DNA from: Mobula hypostoma
Lineage: Eukaryota
NCBI RefSeq assembly: GCF_963921235.1
Contig: NC_086097.1
Span: 111,850,001-111,914,000, forward strand
Reading direction: 5' to 3'
DNA: 64,000 bases
Positions 1 to 64,000 of this stretch are shown one piece after another (position 1 is the first letter of the stretch; each line of letters begins with the position of its first letter). The notes beneath the pieces were generated by a model, which saw only the letters and a list, made by a program, of their open reading frames with translations, ran no database searches and was not told the origin of the DNA. A program made the position numbers and the translations under genes.

Positions 1-459
1 GCTTTGCAGGAATTTGCCACTTAGTTTTGAACTCGACGTAGGACTGTCTTAGGGACTCCAGCTTCAGATTTTTCCCTCAGGGCTTACTCCTGAAGCCCTC
101 CCCATGAGTGGGTATCACTGCAAGGCAGTGGAGGTTTGAGATCAGAGTTTTCCTTCTAGCTGAGCTGCCAACCATGGCTGACGAGCCTCATTTATCCAAA
201 GGAACTGGTTTTAAGGTGCCAGTAACCCGCCTTTGCCCCTTCTATCAGTAGAAACGGTTCCGCCGGGAATAGTAGTTAAGCCACATGTGAAAGCCATGAG
301 GTAGACTTGGTTGTCAGAGGCTATTTGTGGTGCATGCCATGGGAGCATTTAATAGGTAGTGGGAGCTTAACCCCTGGCTATAACAACCTTAAGATCTATG
401 CTAGACCTGCCATATTGATACAATCAGGATGAAGGTATGCCAGCAGTTATTCTTCATTA

Positions 460-862
460 GGAATTTGAGGAGATTTGGTATGTCACAAAGACTAGAAAAT
501 TTCCTCAGATGTATTGTGGAGAGCATTCTAACTAGTTGCATTACTGTCTAGTATGGAGCCGCCAGAGCACAGGATTATAAGAGGCTTCAGATGGTTGTAG
601 ACCGAGCGGCATCTTTCATTAAAGACTCACCATCCAGGACATGCCTTCTTCTCATACCATCATGGTAAACATCCTGAAGGCCCTCATTTGATGTTATAGG
701 AAGAGCTTCTGAAGAACCCATGAACATTACCTCACAATTCCTCTTTTGCAATATTTATTTATTCTTATTGTAACTTGTAGTAATTTGTCATTCCTGCACT
801 GTACTGCAGTCATAAAACAACAAATTTTATGATTTATGTCAGTGACAATAAATATGATTCTG
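460..862 (+). mobile_element. Rex1/Babar-like LINE 3' fragment
   Basis: Similar to the other Rex1-like 3' ends (11155-11792, 39791-40360): gtggagagcattcta...caaattttatgatttatgtcagtgacaataaa. Confidence 0.6.
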
Positions 863-940
863 AGAACTGATCTGTAACTGCTGCTCTTTTGTGCCACTTT
901 GAGAAGAACTCAGTTGTTTTTTTTTTATTATGTTTGTAAG

Positions 941-1073
941 GTCTTTTGAAACCCATTTATCAAGAGTTGAAGCAGAACTACTACGAAGGGAGGCTCCACC
1001 ATCCTATGGTCAGTTGATTGCACAAGGCTTGATTCCTCCAGTGGAAGATTTCCCAGTGTGTTCATCAAGTCAG
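941..1073 (+). CDS. LRP12: LRP12 penultimate coding exon (cytoplasmic tail)
   Basis: Acceptor tttgtaag| and donor |gtaat. Translates to SFETHLSRVEAELLRREAPPSYGQLIAQGLIPPVEDFPVCSSSQ, recognised as LRP12 rather than the LRP3 paralogue. Too short for the ORF track. Confidence 0.95.
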
Positions 1074-2489
1074 GTAATATCTTAACTGATTCTTATTTGT
1101 ATTTACACACTGCAGCTGTAAGCTGTGCTGTTTCAGTTATGATAATGTATATGAATAAAATTAAAGGCTATAAAAGCCTACCTTTGATTCTAATAATATG
1201 AATCATGATCTTATTTGTAATCCTAGGAAGCATCACTGGAACCAAGTTTTTTTTTCACTAGATCTTTGCTTTGCCTAATGACTATGTATTTAGTCACTGT
1301 TCTTATTGCTAGTTACCTATACTAGTTATCACAACCCCATCAGGGGTTGGTTCCATCCTGATTATAGGTTTAGGATAAAACTGATGATGAGATAGAGGAG
1401 GATTTCGGATATAAGAGAGTTATCAATGAGTGGCTTTATTTGCATGTGAATTGGAGTTGGGGTGTTATAGCATGGTCATGTTAATAATTCAATAACTGGG
1501 TAGTGCTTGTTTCTACTAGCTTGCTTAGTTTCCCACCTGGGTGTTACGGATGCCGACAGCATGATAAAATTGGACATAAGGCTGAGGGGGGGAAAAGTCA
1601 TTGGCAAACCAAGATCATTCTGAATTGGCTTAACCCCTACTTCAAACATGGATTTGGTCAGGGGAAGATTTATTACATTCCCAAGAATGGGATCATTGAG
1701 TCATAAACAGTCTGCTGGAAGAACTTAGTGGGAGAAAAGGAATTGTTGACGTTTCGGGTTGAAACCCTGCATCTGTACTCCAAGGGATCTGTAATATTGG
1801 CTTCAGCTATTGGTTTAACTTCTCCCACCTGATGTCAGGATTAATTTGAAAGATTTTGAGCTAGTGCCAGGAGGTAGCTTGGAATCATAGAATTGTTATA
1901 GTACAGGAGGCAACCATTTAGGTTTGTATTGCCTTTTAATACCATTTCTCTTCTGCAAATTAATTTTCCTTCTCAATGGGCAAGTTACAGGTTTAAATCA
2001 TCCAGATATCTTGTGAATAAAGAAAATTAGTTTGACAGTCCAGTGCATCAGAGGAAGTTAATCCAGCATTAATCAGATATTATCCATTCAATAACCGAAT
2101 GCTCTCATGTAAAATCTCAAATTAACTGTTGTGCTTTCAACATTATAAGTGACTATACCGACATGTGGTAATGTGAAAATAAAGTGATTAGCACTATATA
2201 TTAGCAAATATCTGGTTTGTGATGTTACATACCCAATATCTGAACCTATCACTGTGCTGCATACAGATGCTTTGATATTGGGTAAAGGTTGGGCCATGGA
2301 GGGAGACATCGATGAAACATCGATTATGAAAGGAGCTTAGATAAGGAGGTTGTAGATTGCAGACACTATTATAAAATGAAAACCTGTCAATATTGTTAAT
2401 AAATCTAGCCCATTTCCTGTCACTTTGACCACCAGATAACTAGACCAAATACAGCCATCAAATCATACTAAGCTGGATAATGGAATGGC

Positions 2490-4530
2490 AATTAAAAACC
2501 AAACAAATCTAGGAGAAATAGAAGGATTAGATGGGATAGAGTCTGTGAAATGTGTTGAGGAAAGCTTCCTATTTCAATGTGGAGGTCCCAACTAGAGAGA
2601 GCATGATATTGGATTTCTGTTACTCCTCTAAGGGCACGAGTAAGGCAAGTGACAGAGAACTGTGTAGGGGAACACTTTGGATCTAGTGGTCATAATTCAA
2701 TTAGTGAAGTATAGGACTGATCCTTGGGTTGAGATTCTAAGTTGGAATCAGGCCAGTTTTGATGACGTCAGAAAGGATTTGGCAGGCATGATTCAGCAAA
2801 AAGATGCTTGATAACTGGGAGGCTTTCAAAAATGAATAACTAAGAGCACAGAATTGGTAAGTTATTGTTAGAGTAAAAAGGCAAGGCTAACAAGTTTAGG
2901 GACCCTTGGTTATTCAGCGACATTGAGGCCCTGGTAAAGAAAAAGAGGAAGACACATTTGCAGTTAGGATCAATTGAGGAACTTGAGTATAAGAAATGCA
3001 AGGGAACACTTGAGACAAACCAGGAGAGTTAACAGAGGACACTTTTAACTCTTGCAGACAAGGTGAAAGAGAATCTCAGTAGTTTCAATATCTATATTAA
3101 CAGCAGGAGGAGAGCAGGGAGCAAAATTGGTCATCTTGAAGATCAGTGTGGTTATCTATGCATGGAGTTGAAGAAGACGGGGAGATTTTTTTTTTACTTA
3201 GGAAACTGATGCATAGACTATAGAACTAAAGCAAAACAGATCATAGACCATATCTGGATTACAGAAGAGGAGGTGCTGGCTGTTTTTAGGTGAATTAGGG
3301 TGGGTAAATCCCCAGGACCTTGCAAGGTGATCTGTCAGATCATGTGGGAGGCTAGTGCAGGAATTGCGAGGACTCCTGCAGAGATATTTAAACCGTCTCT
3401 AGCCATGGGTGAGGTGCCAAAGACGTGATAACTAATATTGTTCCATTGTTTAAGAATGGCTCTAAGAATGAGTTGGGAAATTATCGGCTGGTGAACCTGA
3501 TGTCAGTTGTAGGTAAATTATTAGAAGGTATTTTAACGCACAGCATGTATAAGTATTAGGGTAGAGTGAGCCTTTTTAGGGATAGTCAGCAACACACAAA
3601 AATTGCTGGAAGAACTCAGCAGGTCAGGCAGCATCTATGGAAAAGAGTATATTTGATGTTTCGGGTCAAAATCCTTTGGCAGGACCCTTTTGTGTAGTGG
3701 ACAATGAGAAAGGTGATCAAAGCTTGCAGCCTGATGTTGACCAGCTAGGAAAATGGGCTTAAAAGTGTCATATTGAATTTAATGCAGATAGGTCTGGGGT
3801 GTTGCACATTGGGATGACAAACCAGGGTAAGATGGTGAATGGTAGGGGTCTGAGGTATGCAGTAGAACAAAGGAACCTGGAAATAGAGATACAGGTAGAT
3901 ATGGTCATATAGAGACCTCTTTAGCACATTGACCTTAATAAATCAGAGCATTGAGACAGGAGTTGGGATGTTGTGTTGAAGTTGTACAAGTTGTTGGTGA
4001 GGCCTGGTTTGCAGTATTGTGTGCAGTTCTGCTTACCAACCTACAGGAAAAATATAAGCAAGCTTGAAAGAGTGCAGAGAAAATTTATAAGGATGGGACT
4101 TGATTTGAGTTGCAGGGAAAGGTTGACTAGGTTAGGACTTCATTCCGTAGAAAATAGGAGAATGAGGGGAGATTTGATAGGGGTGTACAAAATTAAGGGG
4201 TATAGATAGGGTGAATGCATGCAGGCTTTTTCCCCTCAGGATGAGTAAGATTTGAACTAGAGGTCAGGTGTTTAGGGTGAAAGGTGAAATATTGAAGGAA
4301 AATTTGAGGGGAATCTTCACTCAGGAGAATGTGAATGCGGAATGAGCTGCCAGTGGAAGCGGTAGATGCAGATTCAATTGTAACATTTATGAGAAGTTTG
4401 GATAGGTTGATATAGATGGGAGGGATTTGGAAGGATATTATCCAGTTACATGGGGCTAGACAGAAGATGAGATCAGTATGGACTAGATGAGCTGAAGGGA
4501 CTGTTTCTGTGCTGTAGTACTCTGTTTCTT
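2490..4530 (+). mobile_element. Degenerate CR1 LINE in the LRP12 intron
   Basis: LYKLLVRPGLQYCVQF...RRMRGDLI at 3973-4209, upstream EN/RT remnants, and CR1-type 3' end (ctgtttctgtgctgtag). Confidence 0.8.
3589..3685 (-). mobile_element. Short Penelope-like-derived repeat, degenerate hammerhead motif
   Basis: Reverse complement resembles the 10636/12402 repeats; lies inside CR1. Confidence 0.6.
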
Positions 4531-6451
4531 TAAGTAATGGGGACAGAATGAAATCTGGGTGTGTTCTGGAGGTGAGAAAAGGTTGGGGAAGGAGCAAATG
4601 TCTGCTTTCTAAGGATACAGAAGTGCTGTACGGAAGCAAATGTTTAGTGCTGATTGAGGAATATTATAAGGGACCAGCATGTTGGCAATTGGGTCCTAGG
4701 GAAAAAATGATTTTTTTTTATTGAAATGGGTGCTGCTTGACAAAATATTGCATAATGAAGGTAAGCTATTGTGTAGATTGACTAAAAGGCATGTTAGTGA
4801 TGGGTGGGATAATGGTTGATCTTTAAAAAAATTAACTTTTAGTTTTTAAATTCACAATTATTTCTTGGGGTGGAAGCCATCATGCTGTTTCTTTTTTAAT
4901 GATGGCTATGAATAGAAGTGATACTAGCATTACTTGGCCCATTCTAACCTTGCCTTGCCTTCTTCGGGTCTACTGTCACCATTCCTTGGAAATCCTGGTA
5001 TTAGTGCTCGTAAAGAAAATGAAATTAGGTGATTTTCTTTACCCCTGTCCCCTTCACCATTTAATTGCATCAGAATAGTTAAGATTTCAGATGCCAGAAT
5101 GCTATGGTGGACTAAGGAGGGATGGGAATGTGATAATATGGCTTAGCATACCATTTCCCAAAATTTCATGTGGCAAACTCTGGTTTGGTAGAACATAGCA
5201 TGCTGTATAACCAAGGTAAAAGGGGAAGAAAGTTAATATTTAAAAAGACTGAGCTATACAAGCACAAAACAAATCTGTATAGATTTTTTTTGTTAAAATG
5301 CTTGCTATTCTGATTCAGCAACAAGTTTACATAAAATAATTTGTTAAACCTATTTTAATTCTTTCTTTTAAAAAAAAACACAATCTTTAGCTGTTTTCAC
5401 CCCTGCAAGTAGGTAATATAGACTATGTAGAGTATTGGGATCAGTTTTGAAACTATCCAAATTAAGTTCAGTATTTACAGTGGAGAGTTTATATTGTTGC
5501 TTCTTCAAAGCCACACATCTCTTATTTGCTATTTTCTTCCAGTTTCCCTATTAATTTTTTGGTGTACTTGTATTGCTTTTCTATTTTAATTTTATTCACG
5601 ATGTCACAAGTGAAAAGTAATTTAAATAAGATGCAGAGCTAACAGTCTTGATCAAATGAATGCCACACAACAGTGTAAACAATGTAGTTTTGTTCTGTGT
5701 AAAGGAAACAAAGCTGTTTTATGAAGGATTGTTTAGTTCAACAATTAAAGGAATTTAAAAATTGAAAACTGGAAAAACAGTTTGAAGTTGTATTTTGTTA
5801 TTTTTCAAGCATTTTCTTTTAAGTCTTGTATTTAAAAATATTAATGATTTGTGCAATTGTAATAACTCACCTCACCCATCATTTGCACTTTGACTGTAAC
5901 AATCAGCTTACCCTTAGAAAGCCATCACTAAAACTGGTAGTACTAAAGACAAATGAATTAAATTTTATAACATGGGCGCACATAACCTCGATATGGTTAA
6001 GGTCCACTTTGTTTTTCCACTGAACCTTAAAAGATCTGCATTAATTTAATTTTGAAGGCAGCTTTGAACTGTGTCAGATCAGTGGGTGGGTACATGAGTG
6101 GAAGGGAAGATTGATCAGTGCTTTTAATGTGTGTGAGAGGGAGATAGGAATTGCTGAAAGAAAATCAGAATGCAATTGGCGTGGCATATATAACATTGTA
6201 GGAGGAGACCATCATTGAGAATGTTTACATAATTTTGTTCTGTGCCCCCTTTTGCTTTTCATTCAGCAGACCAATATAAATTACTGTTTTTGTGTTTTTT
6301 TGCAACTAGCTACCCAATTTTTTTAGGCTGCCTTAATTGCTACTTTTCACTCTAATTCAAAATGTCTGGAAGATTCTGAGTGGTACAATGAACCAAAACA
6401 ATTAAAGTTTGAATATACTGCTAAACCTAATGTTGTTTATTTAAATTTTAG

Positions 6452-7318
6452 GCATCCATTTTGGAAAACCTCCGATTAGCAGTAAGGTCACAACTTGGAC
6501 TAACCTCCATTCGATCTTCTGCATCTAGTAGTCGATCTAACTTATGGAATCGCATCTTCAGTTTCACAAGATCCAGGAATTCGGGGTCTCTAGCGCTTGT
6601 GTCAACAGATAGAGATGATCCTACTGGTGAGCAAAATGTTACAAGGGAATCAGAAAGTCTACACCGTAGACTTATGACATTTGAATCTGATGATGCAGAT
6701 CGAGACAGTGAGCGGAGAGATATACCTGGCGCTGTTGGTGGGCTTGTCGTCCCTCTACCTCAAAAGGTTGCACCCACCACAGCAGTAGAAGTTGTTGTAG
6801 GAGCAAGTGGAATTTCATCTGGTTACCATATAAATACGGCTGCAGAAGTACCTACCTCACAATTGGAAACCTCAGAGCAGCCCAGCATTAGTCCAGCCAG
6901 ACAGCAGTTGACCAGTGCACTGAGCAGAGTGACTCAGAGTTTGCGATGGATGAGATTTTCCATTGGGAGATCTAGTACATCTCGTCAGAACCAGAGTCCC
7001 TTGCGACAGCTTGATACTAGAGTGAGTGGAAGAGAAGATGACGACGATGATGATGTTGAATTATTAATTCCAATTTCTGATCCAGCATCAGACATTGACA
7101 TGAGGGGCTGCTGCAGACCTGTTGGTGAACCAAGCCCTAGAAGTGTGCAAGGAATCAGACAGCACTCTGCTTTAATGCCTGATAGAGAACAGTCTAGCAG
7201 TAGAGATGGGCCTTGTGAGCACTGTGGGATTGTACATACGGCCCAAGTACCCGATGCGTGTCTGGAAGCAACACTGAAGAATGAAGCCAGTGATGATGAA
7301 TCCTTGCTTGTCTGCTAG
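6452..7318 (+). CDS. LRP12: LRP12 last coding exon
   Basis: Acceptor attttag| then ASILENLRLAVRSQLG, in phase with the upstream exon. Contains SPARQQLTSALSRVTQ and EDDDDDVELLIP and ends EASDDESLLVC* (acidic dileucine tail). Confidence 0.95.
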   Translation, partial: ASILENLRLAVRSQLGLTSIRSSASSSRSNLWNRIFSFTRSRNSGSLALVSTDRDDPTGEQNVTRESESLHRRLMTFESDDADRDSERRDIPGAVGGLVVPLPQKVAPTTAVEVVVGASGISSGYHINTAAEVPTSQLETSEQPSISPARQQLTSALSRVTQSLRWMRFSIGRSSTSRQNQSPLRQLDTRVSGREDDDDDDVELLIPISDPASDIDMRGCCRPVGEPSPRSVQGIRQHSALMPDREQSSSRDGPCEHCGIVHTAQVPDACLEATLKNEASDDESLLVC

Positions 7319-7730
7319 CTGTGCAATACAATGAGTACTAATTTTATTTATGCTCCTGACGGTACTGTGCATCTTGTGACTTTTAAGTTGTTTTGGTACT
7401 TGACACCAAATTTGTGTGACTGTCAGATACAATATTTATTACAGTTTATTTTGGTTTATGGGAGACAATGCATGTTTCATTCAATTTTTTGATTTTTTTC
7501 TTATACATTTAGGATATGTATTAAATTTATTTTAATGTGTAGAATGAAACTAAATTATAACTCATTTCTGTATTAACATTTTTCCTAGCTATTTCTAAAA
7601 ATATTGCCTATTTATTTATTGCTTTTTCACAAATTGCATGTTTTATGATTTCTAACAAATAAGCTGAAAATTGAATCTGGAACATGAAAAGTAATGTAAC
7701 AAATAAAAATTCACTTTTACAGAAATAATT
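7319..7730 (+). promoter_or_regulatory. Probable LRP12 3' UTR with candidate polyadenylation signal
   Basis: AT-rich, repeat-free stretch after the stop; AATAAA at 7702-7707. True transcript end unknown. Confidence 0.4.
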
Positions 7731-9047
7731 TTTTCTCTCTCATTCCCTTCATTTGGTTGCCTTGTATCAATATGATTATGCAGATGTTTTAGTTCAATGT
7801 CATTTTGCCTTCTCCAATATCCATCTTCAAATGACTGTTATGATATGTGATGGTGTCATATCACGTCCAACTGGCTAAGCAAAAATTTCATATCTGGCAC
7901 TGCAGTTTGAGATTCCAGTCATTCGATAACATTTACAAGTTACAAATAGAAGGCTGAAAAATATTACCAGCCTTGTGATAGTCAATGAGTTGAAAGGAGA
8001 AGTGAAGCTTTTGAAAAAATTTTGTTTCTATGATTAACAATGCATGTTTTACAGCAAACAAAATTAATCAGTAAATAGTACATTTAAAGAGGAGAATGCA
8101 GGAACCTCTATCTGGAAGAAGATGGCACCAGTGAACATTGCTACCTTGGGCAACATCTTCCAAATAGTCCATAAAACTGTTTCTTTCACGTCCTTTACAT
8201 CTTTTCCTTTCAAATGTGGTTCTGGTACTGTTGGAGCCTGTGATCTACAGTTAGACGGTGTGTTTTCGGGTCGATTGAGTGATCTGGTGCTTTGCTGTTT
8301 CTGAGAAGGTCTGGGAGGCGAGCAACCTTGAAGCTAATAAGCTTAGAGCCCATAATTGAACCCATGACTGACTCTATTTCTCGCCGACTCACTAATATTT
8401 GTCGAGGAATATTGAAAGCATCGAGGTGAGCATGGAAGGTGAGTGAGTGTTCAGCACCGAATACCAGCCTCTGGCTCACTGCTGCGGGAGTAAGATGTCT
8501 GCGTGTGACAGTCTCTCCTCTCTCCCTCGATACTGTTGGAGGATGGTACCAAAGTTCTGGGTCTGTAGTTTGTGGATTGGATTGTAGTTCCAAGTTGCTC
8601 CTTGCTTTTTTGCTATTTTGGTTGACTTGAATCAGGGCAGATAATGAACACTGAGCTGAACCGAATACGGACTCTTTTGAATTGTTTTATATTGTGTTTT
8701 TGTTTGTTCTTTCTTGTTGCCATTTGCACTATTTGTTTTTTTATGCATGGGGGGTGGGTTGATGTTTTTCTTTGAATGGGTTCCACAGATTTCTTTGCTT
8801 TGTGGCTGCCTGTGGGGAAGATGAATTTCAGGGTTGTATACTGCACACATTCTTAGATAATAAATGTACTTTGAATAAGAGAAGTTTCTCCAGGAAAGTG
8901 TACTGTGGTGGATGAATAATATGGATGAAGTTGTTCCCAATCAGATATACCAGTGTGAGCAAGAAGCTTGTTGGATACAGGAATTTCTCAGTCATCTTGG
9001 GATGGGGCTGCAATGTTGATATCAGACACTGACTTCAAATCCAGATA

Positions 9048-10003
9048 CAGTTGATTCCAGTTAATTGGGACACATCAGGACCAATACATTTTGGCTCAAT
9101 TAAGTGGCTTTCCTAATCGGACAAAGTTGCAGAGAAATAATTAAAAGGCTATTTTTTAAAAAAGACAAACTATCATTTAATTTCATTCTGTACTTAAATG
9201 AAATATAGAACAAATTAGAACACTTATCAATACTATGACAGTACTATAAATCTGTATTATTTCATCCAGTGTATGCTGGCATGTTCTTTGACAGTAAGTA
9301 AACAAAGTCAGCACAGACACCTAGTGCAGATAATGGACTGCCTTCATACAATACTATCAATGATTGCATCGTCCAAATCTTCATTTTCATTGTAACATTC
9401 AAGATGATTGTTGATACTTTTAAATTCTTCATAGTTCCTAACTTGAAGTAGTGAAGGTAGTGCAGCTTGTGTGAAGTAGTGAAAGTAATGAAGCCTGAAT
9501 ATTTCAAACAACAATGCACAAAGCAGTTCTGAATTGTCTTGCTGTTTATTTCTCTCCAACTATCAGGTTCAAAAATCGCTGCTTTTTGAGCACAGGCTCA
9601 TGCGACTGTCGCTATTTAAAAACTATTTGCTCTAAGCATGGTGTAGTGTCTAATGCCACACAAGTGCACGTGTTTGATTCTAGTTAGAAATTGTTTGGAA
9701 ACTGTCTTCTGCCTCAATTAGGCGGTCTAGTGTCCCAAATCAACAAACTTTTTGCACAGTAGGGGAATTAAAGGTTATGGGGAAAAGGCAGGTAGGTGGA
9801 GATGAGGCCATGGCCAGATCAGCCATGATCTTATTGAATGGCGGAGCAGGCTCGATGGGCCAGATGGCCTACTCCTGCTCCTATTTCTTGTGTTCTTAAA
9901 GGGAATTCCGGCTATTTTCTTGATTAGTTTTTGTTCTTTAAGAGTTGTCCCAAATAAGCAGCTGCCCCAGTTAACCAATGGCCCAGTTAACTGAAATCCA
10001 CTG
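9048..10003 (-). mobile_element. Tigger/pogo-like DNA transposon, internally deleted
   Basis: TA flanks; about 22-bp TIRs CAGTTGATTCCAGTTAATTGGG / CCCAGTTAACTGAAATCCACTG. Minus-strand remnant IQNCFVHCCLK...NYEEFKSINNHLECYNENED. Interrupted by a CR1 3' end at about 9758-9897. Confidence 0.7.
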
Positions 10004-10391
10004 TACTGATTTTCTTGATCAGTTTGAATGCAAGCCCAAAAATGCTATTAAAATGTTACTAATTAATTTATTGGCACCCTTGTTGATCTAATGCTATCAC
10101 TTTGGACTGTTTAAATATTTAAGTTGAACAAAAACATCTCTGACTGAGTTTTAAAAACCCATTTTATGGGTCTTGGCTTCACTATTGCTGCTGATTAATC
10201 AACCTGCTATTTGCAACTGGAAAACTAATTTTTCAAATAGTATATCTTACTTACTTCATCAATCCAGCTCAAGTTAGGAGTTTAGCAGGATTGAATAGGC
10301 TGTTACCGAGGACTTCAGCTCCATAAATAAAGAATTTTGATCCATTTATGTATACATAAAAAAAAAAATGCCTTCCTTGTGTTAGTGCTCA

Positions 10392-10600
10392 GACAGCATA
10401 GTGGTGTAGTGGTTAGCATAACACCTTACAGCACCAGCGCCCTGGGTTCAATCTCCACTGCTGTCTGTGAGGAGTTTGTATGTTTTCTCCGTGTTTCCTC
10501 CATGTGCTCCAATTTCCTCCTACGTATGGATTAGTAGGTTAATTGGTTGCAGCGTGGGCTCATTTGGCTGTAAGGACCTTTTAGTATGTTGCATGTCTAA
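10392..10600 (+). mobile_element. tRNA-derived SINE (V-SINE/HE1-like)
   Basis: A box (tggtgtagtgg), B box (gggttcaatc), then the ctgtctgtgaggagtttgtatg...tttcctcc core. Confidence 0.65.
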
Positions 10601-10635
10601 ATAATATATAAAACATAGGTGCTAAAGACATCAAT

Positions 10636-10732
10636 GGGTCCTGACGAAGGGTCTCGGCCTGAAAGGTCGACTGTACCTCTTCCTATAGATGCTGCCCGGC
10701 CTGCTGCGTTCACCAGCAACTTCGTGTGTTGC
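10636..10732 (+). mobile_element. Short Penelope-like-derived repeat with minimal hammerhead core
   Basis: gggtc-CTGACGA-agggtctcggcct-GAA-aggtc-gactg followed by the shared family body. Confidence 0.7.
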
Positions 10733-11154
10733 TTTAATGGAAAAGTAATATTTCTTTTGCAAGTTGTATTAAGTGGTCATAGCAATAGTTACTGTTTAAC
10801 TTGGACACTAAAACTACTGCCCAGGGGTCCAGGGAAAACACAAAGTTGTTTGAATGTGGGTTAAAATAGATTAGCGGACACATTTTTTTAATGCTTTACC
10901 AAGTACATAATAAACAGAGTGGACTAATGATCCTTAGCGGAGGTACCGGATTGGGTACAAATCTTAACCTGATTGATCCATCCAATCTTAGTCTTGTGTT
11001 TTGTTCTGATAGTGTGCTTACAACTAAGTAACTTATCAGGGCATTTCAGAGAGCAGTTAGAGGTTAGCTAAATGCTGAGATTCGGGAGCCACATATAGGC
11101 TGTACATGTCTTTATTATTTTCAATACTGTTAAGATGGTGCAATTGTGAGTTTC

Positions 11155-11792
11155 TGGGCAGTTTGCGAAGATTTGGCATGACACCTGATACTTAAACAAA
11201 CTTCTATAGATGTGTGGTGGAGAGTATATTGACTGGATGCGTCACAGCTCGGTATGGAAACACCAATGCTCTTGAACGGAGAATTCTACAAAAAGTACAG
11301 GATATGGCCCAGTACATCACAGATAAAGCCTTCTCCTCCTTTGAGCACATCTACATGAAACACTGTCACAGGAATGTAGCATCCATCATCGGAGACCCCC
11401 ACCACCCAGGTCATGCTCTCTTCTCGCTGCTGTCATCGGGAGAAGCTACAGGAGCCGCAGGACCCACACCACCAGGTTCATGAACAATTACTACACTTCA
11501 CCATCATACTCTAGAATCACTGAGGATAACTCAATCCAACTTCACTCAACCCATCAATGGACTCACTTTTAAGGAGTCTTCATCTCATGTTCCCTACTTA
11601 TTGCTTATTTATTATTATTATTTTTTTGTTTTGTATTGCACAGTTTGTTGTCTTTTACACATTGATTGTTTGTCCACCTTGCTGGGTGCAGTCTTCCATT
11701 GATTCTGTTATGGTTCTTGGAGTATACCTGCGAGAAAACTAATCTCAGGGTTGTATATGTACTCTGATAATAAATTTACTTTGAACTTTGAA
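11155..11792 (+). mobile_element. Rex1/Babar-like LINE 3' fragment
   Basis: VESILTGCVTARYGN...DPHHPGHALFSLLSSG (Rex1-type C-terminal domain); tail tttgaactttgaa. Confidence 0.8.
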
Positions 11793-12401
11793 TTTCTTCA
11801 GGTTTTTTTTTTAAGTAGAACGATATCCACTTTGCCCCCTCACTTTTCTGTGTACACTCCTATGAGAACTGATTAAACAATTATAGGTGTTGAGGTATTA
11901 AAAGTAGATGACCACCTAATATGATTTGGAAATAAATTCTTACTTTTGCATTGATGACTTTGTCTCTTCGTGAATCAACAGGTTACACAAAGAACAATCT
12001 GATCACAAGCTCAAGTTAAAGAAATCAATTTATAACTATACTTTAAAGAGCATTCCCATCATCCATAAGCACTGAGGATAATTACTAGCACTGTTTCAGT
12101 TAAAAGATGAACAGCTTCGAACTTTAGGGATTAAAAGAACACCCAGCTTAGCATAGAAATATAAACATTTGAGTGTTTTATATGAATCATGACTTGTGTC
12201 CTGCATAAGATGTATATTTTCACTGATGGTTTACCTCTCCACGAATCGATAAAGATGGTGATCTCACTTCATTTATATAATTGTCAAATTTTTATCTTGT
12301 AAATTTAGCATTTTAAGAATGAAACTTGCAGAGAAAAGTAATTCAAGGAGGTAGATCAGGTGGGTCTTTAATTTATCTAGTAAACAGTGAAAATCCATTT
12401 G

Positions 12402-12536
12402 ACGAAGGGTCTCGGCCCGAAACGTCAACTGTACCTCTTCCTAGAGATGCTGCCTGGCCTGCTGCGTTCACCAGCAACTTTGATGTGTGTTGCTTGAATT
12501 TCCAGCATCTGCAGAATTCCTCGTGTTTGCGTTTTT
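12402..12536 (+). mobile_element. Short Penelope-like-derived repeat with TSD
   Basis: tgacgaagggtctcggcccgaaacgtc core; flanked by AAATCCATTTG at 12391-12401 and 12537-12547. Confidence 0.75.
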
Positions 12537-12574
12537 AAATCCATTTGTAGTAGTTTTGGTATTAGAAATCGTGG

Positions 12575-12950
12575 GGTGGTACAGTGGCATAGCGATTAGC
12601 ACAGTGCTTTACAATACAGGTGACCCTGGCTCAATTCCTGCGGCTGCTTGTAAAGAGTTTGTACCTTCTCCCCGTGACCACGTGGGTTTCCACCGGGTGC
12701 TCCGATTTCCTCCCATAGTCCAAAGATGCACCAGTTTGTAGGGTCTCGGCCTGAAACGTCGACTGCACCTCTTCCTAGAGATGCTGCCTGGCCTGCTGCG
12801 TTCACCAGCAACTTTTATGTGTGTTGCCAGTTTGTAGGTTAATTGGTCATTGTAAATTGCCCTGTGATTAGGCTAGGGTTAAATCGGGGGATTGCTGGGT
12901 GGCACGACCGGAAGGGCCTATTCTGTACAGTATCTCAAATTAAATAACTA
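12575..12950 (+). mobile_element. tRNA-derived SINE with a nested hammerhead repeat (12743-12826)
   Basis: SINE A/B boxes and core; the nested repeat is flanked by CCAGTTTGTAGG at 12731-12742 and 12827-12838. Confidence 0.75.
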
Positions 12951-13354
12951 GAACAGAAGATGTACATAATCAGAGGATCTCAAGTCTCCTGTCTGTGTGT
13001 TTATCCTCACTTTATTTTCAATCAAAACAGATGCAATATTAAGCAAAATTAACATAATAATTTTGCAGCACTGATGTTTGTTTTGCTGCTCTGTCTCCTA
13101 ATCCAGTAAAAGGTTGTAGTAATGAAAAGTGATCATTCCAATGTTTATCTTAGCTGTTTCTGTCCATGTGCACTACTGTTAGGACTGCCTTTTTTTCCCC
13201 TCCTGTTTATGCTGAGTGTCCCTATTAATCTCTAACTCTAGAAGCTGTTCATCTTTTAGCTGAAACAGTGTGCTGGTAATCACTCTCATTGTTTATGGGT
13301 GATGGGAATGCTCTTTAAAGTATACTTCTCAATAGAATTATTTAACTTGCAATC

Positions 13355-15560
13355 ATAGAAACATAGAAGACATACAGCACAATACAGGCCCTTTGGCCCA
13401 CAAAGCTGTGCCGAACATGTCCCTACCTTAGAACTACCTAGGCTTTACCCATAGCCCTCTACTTTTCTAAGCTCCATGTACCCATCCAGGAGTCTCTTAA
13501 AGAACCTATCGTTTCCACCTCCACCACCGCTGCTGCTGGTAGCCCATTCCATGCACTCACCACTCTCTGCATAAAGAGGAGAAAAAAAAACAACTTACCC
13601 CTGATATCTCTGTACCTACTTCCAAGCACCTTAAAACTATGCCCTCTCGTGCTAGCCATTTCAGTCCTGGAGAAAAGCCTCTGACTATCCACACAATTAA
13701 TGCCTCTCATTATCTTGTACACCTCTATCAGGTCACCTCTCATCCTCCGTCGCTCCAAGGAGAAAAGGCCGAGTTCACTCAACCTATTCTCATAAGTTAT
13801 GCTCCCCAATCCAGGCAACATCCTTGTAAATCTTCTCTGCACCCTTTCCATGGTTTCCATGTCCTTCCTGTAGTGAGGCGACCAGAATTGAGCACAGTAC
13901 TCCAATTGGGGTCTGACCAGGGTCCTATATAGCTGCAACATAAACGGGAATAAACGGGACCTGTTCAGAATGGCAGGCCGTGACTAGTGGGGTACCGCAA
14001 GGCTCAGTGCTGGGACCCCAGTTGTTTACAATATATATTAATGACTTGGATGAGGGAATTAAATGCAGCATCTCCAAGTTTGCGGATGACACGAAACTGG
14101 GCGGCAGTGTTAGCTGTGAGGAGGATGCTAAGAGGATGCAGGGTGACTTGGATAGGTTAGGTGAGTGGGCAAATTCATGGCAGATGCAATTTAATGTGGA
14201 TAAATGTGAAGTTATCCACTTTGGTGGCAAAAACAGGAAAACAGATTATTATCTGAATGGTGGCCGATTAGGAAAAGGGGAGGTGCAACGAGACCTGGGT
14301 GTCATTATACACCAGTCATTGAAAGTGGGCATGCAGGTACAGCAGGTGGTGAAAAAGGCGAATGGTATGCTGGCATTTATAGCAAGAGGATTCGAGTACA
14401 GGAGCAGGGAGGTACTACTGCAGTTGTACAAGGCCTTGGTGAGACCACACCTGGAGTATTCTGTGCAGTTTTGGTCCCCTAATCTGAGGAAAGACATCCT
14501 TGCCATAGAGGGAGTACAAAGAAGGTTCACCAGATTGATTCCTGGGATGGCAGGACTTTCATATGAAGAAAGACTGGATGAACTAGGCTTATACTCGTTG
14601 GAATTTAGAAGATTGAGGGGGGATCTGATTGAAACGTATATAACCCTAAAGGGATTGGACAGGCTAGATGCAGGAAGATTGTTTCCGATGTTGGGGAAGT
14701 CCAGAATGAGGGGTTGCAGATGAGGATAAAGGGGAAGCCTTTTAGGACTGAGATTAGGAAAAACTTCTTCACACAGAGTGTGGTGAATCTGTGGAATTCT
14801 CTGCCACAGGAAACAGTTGAGGCCAGTTCATTGGCTATATTTAAGAGGGAGTTAGATATGGCCCTTGTGGCTAAAGGGATCAGGGGGTATGGAGGGAAGG
14901 CTGGTGCAGGGTTCTGAGTTGGATGATCAGCCATGATGATACTGAATGGCGGTGCAGGCTCGAAGGGCCGAATGGCCTACTCCTGCACCTATTTTCTATG
15001 TTTCTATGTTTCTAACATTACCTCTCAGCTCTTAAACTCAAACTCAATCCCACGTTTGATGAAGGCCAATGCACCATATGCCACCTTAACCACAGAGTCA
15101 ACCTGTGTAGCAGCTTTGAGTGTCCTATGGACTCGGACCTCAAGATCCCTCTGATCCTCCACACTGCCAAGAGTCTTACCATTAATGCTGTATTCTGCCA
15201 TCATATTTGACCTACCGAAATGAACCACCTCACACTTATCTGGGTTGAGCTCCATCTGCCACTTCTCAGCCCAGTTTTGCATCCTATCAATGTCTCGCTG
15301 TAACCTCCGACAGCCCTCCACACTATACACAACACCCCCAACCTTTGTGTCATCAGCAAATTTACTAACCCATCTCTCCACTTCCTCATCCAGGTCATTT
15401 ATAAGAATCACAAAGAGTAGGGGTCCCAGAACAGGTCCCTGAGGCACACCACTGGTCACCGGCCTCCAAGTGGAATATGACCCATCTACAACCACTCTTT
15501 GCCTTCTGTGGGCAAGCCAGTTCTGGATCCACAAAGCAATGTCCCCTTCGATCCCATTTT
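13355..15560 (-). mobile_element. CR1 LINE, 5'-truncated, split by a younger CR1
   Basis: ORFs 15025-15579 (SGVPQG, KFADD) and 13459-13941 (LYRTLVRPQLEYC) are collinear across the insertion. Confidence 0.9.
13947..15012 (+). mobile_element. Young CR1 LINE, 5'-truncated
   Basis: ORF 13980-14723 with SGVPQGSVLGP and SKFADD; (CTATGTTT)n tail; AACAT at both junctions. Confidence 0.92.
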
Positions 15561-16048
15561 CCTTTGGATTTTGAATCACACAGTGTGTGCAGCCTTTTCA
15601 AAATTTTAAAGGAAATATTCACTGATCTGAAGTTCCTTTGATTCTACAGATTATTGACTGAACAGCCAGTAAATCTCTGAGCCTTCTCATGAGTCCCTTT
15701 AAACATAAAATTTGACTTGATGGGTATTTACCATTGGTGTTAAATAGTGTATTCACTTGTACATTCAACTTGACACAATTGATACTTCTACATCTTGGAT
15801 AAGAGAATTTCCATTGACCTAGGTGTATTGAAATGAAAAGGAATAGGAAGGTGATTTGTTTAGTGTTGTAAATGGCACAGCTTCATCTTCCTGTGAAGCA
15901 ATGACATGTACAAGGATCAGGAATTTGGCAAATTTTCTTTTCAAAGAAAAACCTAACTTTATTCATAAATTGTAATCATTTCTCATTTTAGTGATTATCT
16001 AAATATTGTATATTGGATGTTTGTTTACAAACAACATTAAGTGATATT

Positions 16049-17108
16049 GACCAATTTGTTTCATCAATAATAATATTCAGATCTGTTTCCCATTTTTGCT
16101 TTGACTTATGGGTTCCTTGTTTAATTGTCTGTTCTTGAATCAAATTATACATACAAGAAATAAATTTTTTAATTTTCCCTTTTTGAATTAAAATTTCAAA
16201 TTTCATTAGGTTTTGGCAAAAACATTGTTTGACCCAGCTTACCTTTTAAGTAAGCCCTTAATTGAAAGTAACAAAAGAAAGTATTATTAGATATTTTATA
16301 TTTATCCTTTAATTGTTCAAATGACATCAATATACCTCGTTCAAAACAATCTCCTATAAATTTAATCAGTATGACAAATACAATAAATGTTCGACTTAGA
16401 TTAGTACAATATAATTTTTTACACCAATTATATATTACACCGCAAAAAATAGATTAAATTCAAATCTATCTGATAAATGTTTTCGGTGTAATCAAGAAAT
16501 TGGTACTTTTTTACATTCTACTTGGTCTTGTTTTAAAATTCAACCCTTTTGGATAAATTTAAGAATCTTATTGGAACAAATTACTGCAACTCAACTTCCA
16601 CATAACCCTGTATTATTTTTATTAGGTGATATTGAAGGGATAAAACCGAAACTTAAATTGAATAAATATCAGAAAGAATTTATAAAAATTGCATTGGCAG
16701 TAGCTAAGAAGACTATAGCAGTTACTTGGAAATCTGATTCGTATTTAAGTATGGATCGTTGGAATAATGAAATGGCTAGTTCTATTCCACTCGAAAAAAT
16801 TACTTATAATTTAAGAGATAAATATGTAACATTTTTGAATATTTGGCGCCCTTATTTACAAAAGATAGGATGGCATATTTAAGTGCTCCGATAAAGACTT
16901 TGGTCACTTGGGGAAAGTAACGAATAATTATACCAAATTTATTTTGAATCCCATGGAGCATGTGGAAACCTTCCAATACCCAGGCGGTTCTTTTCTTTTT
17001 TTTCTTTTTCTTTCTTTTAGGTAGGACTATATATGGGTGGGGAGGGTAGATTCTATTTTTTTCATGTATTCTTTTTGAAAATTCAATAAAAATTATATTA
17101 CAAAAAAA
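16049..17108 (+). mobile_element. L1-clade LINE 3' fragment with inverted 5' segment
   Basis: ORF2 C-terminus with CFRC...H...C zinc knuckle, A-rich tail, and 16-bp TSD AACATTAAGTGATATT (16033-16048, 17109-17124). 16049 to about 16360 encodes upstream ORF2 on the minus strand. Confidence 0.88.
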
Positions 17109-17900
17109 AACATTAAGTGATATTCATTTCCTTTGTTTTGGTTTCCCACAATTTCTCTTGGACAAAAATAATTGTTACCTTTGATACCTTTCTTAAACAT
17201 TAAGTATCCATTGATTGTGCTCTGACACAGTTGTCCAGGTTTGAATCATCATTGAGCTCACTGATCAATTTTTGACCCCTTTCTCCAAAAGCTGTTCATA
17301 AATGGGAATTCTCAATGACTTCTCTTTTCCTTCCACACCTCGCTACCTTGAGGCTGGCTCTGCTAACATAACAAATACATAATTTCTAAGACTCTTCCAC
17401 TCCCCTCTCTGAGACAACTACTTTAGTCAACTGATCTTGGCTGTGTTCATTGCTGGTGTACCATGAACCACTGGGAAAAAAAACATGACTTTTTAAAAAT
17501 CTTTATTAGTGGAACCTCTCCAGGATAGAACTTTGTGGTATCAAAATCATTCCGTCCATTCAGATACAGCCTCTCTTGCACTTTCAATATTTATGTACAA
17601 CATGATCAGCTTTTTACAATTGCTCATAATTCAAATTTTGTGGATTTTATTATGAGTCTTTTGTGCACAGAGCAATGTGAACCCAACACAATGTTCAGAT
17701 CAAAGATTTTCAGTCGTACTACACCTAGTCATGAATGTTAATCAAAGAGTTTTTAAGAAAAAAGAAAATTTGAAATTAATGCAGTATGTTGTAAGTACTC
17801 AGTGAGTTAAGTAGCACCTGCAGAGAGAGAAAACAGAATTAACAGCTCAGGTTGAATAACTTCCATTACAACTGAGAATGATTAGGAATCACGCATGTTT

Positions 17901-18515
17901 TAGACCATAAGATACAGGAACAGAATTAGGCCATTTGGCCCATCGAGTCTGCTCCACCATTTCATCATGGCTGATCCATTTCCCTGTCCTGCCTTCTCCC
18001 TGTATCCCTTCATTCCCTGACTAACCAAGAATCTATCAAGCTTCGCCTTAAATATACGCAATGACTTGGCCTCTACAGCCACCTATGGCAATGAATTCCA
18101 CAGATTTGCCACCCCTGACTTAAGAAATTCCTCCTCATCTCCATTCTAAATGGATGCCCCTCTATTCTGAGGCTGTGTCCCATGGTCTTGGAATTGGACT
18201 CTGCCACCATGGGAAACATCTTTTCCACATCCACTCTATTGAGGCCTTTCAATATTCCATAGGTTTCAATGAGGAATCCCCCCCCCCAACAATTCTTCTG
18301 AATTCCAGTAAGTACAGGCCCAGAGCCATCAAATGCTCCTCATATGATAAGCCTTTCAATCCCTAAATCAATCTCGTGAACCTCCTTCAAACCCTCTTCG
18401 TGTCAGCGCGTCCTTCCTCAAAAAGGGGCCCAAAGCTGCCCACAATACCCCAAGTAAGGTCTCACCAGTACTTTATAATGCTCAGCATTACATCCTTGCT
18501 TTTATATTCTAGTCC
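17901..18515 (-). mobile_element. CR1 LINE 3' fragment
   Basis: AVEAKSLRIFKAKLDRFL and CR1 3' UTR. Confidence 0.75.
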
Positions 18516-19124
18516 AATTTGTGTTACAGAGGGAAGAGAGGATGGAAAGAACAATGTGAATGTTGGGATCTAGTGGAGATCAAATAACAGTAATGGTGAC
18601 GATACTGGCTCACAAAGTGAGGTAGAGGCTTGTTCATCACATGAGTTGTTTTGCAGGTCACGTGACTAGAAGATGAATACAAACTGAAGGCTGTAAAAAG
18701 GGGAAAAACAAAGTGCTGGGATTTAGCAGAACATCAAAGAAGTGAAACACTCCAATCTGAAATTAACAAAGAGCTAGGAATGTTTCAGGGATGTAGCAGA
18801 TTAGGCAGCAACTGTGGAGAGAAAATCAAAGTTTAATAGTAGTGGCTGGTGTTATTCCCTCATTTTATCTTAGTTGTGAATGGTAGGCAATTAAACAGCT
18901 ATGAGTTTAGCAGTTTTTCTCTATATCAGGCTTACTAAATATGACTCAAAGCCTTATTGTTAGCAACATGTAACACTGATAAAGAAGCATAATCTAATCT
19001 TAATTGCCACATTTGGCATCTCATTTTTATGTATGCCAAATGAAGGGTGAGGATGAAACATTGTATATTCAAGGATTCTACAATGGTCTAGACTGGTAAA
19101 ATTGGTGTGGACAATTTCATAGAG

Positions 19125-20665
19125 GATAGAATCAGAGCACCACAGCACAGAAGCAGGCTGTTGGGTTCATCTAGTCTGTGCGGAACTATTATTCTCCCCA
19201 GTCCCATCAACCTACATCTGGACCACAGCCGTCCATGCCTCTCCCATCCATGTACTTATCCGAACTTCTCTCAAGCTTTGAAATCAAATCCGCATCCACT
19301 ATTTCCACTGGCAGCTTGTTCCACATACTCATCACCCTCTGAGTGAAATTGTTCCCTCACATGTTCCCTTAAACATTTCATCTGACCCCCTTAACCCATG
19401 ATCTCAGGCCTCAGCCAACCTCAATGGAAAAAGCCTACTTGCTTTAACCCTGTTTATACCACTCATAATTTTGTACACCTCTTGCAAATGTCCCCTCATT
19501 CTCATTCTCATTCTCATTCTCATTCACTCCAGGGAATGAAGTCCTGGCCTGTTCGACCTTTCCCTATAACTCAGGTCCTCAAGTCCTGGCAACATCCTTG
19601 TAAAATGTTTCTGTACTCTTTCAATTGTATTGCTATATTTCCTGCAGGCAGGTGATGAGAACTGCATACAATACTCCAAATTGGATCTCACCAATGTATT
19701 ATACAATTTTAACATAATATCCCAACTTCTCTACTCAATACATTAATTTATGAAGGCTAATGTGCCAAAAGTGTTCTTTATGACCTCAATTAATTATGGA
19801 CCGGTATTCCCAGATCCCTTTGCTCTACCGTACTCAGTGCCCTACCATTCACTATGCAAGTCCCATCCCTGTTTGGCCTCCCAAAGTGCAACATCTCACA
19901 TTTTTCTCAATTAAATTCATCTATCAATTTTCAGTCCAGTTTCCAGCTGATTCAGTTCCCAGTACAAGGTGATGGCCTTCTTCACTGTCGACTATACCCA
20001 TAATCTTGGTGTCATCTGCAAGTTTGCTGATCTATTTTGCCACATTATCATCCAGATCGTTGATATAGATAACAAACAACAAGGGACCCAGCATTGATCC
20101 CTACGGGACATCACTAGTTACAGGCCTCTAGTTGAAAAGGCAACCATCTACTACCACTCTCTGGCTTCTCCCATGAAGCTAATGTCCAATCCAATTTACT
20201 ACCTCATCCAGAATGCCAAGTGGTAGAACCTTCTTGAACAACCTCCCATGCAGGACCTGGTCAAAGGCCTTGCTACAGTCCATTTAGACAACATTCACTG
20301 CCTTGCCTTCATCCACTTCCCTGGTAACCTCCTGGAAAAACCTTGAAATTGATGGAATCACTAAATCCAAAGTGTTCCCCTACACACACTTCTATTACCT
20401 TCCTGCCTTGTTACTTAATAGAAGATCCAGTATCACACTGTAGTTGGGACCTCAAAATACTGATTAAGGAAGTGTTCCTTAATATATTCGACAAACTCTA
20501 TCCAATCCAGCCCTTTCACAGAATGAGAGTCCCAGTCAAAATCACAGAGAATCATACGTTATGTTTGCGATCCTCTGCAAATTTGCTTCTCTAAATCCTA
20601 CTAACTATTGGGTAGTCTATAATAATCCAATTAATTGTGATCATCCCTTTCTTATTCCTTGGGTC
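19125..20665 (-). mobile_element. Degenerate CR1 LINE
   Basis: LYNTLVRSNLEYCMQF and RT remnants; (CATTCT)n microsatellite at about 19495-19525. Confidence 0.8.
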
Positions 20666-22651
20666 CTCGTTCAATTAAATTTCACCCATGTGTTGTAACT
20701 TTGAATTGATGCAAAACCGATGGTGCAGTTGAATCACTCTTTGTAATGAATATCGATGTCTAATTACAGTGCAATTGTGACTGAGATATACAGTATGCAT
20801 TGCTGCTCCCAGTTGTTCAACATGGAGGATCATTGCTTAGTTAGTGGAGAGAGATTGTAGGTTGAAGTCAATGAGGTTTCCTTGACTTTCCATGAATGAC
20901 CTAATATCATGACAACCAAATTCAAGGATTCTCAGTAGTCTAGGCTGGCAAAAATGGTGTGGACAGCTCAGGGAGCATAGAGCACTGCAGCACAGAAAGT
21001 GGCCATTGGGTTCATTGAGCTTGTGTGGAACTATTATTCTCACAGTCCCATGACCCACACATGGACCATAGCCCTCTATATCCCTCACATCAATGTACTT
21101 ATCCAAACTTTTCTTAAACTTTGAAATCAAATCTGCATCATGAGTTGGGAGGGCAGTAGGGCAGCTCATCCCAGCCTTTCCACCAGTTGGTCTATCCCGC
21201 TAGTGAGAGAACATAACTCGGAAAACTAAATCTAAAACATTGGATGTGAAAAATCATTTATGAAGGATGGGATTGGAATTTTTTTAGAAGTGACAAGCAT
21301 TGGACAAAGAAATGCCTATGATGTTAACTGTTTGGATTTTGAGAAGGCCTTTCATTTAGATTTTCATAAAAGATCATTAACCAATATTGAAGTTTCTGGT
21401 ACTGAAGACTCATTGTTAGCCAAACTGTTTTCTTTCAGAAAATAACCATGAAGAATCAAGAATGTACTGAATTTTTTCTAAGGAATAGAACTGAGTAACT
21501 TGAGTTGAATAGAGCTTAACATTATACAGCCTGCCTTATGACTTCCTTCTAAATTAAAATTCTAATTATCATAAGTAATGCAGTATGCTTTTTAAACAGA
21601 AAAAAATTAACTAATCTTAGAGCTGGAAGATAGATTTTTTTTGTGCAGCCAGTAATGTCTTTAATGTAACACAGTTTAGGAATTCATAACCATTGTACAT
21701 TTATGCATTCACTTCATTGATCTCAATAAGAATTAAATTTATGTTCTAACTATAAACATGGATTTAATTTTAAACTTTGAATAATAACAAAGAACTTTTT
21801 ATGCAGAGAAGTTCAAATATACTCAACTAACATGCTAAAAATTAATATATTGACACATGTACTAGATATTTTGAGTGAGAATCGGTGTAGTCTCCTGCCT
21901 TCTCCCCATAACCTTTGACAACCTTACTAATTAAGAAACTATCAACCTTTGCTTTAAATATACCCAGTGACTTGGCTTACAGAGCTGTCTGTGGCAATAA
22001 ATTCCACAGATTTACCACTTCTGGTTAAGAAAATTCCTCTTCATCTCTTTTCTGTAGATACGTCTTTGTATTCTAGTGTGGTATACTCTGGTCCTAGACA
22101 CTCACACTATTGGAAATATCCTCCCAATGTCCATTCTGTCTATTTGGTAGGTTTCAGATGTTCATCGTACATTAACCCTTTCATTCCTGGGATAATTCTC
22201 CTAAACCTCCTCTGGACCTTCTCTTAATGACATCTCCAAGGCCACAAACAGTTCAGTTCTCAAAATGTGGTTTGACCATTGCCTATAAAGCCTCAATGAA
22301 ATATTCTTGCTTTTAAATTCTAATCCTCTTGAAAAGAATGCTAACATTGTATTGCCTTCCTTACCAGCTGCTCAACCTGTAACTTAACCTTTAGGGCAGG
22401 GGTTTCCAACCTGGGGTCCACAGACCCCTTGATTTGGGGTTAGGGTTGGGGAAAAAAGGATTGCAAAGATCCTTTGCACTTCCTTTTGCTGCCCATTTAG
22501 AAAATAGTCCATGATTTTATTCTTTCTACCAAAGTGCAATACCATACACTGTATTCTATCTGGCTCTTCTTTGCTCATTCTCCTAATCTGTGCTAGTCAT
22601 TCTGCAGACTCCCTGCTTCCTCAACATTACCTGCCCCTTCACCTATTTGTA

Positions 22652-24255
22652 CAAACCCCATTTCCAGAAAAGTTGGGATATTTTCCAAAATGTAATAAAA
22701 ACAAAAATCTGTGATATGTTAATTCACGTGAACCTTTATTTAACTGACAAAAGTACAAAGAAAAGATTTTCAATAGTTTGACTGACCAACTTAATTGTAT
22801 TTTGTAAATATACACAAATTTAGAATTTGATGGCTGCAACACACTCAACAAAAGTTGGGACAGAGTTAAAATAAGATTGAAAAGTGCACAGAATATTCAA
22901 GTAACACCGGTTTGGAAGACTCCTCATTAAGCAGGCTAATTGGTAGCAGGTGAGGTATCATGACTGGGTATAAAAGTAGCGTCCATCAAAGGCTCAGTCT
23001 TTGCAAGCTAGGACGGGTCGTGGCTCACCCCTTTGTGCCAAAATTCGTGAAAGAATTGTTAGTCAGTTCAAAAGGAACATTTCTCAATGCAAGATTGCAG
23101 AGAATTTAGGTGTTTCAACATCTACAGTACATAATATTGTGAAAAGATTCAGAGAATTCAGAGACATCTCAGTGCCTAAAGGGCAAGGTCGGAAACTACT
23201 GTTGAATGCGTGTGATCTTCGAGCCCTCAGGCGGCACTGCCTAAGAAACCGATATGCTACTGTGACAATTATAGCCACCTGGGCTCGGGAGTACTTCGGA
23301 AAACCATTGTCACTCAACACAGTCCGTCGCTGCATCCAGAAATGCAACGTGAAATTGTATTATGCAAGGAGGAAGCCATACATCAACTCTATGCAGAAAT
23401 GCTGGCGAGTTCTCTGGGCCTGAGCTCATCTCAGATGAACCGAAAGACTGTGGAACCGTGTGCTGTGGTCAGATGAGTCCACATTTCAGCTAGTTTTCGG
23501 AAAAAACGGGCGTCGAGTTCTCCGTGCCAAAGATGAAAATGACCATCCAGATTGTTATCAGCGAAAGGTGCAAAAGCCAGCATCTGTGATGGTATGGGGG
23601 TGCATCAGTGCCCACGGCATGGGTGAGTTGCATGTATGTGAAGGTACCATTGACTCTGAGGTGTATATTAGGATTTTAGAGAGACACACGTTGCCATCAA
23701 GGCGACGTCTCTTCCCGGGACGTCCATGCTTATTTCAGCAGGACAATGCCAGACCACATTCTGCACGGGCTACAACAGCATGGCTTTGTAGACACAGAAT
23801 GTGTGTGCTTGACTGGCCTGCTGCCAGTCCAGATCTATCTCCTATTGAAAATGTATGGCGCATCATGAAGAGGAGAATCAGACAATGTAGACCACGGACT
23901 GTTGAGCAGCTGAAGTCTTATATCAAGCAAGAATAGACAAAATTTCCAATTGCAAATCTACTACAATTAGTATTCTTAGTTCCGAAACGATTAAGAAGTG
24001 TTAGTAAAAGGAAAGGTGATGTAACACGATGGTAAACATGCCTCTGTCCCAACTTTTGTTGAGTGTGTTGCAGCCATCAAATTCTAAATTTGTGTATGCT
24101 TACAAAATACAATTAAGTTGGTCAGTAAAACTCTTGAAAATCTTTTCTTTGTACTTTTGTCATTTAAATAAAGATTCACGTGAATTAACATATCACAGAT
24201 TTTTGTTTTTATTGCATTTTGGAAAATATCCCAACTTTTCTGGAAATGGGGTTTG
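22652..24255 (+). mobile_element. Full-length Tc1 (DD34E) transposon
   Basis: TA at 22650-51 and 24256-57; about 214-bp TIRs (22652-22865, 24042-24255) beginning CAAACCCCATTTCCAGAAAAGTTGGGA; 1604 bp long. Confidence 0.95.
23013..24035 (+). pseudogene. Tc1 transposase pseudogene
   Basis: One reading frame of 340 codons, start ATG>ACG, three internal stops. Motifs GQGRK, WSDES, QQDNA-34aa-[12 protein letters not shown]. Confidence 0.92.
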
Positions 24256-25347
24256 TACATCACTTGGTGATCATTTCTGCAATTTAAATCATTAACATAT
24301 AATGTGAAAAGTAACAGACCCAACCCCTGTGGAACACCAGTATTTACCTGCAGCCAGCCAGAAAAAGTCCCCTTTATTTCCATACTTTGCCCTTTGCCAG
24401 TCTTCTGTATCTTATCTTTTGTCATATCATGTGGAGCAGCTTGTCAAAGGTCTTCTGTAAACAATATCCACTGACTCTCCCTTGTCTGTCCTACCTGCTA
24501 CTTCCTGAAAGAACTCCAACAGGTTTATCAGACCAGATTTTCCCTTAAGGAGACCATGCTGACTTTGGCCTGTTTTATTTGTTTATTTAGACACTGTGTT
24601 GAATAGGCTGTTCTGGCCCCTTGAGCTGTGCCGCCTAGCAGCCCCTGGCTCAACCCTAACCTAATCACGGGACAATTCACGATGACCAATTAACCCACTT
24701 ACTGGTGCATCTGGTCCAGGTGACTGATCTTCTTCCAGCTTCATAATCACCTTCTTAGAAATAGCAACTACACCCACTTCTGCCCGCTGACACTCTCAAA
24801 TTTCTGGCATGCTATCGCTGTCTTCCACAGTGACAATGGATGCAAAATACTTTTTCAATTCATTTGCCATTTCCTTGACTCCTATTCCTACCTTTCCAGC
24901 ATCATTTTCCAGCGGTCTGATGCCCATTCTTGCCTCCTTTTTCACTCTTTATACATCTGAAAAAATACGTATCCTCTTTTATATTACTGGCTACTTACAT
25001 TTATATTTCATTTTTTTTCTCTCCTAATTGCTTTTGTAGTTGTCTTCTGTTTGTTTTTAAAGGCTTTCCAGTCCTTTAGTTTCCCACTTTTTTTTTGCAA
25101 TATTGTATGCCATCTCTTTTGCTTTTATGCTGTCTTTGGCTTCACCTATCAGCCATGTTTGCCTCATCTTCCCACGCAAACTCCAGCTATTGCTGTTCAA
25201 CCATATATTTAACTCTCTCATCTTATTAACCCTGTGCAAATTTGCATGTGACTCAAGGTAACAATGCAGAGATGATCTGATCACCTTTTTTTGGTTTTAC
25301 ATTAATTCAAATTAACTCAAATTCTCTCAGCAAAACTTTTCTCTGTT

Positions 25348-25480
25348 CTTTCTATGTCATTGGTACTCACATAGATCACGACGACGGGATCTTTCTATGT
25401 CACTGGTACTCGCAAAGACCGCGACGACTGGAACTTTCTATGTTATTGGTACTCACAAAGACCACGACAACTGGATCTTT
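25348..25480. repeat. 43-bp tandem repeat, about 3 copies
   Basis: Units start at 25348, 25391 and 25434 (ctttctatgtcattggtactcac...acgac.ggat). Confidence 0.85.
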
Positions 25481-26256
25481 CCCCTCCCTCTCCAACTCCT
25501 CTGTGGGTCTGATGGGAAGTCATAAACCTGGGCACCAGACAGACAACATGGGACACTTTATCATTACAGCAGAGATTTGTGTATATTCCCCAGATCATAC
25601 GATCCCTAATTACAACACTTTTTTTCCTTTTCTTCCCCCCCCCCCAACCTTTGATGGCTCCCTTGACCACGGTTCAGTTGTTTATCCCTCCTACACTAGT
25701 CCTCACAGGGAGCAACGATCTCAGACATATTGGGCAAACTGAAGGCTGAGGTTCCTCCAGCACCACTATTTGGATTCCCCTACTGGCCATCCCTCTTGTC
25801 CCTGGCCACAGACTGAACCTGAAGCAGTTATTCTAGTGGGTGTGGCTGCCTCTTGAAAAGTGTGTCCAGGTAACTTCCTCCCTCCCTGAATTGAAATAAA
25901 AGCCCTGCAACAAGTAATTACTATTAATAACTACTTAACATGACTTTTATCAAGTCAACCTCCAAGCTGTTATTGAGCAGAAAGGGTTTTTGAGAATGCA
26001 TGTGTTACAGAATGTGGATTTAAATTTTGCCTTTCACTGCCCTTGTGAGGACTCTGCAGTACCTTGCAGTTGGAAAAGTTGGGAAATTTGCTCCCTGACC
26101 ACCAAACACTGTATAACATTTGAAGAAAAAAACAACTTGACCCATTATTGCTCCCACTTTTCCCCAACATCTGAGCCTTTCTCATCCCTAAACCCCATGG
26201 GATTCTGGGTTGTAAACTCTGAACATATTATGGAAGGCTATATCATGTGGCTTTAA

Positions 26257-26571
26257 AAAGGCACTTTAAAAAGTCTTGTGAGACCATGGATCTGCGCCTG
26301 GAACGTCTTCACTCTCCAGGGTGCAGGCCTGGGTGAGGTTGTATGGAAGACCAGCAGTTGCCCATGCTGCAAGTCTCCCCTCTCCACGACACCAATGTTG
26401 TCCAAGGGAAGGGCACTAGGACCCATACAGTTTGGCATCAGTGTTGTCACAGAGCAATGTGTGATTAAGTGCCTTGCTCAAGGACACAACACGTTGCCTC
26501 GGCTGGGGCTCGAACTCACGACCTCCAGGTCGCTAGTCCAATGCCTTAACCACTTAGCCACATGCCCACAC
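26257..26571 (-). mobile_element. tRNA-derived SINE with CORE-like domain
   Basis: Minus strand: gtggctaagtggttaagg (A box), gagttcgagcccc (B box), gtgtccttgagcaaggcacttaa. Confidence 0.7.
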
Positions 26572-26697
26572 CATGTGACTTTATGCCACAAGGAAAGGTG
26601 ATTACAATATGATAGCATTTTGCAAACAGTCAGGAGAGGCACAGGAAAGTTGGAATAAAATCTAGAATTTAAATAAATTCTACCACCATTTTTATTA

Positions 26698-27283
26698 CTT
26701 GTTCTATAAGGCATTGGTGAGGCCGAATCTGGAGTATTGTGTTCAGTTTTGGTCACCAAATTACAGGAAGGATATAAATAAGGTTGAAAGAGTGCAGAGA
26801 AGGTTTACAAGGATGTTGCTGGGACTTGAGAAACTCAGTTACAGAGAAAGGTTGAATAGGTTAGGACTTTATTCCCTGGAGCGTAGAAGAATGAGGGGAG
26901 ATTTGATAGAGGTATATAAAATTATGATGGGTATAGATAGAGTGAATGCAAGCAGGCTTTTTCCACTGAGGCAAGGGGAGAAAAAAACCAGAGGACATGG
27001 GTTAAGGGTGAGGGGGGAAAAGTTTAAAGGGAACATTAGCCGGGGCTTCTTCACACAGAGAGTGGTGGGAGTATGGAATGAGCTGCCAGACGAGGTGGTA
27101 AATGCAGGTTCTTTTTTAACATTGAAGAATAAATTGGACAGATACATGGATGGGAGGTGTATGGAGGGATATGGTCGGTGTGCAGGTCAGTGGGACTAGG
27201 CAGAAAATGGTTTGGCACAGCCAAGAAGGGCCAAAGGGCCTGTTTCTGTGCTGTAGTTTCTATGGTTCTATGGTTCTATGGTC
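26698..27283 (+). mobile_element. CR1 LINE 3' fragment
   Basis: ORF 26699-27199 YKALVRPNLEYC...; (TTCTATGG)n tail. Confidence 0.9.
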
Positions 27284-27654
27284 TAAATACAAATATCCAA
27301 TATAGCTTAATCAATGTACCTCTCAGTGACTACACAATTGGTAGATTGGGTATTTATATACAGAAGGACAAGAACTGTGGTGAAAAGAAAGAACTCTCAC
27401 ATACTCAGCTGTGATCATCGGACAAGCGCAAACTATTTATAATGCTCCAATTTTGTAAATAAAGTTCCTTGTCATTTGTGCTGAGATCTGTCTTTCATAA
27501 CACTAGGAATATTAGATGTGTGACCAACATTTCCATTAGAAACAACATGTTTTCCAGGCTGCTTTTGCTAAACTTATGAAACTTGGAAATGTTGTATTCC
27601 TGTTTTGTCCTGCTGAGCATCGTGAACATGTTACATTAGCACTGGATTGTGAGG

Positions 27655-27925
27655 CTGCTATGGTAGCATAGCAGTTAGCGTGATGCCATTATAGCTTGAG
27701 GCATTCCAGAGTTCTGAGTTCAATTCCTGTGCTGTCTGTAAGGGGTTTGTATGTTCTCCCCATGAACATACCTCTGGTTTCTTCCCACAGTCCAAAAACG
27801 TATCAGTTAGTAGGTTAATTGGTCATTGTAAATTGTCCTGTGATTAAGCTGAGGTTAAATAGGTGGGTTGCTGGGTTGCTGGGTTGCATAGCCTGTTCCG
27901 CTTTGTATCTCTAAATAAAAAAAAA
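27655..27925 (+). mobile_element. tRNA-derived SINE
   Basis: Same core and tail as 12575-12950. Confidence 0.65.
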
Positions 27926-28939
27926 TTAGATTTTGAACTTGTGTGCTTGCCACAGCATGTTTTAGTTTGTATTGGTTGTTAAAGCAAGCAACACATTTTA
28001 CTGAATGTTTTAATGTAGTGGTAACTAAATAAATCTGACATTTTGAAAGGCCTGCCAGCAGAACAAATTAAAGACATATCTGCAGTATGTTTAGAATCAT
28101 AATAGCATTTGGCTGAATTAACATGCTTTAAGAAGGAAAATGATGCTGACAAGTCTAGTGAAGCTTTCTGTAATTTTAAGTTTCATAGTAAATAAGGATG
28201 AACTACTGGATGTAGAATGGTTGGATTTTTAAGAAAACATTTAAGTTTTCACATACAATTAGGTCTCTTTGGGTTAATATACTCAGCATAAAGGATTGAT
28301 AAAACCACAGAAAACAGAGAATAGGAATAAAGAAGTCACTTTGAACCGGCTGATGACTACTAATGCCAATAGGTTCAGCACTAGTCCCTGAGCTATTCAT
28401 AATTTATGTTAGTGACTAAGGTAAAGGGCGGTGTGGCAAGACGCCCAGGCTGGAGTCAGTGCGTCCCCCCCCCACCCCCCAGCATTCTCTCAGCAGAAGT
28501 GAAGCTGTATTCTGGGTCAACTACAGATTTCTGCAGCATTCATCGCTCAGGTCCGGACTTTTTTTTTGGGTGGCTGTATCTTACTGATATCTTTATGTGC
28601 TTGCTATCTTGTATGTCCTATGTATGTTTTGTGCTGTGCGTGACTGTTGGTAATGTGCTTTGCACCTTGGCCCCAATGTAATGCTGTCTTATTTGGTGAT
28701 ATTCATGGGTATTCAGGAATGGTTGAATGACAATTAAACTTGAATTGAATTGACGTTAACGTTTTGAATTGTTCTTAGTAACTGGCAAATGATTTACAAG
28801 TTGAGTGCACTGTAATTAAAGAAAGCCTAATTGTCAGTGGTCATGTATTAATACAGGTAGCGGAATTCCTAGCAGTATCATGGCCAATATCAAACATTAC
28901 AAAAAATAAAATACTTTTCCTCTCCTGTACGTCCACCAA

Positions 28940-29340
28940 GTCAAGTAAACTCCATTGACAGGCACACATCCGTGGCTACCTCCTGCTCTTGCCAACAGGA
29001 AAGGTGATGTTCTTGTAGATGCATGGAAACTGCACTGCGGCAGACTGAAAGCTTCTGCAACAGGTAGTCAAAATTGGCCATGGTATCACTGGCACAGGCC
29101 GGCCCACCATCGAAGACATGTACACAGCAAGGAGCCGGAAATGGGCCAGTAACATCATAAAGGATCCCACCCACCATGTTCATGGAGAGAGGAGGCTACC
29201 TAGCATCCATGCCTGGACCACCGGACTCAAAAATAGATACTTTCCCCAAGCAATAAGGCTGATAACACTTTCACCAACTAAACAAGCCCTCCAGACCCCC
29301 CCCCCCCACCACTACTTTCTCATTTCCTGTCAGCCAACTT
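28940..29340 (+). mobile_element. Rex1-like LINE 3' fragment
   Basis: ASNIIKDPTH...TTGLKNRYFPQAIRL. Confidence 0.7.
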
Positions 29341-29342
29341 AC

Positions 29343-32080
29343 AGAACATAGAAATGTTCAGTACTTTACAGGCCCTTTGGCCTACAATGTTGTGCCGACT
29401 GCTCCAGAGACTGCCTAGAATTTCCCTGCAGCTTAGCCCTCTATTTTCCCATGCTTCATGTACCTATTTAAGAGTCTGTTAAAAAACCCTATTCTGTCCG
29501 CCTTCATCACCATCACTGGCAGTGTAGTCCATGCATCCACCACTCACTGTGTGAAAACTTACCTCTTCCAAGCACCTTAAAACTATGCCGCCTTGTGATA
29601 GTTATTTCAGCCCTGGGAAAAAGCCTCTGACTATCCACATGGTCAATGCCTCACATTATCTTACACACCTCTATCAGGTCACCTCTCATCCTCCGTCGCT
29701 GCAAGGAGAAAAGGCCGAGTTCACTCAACCTATTCTTATAAGGCATGCTCCCCAATCCAGGCAACATTCTTGTAAATCTCCTCTGCACTCTTTCTATAGT
29801 ATCCACATCCTTCCTGTAGTGAGGTGACCAGAACTGAACACAGTGCTCCAAGTGGGGTCTAACTAAGGTCTTGTATAGTTGTAACGTTACCTCACAGCTC
29901 TTGAACTCAATCCCATGGTTAATGAAGGCCAACACACCATATGACTTCTTAACAACACTGTCAACCTGCTGCAGCAGCTTTGAGTGTCCTATAAACTTGG
30001 ACCCCAAGACCTTTCTGATCCTGCACACTGCCAAGAGTCTTTCCATTGATATTATATTCTGTCTTCAAACTTGTCCTACCGAAATGGGTTGACCTCCATC
30101 TGCCGCTTCTCAGCCCAGTTCTGCATCCTATCAATGTTCTGCTGTAACCTCTGACAGCCATCCAGACTATCACAATACCCCCAACTTTTCTGTAATCAGC
30201 AAACTTACTAACCCATCCTTCTATTTCCTCATCCAGGTCATTTATAAAGATCACAGAGGAGGGGTCCCAGAATAGATCCCTGCGGAACACCCCTAGTTAC
30301 CGTCCTCCATGCAGAATACAAACCATCTACAACCACACTTTGCCTTCTGTGGTCAAGCCAATTCTGGATACACAAAGCAAGGTCTCCTTGGATCCCGTGC
30401 CTCCTTACTTTCTGAATGAGCCTGGCATAGGGAACCTTATCAAATGCCTTACTGAAATCCATATACACTACATCCACTGTTCTACCTTCATCAACGTGTT
30501 TAGTCACATCCTCAAAGGATTCAATCAGGTTTATAAGGCATGAGCTGCCCCTGACAAAGCCATGCTGACTATTCCTAATCAGGTTATGTCTCTCAAAATG
30601 CTCATAAATCCTGCCTCTCAGGATCTTCTCCAACAACTTGCCCACCACTGAATTAAGACTCACTGGTCTATAATTTCCTGGGTTATCTCTACTTCCTTTC
30701 TTGTACAAGGGAACAACATTTGCAACCCTCCAATCCTCTGGTACTTCTCCCGTCCCTATTGATGATTCAAAGATCACCGCCAGAGGCTCAGCAATCTCCG
30801 TCGCTTCCCACAGTAGCTTGGGGTATATCTCTTCCAGACCTGACTATTTATCTAACTTAATGCTTTCCAAAAGTTCCATCACATCCTCTTTCCTAATATC
30901 TATATGCTCAAGCATTTCAGTCTGTTGTAAGTCATCCCCGCAATTGCCAAGATCCTTTTCCCTGGTGAATACTGAAGCAAAGTACTCATTAAGTACCTCA
31001 GCTGCCTTCTCTGACTCCATGCACATTTCCACTATCGCACCTGATTGTTCCTATTCTCACACGGTTCATCCTCTTGCTCTTCACATACTTGTAGAATGCC
31101 TTGGGGCTTTCCTTAATCCTGCTCACCAAGGCCTTTTCATGGCCCCTTCTAGCTCTTCTAATTTCATTCTTAAGCTCCTTCCTGGCAACTTCGTAATTTT
31201 CTAAAGTTCTAACGGTGCCTAGTTTCTTGAACCTTTCGTGAACTTTTCTTTCTTCTTAACTAGATTTTCAACATCCTTTGTACACCATGATTCTTTTAGC
31301 CTACTATCCTTTTCCTGCCTCATTGGAACATACCTGTGCAGAACGCCATGCAAACATTCCCTGAACACTTGCCACATTCCTGCTGTGCATTGCTCTGAGA
31401 ACACCTGCTCACAATTTATGCTCCCAAGTTTCTGTGTAATAGCAGCTTATTTCTCCCTACCCCAATTAAATGCTTTCCCAATTTGTCTGCTCCTATTCCT
31501 CTCCAGCACTATGGTAAAGGAGACAGAGTTGTGATCACTACCTCCAGAATGCTCTTCCACTGAGAGTTCTGACACTTGACCGAATTAATTTCCCAGTATC
31601 AGATCAAGTATGGCCTCTCCTCTGGTTGGCTTATCTATATATTTTGTCAGGAAACCTTCCTGAACACACCTAACAAACTCCACCCCTTGCTCCAAAAATG
31701 AGGAAAGTGGGAAAGTTAAAACCACCCATCACAACACACAACAACCCTATTGTTATTGCACCATTCCAGAATCTGCCTCCCTATCTGCTCCTTGATGTCT
31801 CTGCTACTACTGGGGGGGTGGTCTATAAAAACCACCCTGACTCATCCAAGTCTGTGTAATAACCACAATGTCATAGTTCCATGTATTGATCTATGCTGTA
31901 AGTTCATCTGCCTTGTTTATGATACTCTTTGCATTAAAATAGACGCATCTCAAACCACCTGGCTGAGTACATCTTTGCTGTATCATCTGCCTATCCTTCC
32001 TCATAAACTCCCTACAAGCTGTCTCTACTTGCTTACCCCCTGCAAATCTAGTTTAAACCCTCCCCAACTGCATTAGCAAA
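29343..32080 (-). mobile_element. CR1 LINE, frameshifted ORF2
   Basis: NYRPVSL, YMDFSKAFDKV and KFAD motifs in ORFs 30238-30777 and 29651-30290; EN remnants upstream. Confidence 0.9.
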
Positions 32081-32326
32081 CCAAACCAAATGGAATAGGG
32101 ATATCAGGTATTAATACATAAAAGAACCAACCCCGGTCTTCAAAAAGAACCTGTCGAAATGTAAGGTGCGGGCAGTAATGACTTCTGAAATTAAAAAGTA
32201 CCTACATTGCACAAGCTGCTAAAGATAGGGTTTGTAAAGTGACGTGGCCATGAGATATTCTTATCTGCATCAGCCAAACATAAGATAATGATCTATATCA
32301 AATAAGGCACCTATAGCTAAGCTATT

Positions 32327-34385
32327 AGTCATAGAAGTCATAGAAAGGTACAGCACAGAAAGAGGGCCCACGGACTATCTAGTCCATGACGAAACCTTTT
32401 AAACTGCCTACTCATATCGACCTGCACCAGGACCATAGCCCTCCATACCCCTACCATCTAGGTACCTATCCAAACTTTGCTTAAACATTGAAATCGAGCT
32501 TGTATGCACCACTTGTGTTGGCAGCTCATTCCACACTCTCATGACCCTCTGAGTGAAGAAGTTTCCTCTCATGTTCTCCTTAAACTTTGCTCCTCTCACC
32601 CTTGACCTCTTGTTGTTGTCTCGCCCAACCTCAGTGGAAAAAGCCTGCTTGCATTCACCCTATCTATACCCCTCATAATTTTGTATACCTCTATCAATCA
32701 AATCTCCTCTCAGTCTTTTACATTCTAAGGAACAAAGTCCTAACCTATTCAATCTTCCCTTGTAACTCAGGTCCTCCAGACCCGGCAACATCCTTGTAAA
32801 TTTTCTCTGTACTTTCAACCTCATATACATCTTTCCTGTAGTTAGGTGACCAAAACTGCACACAATATTCCATATTAGGCCTCACCAACATCTTATACAA
32901 CTTCAACATAACATTCTATCTCCGGTACTCAATACTTTGATTTCTGAAGTCCAACATGTCAAAGCTTTCCTTATGACCCTATCTACCAGTGACACCACTT
33001 TCAATGAATTATGGACCTGTGTTCCCAGATCCCTTTGTTCCACTACACTCCTCAGTGCCCTACTGTTCACTGTGTAAGATCTACCTTGGTTGGTCCAACC
33101 GATGTGCAACACCTCACACTTGTCTGCATTAAATTCCATCTGCCATTTTTCAGCACATATTTCCTGCTGATCCAGATCCCTCTGAAAGCCATGATAGCCT
33201 TCCTCACGTTCCACTACACCATCAATCTTGGTGTCATCTGCAAATTTGTTGATCTATTTAACCACATTATCATCCAGATCGTTGATATAGATGACAAACA
33301 ACAGCTGATTCAGCACCGATCCCTGTGGCACTCCACTAGTCACAGGCCTCCTGTCAGAGAGGCAACGCTCTACTACAAATCTCTGGCTTCTCCTACAAAG
33401 CCAATGTCTAATCCAATTTACTACCTCATCTTGACTGCTAAGCAACTGAACCTTCTTCAACAAACTCCCATGAGTGACCTCATCAAATGCCTTACTGAAG
33501 TCCATGTAGATAACATCCACTGCCTTGCCTTCATCAGCTTCCTGGTAGTTTCCTTGAAAAACGGTATAAGATTGGTTAGACATGACGTACCATGTATGAA
33601 GCCATGCTGACTATCCTTCATCAGTCCAATACACCTTTTTTTTGCTTAACTTCAGCCTCAGTATCTTTTGAACACAAAGGTTCTGTACACCTGTTATATT
33701 TACCTTTTATTCTGACAGGCACACGCAAGCTTTGTACTCTCAAAATTTCTCTTTTGAAGGCCTCCCACTTACCAAGTACACCTTTGCCAGAAAACAGCCT
33801 GTCCCAATCCACACTTGCCAGAGCATTTCCGATACCATCAAAACTGGCCCTTCTCCAACTGAGAATTTCAACTGCGGACCAGCCCTATATTTTTCCATAT
33901 TTACTTTGAAACTAATGGCATTGTGATCACTAGATGCAAAATGTTCTCCGACACAAATTCATGTCACCTGCCCTGTCTCATTCCCTAATAGCAGATCAAG
34001 TATTGCACACTCTCTTGTTGGGATTTTTACGTACTGATTAAGGAAACTTTCCTGAACACATATCACAAATCCTATCCCCTATTTCTTACAGTACGGCAGT
34101 TCCAGTCAATATGTGAAAAGTTAAAATTGCCTACTATAACACCATTATGTATCTTGCAACAGTCTGCGATGTCTCTCCAAATTTGTTCCTTTAAATCCCC
34201 CGGATTGTTGTGTGGTCTGTAATATTGCCCTATTAACGTGGTCATACATTTCTTATTTCTCAGTACCACCTATAAGGCCTCATTAGATGAGTTCTCTGGT
34301 CTGTCCTGATGGAGCACTGCTGTGACATTTTCCCCGACTAACAACTTCACCCCTCCTCCTTTAAACCATCCCACTCTATCACACC
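32327..34385 (-). mobile_element. CR1 LINE, deleted/degenerate
   Basis: YMDFSKAFD, SGVPQGSVL, WQMEFN and GQYYRP motifs. Confidence 0.85.
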
Positions 34386-34799
34386 CTTTTTTCTGAGATC
34401 ATGGAAGATTGTCAGACCAGACAAAATTTTGTCACTTAGCTTATCAAACATGATCATAAGCACATTTGTTCCATCAATAATTGCAATATCTGTGTACACA
34501 GAGTCAACACTCACAACACTAATATTGGGTAGGTGGTTCTTAAAAGCTTTTTGACCGTACCTGGGAATGAATTTGTCCAAATCAAGGTGTCTGAACTTTC
34601 AGAGGTATATATCAGTTTCAGTGTGCTCCCACTGTAAAAATGTACTTCAATTGAACCATTTGTTAGACACAAAAAATGATGTCATTGTAGTTTTGAAATT
34701 GCAATCAAGCACTGACTGTTAGCATTGTTTTTAACAGTATCAAAAACTTGATAGATTTTGCATTTGAGGCACACTACCAAGAGAGACTCTAAGAGTATG

Positions 34800-37020
34800 T
34801 AACTACAAAGGACTAAAGAAGGACAGGAACAGATAAGCTAGGGAAGCGTTTAATTGGAGTAAGGGGAAACATGAATCTATCAGACAGGAACTTGGAAGCA
34901 TAAATTGGGAACAGATGTTCTCAGGGAAATGTACAGAAGAAATGTGGCAAATGTTCAGGAGATAATTGTGTGGAGTTCTGCATAGGTATGTTCCAATGAG
35001 ACAGGGAAAGAATGGTAAGATACAGGAACCATGGTGGTACAAAGGCTGTTGTAAATCTAGTCAAGAAGAAAAGAAGAGCTTACAAAAGGTTAAAAAAAAC
35101 TAGGTAATGATAGTGATCTAGAAATTATAAGCTCCTTTCTGCTAGCCTTAAGAAAGAAATTAGGAGAGCCAGAAGGGCCCATGAGAAGGCCTTGGCGGAC
35201 AGGGTTAAGGAAAACCCCAAGGCATTCTACAATATGTGAAGAATAAAAGGATAAGAAGTGAGAGAATAGGATCAATCAAGTGTGACAGTGGAAAAGTGTG
35301 TATGGAACCAGAGGAGACAGCAGAGGTACTTAATGAGTACTTTGCTTCAGTATTCACTTCAAAAAGGGTCTTGGCCATTGTAGGGATGACGCAGTGGACT
35401 GAAAAGCTTGAGCATGTAGATATTAAGAAAGTGGATGTGCTGGAGCTTTTGGAAAGCATCAAGTTGGATAAGTCACCAGGACCGGATGAGGTGCACCCCA
35501 GACTACTGTGGTAGGCGAGAGAGCAGATTGCTGAGCTTCTGACGATGATCTTTGCATCATCAGTGGGGATGGGAGAGGTTCTGGTGGATTGGAAGGTTGT
35601 GGATGTTGTTCCATTATTCAAGAAAGGGAGTAGAGATAGCACAGGAAATTATAGGCCAGTGAGTCTTACTTCAGTGGTTGGTAAGTTGATGGAGAAGATC
35701 CTGAGAGGCAGGATGTATGATCATTTGAAACAGCATAAAATGATTAAGAATAGTCAGCATGGCTTTGTTAAAGGCAGGTCGTGCCTTACGAGCCTGATTG
35801 AATTTTTTGAGGATGTGACTAAACACATTGATGAAGATAGAGCAGTAGGTGTAGTGTATATGGATTTTAGCAAGGCATTTGAAAAGGCATCCCATGCAAA
35901 GCTTATTGAGAAAGTAAGGAGGCATGGGATCCAAGGGGGCATTGCTTTGTGGATCCAGAACTGGCTTGCCCACAGAATGCAAAGAGTGGTTGTAGACGGG
36001 TCATATTCTGTATGGAGGCCGGTGACTAGTGGTGTGCCTCAGGGATCTGTTCTGGGACCCCTACTCTTCGTGATTTTTATAAATGAGCTGGATGAGGAAG
36101 TGGAGGGATGGGTTAGTAAATTTGCTGATGACACAAAGGTTGGGGGTGTTGTGGATAGTGTGGAGGGCTGTCAGAGGTTACAGTGGGACATTGATACGAT
36201 GCAAAACTGGATTGAGAAGTGGCAGATGGAGTTCAACCCAGATAAGTGTGAGGTGGTTCATTTTGGTAGGTCAAATATGATGGCAGAATATAGTATTAAT
36301 GGTCAGATTCTTGTGGAGGATCAGAGGGATCTTGGGGTCTGAGTCCATAGGACACTCAAAGCTGCTGCGCAGGTTGACTCTGTGGTTAAGAAGGCATACG
36401 GTGCATTCGTCTTCATCAGTTGTGGGATTGAGTTTAGGAGCCGAGAGGTAATGTTGCAGCTCTATAGGACCCTGGTCAGACCCCACTTGGAGTACTGTGC
36501 TCAGTTCTGGTCGCCTCACTATAGGAAGGACATGGAAACCATAGAAAGGGTGCAGAGGAGATTTACAAGGACGTTGCCTGGATTGGGGAGCATGCCTTAT
36601 GAGAATAGGTTGAGTGAACTTGGCTTTTTTTCCTTGGAGCGACGGAGGATGAGTGGTGACCTGATAAAGGTGTATAAGATGATGACAGGCATTGATCATG
36701 TGGATAGTCAGAGGCTTTTTCCCAGGGCTGAAATGGCTAGAACTAGAGGGCACAGTTTTAAGGTGCTTGGAAATAGGTACAGAGGAGATGTCAGGGGTAT
36801 GTTTTTTACTCGGAGAATACTGAGTGCGTGGAATGGGCTGCTGGCGATGGTGGTGGAGGCGGATACGATAGGGTGTTTTAAGAGACTCCTGGGCAGGTAC
36901 ATGGAGCTCAGAAAAATAGAGGGCTATGGGTAACCCTAGGTAATTTCTAAGGTAAGTACATGTTCGGCGCAGCTTTGTGGGCCAAAGGGCCTGTATTGTG
37001 CTGCAGGTTTTCTATGTTTT
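34800..37020 (+). mobile_element. CR1 LINE, 5'-truncated
   Basis: ORFs 35236-36933 cover the RT and C-terminal domain; 3' tail gttttctatgtttt. Confidence 0.92.
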
Positions 37021-38558
37021 ATTGTGTCTAGGAGTATCTATAAATTTGTTGATGACACAACTATTTTTGGCAGAATTTCAGAAGGTGATAAGAAGGCGTA
37101 CAGGAGTGAGATAGATCTGCTAGTTAAGTGGTGTCACAACAAACAACCTTACATTCAACGTCAGTTGATGTGTTCTTTACATTCATACGTACCGTAGGTT
37201 ACTAATAAAGAACCATGTTCTGGAAGAAATAGAACGTTTATTTAACAACAACTACAACGTTTTTACAATGCCATGTTTCTCAACCTTTCTATCATCCCTG
37301 TGCATACTGAGAACTCTCTCCAATCACGTTCTTACACGTCATATCACCACATCTTCCTTTCCTTAAAAAAAAACAATTAGCAAGATTAACCAGAGCAAAT
37401 GCATAATTTTACATGTTTCTATCAGTCTCTCTGGGGGTTTATGAACACGAGTAGATCTTCTAAGTGGTTCACACAGTTCTTGTGTTTCGTTGTTATTTCC
37501 ATGTTTTGTCTGGTCTGTATCAGTTAACTGAAACTCTGAAGTTAGCTCTTTCTCAAGGTCTTTGCAATTTCTTCTTAACACTGATCCTGTTTGGACCATG
37601 TATGATCTAGGTTGTACTTCAAGTATTGTAGCTTTCTGTGTCCATGTGTTCATTTTGTCTTGTATCCTTACTTCATCTTCTTGGTGCAGTTCAGGTAATG
37701 GACAAGAACATCTGTCAAAGTATGTTTTCTGCTTTGCTTTGTGTTCATCTTTCCAACTTTTTGCTTGCTCACCTCCCTCTGTTCTCAGAAGGCTCTCATC
37801 TATTGACAGATTGGATCTCAAACGACGCACCATCAAGAGCTGAGCAGGTGGAAATCCACATTCAAGTGGAGTATTGTGATAGGCTAACAAAGCTTTATAA
37901 AAATCACCTCCACTATCTTTTGCTTTGTGCATTAGTTTCTTGATAATTCCTACCGACTTCTCAACTAATCCATTGGACTGAGGGAAAAATGGACTAGAGG
38001 TTGTATAACAAAGCCCCATTCATGAGCAAAATGTCTCATGCATTCACCATTGAATTGTGGACCATGGTCTGTGAAAACTTCATCAGGTACACCATGTCTG
38101 GAAGAAACTGATTTCATGCATGTAATTACACTCTCTGCAGTTGTTCTGCTCAGACCACACACTTCAGGATACAATGAGTAGCAATCTGTTATTAATAGAT
38201 AATCTTTGTTGTCAGTTACAAAAAGATCAATGCCTACCTTCTGATAAGGTCTCTGAGGACTAGGATGTGGATGCAGTGGCTCCTTAGGGTTGCTAGGTTG
38301 GTATTTAAAGCATATTTGACAGGAAGACACCAGCTCTGCAATTTCTTGATTCATCCTGGGCCAAAACATCACTTCCCGCGCCCTTCTCTTACATTTTTCA
38401 ATACCTAGGTGGCCTTCATGAATTTTCCCAAGCATTTCTTTTCGGAGACTTTTAGGAATCACAATTCTACTACCTTTGTACAATATTCCATCCACAACAG
38501 ACAGTTCTGATCTGTGGTTCCAATATTCTTGTACTTCTGAGGTACAGTCATGCTTATT

Positions 38559-39031
38559 ATAGAAACATAGAAACATAGAAAATAGGTGCAGGAGTAGGCC
38601 ATTCAGCCCTTCGAGCCTGCACCGCCATTTATTATGATCATGGCTGATCATCCAACTCAGAACCCCGCCCCAGCCTTCCCTCCATACCCCCTGACCCCTG
38701 TAGCCACAAGGGCCATATCTAACTCCCTCTTAAACATAGCCAATGAACTGGCCTCAACAGTTTGCTGTGGCAGAGAATTCCACAGATTCACCACTCTCTG
38801 TGTGAAGAAGTTTTTCCTAATCTCGGTCCTAAAAGGCTTCCCCTCTATCCTCAAACTGTGACCCCTTGTTCTGGACTTCCCCAACATCGGGAACAATCTT
38901 TCTGCATCTAGCCTGTCCAATCCCTTTAGGATCTTATACGTTTCAATCAGATCCCCCCTCAATCTTCTAAATTCCAACGAGTACAAGCCCAGTTCATCCA
39001 GTCTTTCTTCATATGAAAGTCCTGCCATCCC
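38559..39031 (-). mobile_element. Young CR1 3' end inserted in Gypsy pol
   Basis: Near-identical to 14545-15012; (CTATGTTT)n tail. Confidence 0.92.
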
Positions 39032-39349
39032 ATCCATCCATCACCACTTATATTACCTGACTGAGAATTTTGTCCTTCTCTGTCTCAAGACGCAGCAGTT
39101 CCAACTTTTCGGGAGCAACAGGTACAATCTTTATGATCATATCAACAAATGCCTGAACATCAACAGCATCCCTGTGAATGTCTTTTGTTGTCAGATCCAC
39201 AGCTCTGGAAAGTGTGTCAGCTGTGTACATGAATTTTTCAGGTATGTATGACTCATTCAATGCATATCTTTGCAATATGATCATCATTCGCTGAATTTGC
39301 AAAGGACAGTCACTTAAAGGTTTGTGAAACAATGCAGTCAGAGGCTTAT

Positions 39350-39511
39350 CACACATCAAAGTTGCTGGTGAACGCAGCAGGCCAGGCAGCATCTCTAGGA
39401 AGAGGTACAGTTGACGTTTTGGGCCGAGACCCTTCATCAGGAGCAGCAACTTTGATGTGTGTTGCTTGAATTTCCAGCATCTGCAGAATTCCTCGTGTTT
39501 ATGTTTTAAAA
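39350..39511. mobile_element. Penelope-like-derived repeat with internal inversion, inside Gypsy RNase H
   Basis: TSD TCAGAGGCTTAT (39338-39349, 39512-39523); minus-orientation hammerhead part followed by a plus-orientation tail. Confidence 0.8.
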
Positions 39512-40552
39512 TCAGAGGCTTATGATCAGTTTCAGCATCAATAGATTGCCCTGCCACAAACTGATGAAATCTCTGGTAAGCAAACATAATGCTGAGCAAT
39601 TTTTTTTCAATTTGGGCATACCTCGTTTCTGGATCAGATAATGAATGAGATGCATATGCCACTGGGAGCCACTCCTGATCATGTTTCTGGAGTAATACTG
39701 CCCCTAAGTCTGCTTGAGATGCATCACATGAGATTTTGATGGGTCTCTCAGCACCATAGAATTTCAACACAGGTTCTTTTGTGAGCATATAATTGCTTGT
39801 GGACTTCAGGAAGGGGAATTCGAGTGAACACACACCAGTCATCATCGACGGATCAGCAGTGGAAAGGGTGAGCAGTTTCATCACTGTCTGGTTTGAAGGG
39901 GCAACTGCACAGGATTGAAAAAAGCCGCAAAAATTTGTGAACACAGCGAGCTCCATCATGGGCACTAGCCTCCCCAGCATTGAGGACACCTTTCAAGGGC
40001 AATGCCTCAATAAGGCAGCATCCATCATCAAGGACTCCTATCACCCAAAACATGTCCCTTTTCATTGCTACAATCAGGGAGGAGGTACAGGAGCCTGACG
40101 AGACACACTCATGTTTTCGGAAGAAGTTCTTCCCCTCCACCATCAGATTTCTGAATGGACAATGCACTAACCCGTGAATATTATCTCAATATATTTTTTT
40201 CTTTTTCTTTGCTCACTTTTTGCATTTCTTATTTAATTCAAAATTTTAAAATATATTTTTATTGTAATCTATATTTATTGTGTACAGAAATGTACTGCTT
40301 CCCAAAACAACAAATTTCACAACATATAACCAGTGATATTAAATCTGATTCTGATTATGTCTGCTTGTTGTGATAAATGAAGTCTTTCATATCCACCAGT
40401 TTCTCCACTGACTTAGTCGCACAATGGTGTCAATTAAATCCAGGGTGAATCTTGATTCACCTGTTCTAGTTATTAGTAATCAATTCCTGATTCCATTTTG
40501 TCTTGCACAGCCTAATCAGTTGGTAAGTAGAAAAAGATTTCTGGGTTTCTTG

Positions 40553-41267
40553 TGTCACGTACCCCATGACGGGTAAAGAACCAGCAGAGATGGTAAACAC
40601 TTTGGAGTCCGGTATTGCTACTAACTAATGACATTTATTAGTAACTATGCAATATAGTAATATAAATGCAGATAAATCAAACAGGTTAGCAATGATTATA
40701 TATATATAGTGATGGAGAGAGAGAGAGGGAGAGATTTGAGTCTTCGGGTGAGCTGTCACCATCGATCTTCCCGTTGTCCTCCGAGTTCCTTTAGAAGTCA
40801 CCGACTGTGACCACAACAAAGGGGACCGTTCTTCTTTGGTGGAGCTATCAACCCAGGTGAGGGTTGGACACACAAATAACTCCCCACCGGTCACGCCCCT
40901 TTCACACTGCGATAGCCACTGATCGATCCGCCTAATTGATCCTCCAAAACCCACTTTTTCTGTGGGCACAACAAAGTTCATTCAGTGTCCAAAATCATGT
41001 GTGTGAGGTCTATCATCTGACCTGCTATTTATCTCACCATACTGAGTACCAACTGTCTCTCAAATAACTCCTCCCTTCTCTGTCTGTGTAAGAATGTACA
41101 AGCAGGCAATGTCCTTGGGAAATGTAAACATACTATGAGCAGTCTTCATCCCTCTCTCTCTTAAAAACAAAATGTCTGTGTTAAATCTCTCTCTCTCTCT
41201 CTTCAAAAGCACAGTTCATAGGGGTAATCGAGCACAGTTCATAGGGGTAATTCAGAACCCCGTCACA
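40553..41267 (-). mobile_element. Solo LTR
   Basis: TGTCAC...GTCACA termini; inverted homologue of 62333-63143. Confidence 0.8.
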
Positions 41268-42019
41268 TTTGTGCTATTGAAAATGATCTGCTTTCCATAC
41301 AACTCTTCCACCTCAATTCAAATCCATCTGGTAATGAAGTTCAGACAATAGTCATTATTATGGTTGTTGATTAACTATAGTTGGTCTACAAGATCAATGC
41401 AAATGTAATATAGCCCAGCTATGCCAGTCCGTATCACGATGCCCATGCCTGCTACTGTCATTATCCCTGAGTTTGTATGGATCACCCAGTGAGCACTTCC
41501 TTCTCAATGTTGTCCAGAACCATCAGCAGCAAGTTCCTGCTGAGGAAACTGCTGGAAAAACCTCACCCCTGTGAGCTCAATGGCTGTACACAGTTTACAC
41601 TTACAGTTCAAAGAGTGCACGGCATTGGCTAACATTAAGGATCAACAGGGAGAGTTAGTTCGAAGTTAAAACTATCCATAGCCACTACCTCCATAAATCA
41701 GAGACAACTGATTAATATAATAACATGTGTTGCATTGCTCTATTTACACCTGCTATAATTCTCTCATTTCATTGAATCATCAGTTTAACACTACCCTTAA
41801 TTAAACTAATGAAATATATACCATATCCAGTCATTAATGAGTACCATGAAACATTTTATTATTATTAGCTTGAAAAACTCCTTAAAAACGCTGGGAGAAT
41901 TTGCGTAAAGTTGACTTTCTGTAAGTTAGGTAATTCCTGAACTAGTCCGAGCCCCTGCAAAAACCTATGCTGCCATCAATCTATCAGACAAGATTTGAGT
42001 TACAGTATCCTAAGCCCAA

Positions 42020-42197
42020 GAGATTCGGCAGATGGTGAAAATCCAGCAGGGCAGGAGAGAAGTGAACAGCCGATGTTTTGGGCTAAGACCCTTAACCAGA
42101 AATGATTAAGTGTCATAGCCCCAAATATCGGCTGTTCACTCCCCTCCGTTGATGCTGCCTGACCTGCTGAGTTCCTCCAGCATTTTGTGTGTGTGTT
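42020..42197. mobile_element. Older Penelope-like-derived repeat, inverted pair
   Basis: agtgaacagccgatgttttggg and its inverse ccaaatatcggctgttcact, then the family body. Confidence 0.55.
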
Positions 42198-43204
42198 ACT
42201 TTGAGCTGCGGAGACTAACAGGGCATAGTATGTAAGCTATGGATTATTACCACTGTTGCATGTGGAATGACATAATATTTGGCATTAAGATATTTATGGT
42301 AATGGGATTATGATTTGTTTTATTTTATATGGTCCACATATATATATATCACCTCTGGTGAAGGGGCTTGTCATGTACACCCTGGGGCAGCTCACTCACT
42401 TTTGATCCCCACTGCACACTCATCTTTCACCTGTGACCCCAGGTAGCTGTTTTCCCCACACCCCAGTACACCGCTTTGGCAGGCGGGCTAAACCAGTTGG
42501 GGATAGCCAGCGACCTCATACCCCGGTGAGTTAGGGACGTGCCTGTCCCAGCATGCGAAATTAGATCTGGCGGACTGGGCAGATGAGATCTACAGTGAGA
42601 TCCGACAACCAGGAAGGCGGTACTGCAATGCTCCGTGGAGAGCGAAGGGAATGAGAAGGCACAGAAGAAGTCATGGTCATCCACTGAAGCCAAGGAAGAC
42701 CCCAGTTTGTGATGCTTGTACGTACCACTGGACTTTGACTTCTGAGGTCAAGAGAGTGGAACTGTACAGATGCAACAACTTTTCCACTTCAAAAACTCTC
42801 CCACACAGGTTTCCTGTCATCGTTGCACATGACAGACAACCACCACCACTGTCATATTTTTATATTATATTTTTTATTTTGCTTATTTTCAGAATGTAAC
42901 TATCAGTAGAATGGCCAGGATTTGTCATCCATATCTACCTGCCCTCCTCAAACTGGAGGTGAGCTACTTTTCTGCTTTTACTGCTCTAGCCATCAGGATG
43001 AAGATTCAAGATTGTTTATGGTCATTCTTCAGTACACGAATGTAAAGGAGAGTGAAATGATCGTTACTCTGGATCTGATGCAGCATAAAAAAAACAATAA
43101 GCATAAAGAACACAATAAATATAAACACAACAGATTAACTTATACATGGACTAAATGGATGTACTATGGCAACACCCACTGCCTTGTGGGCAACCTCGGG
43201 AGAG

Positions 43205-45280
43205 ACATAGAAACATAGAAACATAGAAAATAGGTGCAGGAGTAGGCCATTTGTCCCTTCAAGCCTGCACTGCCATTTATTATGATCATGGCTGATCATC
43301 CAACTCAGAACCCTGCACCAGCCTTCCCTCCATACCCCCTGATCCCCGTAGCCACAAAGGCCATATCTAACTCCCTCTTAAATATAGCCAATGAACTGGC
43401 CTCAACTGTTTCCTGTGGCAGAGAATTCCACAGATTCACCACTCTCTGTGTGAAGAAGTTTTTCCTTATCTCAGTCCTAAAAGGCTTCCCCTTTATCCTC
43501 AAACTATGACCCCTCGTTCTGGACTTCCCCAACATCGGGAACAATCTTCCTGCATCTAGCCTGTCCAATCCCTATAGGATTTTATATGGTTCAATAAGAT
43601 CTCCCCTCAATCTTCTAAATTCCAACAAGTATAAGCCTAGTCGATCCAGTCTTTCATCATGTGAAAGTCCTGCCATCCCAGGAATCAATCTGGTGAACCT
43701 TCTTTGTACTCCCTCTATGGCAAGGATGTCTTTCCTCAGATTAGGGGACCAAACCTGCACACAATACTCCAGGTGTGGTCTCACCAAGGCCTTGTACAAC
43801 TGCAGTAGTAACTCCCTGCTCCTGTACTCAAATCCTCTCGCTATAAATGCCAGCATACCATTCGCCTTTTTCACCGCCTGCTGTACCTGCATGCCCACTT
43901 TCAATGACTGGTGTATAATGACACCCAGGTCTCGTTGCACCTCCCCTTTTCCTAATTGGCCACCATTCAGATAATAATCTGTTTTCTTATTTTTGCCACC
44001 AAAGTGGATAACTTCACATTTATCCACATTAAATTGCATCTGCCATGAATTTGCCCATTCACCCAACCTATCCAAGTCACCCTGCATCCTCTTAGCATCC
44101 TCCTCACAGCTAACACTGCCGCCCAGCTTCGTGTCATCCGCAAACTTGGAAATGCTGCATTTAATTCCCTCATCCAAGTCAGTAATATATATTGTAAACA
44201 ACTGGGATCCCAGCACTTAGCCTTGCGGTACCCCACTAGTCACTGCCTGCCATTCTGAAAAGGTCCCGTTTATTCCCACTCTTTGCTTCCTGTCTGCTAA
44301 CCAATTCTCTATCCACATCAATACCTTACCCCCAATACCGTGTGCTTTAAGTTTGCACACTAATCTCCTGTGTAGGACCTTGTCAAAAGCCTTTTGAAAA
44401 TCCAAATATACCACATCCACTGGTTCTCTCCTATCCACTCTACTAGTTACATCCTCAAAAAATTCTATGAGATTCGTCAGACATGATTTTCCTTTCACAA
44501 ATCCAGGCTGACTTTGTCCGATGATTTCACTGCTTTCCAAATGTGCTGTTATCTCATCTTTGATAACTGACTCCAGCAGTTTCCCCACCTCCGATGTTAG
44601 GCTAACCGGTCTATAATTCCCGGGTTTCTCTCTCCCTCCTTTTTTAAAAAGTGGGGTTACATTAGCCACCCTCCAATCCTCAGGAACTAGTCCAGAATCT
44701 AACAAGTTTTGAAAAATTATCACTAATGCATCCACTATTTCTTGGGCTACTTCCTTAAGCACTCTGGGATGCAGACCATCTGGCCCTGGGGATTTATCTG
44801 CCTTTAATCCCTTCAATTTACCTAACACCACTTCCCTACTAACATGTATTTCGCTCAGTTCCTCCATCTCACTGGACCCTCTGTCCCCTATTTCTGGAAG
44901 ATTATGTCCTCCTTAGTGAAGACAGAACCAAAGTAATTATTCAATTGGTCTGCCATGTCCTTGCTCCCCATAATCAATTCACCTGTTTCTGTCTGCAGGG
45001 GACCTACATTTGTCTTTACCAGTGTTTTCCTTTTTACATATCTATAAAAGCTTTTACAGTCAGTTTTTATGTTCCCTGCCAGTTTTCTCTCATAATCTTT
45101 TTTCCCCTTCCTAATTAAGCTGTTTGTCCTCCTCTGCTGAACTCTGAATTTCTCCCAGTCCTCAGGTGAGCCACTTTCTCTGGCTAATTTGTATGCTTCT
45201 TCTTTGGAATTGATACTATCCCTAATTTCTCTTGTCAGCCACGGGTGCACTACCTTCCTTGATTTATTCTTTTGCCAAGG
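43205..45280 (-). mobile_element. Young CR1 LINE, 2.1 kb, 5'-truncated
   Basis: ORFs 44888-45250, 44217-44867, 43572-44216 and 43305-43568 form ORF2 with a few frameshifts/stops; (CTATGTTT)n tail. Confidence 0.95.
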
Positions 45281-46019
45281 CTACGGGACTAAACCCAGAC
45301 AGCAAATCAGGAGTGGAGCCCCTGAGGCAGCTGGAAATCATTGAACATCCTTCCTGCAGCTCCTGTAGCCAAGCTGGTGCCATACTGGTTGCTTCATAAG
45401 CTGTCCTTTGGACTACACTGGTGAGGCCGGGAGGGGGACCTTGCTGACTGGGCATCTCAGGATCTCCTTACCTTCCACCCAGGCTTGTGATGATGATCAT
45501 CACCTGTTGTCCTTTGAGACCGACTGGATGTACATAAAGTGACCCTAGGTACAAGAGTATCTGTATTTAAAGTAACTCTGACAGGAAATGATAACATATT
45601 GGTGATGAGGGGTGTGCTGAGGTGGAAGTGTTGATCAGCCTGATGGCTTGGGGGAAGTAGGCGGTTTTGACTCTGCTAGTTGTGGCATGGATGGTGTGTG
45701 GCCACTTCCCTGATTGGAGTGGGGCAGACGGTCCACAAGCAGAGTTTCCAGGATTTTGACTCTGATAATTAGGGAACAATCATATATTTCCAAACGTACT
45801 ATTTGCTAGAGAGCCTGTGCTACTCCCACACATCCTCCACTTTTCTCTTTCCTACTTTTTTGGGAGGTGATGCTACATTCTTTGGAAGATTTTGAAGATC
45901 TACACTGGTATGTCAGCAGCTTTAAATTCCTGGATATTAACGTATCTGATATCCATAGCCCAGCACATAGATCAAATCACGAGATAAGATTAAGATAATA
46001 ATCTTTTTATTCTGAGGTG

Positions 46020-46310
46020 CCACAGTAAAGTAACATTTAGTGTGACACTTTTAAGCTCGGGGTGTTGGAGTTCAGAGTTCATTTCCGACGTCCTCTGTAA
46101 GGAGTTTATACGTCCTCCTCATGGAATGCATGGGTTTCCTCCGGGTGCTCTGGTTTCCTCCCACAGTCCAAAGATGCATAGTTAGCAAGTTAATTGGTCT
46201 TCATAAACTGTCCCATGATTAGAGTAGGGTTAAGTTGGGAGTTGCTGGTGGTGCAACTCGAAGGGTCGGAAGGGCTTATTCCATGCTGTACCTCTAAATA
46301 AAAAATAAAT
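46020..46310 (+). mobile_element. tRNA-derived SINE
   Basis: Same core as 27655-27925. Confidence 0.6.
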
Positions 46311-47394
46311 AATGAAAGTAAAGAAGGTTTGGCATGTCACCAAACACACTAATAAACTACTACAGATGCGTTGTTAAGTGTTTTGACTGCTTGCATCACG
46401 GTCTGGTATAGCAATTTGAATGTGTAGAGATAGTGGCCTCACAGGCACATCCCTCCCCACCACATAGTCTCTACGTGAGGTACTGCCTCAGGAAGCTGTA
46501 TCTATCATCAAAGATCCCCACCTTCTGGGTTGTAACATCCTCCTGCAGTTGCCCCCAGGCGGGAGCTACAGAATGCTGAAACCCCATACCACCAGGTCGA
46601 GAGCCCTCCAGGAGGACCACAACCTGGTTGTGGTTTGGAAGCTAGTATGCCTCAATGACTTGGAAAGTTATGCTGGCTGGAGCTGGGGCTTTACACTTTG
46701 GCCCTTAGTAGGGTCACCCATGCCGAACAGGTCAAAGGACAGAGGACAGACTTAGAGTGGTCCACCAGTCCAGCATCCTGACTGGTAAAACAAAATTGTT
46801 ATGGAAACAGCACTGAATTGAAATGACTTTATTTCTTACAATCTTCACATACATGAGGAGTAGAAACCTTTTATGTTACATCTCCGTCTGAATGTGCAAA
46901 TTATAGTAATTTGTAATAAATAGTATGTACAGTAAGATATAGAACAGTCAATATATCTTAGAAATTCAATGATGTCAGCGTGAATTAATCAGTCTGATGG
47001 CCTGGTGGAAGAAGCTGTCCCAGAGCTTGTTGGTCCTGGTTTTTATGTTGCAATACAGTTTCCTGGATGGTAGCACCTAAAACAGTTTGTAGTTAGGGTG
47101 ACTTGGTTCCCCAATAATCCTTCAGGCTCTTTTTACACATCCATCGATATAAATGTCCTGAATAGTGGGAAGTTCACATCTTTCTACATCTGAGTGTGAC
47201 GGTATTCCTAAGTCTCCACCTGGAATTTGCATGACTGAAAGTAGGAGAAACTGATCTGCTGACACGATGAAAGAAGCCCTGAATACTGTCAGAGATGGAG
47301 GACCTTCATCCCTACCCTAAATACCAGCAGAGAAAGAGATCAAGGACAGCTACCTTGCTTCATCCATTCAGTTCTTGAATTGACCAGTTCAGTA

Positions 47395-47670
47395 GTGTAG
47401 CAGTTAGTGTAATGCTTTACAGCACCAGCTGTAAAAAATAATAGGGTTTTATTCTGCTGCTGTCTGTAAGGGAACATTCTCCCCATGACCACATGGGTTT
47501 TCTCCGGATGCTCCAGTTCGTGAGTTATGGGCATATTATGTTGGCACCAGAAGTATGGCAACACTTGCAGGCTGCCCAGGACAATCCTTGCTGACTTGAT
47601 TTGATGAGAATGTTGCATTTCACTGTATGTTTTGATGTACATGTGACAAATAAAGCTAAATACTATCTTA
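47395..47670 (+). mobile_element. tRNA-derived SINE variant
   Basis: gtgtagcagttagtgtaatgctttacagc...ctgctgtctgtaaggg...ccccatgaccacatgggttt. Confidence 0.55.
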
Positions 47671-48339
47671 TTAATCACATCTTCAGTACAGCAACACTTT
47701 GCACTGCAATGGACACTTCTTTGTTCTTATTGTTGCAATTTTGTAAAATTGTGCATAATATTTAATCTGATTATCGTCCGAATGTTGTGTCTCTGATGCC
47801 ATTTGCCTACACTGCTGCATGTAAGTTTTTCATTGCACCTGTGCAAACATGTTCTTGAGTATATAACAATAAACATAAATCTGAGATGGTACAAACTACT
47901 GCTATTGATAGTGTTGGATTCTGCTCTTTAAATCCAAGGCTCTTTTAGAAGTCAGGAATGAGACATAAAACTTGCTTATTCGCGATCATTTTATTGAGTT
48001 GACAGAACAAAAGGAATCTGAAACAAGCAGGGACAGAAGTCTACTATTTGAAGAAAGGAAACTAAAGAAAAGAGAAAGATGGTGCTTAGCACAAAACAGC
48101 TACTTTTATACCCAGTGTTAAGAAAATTCCAATGGGGAATAAGTGTTTTCCCCATTGATTAACTTTTTACTACAGTACTGTATTCTTTCAATAATCCAAG
48201 AACACTTATTTGATATTGTAGAAAAAAGTTAATGAATGGGGTAAATATTTATTCACTTAATGCTGTACAAAGCTTCCAGAATTATGTTGTATAGCCACTA
48301 GAGGCATATTGGAATTATCAGGTGTATGCACTTGGTATT

Positions 48340-49170
48340 TATTTTATTTCTTCTCATGCTGCCTTTTCTGCAATTTCATCTTCATTTCATAGAAACATAG
48401 AAACATAGAAAATAGGTGCAGGAGTAGGCCATTCGGCCCTTCGAGCCTGCACTGCCATTTATTATGATCATGGCTGATCATCCAACTCAGAACCCCGCCC
48501 CAGCCTTCCCTCCATACCCCCTGATCCCCATAGCCACAAGGGCCATATCTAACTCCCTCTTAAATATAGCCAATGAACTGGCCTCAACAGTTTCCATTGT
48601 AGTCATTTTGAAGTAACTTTTACATTTTAGTATGGCAACCTCTGATGTCAATTGTATAACATTCACAAGTTCTCTTGCCAGTTCACCACTCCTGATTGGG
48701 GATCCTACAGACGTAAGAACTCCTCTTTGTCTCCATAGGTTTCCAAAGTCACAAACAGCTCCAAAACTATATCAGTGTCGATATTAGCTGAACTTCCTTC
48801 TGCCAACTTACGGGCTTCAATCAAAGCTTTCAGTTCTGTCTGTTGTACAGAGAAGCCAGGCTTCCTGATGCCAGTACTTTGGTTTCAGAAACAACCATCT
48901 GAATCTCTTCTTCAAACATTGAGGAGTCGTCAGTGTATACAATCTAATCATTGGCAGAGTAGTAACCTACAAGATGCTGTTGGTCTCCATGTTCTTGAAT
49001 TAAGACTACTAACATGTGTTTCTCATTGGCATACAGGATGAATTGTCCAGCCGTATCAGGGATTCTTAATGCAGGTGCATTACACAATGTCTTGTTTAAA
49101 GTTTAAAACACTTTCTGTTGCTCTTCATTAAGAGTCACAGGGTCTTCTGAGCACTTCAGATTGTTGAGCA
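48340..49170 (-). pseudogene. Retroviral tether and RNase H remnant
   Basis: Hand translation: LCNAPALRIPDTAGQFILYANE...LIQEHGDQQHLVGYYS; YTDDSS; SVQQTELKALIEARKLAEGSSANIDTD; YSFGAVCDFGNLWRQRGVLTSVGSPI...EVAILKCK. Confidence 0.8.
48388..48594 (-). mobile_element. Young CR1 3' end inserted in the old ERV RNase H
   Basis: Near-identical to 38559-38765. Confidence 0.9.
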
Positions 49171-50300
49171 ATAGTCGATTGATCTGCTACTAGCTTGTCA
49201 ATGTATTAATTAGCAAGAGTTTCATCTGACATAGCTGTCAATCTTTTTCTTTCAAAACTGTCATTCTCACCTGAGTCGCTACAGGCTGCTAGAGTCCATG
49301 TCAGGTCCACATTGTAATTCCTCCGAGTTCGTATCGAGTCTCTGTTCCTGGAGTCCTGTCATTCTTCTGCGTTTGAATGGTGGCGGTGTATAAGAAGATT
49401 GTCCGATGTGAGCTGTAATTCCATGGGTGGAGTTTAAGAAGTAGGTGTTTTCTCAGGGTGAAGCACTAGCAGCTGTGTCACTTAAAGCATTAGGACCGCC
49501 CACTCAAAGTCGTGGTGGTACTTTTTCATTTACTTTGAAACTTCATACAATGCATATCAATTGAACTACAGTGTTCTTTCACTCGTTCAGTTAATGTAAA
49601 GATTTGCTCTTGAAACTTTTCACCCTATCATGCTGTTTTTGTAGTTTACCACATATTTTGTATTTCTTTTGATTTGTAAGACTTTACTCGCCTCATTAAC
49701 TCTTAAAATCCCTTACGAATTTGATCAAACTGACTATGTGGTATTACCTCTAACTAAGTAGCAGCTATTCCCTTGAACTTAATAAACTGGGCATTGTTGG
49801 TTTTATGGCGGATATGTGGTCCATAATGACAGACCAGGAAGTTTGTTATCTCAACAACTGTTTTATTGTGATGAACTGCAAAGACCTGGCACCATGACCC
49901 AGAGTGTGAACCCAACCAGTCTTACACAGACGGGGGAGGTGACCACCACACACCCCGGTTACAGTTAGGGTGACCCACAAATAACCCAAGATAAAATGTA
50001 ACAATAAATGAACTGGAACTTCCGCCCCTCATAATCCCACAAAAGCATTTTAACACAAGAACAACAAACAGTACTGGTTATTAGAAATAAAGGGGTGGGC
50101 TGTTGACCACACACCGCCAGGGTGTCACACTGCCTCTACCCGATGGGTCAGTCGTTCCCGCCAACCTCAGAGTCTATAACAAAGTCCAAAAGTCCCGATG
50201 GGCGTCGACACTGCCACCTGTTTGCGTGAGGCAAGAGGCAGGACACCCAGAGTATCATTTCCTTACTTCAGCCTCGCTGAGTTAGTGATGGCCAAGGGCT

Positions 50301-50870
50301 TGTTGTAGCGTGGATGAAATCACTGGAGAGACAGGGATACTGGTAGATACAAAGCAGCTTCTTTGTTCGACACAACAAGGTACAGCAGGTATCATATGGA
50401 TGGAGACGCTTTCGGTAGAAAGGTCTGCTAAGCCCAATGTGGGCTCGATATTTATATGCTAAACACAAAAGGCAATCACTACTTACAAAGTTATAGACAA
50501 TGCATGGACAATGCTTCCTTTTGAAGCTACATACAAACATCATACCTTCTGACTTCATTCTTTCCTCCTGACGCCAACATGTCTGGGTTGGTACTCACAG
50601 CCTTTAGGAATGCAAGTTAAATCCACAATACATTTATTTGGTATTTTCCATGCTAACATAGAGGACAATTAATATTTATAAAGTATAGATAATACTGTCT
50701 TCAAAACTACAACATCTGGTCAAACTACAGCGTCAACAGCATCTAGTATTCACAGCTTTTAGGAAATGCATTGTTGTGAACTCAATCCACAGAACTTTGT
50801 CAAACAGAAGACTGGTGACCAGAGTCATTTAAGTATAAATTAATCATCTACCCAAAAACGCACTCTAACA
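50301..50870 (-). repeat. 3' LTR of the inner provirus
   Basis: TG...CA termini; about 30 differences from 57274-57844 by eye; PPT GGAGGAGGGAC at 50871-50881. Confidence 0.95.
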
Positions 50871-51504
50871 GTCCCTCCTCCTGGCCCTCCTGGACAAAAA
50901 TTAAATTTGTACCAGGAAAGGCCAGCCTAGGAGGATCTGCTCAAATCGGACACCAAAAATGGCCTGTCTCGAAATTTCCCCCCTCCCCCCAATTTTATGT
51001 ACCTCGATATCTATCCTAGCATTCCCTAATCGCTACCTACCAAATGTTAAGCGGAGAGGCTGTTCCAAGTCCTTAGAAAATGCAGCTCCTTTCGTGTGCC
51101 TGTCCGCTCTTTCCCTGCAGGCTGACTGCAGCTTAATCGCATTCCTTTGTCTTCATCCCTTTATCCTCTGGTCGCTAAAATCTTATCGCTGTACAGGATG
51201 AGTGGCCTCTACATAAATGTCTGCAAGGACCTTCCCCCAGTGGCACCCCCTTCCAAACTGTCCGGTCAATCACTGGCCCAACTGCTGAAAGGGCCCACCT
51301 CCTTAGACTGGGGTGACTGCTTCCAGATGCCGTGTGCAGTCTGAAATGCCATCGAAGTGGTGGAACTTGCTGTCTCGGCTTTAACTCAAACATCCCTCCC
51401 CATCTATTTCCCAATAAATCTCTATACTGTGCTATAAAACTAATCATCTGCCTTCAGCAACCAGCCTTCTTTACAGAGTACCATCATCATCACACCTTAG
51501 CAGG

Positions 51505-54500
51505 CTATTCATGGTTTTCCAACACGTTCTCTGTGTCTTCTGCCACGCTCTCAGCGTTTTCTGCCTTTGCGTTTTCTCCGGGTATGTTTTCATCAGCTGT
51601 GGTCAGGTCTGGCATGGCCAGCTGATGTTCCTCTCTTAGGTTCTCTGTAATTATATGGTTACTGGGTACACTTGGTTCCCCGCTCTGTCTGTGGGAGCAA
51701 CAAGAGAGTGAGTCGTATGTTTTAATCTGGTTCCAGTGTTTCCACTGGCTGCCTCGCCGAGTCTGTACGCAGACACACATATCATTGGTTAAGAGTACCG
51801 TTTGTGGTCCTATCCACCCGGGGGTAAACGCCGGCCTTTCTGGCAGCACCCTCACCATAACCTGCTCGCCGGGCTGTGGAAGGACTATCCCCTTTCCCTC
51901 TGACTCTCTCTGATCAGCGATTCACTGCTGTTGTTTCGCTCGGTCCTTCAACACTTTAAATTGGTTACAAAGGTCTTTCACATATTGGGTCATTCTATCC
52001 CTGTAAGCCCCAGGCTCCCCACAACCCATAATTACCCCATAGGGGAGTCGCATTGCTCGCCCCATCAATAATTCGTAGGGGTTGAGACCCAAACTGTGAT
52101 TCGGGCTTGCGCACAATCTCATCAGGATTCCTGGTAATACATCAACCCATGTCTTTCCAGTCTCACCTATAGCTTTGGCTAACGCATTCTTGATTGTTCG
52201 GTTCATCCTTTCTCCCATCCCTGAACTCTGGGGGTGTAGGGTACATGGAACCGTTGTTGAATCCCTAGCAGTCGACACATTTCCTTCATCACTTTCCCCG
52301 TGAAATGTGCTCCCTGATCTGAATCCACCTGAACTGGGGTTCCCCACCTTGGGAGGATTTCCTGAACTAGGATCCATGCAGCGGTGCGGGAGGTGCAGTC
52401 CCTTGTTGGGAAAGACTCCACCCACCGGGTGAAGTGATCCATAATTCCTAAACGGTAACTTTCCCCCCTGCTTTCTGGCAGGGGCCCTGTGAAGTCTATC
52501 TGGATGTTTTCCCAGGGTCCCCTCGGCCGAGGCTGATTTGCCAGCTGTAGCTTTCTGCCCTTACCAGAGTTATGCTGGGCACAAATGATACAACGGCGGC
52601 AGAATTTCTCAACATCCCCGCCCATCTCTGGCCATCACCAGTCCTGCCGGAGGGCTGTGATCATGCTCTGCCTTCCCTGATGCATCACCCCATGGTATAA
52701 CTATAGTAGTATCTGTCTAATGCAGGGTGAGGCCACCATGACTCTTTCCTCCCCGTGTGTCCAGCACCCGTCTGGTTCCTCCTTTGCTTCTTTTCTCTTC
52801 CATTGTTCCTTCTTTTTCTGCCTCTACCTCTTCATATAATTTTACTAAGCTGGCTTCTGTCGTTTCCTCCTGCACACTTGCAATTTCAATTGCCTCTTGT
52901 TCCTCTGCTGCCTTCTTCGCAGCAACATCTGCCCACTCATTTCCCTTCTGTTTCATGCTCTGACCCTTCTCACCTTAATCACTACCACCTCTTTTGGCAG
53001 GCTCACTGCTTCCAGTAGCTGTCGTATTTGGTGCCCATGCTGAATATTAGCACCTGTTGAAGTTATGAATCCTCGTCGTGCCCAAGCCATTAGGTGATCA
53101 TGCACCACCCCGAATGCATACCGGCTGTCGGTATATATATTTACCCATCTGCCCTCACTGCAGCGTAGAGCTTCTATCAGAGCGGCCAGTTCTGCTACCT
53201 GAGTTGAGCAACCCCCTGGCAGTTCACCTGTTTCCTTTGCCACGGCCCACCCAGTTCGTGGTTTCCCATCTATGTACCTCCTAGACCCATCTATAACGAT
53301 TTCATCTGCTATTCCTTCCAGAGGTGTTTCTTTCACACTGATATCTTCTTCCTTGACAATTTCTATTTGGCACTCACGTGTTTCTCCGTCTGTTAGGATG
53401 GTGCTCGTGGGATCCTCCCCCGTGTCTCTAACTATAGTTACTGATTTGTCCTTTAGAATGAGAACTGCCTCCCAAGCTGCTCTTCGGCTATCGGTGACTG
53501 CCCTCAGCCTTTCCGTGTTCAGGAGCTCTACAATGGTATGGGGTGTGTGTAGGATCAGTTGCCCCATCATCACAACTGGTTCGCTTACTCGCACAGCCCA
53601 CGCGGCGCAGTCCAAAGCTGCAACACAGTGGGGGAGTCCTGCTGCAGCCGGGTCCTGTTTCGTACAGTAATAGTCCCATGGTCCTGCACCACTACCGTGT
53701 TGTAGTACCCTCCCTCGTTACTACAGTATAGGTGAAAGGGGTGAGCTGTATCTGGTAACCCTAACACGGGTGCGGGAACCAGCGCTTTCTTGATTTCTGT
53801 AAAGGCCTTTTCCTCTTCTGACCCCCACTTTACTTCTTCCAGAGGGGGCTTTCCTCCTTTAATCAAGGCCACTAGTGCTGAGAATCCCGGTATAAAATTT
53901 CGGCAGTAGTTACTCAAACCCATCACCTTCCTCACTCCCCTTACGTTGACTGGGCAGGGCATGGAGCTGATTGCCCAGCGTCTGTCATCTGACATGTCCT
54001 TCCTCCCTTGGGAAATGGTGTAGCCCAGGTACTGTATGGTTTGTTTGCCCAGCTGAGCCTTGTGTGGACTGATTTTAAACCCTTCATCCTGTAGTACCTC
54101 TAAAACACTGGCCATCACTCCTAAATGGCCTGCTTCATCTTCCGAAACAACGAGTAGATTATCTACATATTGTAAAATGGTCGTCCGGTAGGGCATTAAA
54201 TTGAGCTTTTCCAAAGTCTGCGCCATGACCTTATGAAAAATAGCAGGGCTATTGTGGAATCCCTGGGGGAGTCTGGTCCACGTATACCGCCGCCCACCCA
54301 GGGTGAAGGCTAATTGGTCTTGGGATTCAGGTGCTAAGGGGAGCCCCTAAAACCCATTAGTGATATACAGGACTGAAAAAAATTTATGTCCTGGAGACAG
54401 GCCATTCAGGATTGTTGCAGGGCTCGCCACGATGGGATGCAATCTGGGTGTGGTCTTATTAAGGGCGGTATAGTCTATTGTTAACTGATATGATCCATCG

Positions 54501-55890
54501 GGTTTCTTTACTGGCCATATAGGTGAGTTAGTCGTGGCCGCAGTCTCTCTGAGTATCCCTTGGTGTTTTAGTTCCTTCACTCTATCCTGGACAGCTGCCA
54601 GCACGTCAGGTTTTATCGGATACTGCTTATGGGGTTTATGCAGGTCCCCAGCTATTTTAACTGGGTTTATCTTTACCTGCCCACAATCTTGCTTGTGCCT
54701 AGCCCATACAGCTGGGAACTGCTGACAAGGTAACCCATAGACACCATCCTGGCTCCGGTCTCTAATGATCAGGGCAGCTGCGCCTATGCTAGCCATGCTG
54801 TGTATTCTGTTGGTTGTGCACGTTCGCTGCCCTTGACATGTCCGTATTACTTCTCCTTTTCCTGAATCTATAATGAGGGCACGATCCTTGGAATAGACAT
54901 TGTAATATAACAGCTGGTATGCTGGCATTTATAGCAAAAGGATTCGAGTACAGGAGCAGGGAGGTACTACTGCAGTTGTACAAGGCCTTGGTGAGACCAC
55001 ACCTGGAGTATTGTGTGCAGTTTTGGTCCCCTAATCTGAGGAAAGACATCTTTGCCATAGAGGGAGTACAAAGAAGGTTCACCAGATTGATTCCTGGGAT
55101 GGCAGGTCTTTCATATGAAGAAAGACTGGATGAACTGGGCTTGTACTCGTTGGAATTTAGAAGATTGAGGGGGGATCTGATTGAAACGTATAAGATCCTA
55201 AAGGGATTGGACAGGCTAGATGCGGGAAGATTGTTCCCGATGTTGGGGAGGTCCAGAACGAGGGGTCACAGTTTGAGGATAGAGGGGAAGCCTTTTAGGA
55301 CCGAGGTTAGGAAAAACTTCTTCACACAGAGAGTGGTGAATCTGTGGAATTCTCTGCCACAGCAAACTGTTGAGGCCAGTTCATTAGCTATGTTTAAAAG
55401 GAAGTTAGATATGGCCCTTGTGGCTACAGGGGTCAGGGGGTATGGAGGGAAGGCTGGGTTCTGAGTTGGATGATCAGCCATGATCATAATAAATGGCGGT
55501 GCAGGCTCGAAGGGTCGAATGGCCTACTCCTGCACCTATTTTCTATGTTTCTATGTTATATTGCAATGTCTGTTCCAAGGATCGTGCCCTCATTATTTGG
55601 ACACACCCAGAAATACACTGGAAGCTGCACTCCCCCGATTTCTAGTATTTGCGACTCGCTTGTTTCTGCTTTTACCATTTTTCCTCCTACTCCCATAATA
55701 TAAATAGCCTGTCCGGCTGTTGATAAGGGTAGGTCAGTTATTTATACCGATGCCCCTGTGTCCACTAACATATTGCGTTGCCGGCCCCCTAACAATGCTG
55801 TTGTGTACATCCGCAGGTCACCAGGGCTGGCAGTGGAGCCCGCTGCCACATCTTTTCCTGCCCGAAGACGCACCGTTACTAACTCTGATC
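51505..55890 (-). pseudogene. pro-pol pseudogene of the inner provirus
   Basis: PR LVDTGAS (about 55750-55770) and ILGTD; RT NSPIWPVKK, WTRLPQGFHNSP, YVDN; tether PVLGLPD..PFHLY; RH IDGS, QVAELAAL, NIYTDSRYAFG; IN C..C, IDF, DSDQG, ERMNRTIK, WIGP. Several stops and frameshifts. Confidence 0.93.
54915..55553 (+). mobile_element. Young CR1 3' fragment at the protease/RT junction
   Basis: ORF 54919-55464; same subfamily and tail as 13947-15012. Confidence 0.95.
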
Positions 55891-56780
55891 AGATCGACAG
55901 TCAGACTGGTGGCTGATGGGGTGAGTGACTGGGTGTCTGCCGTGACCTTCGCCTGGGTTTTCCCCCTCCCTTTTGGACACTGTCTCCAGCCATGTCCCGA
56001 TAGGCCTCAGCTGTAGCATATCAACTCCTTCACTGTCTTATACCTGGTCCAGCAGTCCTTTGCTGGGTGCCCTGGCTGCCAGCAAGCAGAACAAACTCTC
56101 CAGGACATCACAGCAGCTGCATCCACTATACTCACCCTACGATTTCTCTTGCCTTTTCTTTGGTCTATCTCACTGGCCCACGAAACTATTGCAGAGCAGT
56201 CGGACCCCACCGTTATGCCTAAATCTAAAACTTCCTGGTGGGCTGAGCTCAGGCCTTCCTTCAGCATTTTTAGGAAGACTGGGTCGTCCCTCCCTGGATT
56301 ATCCAACCCTGTATACTCTTCGTATGCTTGGTATTGACGTTCTGCATAATCCATGGCTGTCTCATCAGCCCTGTGAGTCACTGCCATTATCGTTCCCCAG
56401 CTACTCTCGCCTTCCCCCAATCGCTGCCACACTTCCCTTTTAAAAGAGCGATATCTTTTTTCATTACTGTCGCTCTCGGTAGTTGCCCATGTACCATCCC
56501 GCACCCCCTGGGCCATCCTGTCCCATATATTTCTCGGGCACTTCGCTTTCACTAACACGTGTATATCTTTAGGGTGCATCTGGTGGATTTCAACCATTTC
56601 ATCGTGCTTGCGCCAGAATTCTGAATTCTCACAGGCGACTTTAAGTGAGGGCAACTCAGACAAGATGCTCTGTTTCTCCCCGGGGGTGAAGGGCTTATGA
56701 ATAGCCGTAATCAAGGTCAAGGGCTGGCTCAGATCATCAGGGTTCTCAACCTGACGTTGCCTGACCTCAATAAGTGCCAT
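55890..56780 (-). pseudogene. gag of the inner provirus
   Basis: 257-aa ORF with capsid-like HKPFTPGE..LP and ETAMDYAER; two CCHC knuckles, CSACWQPGHPAKDC and CYS*GLSGHGWRQC (Cys lost to a stop). Confidence 0.85.
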
Positions 56781-57253
56781 TCTGGTAGATCTACCTGGGT
56801 AAAACCTCTTCCTGAGTTATCCCCACACTACGCAAAATATAAAAGACCAGTTAAACAACACATAGTTAAAACCACGGAGTATGTATTCCACAATCTGCCA
56901 CTTTTGAGTACCCGAACTCATGATGCCTGCTGTATTCCCTTGCGTCACACTTGCAAACGCATACACTAACCTGCAGCTCCCCGAACAAGTATATATGCCC
57001 CTACGCTGGCGTCTCGAATCGTACCGTCGGTTACCACCTTCGCAACTGGTGGTCCAAGTTAACACGTACAGTTTCCTCACTTACATAAACACACATGCAC
57101 ACGCACACACTCCTTTTATATCTACCAGTGTTCGTGATACCTAGTGTTCCCGTGTACCACCGACCGAACTGATCCAAGTCTGAGTGTTACTTTAGAAAAA
57201 TACTCACCAATTTAGACTGCTAGGAACGCTGGCCACACGACGGGTCACGAAGT

Positions 57254-57271
57254 ATCCCACTCCTGACACCA
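57254..57271 (-). promoter_or_regulatory. Primer binding site, tRNA-Leu(CAG)
   Basis: TGGTGTCAGGAGTGGGAT, 2 nt from the 5' LTR; complementary to the 3' 18 nt of vertebrate tRNA-Leu(CAG) as recalled. Confidence 0.88.
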
Positions 57272-57273
57272 AA

Positions 57274-57844
57274 TGTTGTGGAGTGGATGAAATCACCGGA
57301 GAGACAGAGTTACTGGTAGATACAAAGCAGCTTCTTTATTCGACACAACAAGGTACAGCAGGCATCATATGGATGGCGACGCTTTCGGTAGAAAGGTCTG
57401 CTAGCCCAATGTGGGCTCGATATTTATATGCTAAACACAAAAGGCAATCGCTGCTGACAAAGTTATAGACAATGCATGGACAATGCTTCCTATTGAAGCT
57501 ACATACAAAACATCACACCTTCTGACTTCATCCTTTCCTCCTGACGCCAACATGTCTGGGTTGGTACTCACAGCCTTTAGGAATGCAAGTCAAATCCACA
57601 ATACATTTATTTGGCATTTTACGTGCTAACATAGAGGACAATTAAAATTTATAAAGTATAGATAATACTGTCTTCAAAACTACAGCATCTGGTCAAACTA
57701 CAGCGTCAGCAGCATCTGGTATTCACAGATTTTAGGAAATGCATTGTTGTGAACTCAATCCACAGTACTTTGTCAAACAGAAGACTGGTGACTAGAGTCA
57801 TTTAAGTGTAAAATGAATCATCTACCCAAAAACTCACTGTAACA
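57274..57844 (-). repeat. 5' LTR of the inner provirus
   Basis: Direct repeat of 50301-50870 with minus-strand TATAAATA and AATAAA. Confidence 0.95.
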
Positions 57845-59583
57845 GGCTGACATGGTGCCAGTCGGTCCCAGTACAGCACAACTGCCTTCCGCCGCTCAGG
57901 CAACAGCACCCGATATACCACATCGGAGATGCGGTATCACCTCTCCCAGCCCCTTCCAGTGGCTTCCAAGCCTGGGAGATAGTCCCCTCTTCCGGGAGGG
58001 GCAGTAGACCCATGCTGGAGCTCCCACCATGAACTGCTGCTTTGGCACCCCAGACTGGCGGCCTAGCCCTTCCTGGAACCTGGAAGCGTCGCAGCAGCGC
58101 ACGAACAGCTCCACGTCCTGCCTGTACCCAGGCCAGTAGAAGCGTTCACGCAGCCTGCCCCAGCGTCTTTGCAAATCCGAAATGGCCGGCCCCCACCAGC
58201 CCGTCCACCGACAGCAGCACCGTGGCGCGGAGCCCCGGGGGGACCAGCTGCAAGAGATGTCGGTCACCATCGGACAACTGCCACCACCTGAACAGCAATC
58301 CGTCGGGGACCTCCAGCGTTCCCCACTGCGAGTACAGGGCTTTGGTCTCTGGGTCCAGGGCAGAGGCCTATGCCCACTCCGGCCGTCGTCCCACACTCAG
58401 CCATTCCCTCACCCGGGCCAACATCGGATCGCTCACCTGTTCGCTGTGCACTGCTGGTCCGTGGTGGGGAGGTGGTCGCCGGCGTCACCGTCACTTGCTC
58501 CTGGTTCAGCGGTGTTGCGTTGGGCCGCTGCCGGGTGTACTGCCCTGCCCCGGGCCGCTGTGAAACCGGTGTGGTTACTGCTCCCACTGGGACTTGTTCC
58601 CGGAGCTGCCCTGCCGGAGAGCCACGGCTTCAGCACCGAGGTAGAGTGTTGCCCCGGACACATCCACACGGGCCTCTAGTGGGACAGCAGGTCCAGGCCG
58701 ATGATTAAGGACTCTCGGATGTTGGCGAGTCACACCTCGTGTCCACTGCGATGCACAACCCCCTCTTCCCTCGCATCGCCGCACAGTCACCGGTGAACGT
58801 AGCCAACCGGACCGGTGCCGTTGTCCACCCGGGCGGGGATGGCTGGTCCGTGCTGGGGAGGACACCGGGACAGATGGTAGTGATGGTTGACCCCGTGTCC
58901 ACCAACATACGGCACCTGATGCCCTCCTGCACGCAGGCATCAACGTGTAAGCCTTGTTCTTCACCCAAACGGCCCGCCCGGAGGGGTTCTGCTGCTCCTG
59001 GGCTGTGGCGTGGTGCCGGGGTGGGGTCGTCCCGGACTAAATGACCTGCCGCACCGCACTGGTAGCAGAGATTGTTTCATGGCCCGCAGCGCTGGTCGGA
59101 CTTGCCTCACCGGCTCCTCCTCGTCACTTTCCTCCTCAGTCTCGGTGAGGCAAGCCCGGGCTCGCTAGAGGGAGGCGACACTTTGGTCTTCCTCTTGCTC
59201 CGGCGGCGTCTGCCGTGGTACCCATCCTCCCGTGGCTACGGCGTCTTGGGTTCCCTGGTGCGGGTCGCGACGGAGACGAGTGATGCGCTCCGCTCTGTCC
59301 CCGGGTTGGGGAGCCTGGGTACACTCGCTCCGTCGGGGCTCCCTGGGAAGGCACAATGCTCGGTTCCCAGGTCCTCCCTCCGGGTCTCGTCTGCTTGAGC
59401 CCTGCCCATGGGTGCGGGGGGAGACATACTGCTCGGTCCCTCGTCTTATTACCCGGGTTTAAGGCTCTCTGTCCGACGTCGTAGCTGTTCAATCTTGCAT
59501 CCCACTCCTGACACCAACAACACGCTGGAGGTGAGCATTTGGTCCATAATGGCAGATGAGGAGACTCGTTGAACTCGACAACC

Positions 59584-60291
59584 TTTTTTTAAAAACAAAA
59601 TATACTTTATTCACAATAAAATTATTTACAATAAAACATTCAATAACTCTGAGTACTTTACAGACATTACCATTGCATTCTATACAGTTTACCAATTTCA
59701 GCCACTCACGTAGCACTCTGTTGGTTCATATTGTACAACCGTTATTGAGGGGTATATTCCCCGCCACCCGACCCCTCCCACTCTCGCGGGAGAAGAACCC
59801 TAAACTATGGTCCTTTCCCATCGGGCCCTTGCGGTGGCTGCACCAAGTTTCAGTGCGTCCTTCAGCACGTACTCCTGCAGCCGAGAATGTGCCAGTCAGC
59901 ATTCTGCCACGGACATCTCCATGTGGTGGTAGACCATTAAGTTTCGGGCCGACCAAAGAGCGTCTTTCACCGAGTTGATGATCTGCCAGCAGCCCCGGAT
60001 GTTTGTCTCCATGTGCGTCCCCGGGACCAGCCCGTAGATCGGAGAGTCCTCTGTTACTCAGCTGCTGGGGATGAAGCGTGACACCAGCCCTTTCATCCTC
60101 CTCCGCGAACCCACGGTGTGAAAAAGAGGTGGGTCACTGATTCCTCCCCACTGCAGTCCTCCCGCGGGCAGCGGGATGTGGAGACGATGTTCCGGGCTTT
60201 CAGGAGGGATCTGACTAGGAAGGGCTCCTCTCACCCCAGACAGGCGAGGTCTTGGTGCCTTGTTGGTATGGCGCACCAATACCTACCCTGG
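59584..60291 (-). mobile_element. Tx1-clade LINE 3' fragment inside an LTR
   Basis: Minus strand HQDLA..VRGALP, RCPREDCSGEESVTHLF, INSVKDALWSARN, SRLQEYVLKDALKLG; A-rich tail; flanks CTCGACAACC/CTCAACAACC. Confidence 0.8.
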
Positions 60292-62059
60292 CTCAACAAC
60301 CGTTTTATTGTGATAAACACAAACAGACCGGACACCATGACCCTGAGAGTGAACCCAACCAGTCTCTCAAGACGGGGGAGGTGACCATCACACACCCCGG
60401 TTACAGTTAGAGTGACCCGCAAATACACAAGGAAATAACTGTATAACCCAAGCTAAAGTGAAACAATAAATTAACTGGAACCCGAATAATCGCACAAAAA
60501 CATTTCAACACAAGAACAACAAACAGGGCTGGTCATTAGAAATGCAGGGCGCCCCCCAGAGCATCACGGTATATTCTGCTGGGATTTTTAAAATAATTTT
60601 ATTCAGCTGAGATGTTACCTTAGGTACGAGTTGTCAGTTTCAGGACTTTACCCATTGTTCGATTCGACCTTAGGTGATATGTACCTTTTTCACTTTGACG
60701 GAGATCTCGAAATATTAATAGATTGTAACCAAATGGCAAATAGTTTGCTCCGGTAACTAAAAAGATAGCAACTACATGGTTTGATCCAACCAGCAAATGG
60801 ATTATAACTAAATACGTTGTACAACGATTATTTTCACTAGCTACCAAAATAGATCGTAATCTAATAGGATGGGACCAATAGATTGCAACCAGTATTTCTG
60901 CAACTGTTTCTCTTTTTGAGGGCTGTGTTGTCCTCAATCCTGATTCTTATCCAATATTTGAAGCCAGAATATTTTTCTGAACTTTTCACTCAGGCAACAG
61001 AGAAACAGAGGAAGTTCTTATCCCTTTTGTTGTGCGCTAAAAATTTCCTCCTTTGTCTTTGAACGTAACAAATTTAAAACTTCAGAATATCTTTGCCCAC
61101 TAGGCCAAAAATGTTTAAATCCAAGGCTTTTTCATAAGTCAGGAACGAGGCATAACACTTGTTGCGTCACGATCGTTTTATTAAGAGTTAAGTATTAAGA
61201 GCTGGTAGAAAAAAGGGACGTTGAAACAGACAGGGATAGAAGTCTACTACTTAAAGAAGAGAAACTACTTCAAGAGAAGATGGTGCTTACACACAAAACA
61301 GCTACTTTTATACCCAGAGGTAAGATAATTGCATAGATACAAATAATCCAGTTAGAAAATACTTATTCAATACTGTAGTGGAAAGTTAACCAATGGAGAA
61401 AACCTAATGCACTATATCTGTTGTGGACTTCTTGTGACAAGAGGCAAATTGGAGTAGATCAAAATTGCTTCTCAGGCAGAAGTTGATGCGTTTCATCACC
61501 AACCTCTCAAAGCACTTCATCACAGTGGATGCAAGTGCTGCTAGACAACAGACATTATGGCACGTTACCATGTTCTTCTTGAGCCTGATGGAAGCAGGTG
61601 GGTACCTCAGACTGCAGAGTGAGAGGTGGTTAAAGATAGCTGTGAATACTCCAGCCAGCTGATCAGCAGATGCCTTTAGTAATCAGTCAGGTACCCCATC
61701 TGGGCTGGGGCTTCACCTTGGTTTCACCCTCCTGAAGATTGCTCTCACATTGGCCTTAGACACTGAAATCACAGGGTCATTGGGGTCTGATGGACTTTGT
61801 GAAGGTTCTTTCATGTTTTAATCATCAAATAAGCAGAGAAGGCATTGAGCTCATCTGGGAGTGAGACCTCTGTTGCTTGGTTTCACTTTGTAGGAGGTGA
61901 TAGATTTCAGCTGTTGAACATCCTTCAGTAATTCATATTTGGTCCAGGTTTGCCACTTCTCACGCTAGATGGTTTTATGCAGATCGTACCTGGACTTCTT
62001 TTATCACTAGACATCAATGCCACTGTTGTGACCCTCAGCAGATTGCAGATCTGCCTTAA

Positions 62060-63190
62060 ATATACATTAAGTCTTGGCCTCCACAGCTGCTATGGCAACA
62101 GATTCCACAACTCTCTGCCTAAAGAAATTCCTTCTCCTCTCCATTCTAAAAGGATGCCCCCCTATTCTGAGACTGTGTCCTCTGGTCTTAGATATTTCCA
62201 TCATAGATAATATCCTCTCTACATCCGCTCTATCAAGGCCTTTCACCATTTGATGGGTTCAAATTAAGTCACCCCTCATTCTTCTGAATTCTAGTGAATA
62301 TGGGCCCAGGGGTATCAAACACTCTTTGTATGTGCGACGGGGTCCTGAATTATCCCTATGAACTGTGCTTTTGAAAAGAAAGAGAGAGAGGTGCCCAACA
62401 CAAACATCTTGTTAAAAAGAGAGAGAAAGAAAGAGAGAGAGAGGCGAAGACTGCTCACAGCATGTTTAGACTTTCTACAAGGACGCTACTTGCTTGGAAA
62501 TTCTTACAGAGAGGGCAGGGAGGAGCTGTTTGAGAGACAGCTGGTATTCAGCACAGGGAGATGAATAGAATGTCAGATGATAGACCTGGAGACACATGGT
62601 TTTGGATACTGGATGAGCTTTGTTGTGCCCACAGAAAAGGTGGATTTTGGAGGATCAATCAGGCGGATTGATCAGCGGCTCTCGCGGTGTGAACAGTGGG
62701 GAGTTATTTGTTGTATCCAACCCTCGCCTGGGTTGATAATTCCACCACAGAAGAACGGTCCCCTTTTTTGTGGTCACAGTTGGTGACTTCTAAAGGATTT
62801 TGGAGGACAATGGGAAGATTGACGGTGTCAGCTCACCTGAAGACTCAAATCTCTCCCTCTCTCCAACACTACTCAACTCAATACCACGAACTGAACTGAA
62901 CTTTACTCATCGTCGTAAGACTATCTACTTACCCCTAGACTTGAAGAAGCCTGATTTTCATATATTTCCACACTTACTGATATAGTTACTTATATATAAT
63001 CATTGCTAACCTGTTTGATTTATCTGCATTTATATTTAACTACTGCGTAGTTACTAATAAATTCCTTTAGTTAATAGCAATACTGACCTCCAAAATGTTT
63101 TCCATTTGTGCTGGATCTTTAACCCGTCATGGGATACGTGACAGTATGACAAGCTGTCTAATCCAGGAATAATTTTCATGAACCTCATTT
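62060..63190 (-). mobile_element. CR1 fragment split by a solo LTR
   Basis: KTRGHSLRIGGHPFRME (62067-62249); resumes at 63149. Confidence 0.7.
62333..63143 (+). mobile_element. Solo LTR
   Basis: TG...CA termini, perfect TSD GTATG (62328-62332, 63144-63148), AATAAA at about 63056. Confidence 0.88.
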
Positions 63191-63199
63191 GAACCATGC

Positions 63200-63960
63200 C
63201 TCCCTCATCTGCCTCACACACCAACCTGTCTGTTTTCCTTATCTGAGGAGCCTTTCTATTTAGCTGTGGCCTGTATGCAGGTAGGAGGAAGACAGCTGAG
63301 TGATCTGAGTGTGGTGCAGGTATGGAATAGTAGACATTCCTTATCGTAATATGGCACTGGTTGAATAAGTTGGGACCCTGGTGCTGCAGGTTAAACGCTG
63401 ATGATAATTGGGCAGAGATCTCTTTGAACAAACTTAATTGAAGGTCCTGACTATGATTTGAAATGTGTTGGAATGGGGTGTTTCTTGTTTGGTGATGGCA
63501 ACATTCAGTATCTTGAGTGCCTGATTAACTTTAACTTTTGGCAGTATGTAAACTGCTGCCGGGATCATGGAGGAGAACTCTCCAGGTAAGTAGAATGGTT
63601 GGCACTTAATCATCTGATGTTCCAGATCAGGGGAAGAAGACTGCTGTGTCTGAGCACTATGAAGAGTTTATCATGAAACGGAGACATCACCTTTTGTCTT
63701 CTCTGCATCAGCAGTTCAGTCTATCCTGTGTATTGAGAAGTCATCAAGTCTTACCAACGTATCCGGCGTGTCCAGAGTGAGCTATGTCTCCACGAAACAA
63801 AGAACATAGCAATTACTCATTTCCCTTCAATTCAGCAATCATGCCTTTAGGTCCTCAGTCTTGTCCCCCAGTCACTGTACATTTGGTAACAAGATGCTGA
63901 GTAGAGGAACTTTCATTTCTTGATATTTCAGTCTGGCTTGGAGTCCTCCTCTCCTCCCTC
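63200..63960 (-). mobile_element. Rex1-like LINE endonuclease remnant
   Basis: HSDHSAVFLLPAY and LCFVET motifs on the minus strand; 61425-62050 is probably the same element. Confidence 0.65.
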
Positions 63961-64000
63961 TCTTCTGTCTATGCAATAGGTTTAATAGAATCAATTAAAA

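Follow-up and report, generated by a model that had tools for sequence, protein, structure and literature searches.

Does a provirus in Mobula hypostoma that combines a tether and a second RNase H with the absence of an envelope gene stand beside the retroviruses, as the first-pass annotation proposed, or does it belong inside them? The window, that is, the whole 64,000-nucleotide stretch of DNA that was analysed, contains one dead provirus copy of an abundant env-less endogenous retrovirus (ERV) family, the parts of which are listed in Table 1. The element is a canonical retrovirus, and the family represents an under-described deep branch rather than a missing link. The reading that we consider probable is that of an env-less ERV family lying just outside crown class I (gamma plus epsilon), which multiplied in the germ line and whose RT-less majority was copied in trans.

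Table 1. Features of the provirus and its surroundings, in window positions.
Feature	Position	Strand	Remarks
Right TSD	57845..57848	+	GGCT
5' LTR	57274..57844	-	571 bp, TG...CA
Primer-binding site	57254..57271	-	tRNA-Leu(CAG)
gag	55850..57096	-	frameshifts and a stop; 5' end approximate
CA-NC part of gag	56010-56816	-	single frame
gag knuckle 1	start 56093	-	
gag knuckle 2	start 56018	-	broken in this copy
Protease, N-terminal part	55554..55790	-	DTGA at 55762
LINE 3' fragment, inserted	54913..55553	+	short-repeat tail; no Pfam match
Inverted copy of target 55554-55596	54870..54912	+	43 bp, at 5' end of LINE piece
Protease end and reverse transcriptase	53830..54869	-	one internal stop; catalytic motif damaged
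Tether (degenerate first RNase H)	53400..53829	-	lacks catalytic Asp; frameshift; bounds approximate
Second RNase H	52953..53320	-	gamma/epsilon type
Integrase	51505..52900	-	several frames; HHCC, core, GPY/F-like C-terminus
Non-coding spacer at the place of env	50883..51504	-	env remnant not detected
Polypurine tract	50872..50882	-	
3' LTR	50301..50870	-	570 bp
Left TSD	50297..50300	+	GGCT

Most of the architecture first described for the locus stands. The paired LTRs, given as about 5% diverged, differ at 29 of 569 aligned bases (K2P 0.053), and the proposed tRNA-Leu primer-binding site, TGGTGTCAGGAGTGGGAT, matches host tRNA-Leu(CAG) genes, two of the three host loci scanned for the match being called tRNA-Leu. 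RT, tether (PF17919), second RNase H (PF00075) and integrase (IN; PF00665, PF17921) were found in the predicted order, and comparison with a Gypsy RNase H shows that the tether has lost the catalytic Asp. Two other statements hold in part. The interruption at 54870-55553 is not one piece, and consists of a LINE 3' fragment, which we take to be CR1-like, preceded by an inverted copy of its target. The 4-bp target-site duplication (TSD) is correct for the studied copy, as comparison with empty sites of the host element confirms, but the family size is 5 bp, which was exact in 18 of 33 copies, with one exact duplication of 4 bp, one of 3 bp and no exact match in the remaining 13. Gamma and epsilon viruses generate 4-bp duplications, and that crown class I trait is thus absent from the family, whereas the TSD of ERV-L resembles the 5-bp type.

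Where does the element fall among retroviruses? In the RT+tether tree (420 columns, mixture model), the element, a protein from a Mustelus cluster and P0024 form a clade with support of 100/98 that is joined by a Clupea-cluster protein at 97/94, and the clade of the element is sister to a group in which Anguilla branches outside Cyprinus and crown class I (96/98). The IN tree places the element with class I, class II and fish relatives (96/94 and 99/94), in a group that holds no foamy, Snakehead retrovirus (SnRV) or loki-like rows. Crown gamma plus epsilon excludes the element in every tree (100/99-100), and an AU test rejects its union with the WDSV group (p=4e-8). These trees hold no ERV-L, ERV4, CmiFLERV, Odin or lentivirus rows, and the RT+tether tree also holds no class II. 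The earlier view that the element lies outside crown gamma/epsilon and class II and is not a foamy virus is upheld. The companion view that its motifs fit no standard class is not, because MLV itself carries WTRLPQGFKNSP and LQYVDD, NIYTDSRYAYGVVHD is found in RNase H of the WDSV type, and two knuckles also occur in an epsilon-like virus included in the tree.

A relationship to lokiretroviruses or Odin, as sister to the canonical retroviruses, was suggested by the dual RNase H and by the lack of env, the latter being shared with Odin (PMC9040795). However, all retroviruses possess a dual RNase H, and canonical retroviruses including the element exclude the loki-like RTs at 100/98, so that a position as sister to retroviruses is lost. 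Joining the element to the loki-like RTs is rejected (AU p=0.00025), and its second RNase H is not of the loki or foamy type, scoring 80-92 bits against gamma/WDSV-type sequences, 30-38 against foamy types and 16-22 against loki-like rows. The RT motif differs as well: the element carries LPQG, whereas in a published supplement the loki RTs mostly read RCPFGYxNSP...YVDD and Odin reads RLPFGYVNSP...FVDD, the comparison with Odin being by motif only. The paramyxovirus-F-like env of lokiretroviruses has no counterpart, since family spacers contain no env-sized frame. The element thus resembles these groups (PMC7947760, PMC9040795) in tether and second RNase H, and differs in its RT motif, in the type of its RNase H and in its place in the tree; we regard such a kinship as extremely improbable. 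The family does not bridge retrotransposons and retroviruses.

Could the element instead be a class III or clade Huo retrovirus, related to SnRV or ERV-L? Of the exogenous viruses, SnRV (L096) gives the highest pairwise RT score (39%, 247 bits, the runner-up reaching 223), its UAG lies 32 codons upstream of the protease Asp, it shares with the family the likely readthrough of this codon, and the 5-bp TSD points in the same direction. Against this, no tree joins the element with SnRV, which is separate in all of them, or with the frog/coelacanth/turtle group, whose RNase H is ERV-L-like, and the RNase H of the element scores 65 bits to SnRV vs 80-92 for class I. SnRV further differs in its single knuckle and in the presence of env. 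The PBS of SnRV is of the Arg type. The class III link first suggested for the element thus has no support from trees that contain no ERV-L row, and a scan for an ERV-L pattern returned one match that is not an RT. For this placement we would allow only a small chance.

The alternative with the most weight is membership of a wide grouping related to the foamy viruses (clade Tu taken broadly, perhaps the pol-only shark CmiFLERV lineage) that kept or gained an orthoretroviral Gag, RNase H and IN. In an RT-only mixture tree, the element belongs to a group of 13 rows that also takes in foamy viruses and a teleost FLERV-like protein (95/89), although the same data do not reject an orthoretroviral placement (p=0.12). 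A weak Spuma_A9PTase match (E 0.012) and PFV integrase as the best PDB match of the IN core agree with such an origin, and for shark FLERVs only pol is known (PMC5512871). Adding the tether changes the outcome, in that the AU test on RT+tether rejects the foamy assemblage (p=0.009). RNase H and IN are class-I-like, the best PDB matches of the former being MLV/XMRV (79 bits) with foamy proteins at 0 of 13 matches. Two knuckles and a same-frame gag-pro are unlike foamy viruses, in which Gag lacks knuckles and pol is separately expressed, and teleost FLERVs carry YIDD(I/V)F (PMC5210030). We therefore consider the foamy placement unlikely, and retain as probable a position just outside crown class I.

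This position agrees with the traits of crown class I that are present, namely a group III RNase H and a class-I-side IN. With class I ERVs and the epsilon-like clade Mu (WDSV, WEHV and Xen1; PMC6001957), the element shares an LPQG/YVDD-type RT, a gamma/epsilon-type RNase H and a class-I-side IN, as well as gag and pro in one frame, with a UAG in part of the copies, and a pair of knuckles like that of the Xen1-like L106. It differs in lying outside the crown, in its 5-bp TSD, in the absence of env and in a Gag without a Gag_p30 Pfam match. If the class I stem had a 5-bp TSD, the 4-bp stagger of gamma and epsilon viruses would appear to be derived. Sampling is thin for the deep fish branches close to where class I, foamy and SnRV-like viruses part, and the family offers many copies of one such branch with readable traits: the Leu PBS, two knuckles, 5-bp TSD and UAG.

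The gag region could be read more fully in siblings than in the studied copy. The two CCHC knuckles reported for gag are real, the second being broken by a stop here and intact in 52 of 82 mapped copies, and Gag resembles an orthoretroviral CA plus CCHC (Atlas 0.90); single-sequence structure prediction gave no usable fold (pLDDT only 38). Because the sibling frame opens with Met-Cys about 115-118 codons upstream of CA, the 5' end of gag in the studied copy is approximate. A deletion of the matrix domain was considered and dropped, as the gag frame reaches at least 90 codons upstream of CA in 33 copies. Gag and pro share one frame in 52 of 75 copies, and in 5 of 11 RT-bearing copies a TAG lies in frame 27-30 codons upstream of the protease Asp, the distance in reference viruses being 27-41 codons; this TAG appears class-I-like. 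The gag stop is absent from 5 of 11 RT-bearing copies and 60 of 70 others, so that part of the family may have had a single Gag-Pol frame.

Was env lost, or was it never there? As originally noted, about 630 bp separate the IN stop (51505) from the polypurine tract, with no env-sized ORF, and the check for env across siblings found none: 41 of 45 measurable siblings have a short spacer (the end of the IN probe and the 3' LTR lie at most 858 bp apart), and the four longer ones hold different, unrelated insertions. The longest stop-free run in 35 intact spacers is 96 codons, and older copies (75-82% identity) have the same spacer without env. Comparison of 71 spacers with 57 env-bearing or reference loci gave no tblastx match, in a search run with no positive control, and 20 of 78 host TLV_coat matches, when examined, showed no blastn similarity to the family, those placed in trees being epsilon-like. 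Since only the top matches of each search were sampled, copies that carry env, if rare and diverged, could have escaped notice. The uniform absence of env or any remnant, older copies included, would suit a primitively env-less branch inside the canonical retroviruses. Yet viruses that carry env (SnRV, foamy and class I) branch on both sides of the lineage, which makes loss simpler than primitive absence; the Gag of a Heterodontus relative starts with Met-Gly, which suggests a membrane-targeted ancestor; and high-copy ERVs commonly lose env (PMC10536682). Primitive absence is accordingly very improbable, and equally so is the wider proposal of an unnamed genus-level shark/ray/teleost lineage at the class I stem, with class-I-type RNase H and IN and a 5-bp stagger, that never had env, env being gained later or repeatedly inside canonical retroviruses. 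We infer that loss of env from an infectious ancestor was secondary.

How, then, did the family reach well over a thousand candidate loci? The suggestion that it is amplifying without env is right as to abundance and the lack of env but not as to the present, for 25 datable siblings have LTR K2P values of 0.028-0.106 and every dated copy is old. One RT-RNase H deletion is common to 24 of 40 loci; among 30 newly fetched gag-ranked loci none kept RT and RNase H, and nine also lack the IN core. Variants shared within the deleted class are enriched at third positions in gag (p=6e-5), weakly so in IN (p=0.02, 0.05) and not in the RT remnant (p=0.32), which is more diverged (0.83 vs 0.90). This pattern of substitutions indicates that gag appears to be under purifying selection in the deleted copies. 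Only 15 of 42 copies in the deleted class preserve the reading frame through the deletion, for which reason IN was probably not expressed from the deleted copies, and the weak IN signal together with part of the gag signal could stem from recombination with complete copies. A selected PR-IN fusion arising from the deletion was also considered and rejected on the same frame count, taken over the whole remnant, and on the nine gag-ranked copies without IN core; most of 22 copies do look in frame at the deletion junction itself.

Most sampled copies are RT-less and likely spread by borrowing RT from complete copies. In the proposed cycle, an LTR-driven transcript would be translated into a Gag whose N-terminus lacks Gly2 and hence a myristoylation signal, so that particles likely assembled inside the cell. 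Pol would likely be made by readthrough of the UAG about 30 codons upstream of the protease Asp, tRNA-Leu would prime reverse transcription, the second RNase H would be the active one of the two, and integration would proceed with a 5-bp stagger, the family likely multiplying inside germ-line cells. Derivatives without RT-RNase H, some also without the IN core, likely kept Gag to package the RNA that they themselves produced, while Pol was likely supplied by the complete copies, which are a minority. The family thus presents a clean case of an env-less ERV decaying stepwise into gag-keeping non-autonomous elements. IAP and MuERV-L (PMC10536682; see also PMC5930517) are likewise env-less, of high copy number and likely spread intracellularly, but belong to another lineage, and in the present family RT-less derivatives are most of the copies. 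Bhikhari Bik-2 and ENS-1 (bioRxiv 2024.03.25.586437) are similarly non-autonomous, keep gag and need the pol of a partner, although Bhikhari is loki-derived and has no pol at all, whereas the derivatives described here retain PR and IN remnants.

The nearest named relatives of the element are shark proteins. Unnamed ERV Pol proteins of the same clade or grade come from clusters with Mustelus asterias, Heterodontus francisci, Clupea harengus and Anguilla anguilla members; the nearest two are 53-56% identical over the RT region, and the Heterodontus protein is 38% identical to the element in CA-NC and carries two knuckles. No relative turned up when viral contigs were scanned with the shark relative, and no paper naming the family was found in a literature search whose scope left out most subscription papers, Repbase and Dfam. 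The RT motif of the clade did not occur in the searched portions of four published supplements (300 of 318 pages of one, accessions only in another and 400 letters per cell of a third), which may bear on whether the clade has already been described. When the host was searched with the Anguilla relative, the family ranked first with 16 of 20 fetched loci, the other four having no blastn match. The shark and teleost relatives are annotated only as uncharacterized or NYNRIN-like.

The window copy is a dead provirus with stops or frameshifts in gag, RT, the tether, RNase H and integrase (IN). Its LTRs, annotated at first pass as about 5% diverged, differ at 29 of 569 aligned bases (K2P 0.053), and the PBS, which begins two bases past the 5′ LTR, matches host tRNA-Leu(CAG) genes, in agreement with the proposed tRNA-Leu primer. 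The Pfam domain order of RT, first RNase H-like domain, second RNase H and IN bears out the earlier description of a tether followed by a second RNase H. The catalytic Asp is absent from the first RNase H-like domain in this copy and in two close relatives, unlike in a Gypsy control, and for this reason the domain is assigned as a true tether. Inside the protease lies a LINE 3′ piece whose 5′ end bears 43 bp of its target in inverted orientation, which suggests that the LINE RT switched onto target DNA at the LINE 5′ end; this inverted copy stands in place of a direct target-site duplication (TSD), and a little of the target sequence has been lost. The provirus landed in a repeated, GC-rich element (613 first-look candidates) that carries an Integrase_H2C2 fragment and is probably a Gypsy.

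Coordinates of the provirus, its LINE insertion and its host site in the window
Feature	Position	Strand or context
Provirus LTRs, window copy	57844-57274 and 50870-50301	minus strand
LINE 3′ piece	54913-55553	inside protease of window copy
LINE insertion	54870-55596	
GC-rich host element	49900-50300 and 57845-58396	

The first-pass annotation reported about 630 bp between IN and the PPT with no env, a distance that holds from the IN stop of this copy, and noted that env-bearing siblings would argue against an env-less family. No such siblings were found, based on short spacers, the lack of env frames or env matches, and the unrelatedness of host env loci. The distance from the end of our IN probe to the 3′ LTR is at most 858 bp in 41 of the 45 measurable loci (54 loci in all), and the four longer ones contain unrelated insertions, each at another place. 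In 35 intact spacers, stop-free stretches on the sense strand extend to at most 96 codons, which is not env-sized, and a tblastx comparison of 71 family spacers with 57 env-bearing or reference loci, run without a positive control, returned zero matches. Older siblings (75-82% identity) retain the identical arrangement where the spacer survives. Env-bearing ERVs do exist in the host (78 TLV_coat matches); the 20 of these loci that were fetched show no nucleotide similarity to the family, and those placed in trees are epsilon-like. Loci L076-L095 represent a host ERV family, epsilon-like and related to SSSV, whose env and pol frames are long and open and which appears to be younger than the env-less family.

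Among the references used for phylogenetic placement, L096 was identified as SnRV by RT letters matching the published alignment and by its 10,688-nt length (PMC12193657). L107 shares 98% identity with Pol of human spumaretrovirus, and the published loki motif is present in L161, L166 and P0341. The remaining labels (WDSV, WEHV, Xen1, SSSV, beta and delta) are probable ones, assigned by length and motifs. In all RT trees, built with ERV-L, ERV4, Odin, lentiviruses, CmiFLERV and XtrFLERV left out, the element falls within canonical retroviruses and outside both crown class I (gamma plus epsilon) and class II. AU tests rejected grouping with loki-like rows (p = 0.00025) and with the WDSV group (p = 4e-8). 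On RT alone the element joins the foamy viruses with supports of 58/60 (LG+G4) or 95/89 (mixture model), and an orthoretroviral placement is unrejected (p = 0.12). The RT+tether tree, with class II left out, positions the element on the class I stem (96/98). Foamy grouping was rejected on RT+tether (p = 0.009), the tested group being defined by the RT-only tree with overlapping columns. The IN tree also positions the element on the class I side, with three long rows leaving parts of it unsure; its RNase H is gamma/epsilon-like and its Gag orthoretrovirus-like. Members of this grade are present in sharks, herring, eel, carps, fathead minnow and gar. Sharks supply the nearest named proteins, from which the host is likely a cartilaginous fish. 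In our judgment, the family comes from a deep, under-described branch. A hagfish protein (P0394, Myxine glutinosa cluster), 37% identical to the shark relative over RNase H-IN, also falls on the side of class I in the IN tree. Metagenome contig L162 encodes a Gypsy-like RT with the motif RCPFG, followed in the description by a second motif of RNase H type, and forms a long branch among Gypsy rows; it may represent a further retrotransposon with dual RNase H.

Two features had been advanced for an unusual, loki- or Odin-related lineage. The claim that the RT motifs and two Gag knuckles fit no standard class well is contradicted by MLV, whose RT reads WTRLPQGFKNSP and LQYVDD, by the Xen1-like L106, which carries two knuckles, and by the two knuckles (one in SnRV) that Jern et al. 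2005 describe in epsilon viruses and HERV-H (PMC1224870). Dual RNase H is shared by all retroviruses (PMC7947760) and therefore points to neither loki nor Odin. Env-less high-copy ERVs (PMC10536682) and gag-keeping non-autonomous ERVs (bioRxiv 2024.03.25.586437) are kinds already described. No paper naming this family was found in the literature searched, which did not extend to Repbase, to Dfam or to some sections of several supplements. The clade may already stand unlabelled in the tree of Xu et al. 2018, who note numerous fish lineages without names, and ERVs of sharks scattered through the tree (PMC6001957).

Gag and protease share a frame in 52 of 75 copies. Five of 11 RT-bearing copies have an in-frame TAG, in a single shared context, 27-30 codons upstream of the protease Asp (27 in MLV-type, 32 in SnRV-type, 40 in WDSV-type and 41 in Xen1-type references); the stop is absent there in 60 of 70 other copies. 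A long frame extends upstream of CA in 33 copies, of which 14 have a Met-Cys start 115-118 codons before CA and none a Met-Gly Gag start, whereas Gag of the Heterodontus francisci relative starts Met-Gly. Such sequences would fit intracellular assembly of family particles.

One common deletion, from early RT to the RNase H end, is found in 24 of 40 loci; of the other loci, three are complete and 13 carry different deletions. None of 30 newly fetched gag-ranked loci retains RT and RNase H (nine also lack the IN core), and six of the best 40 gag matches bear RT. Within the deleted class (copies without RT-RNase H), variants common to at least three copies were compared with singletons by codon position. 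Shared variants in gag are enriched at third positions, third versus first-plus-second positions holding 49 versus 43 shared variants and 88 versus 204 singletons (p = 6e-5); IN shows weak third-position enrichment (p = 0.02 and 0.05), and the RT remnant (p = 0.32), protease (p = 0.41) and spacer (p = 0.92) show none. Compared with complete copies, deleted ones have a more diverged RT remnant (0.83 versus 0.90), which is not so for gag or IN, and the frame over the deletion is intact in just 15 of 42 deleted copies. For these reasons, we read the deleted copies as requiring Gag in cis and receiving Pol in trans, trans complementation being an established way for ERVs to spread (PMC10435555). 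The codon-position signal could be augmented by recombination between deleted and complete copies. Further RT deletions recur (L018, L038, L178; L181, L183; L177; L174; L003, L029, L179, L184, L191, L207, L208), including a second shared deletion of ~100 bp within the RT remnant, and therefore define nested sub-lineages of non-autonomous copies.

In the 3.48-Gb host assembly, first-look candidates, which are not copy numbers, total 3,482 with the LTR probe, 1,278 with gag, 1,152 with IN and 437 with RT-RNase H; the best 40 per probe were scored. Loci were fetched by IN rank (40, one via an LTR pair), RT rank (33), gag rank (30) and distant protein (20). LTR divergence ranges from 0.028 to 0.106 among 25 datable siblings, and the window copy would be about 53 million years old at the yearly rate of 0.5e-9 substitutions per site assumed in PMC10699275, or about 120 at the alternative 2.2e-10 (PMC4422223). 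The 4-bp TSD of the first-pass annotation stands for this copy, as is revealed by comparison with the GC-rich host element, of which 8 of 9 other copies have the site empty, but does not extend to the family: of 33 copies retaining both ends, 18 have an exact 5-bp repeat, one has 4 bp, one has 3 bp and 13 have no exact match. We regard this 5-bp TSD as the family's most unusual trait. Two loci on contig C96 (L013 and L032) have common flanks and no TSD, which suggests either a segmental duplication or a provirus formed by recombination.
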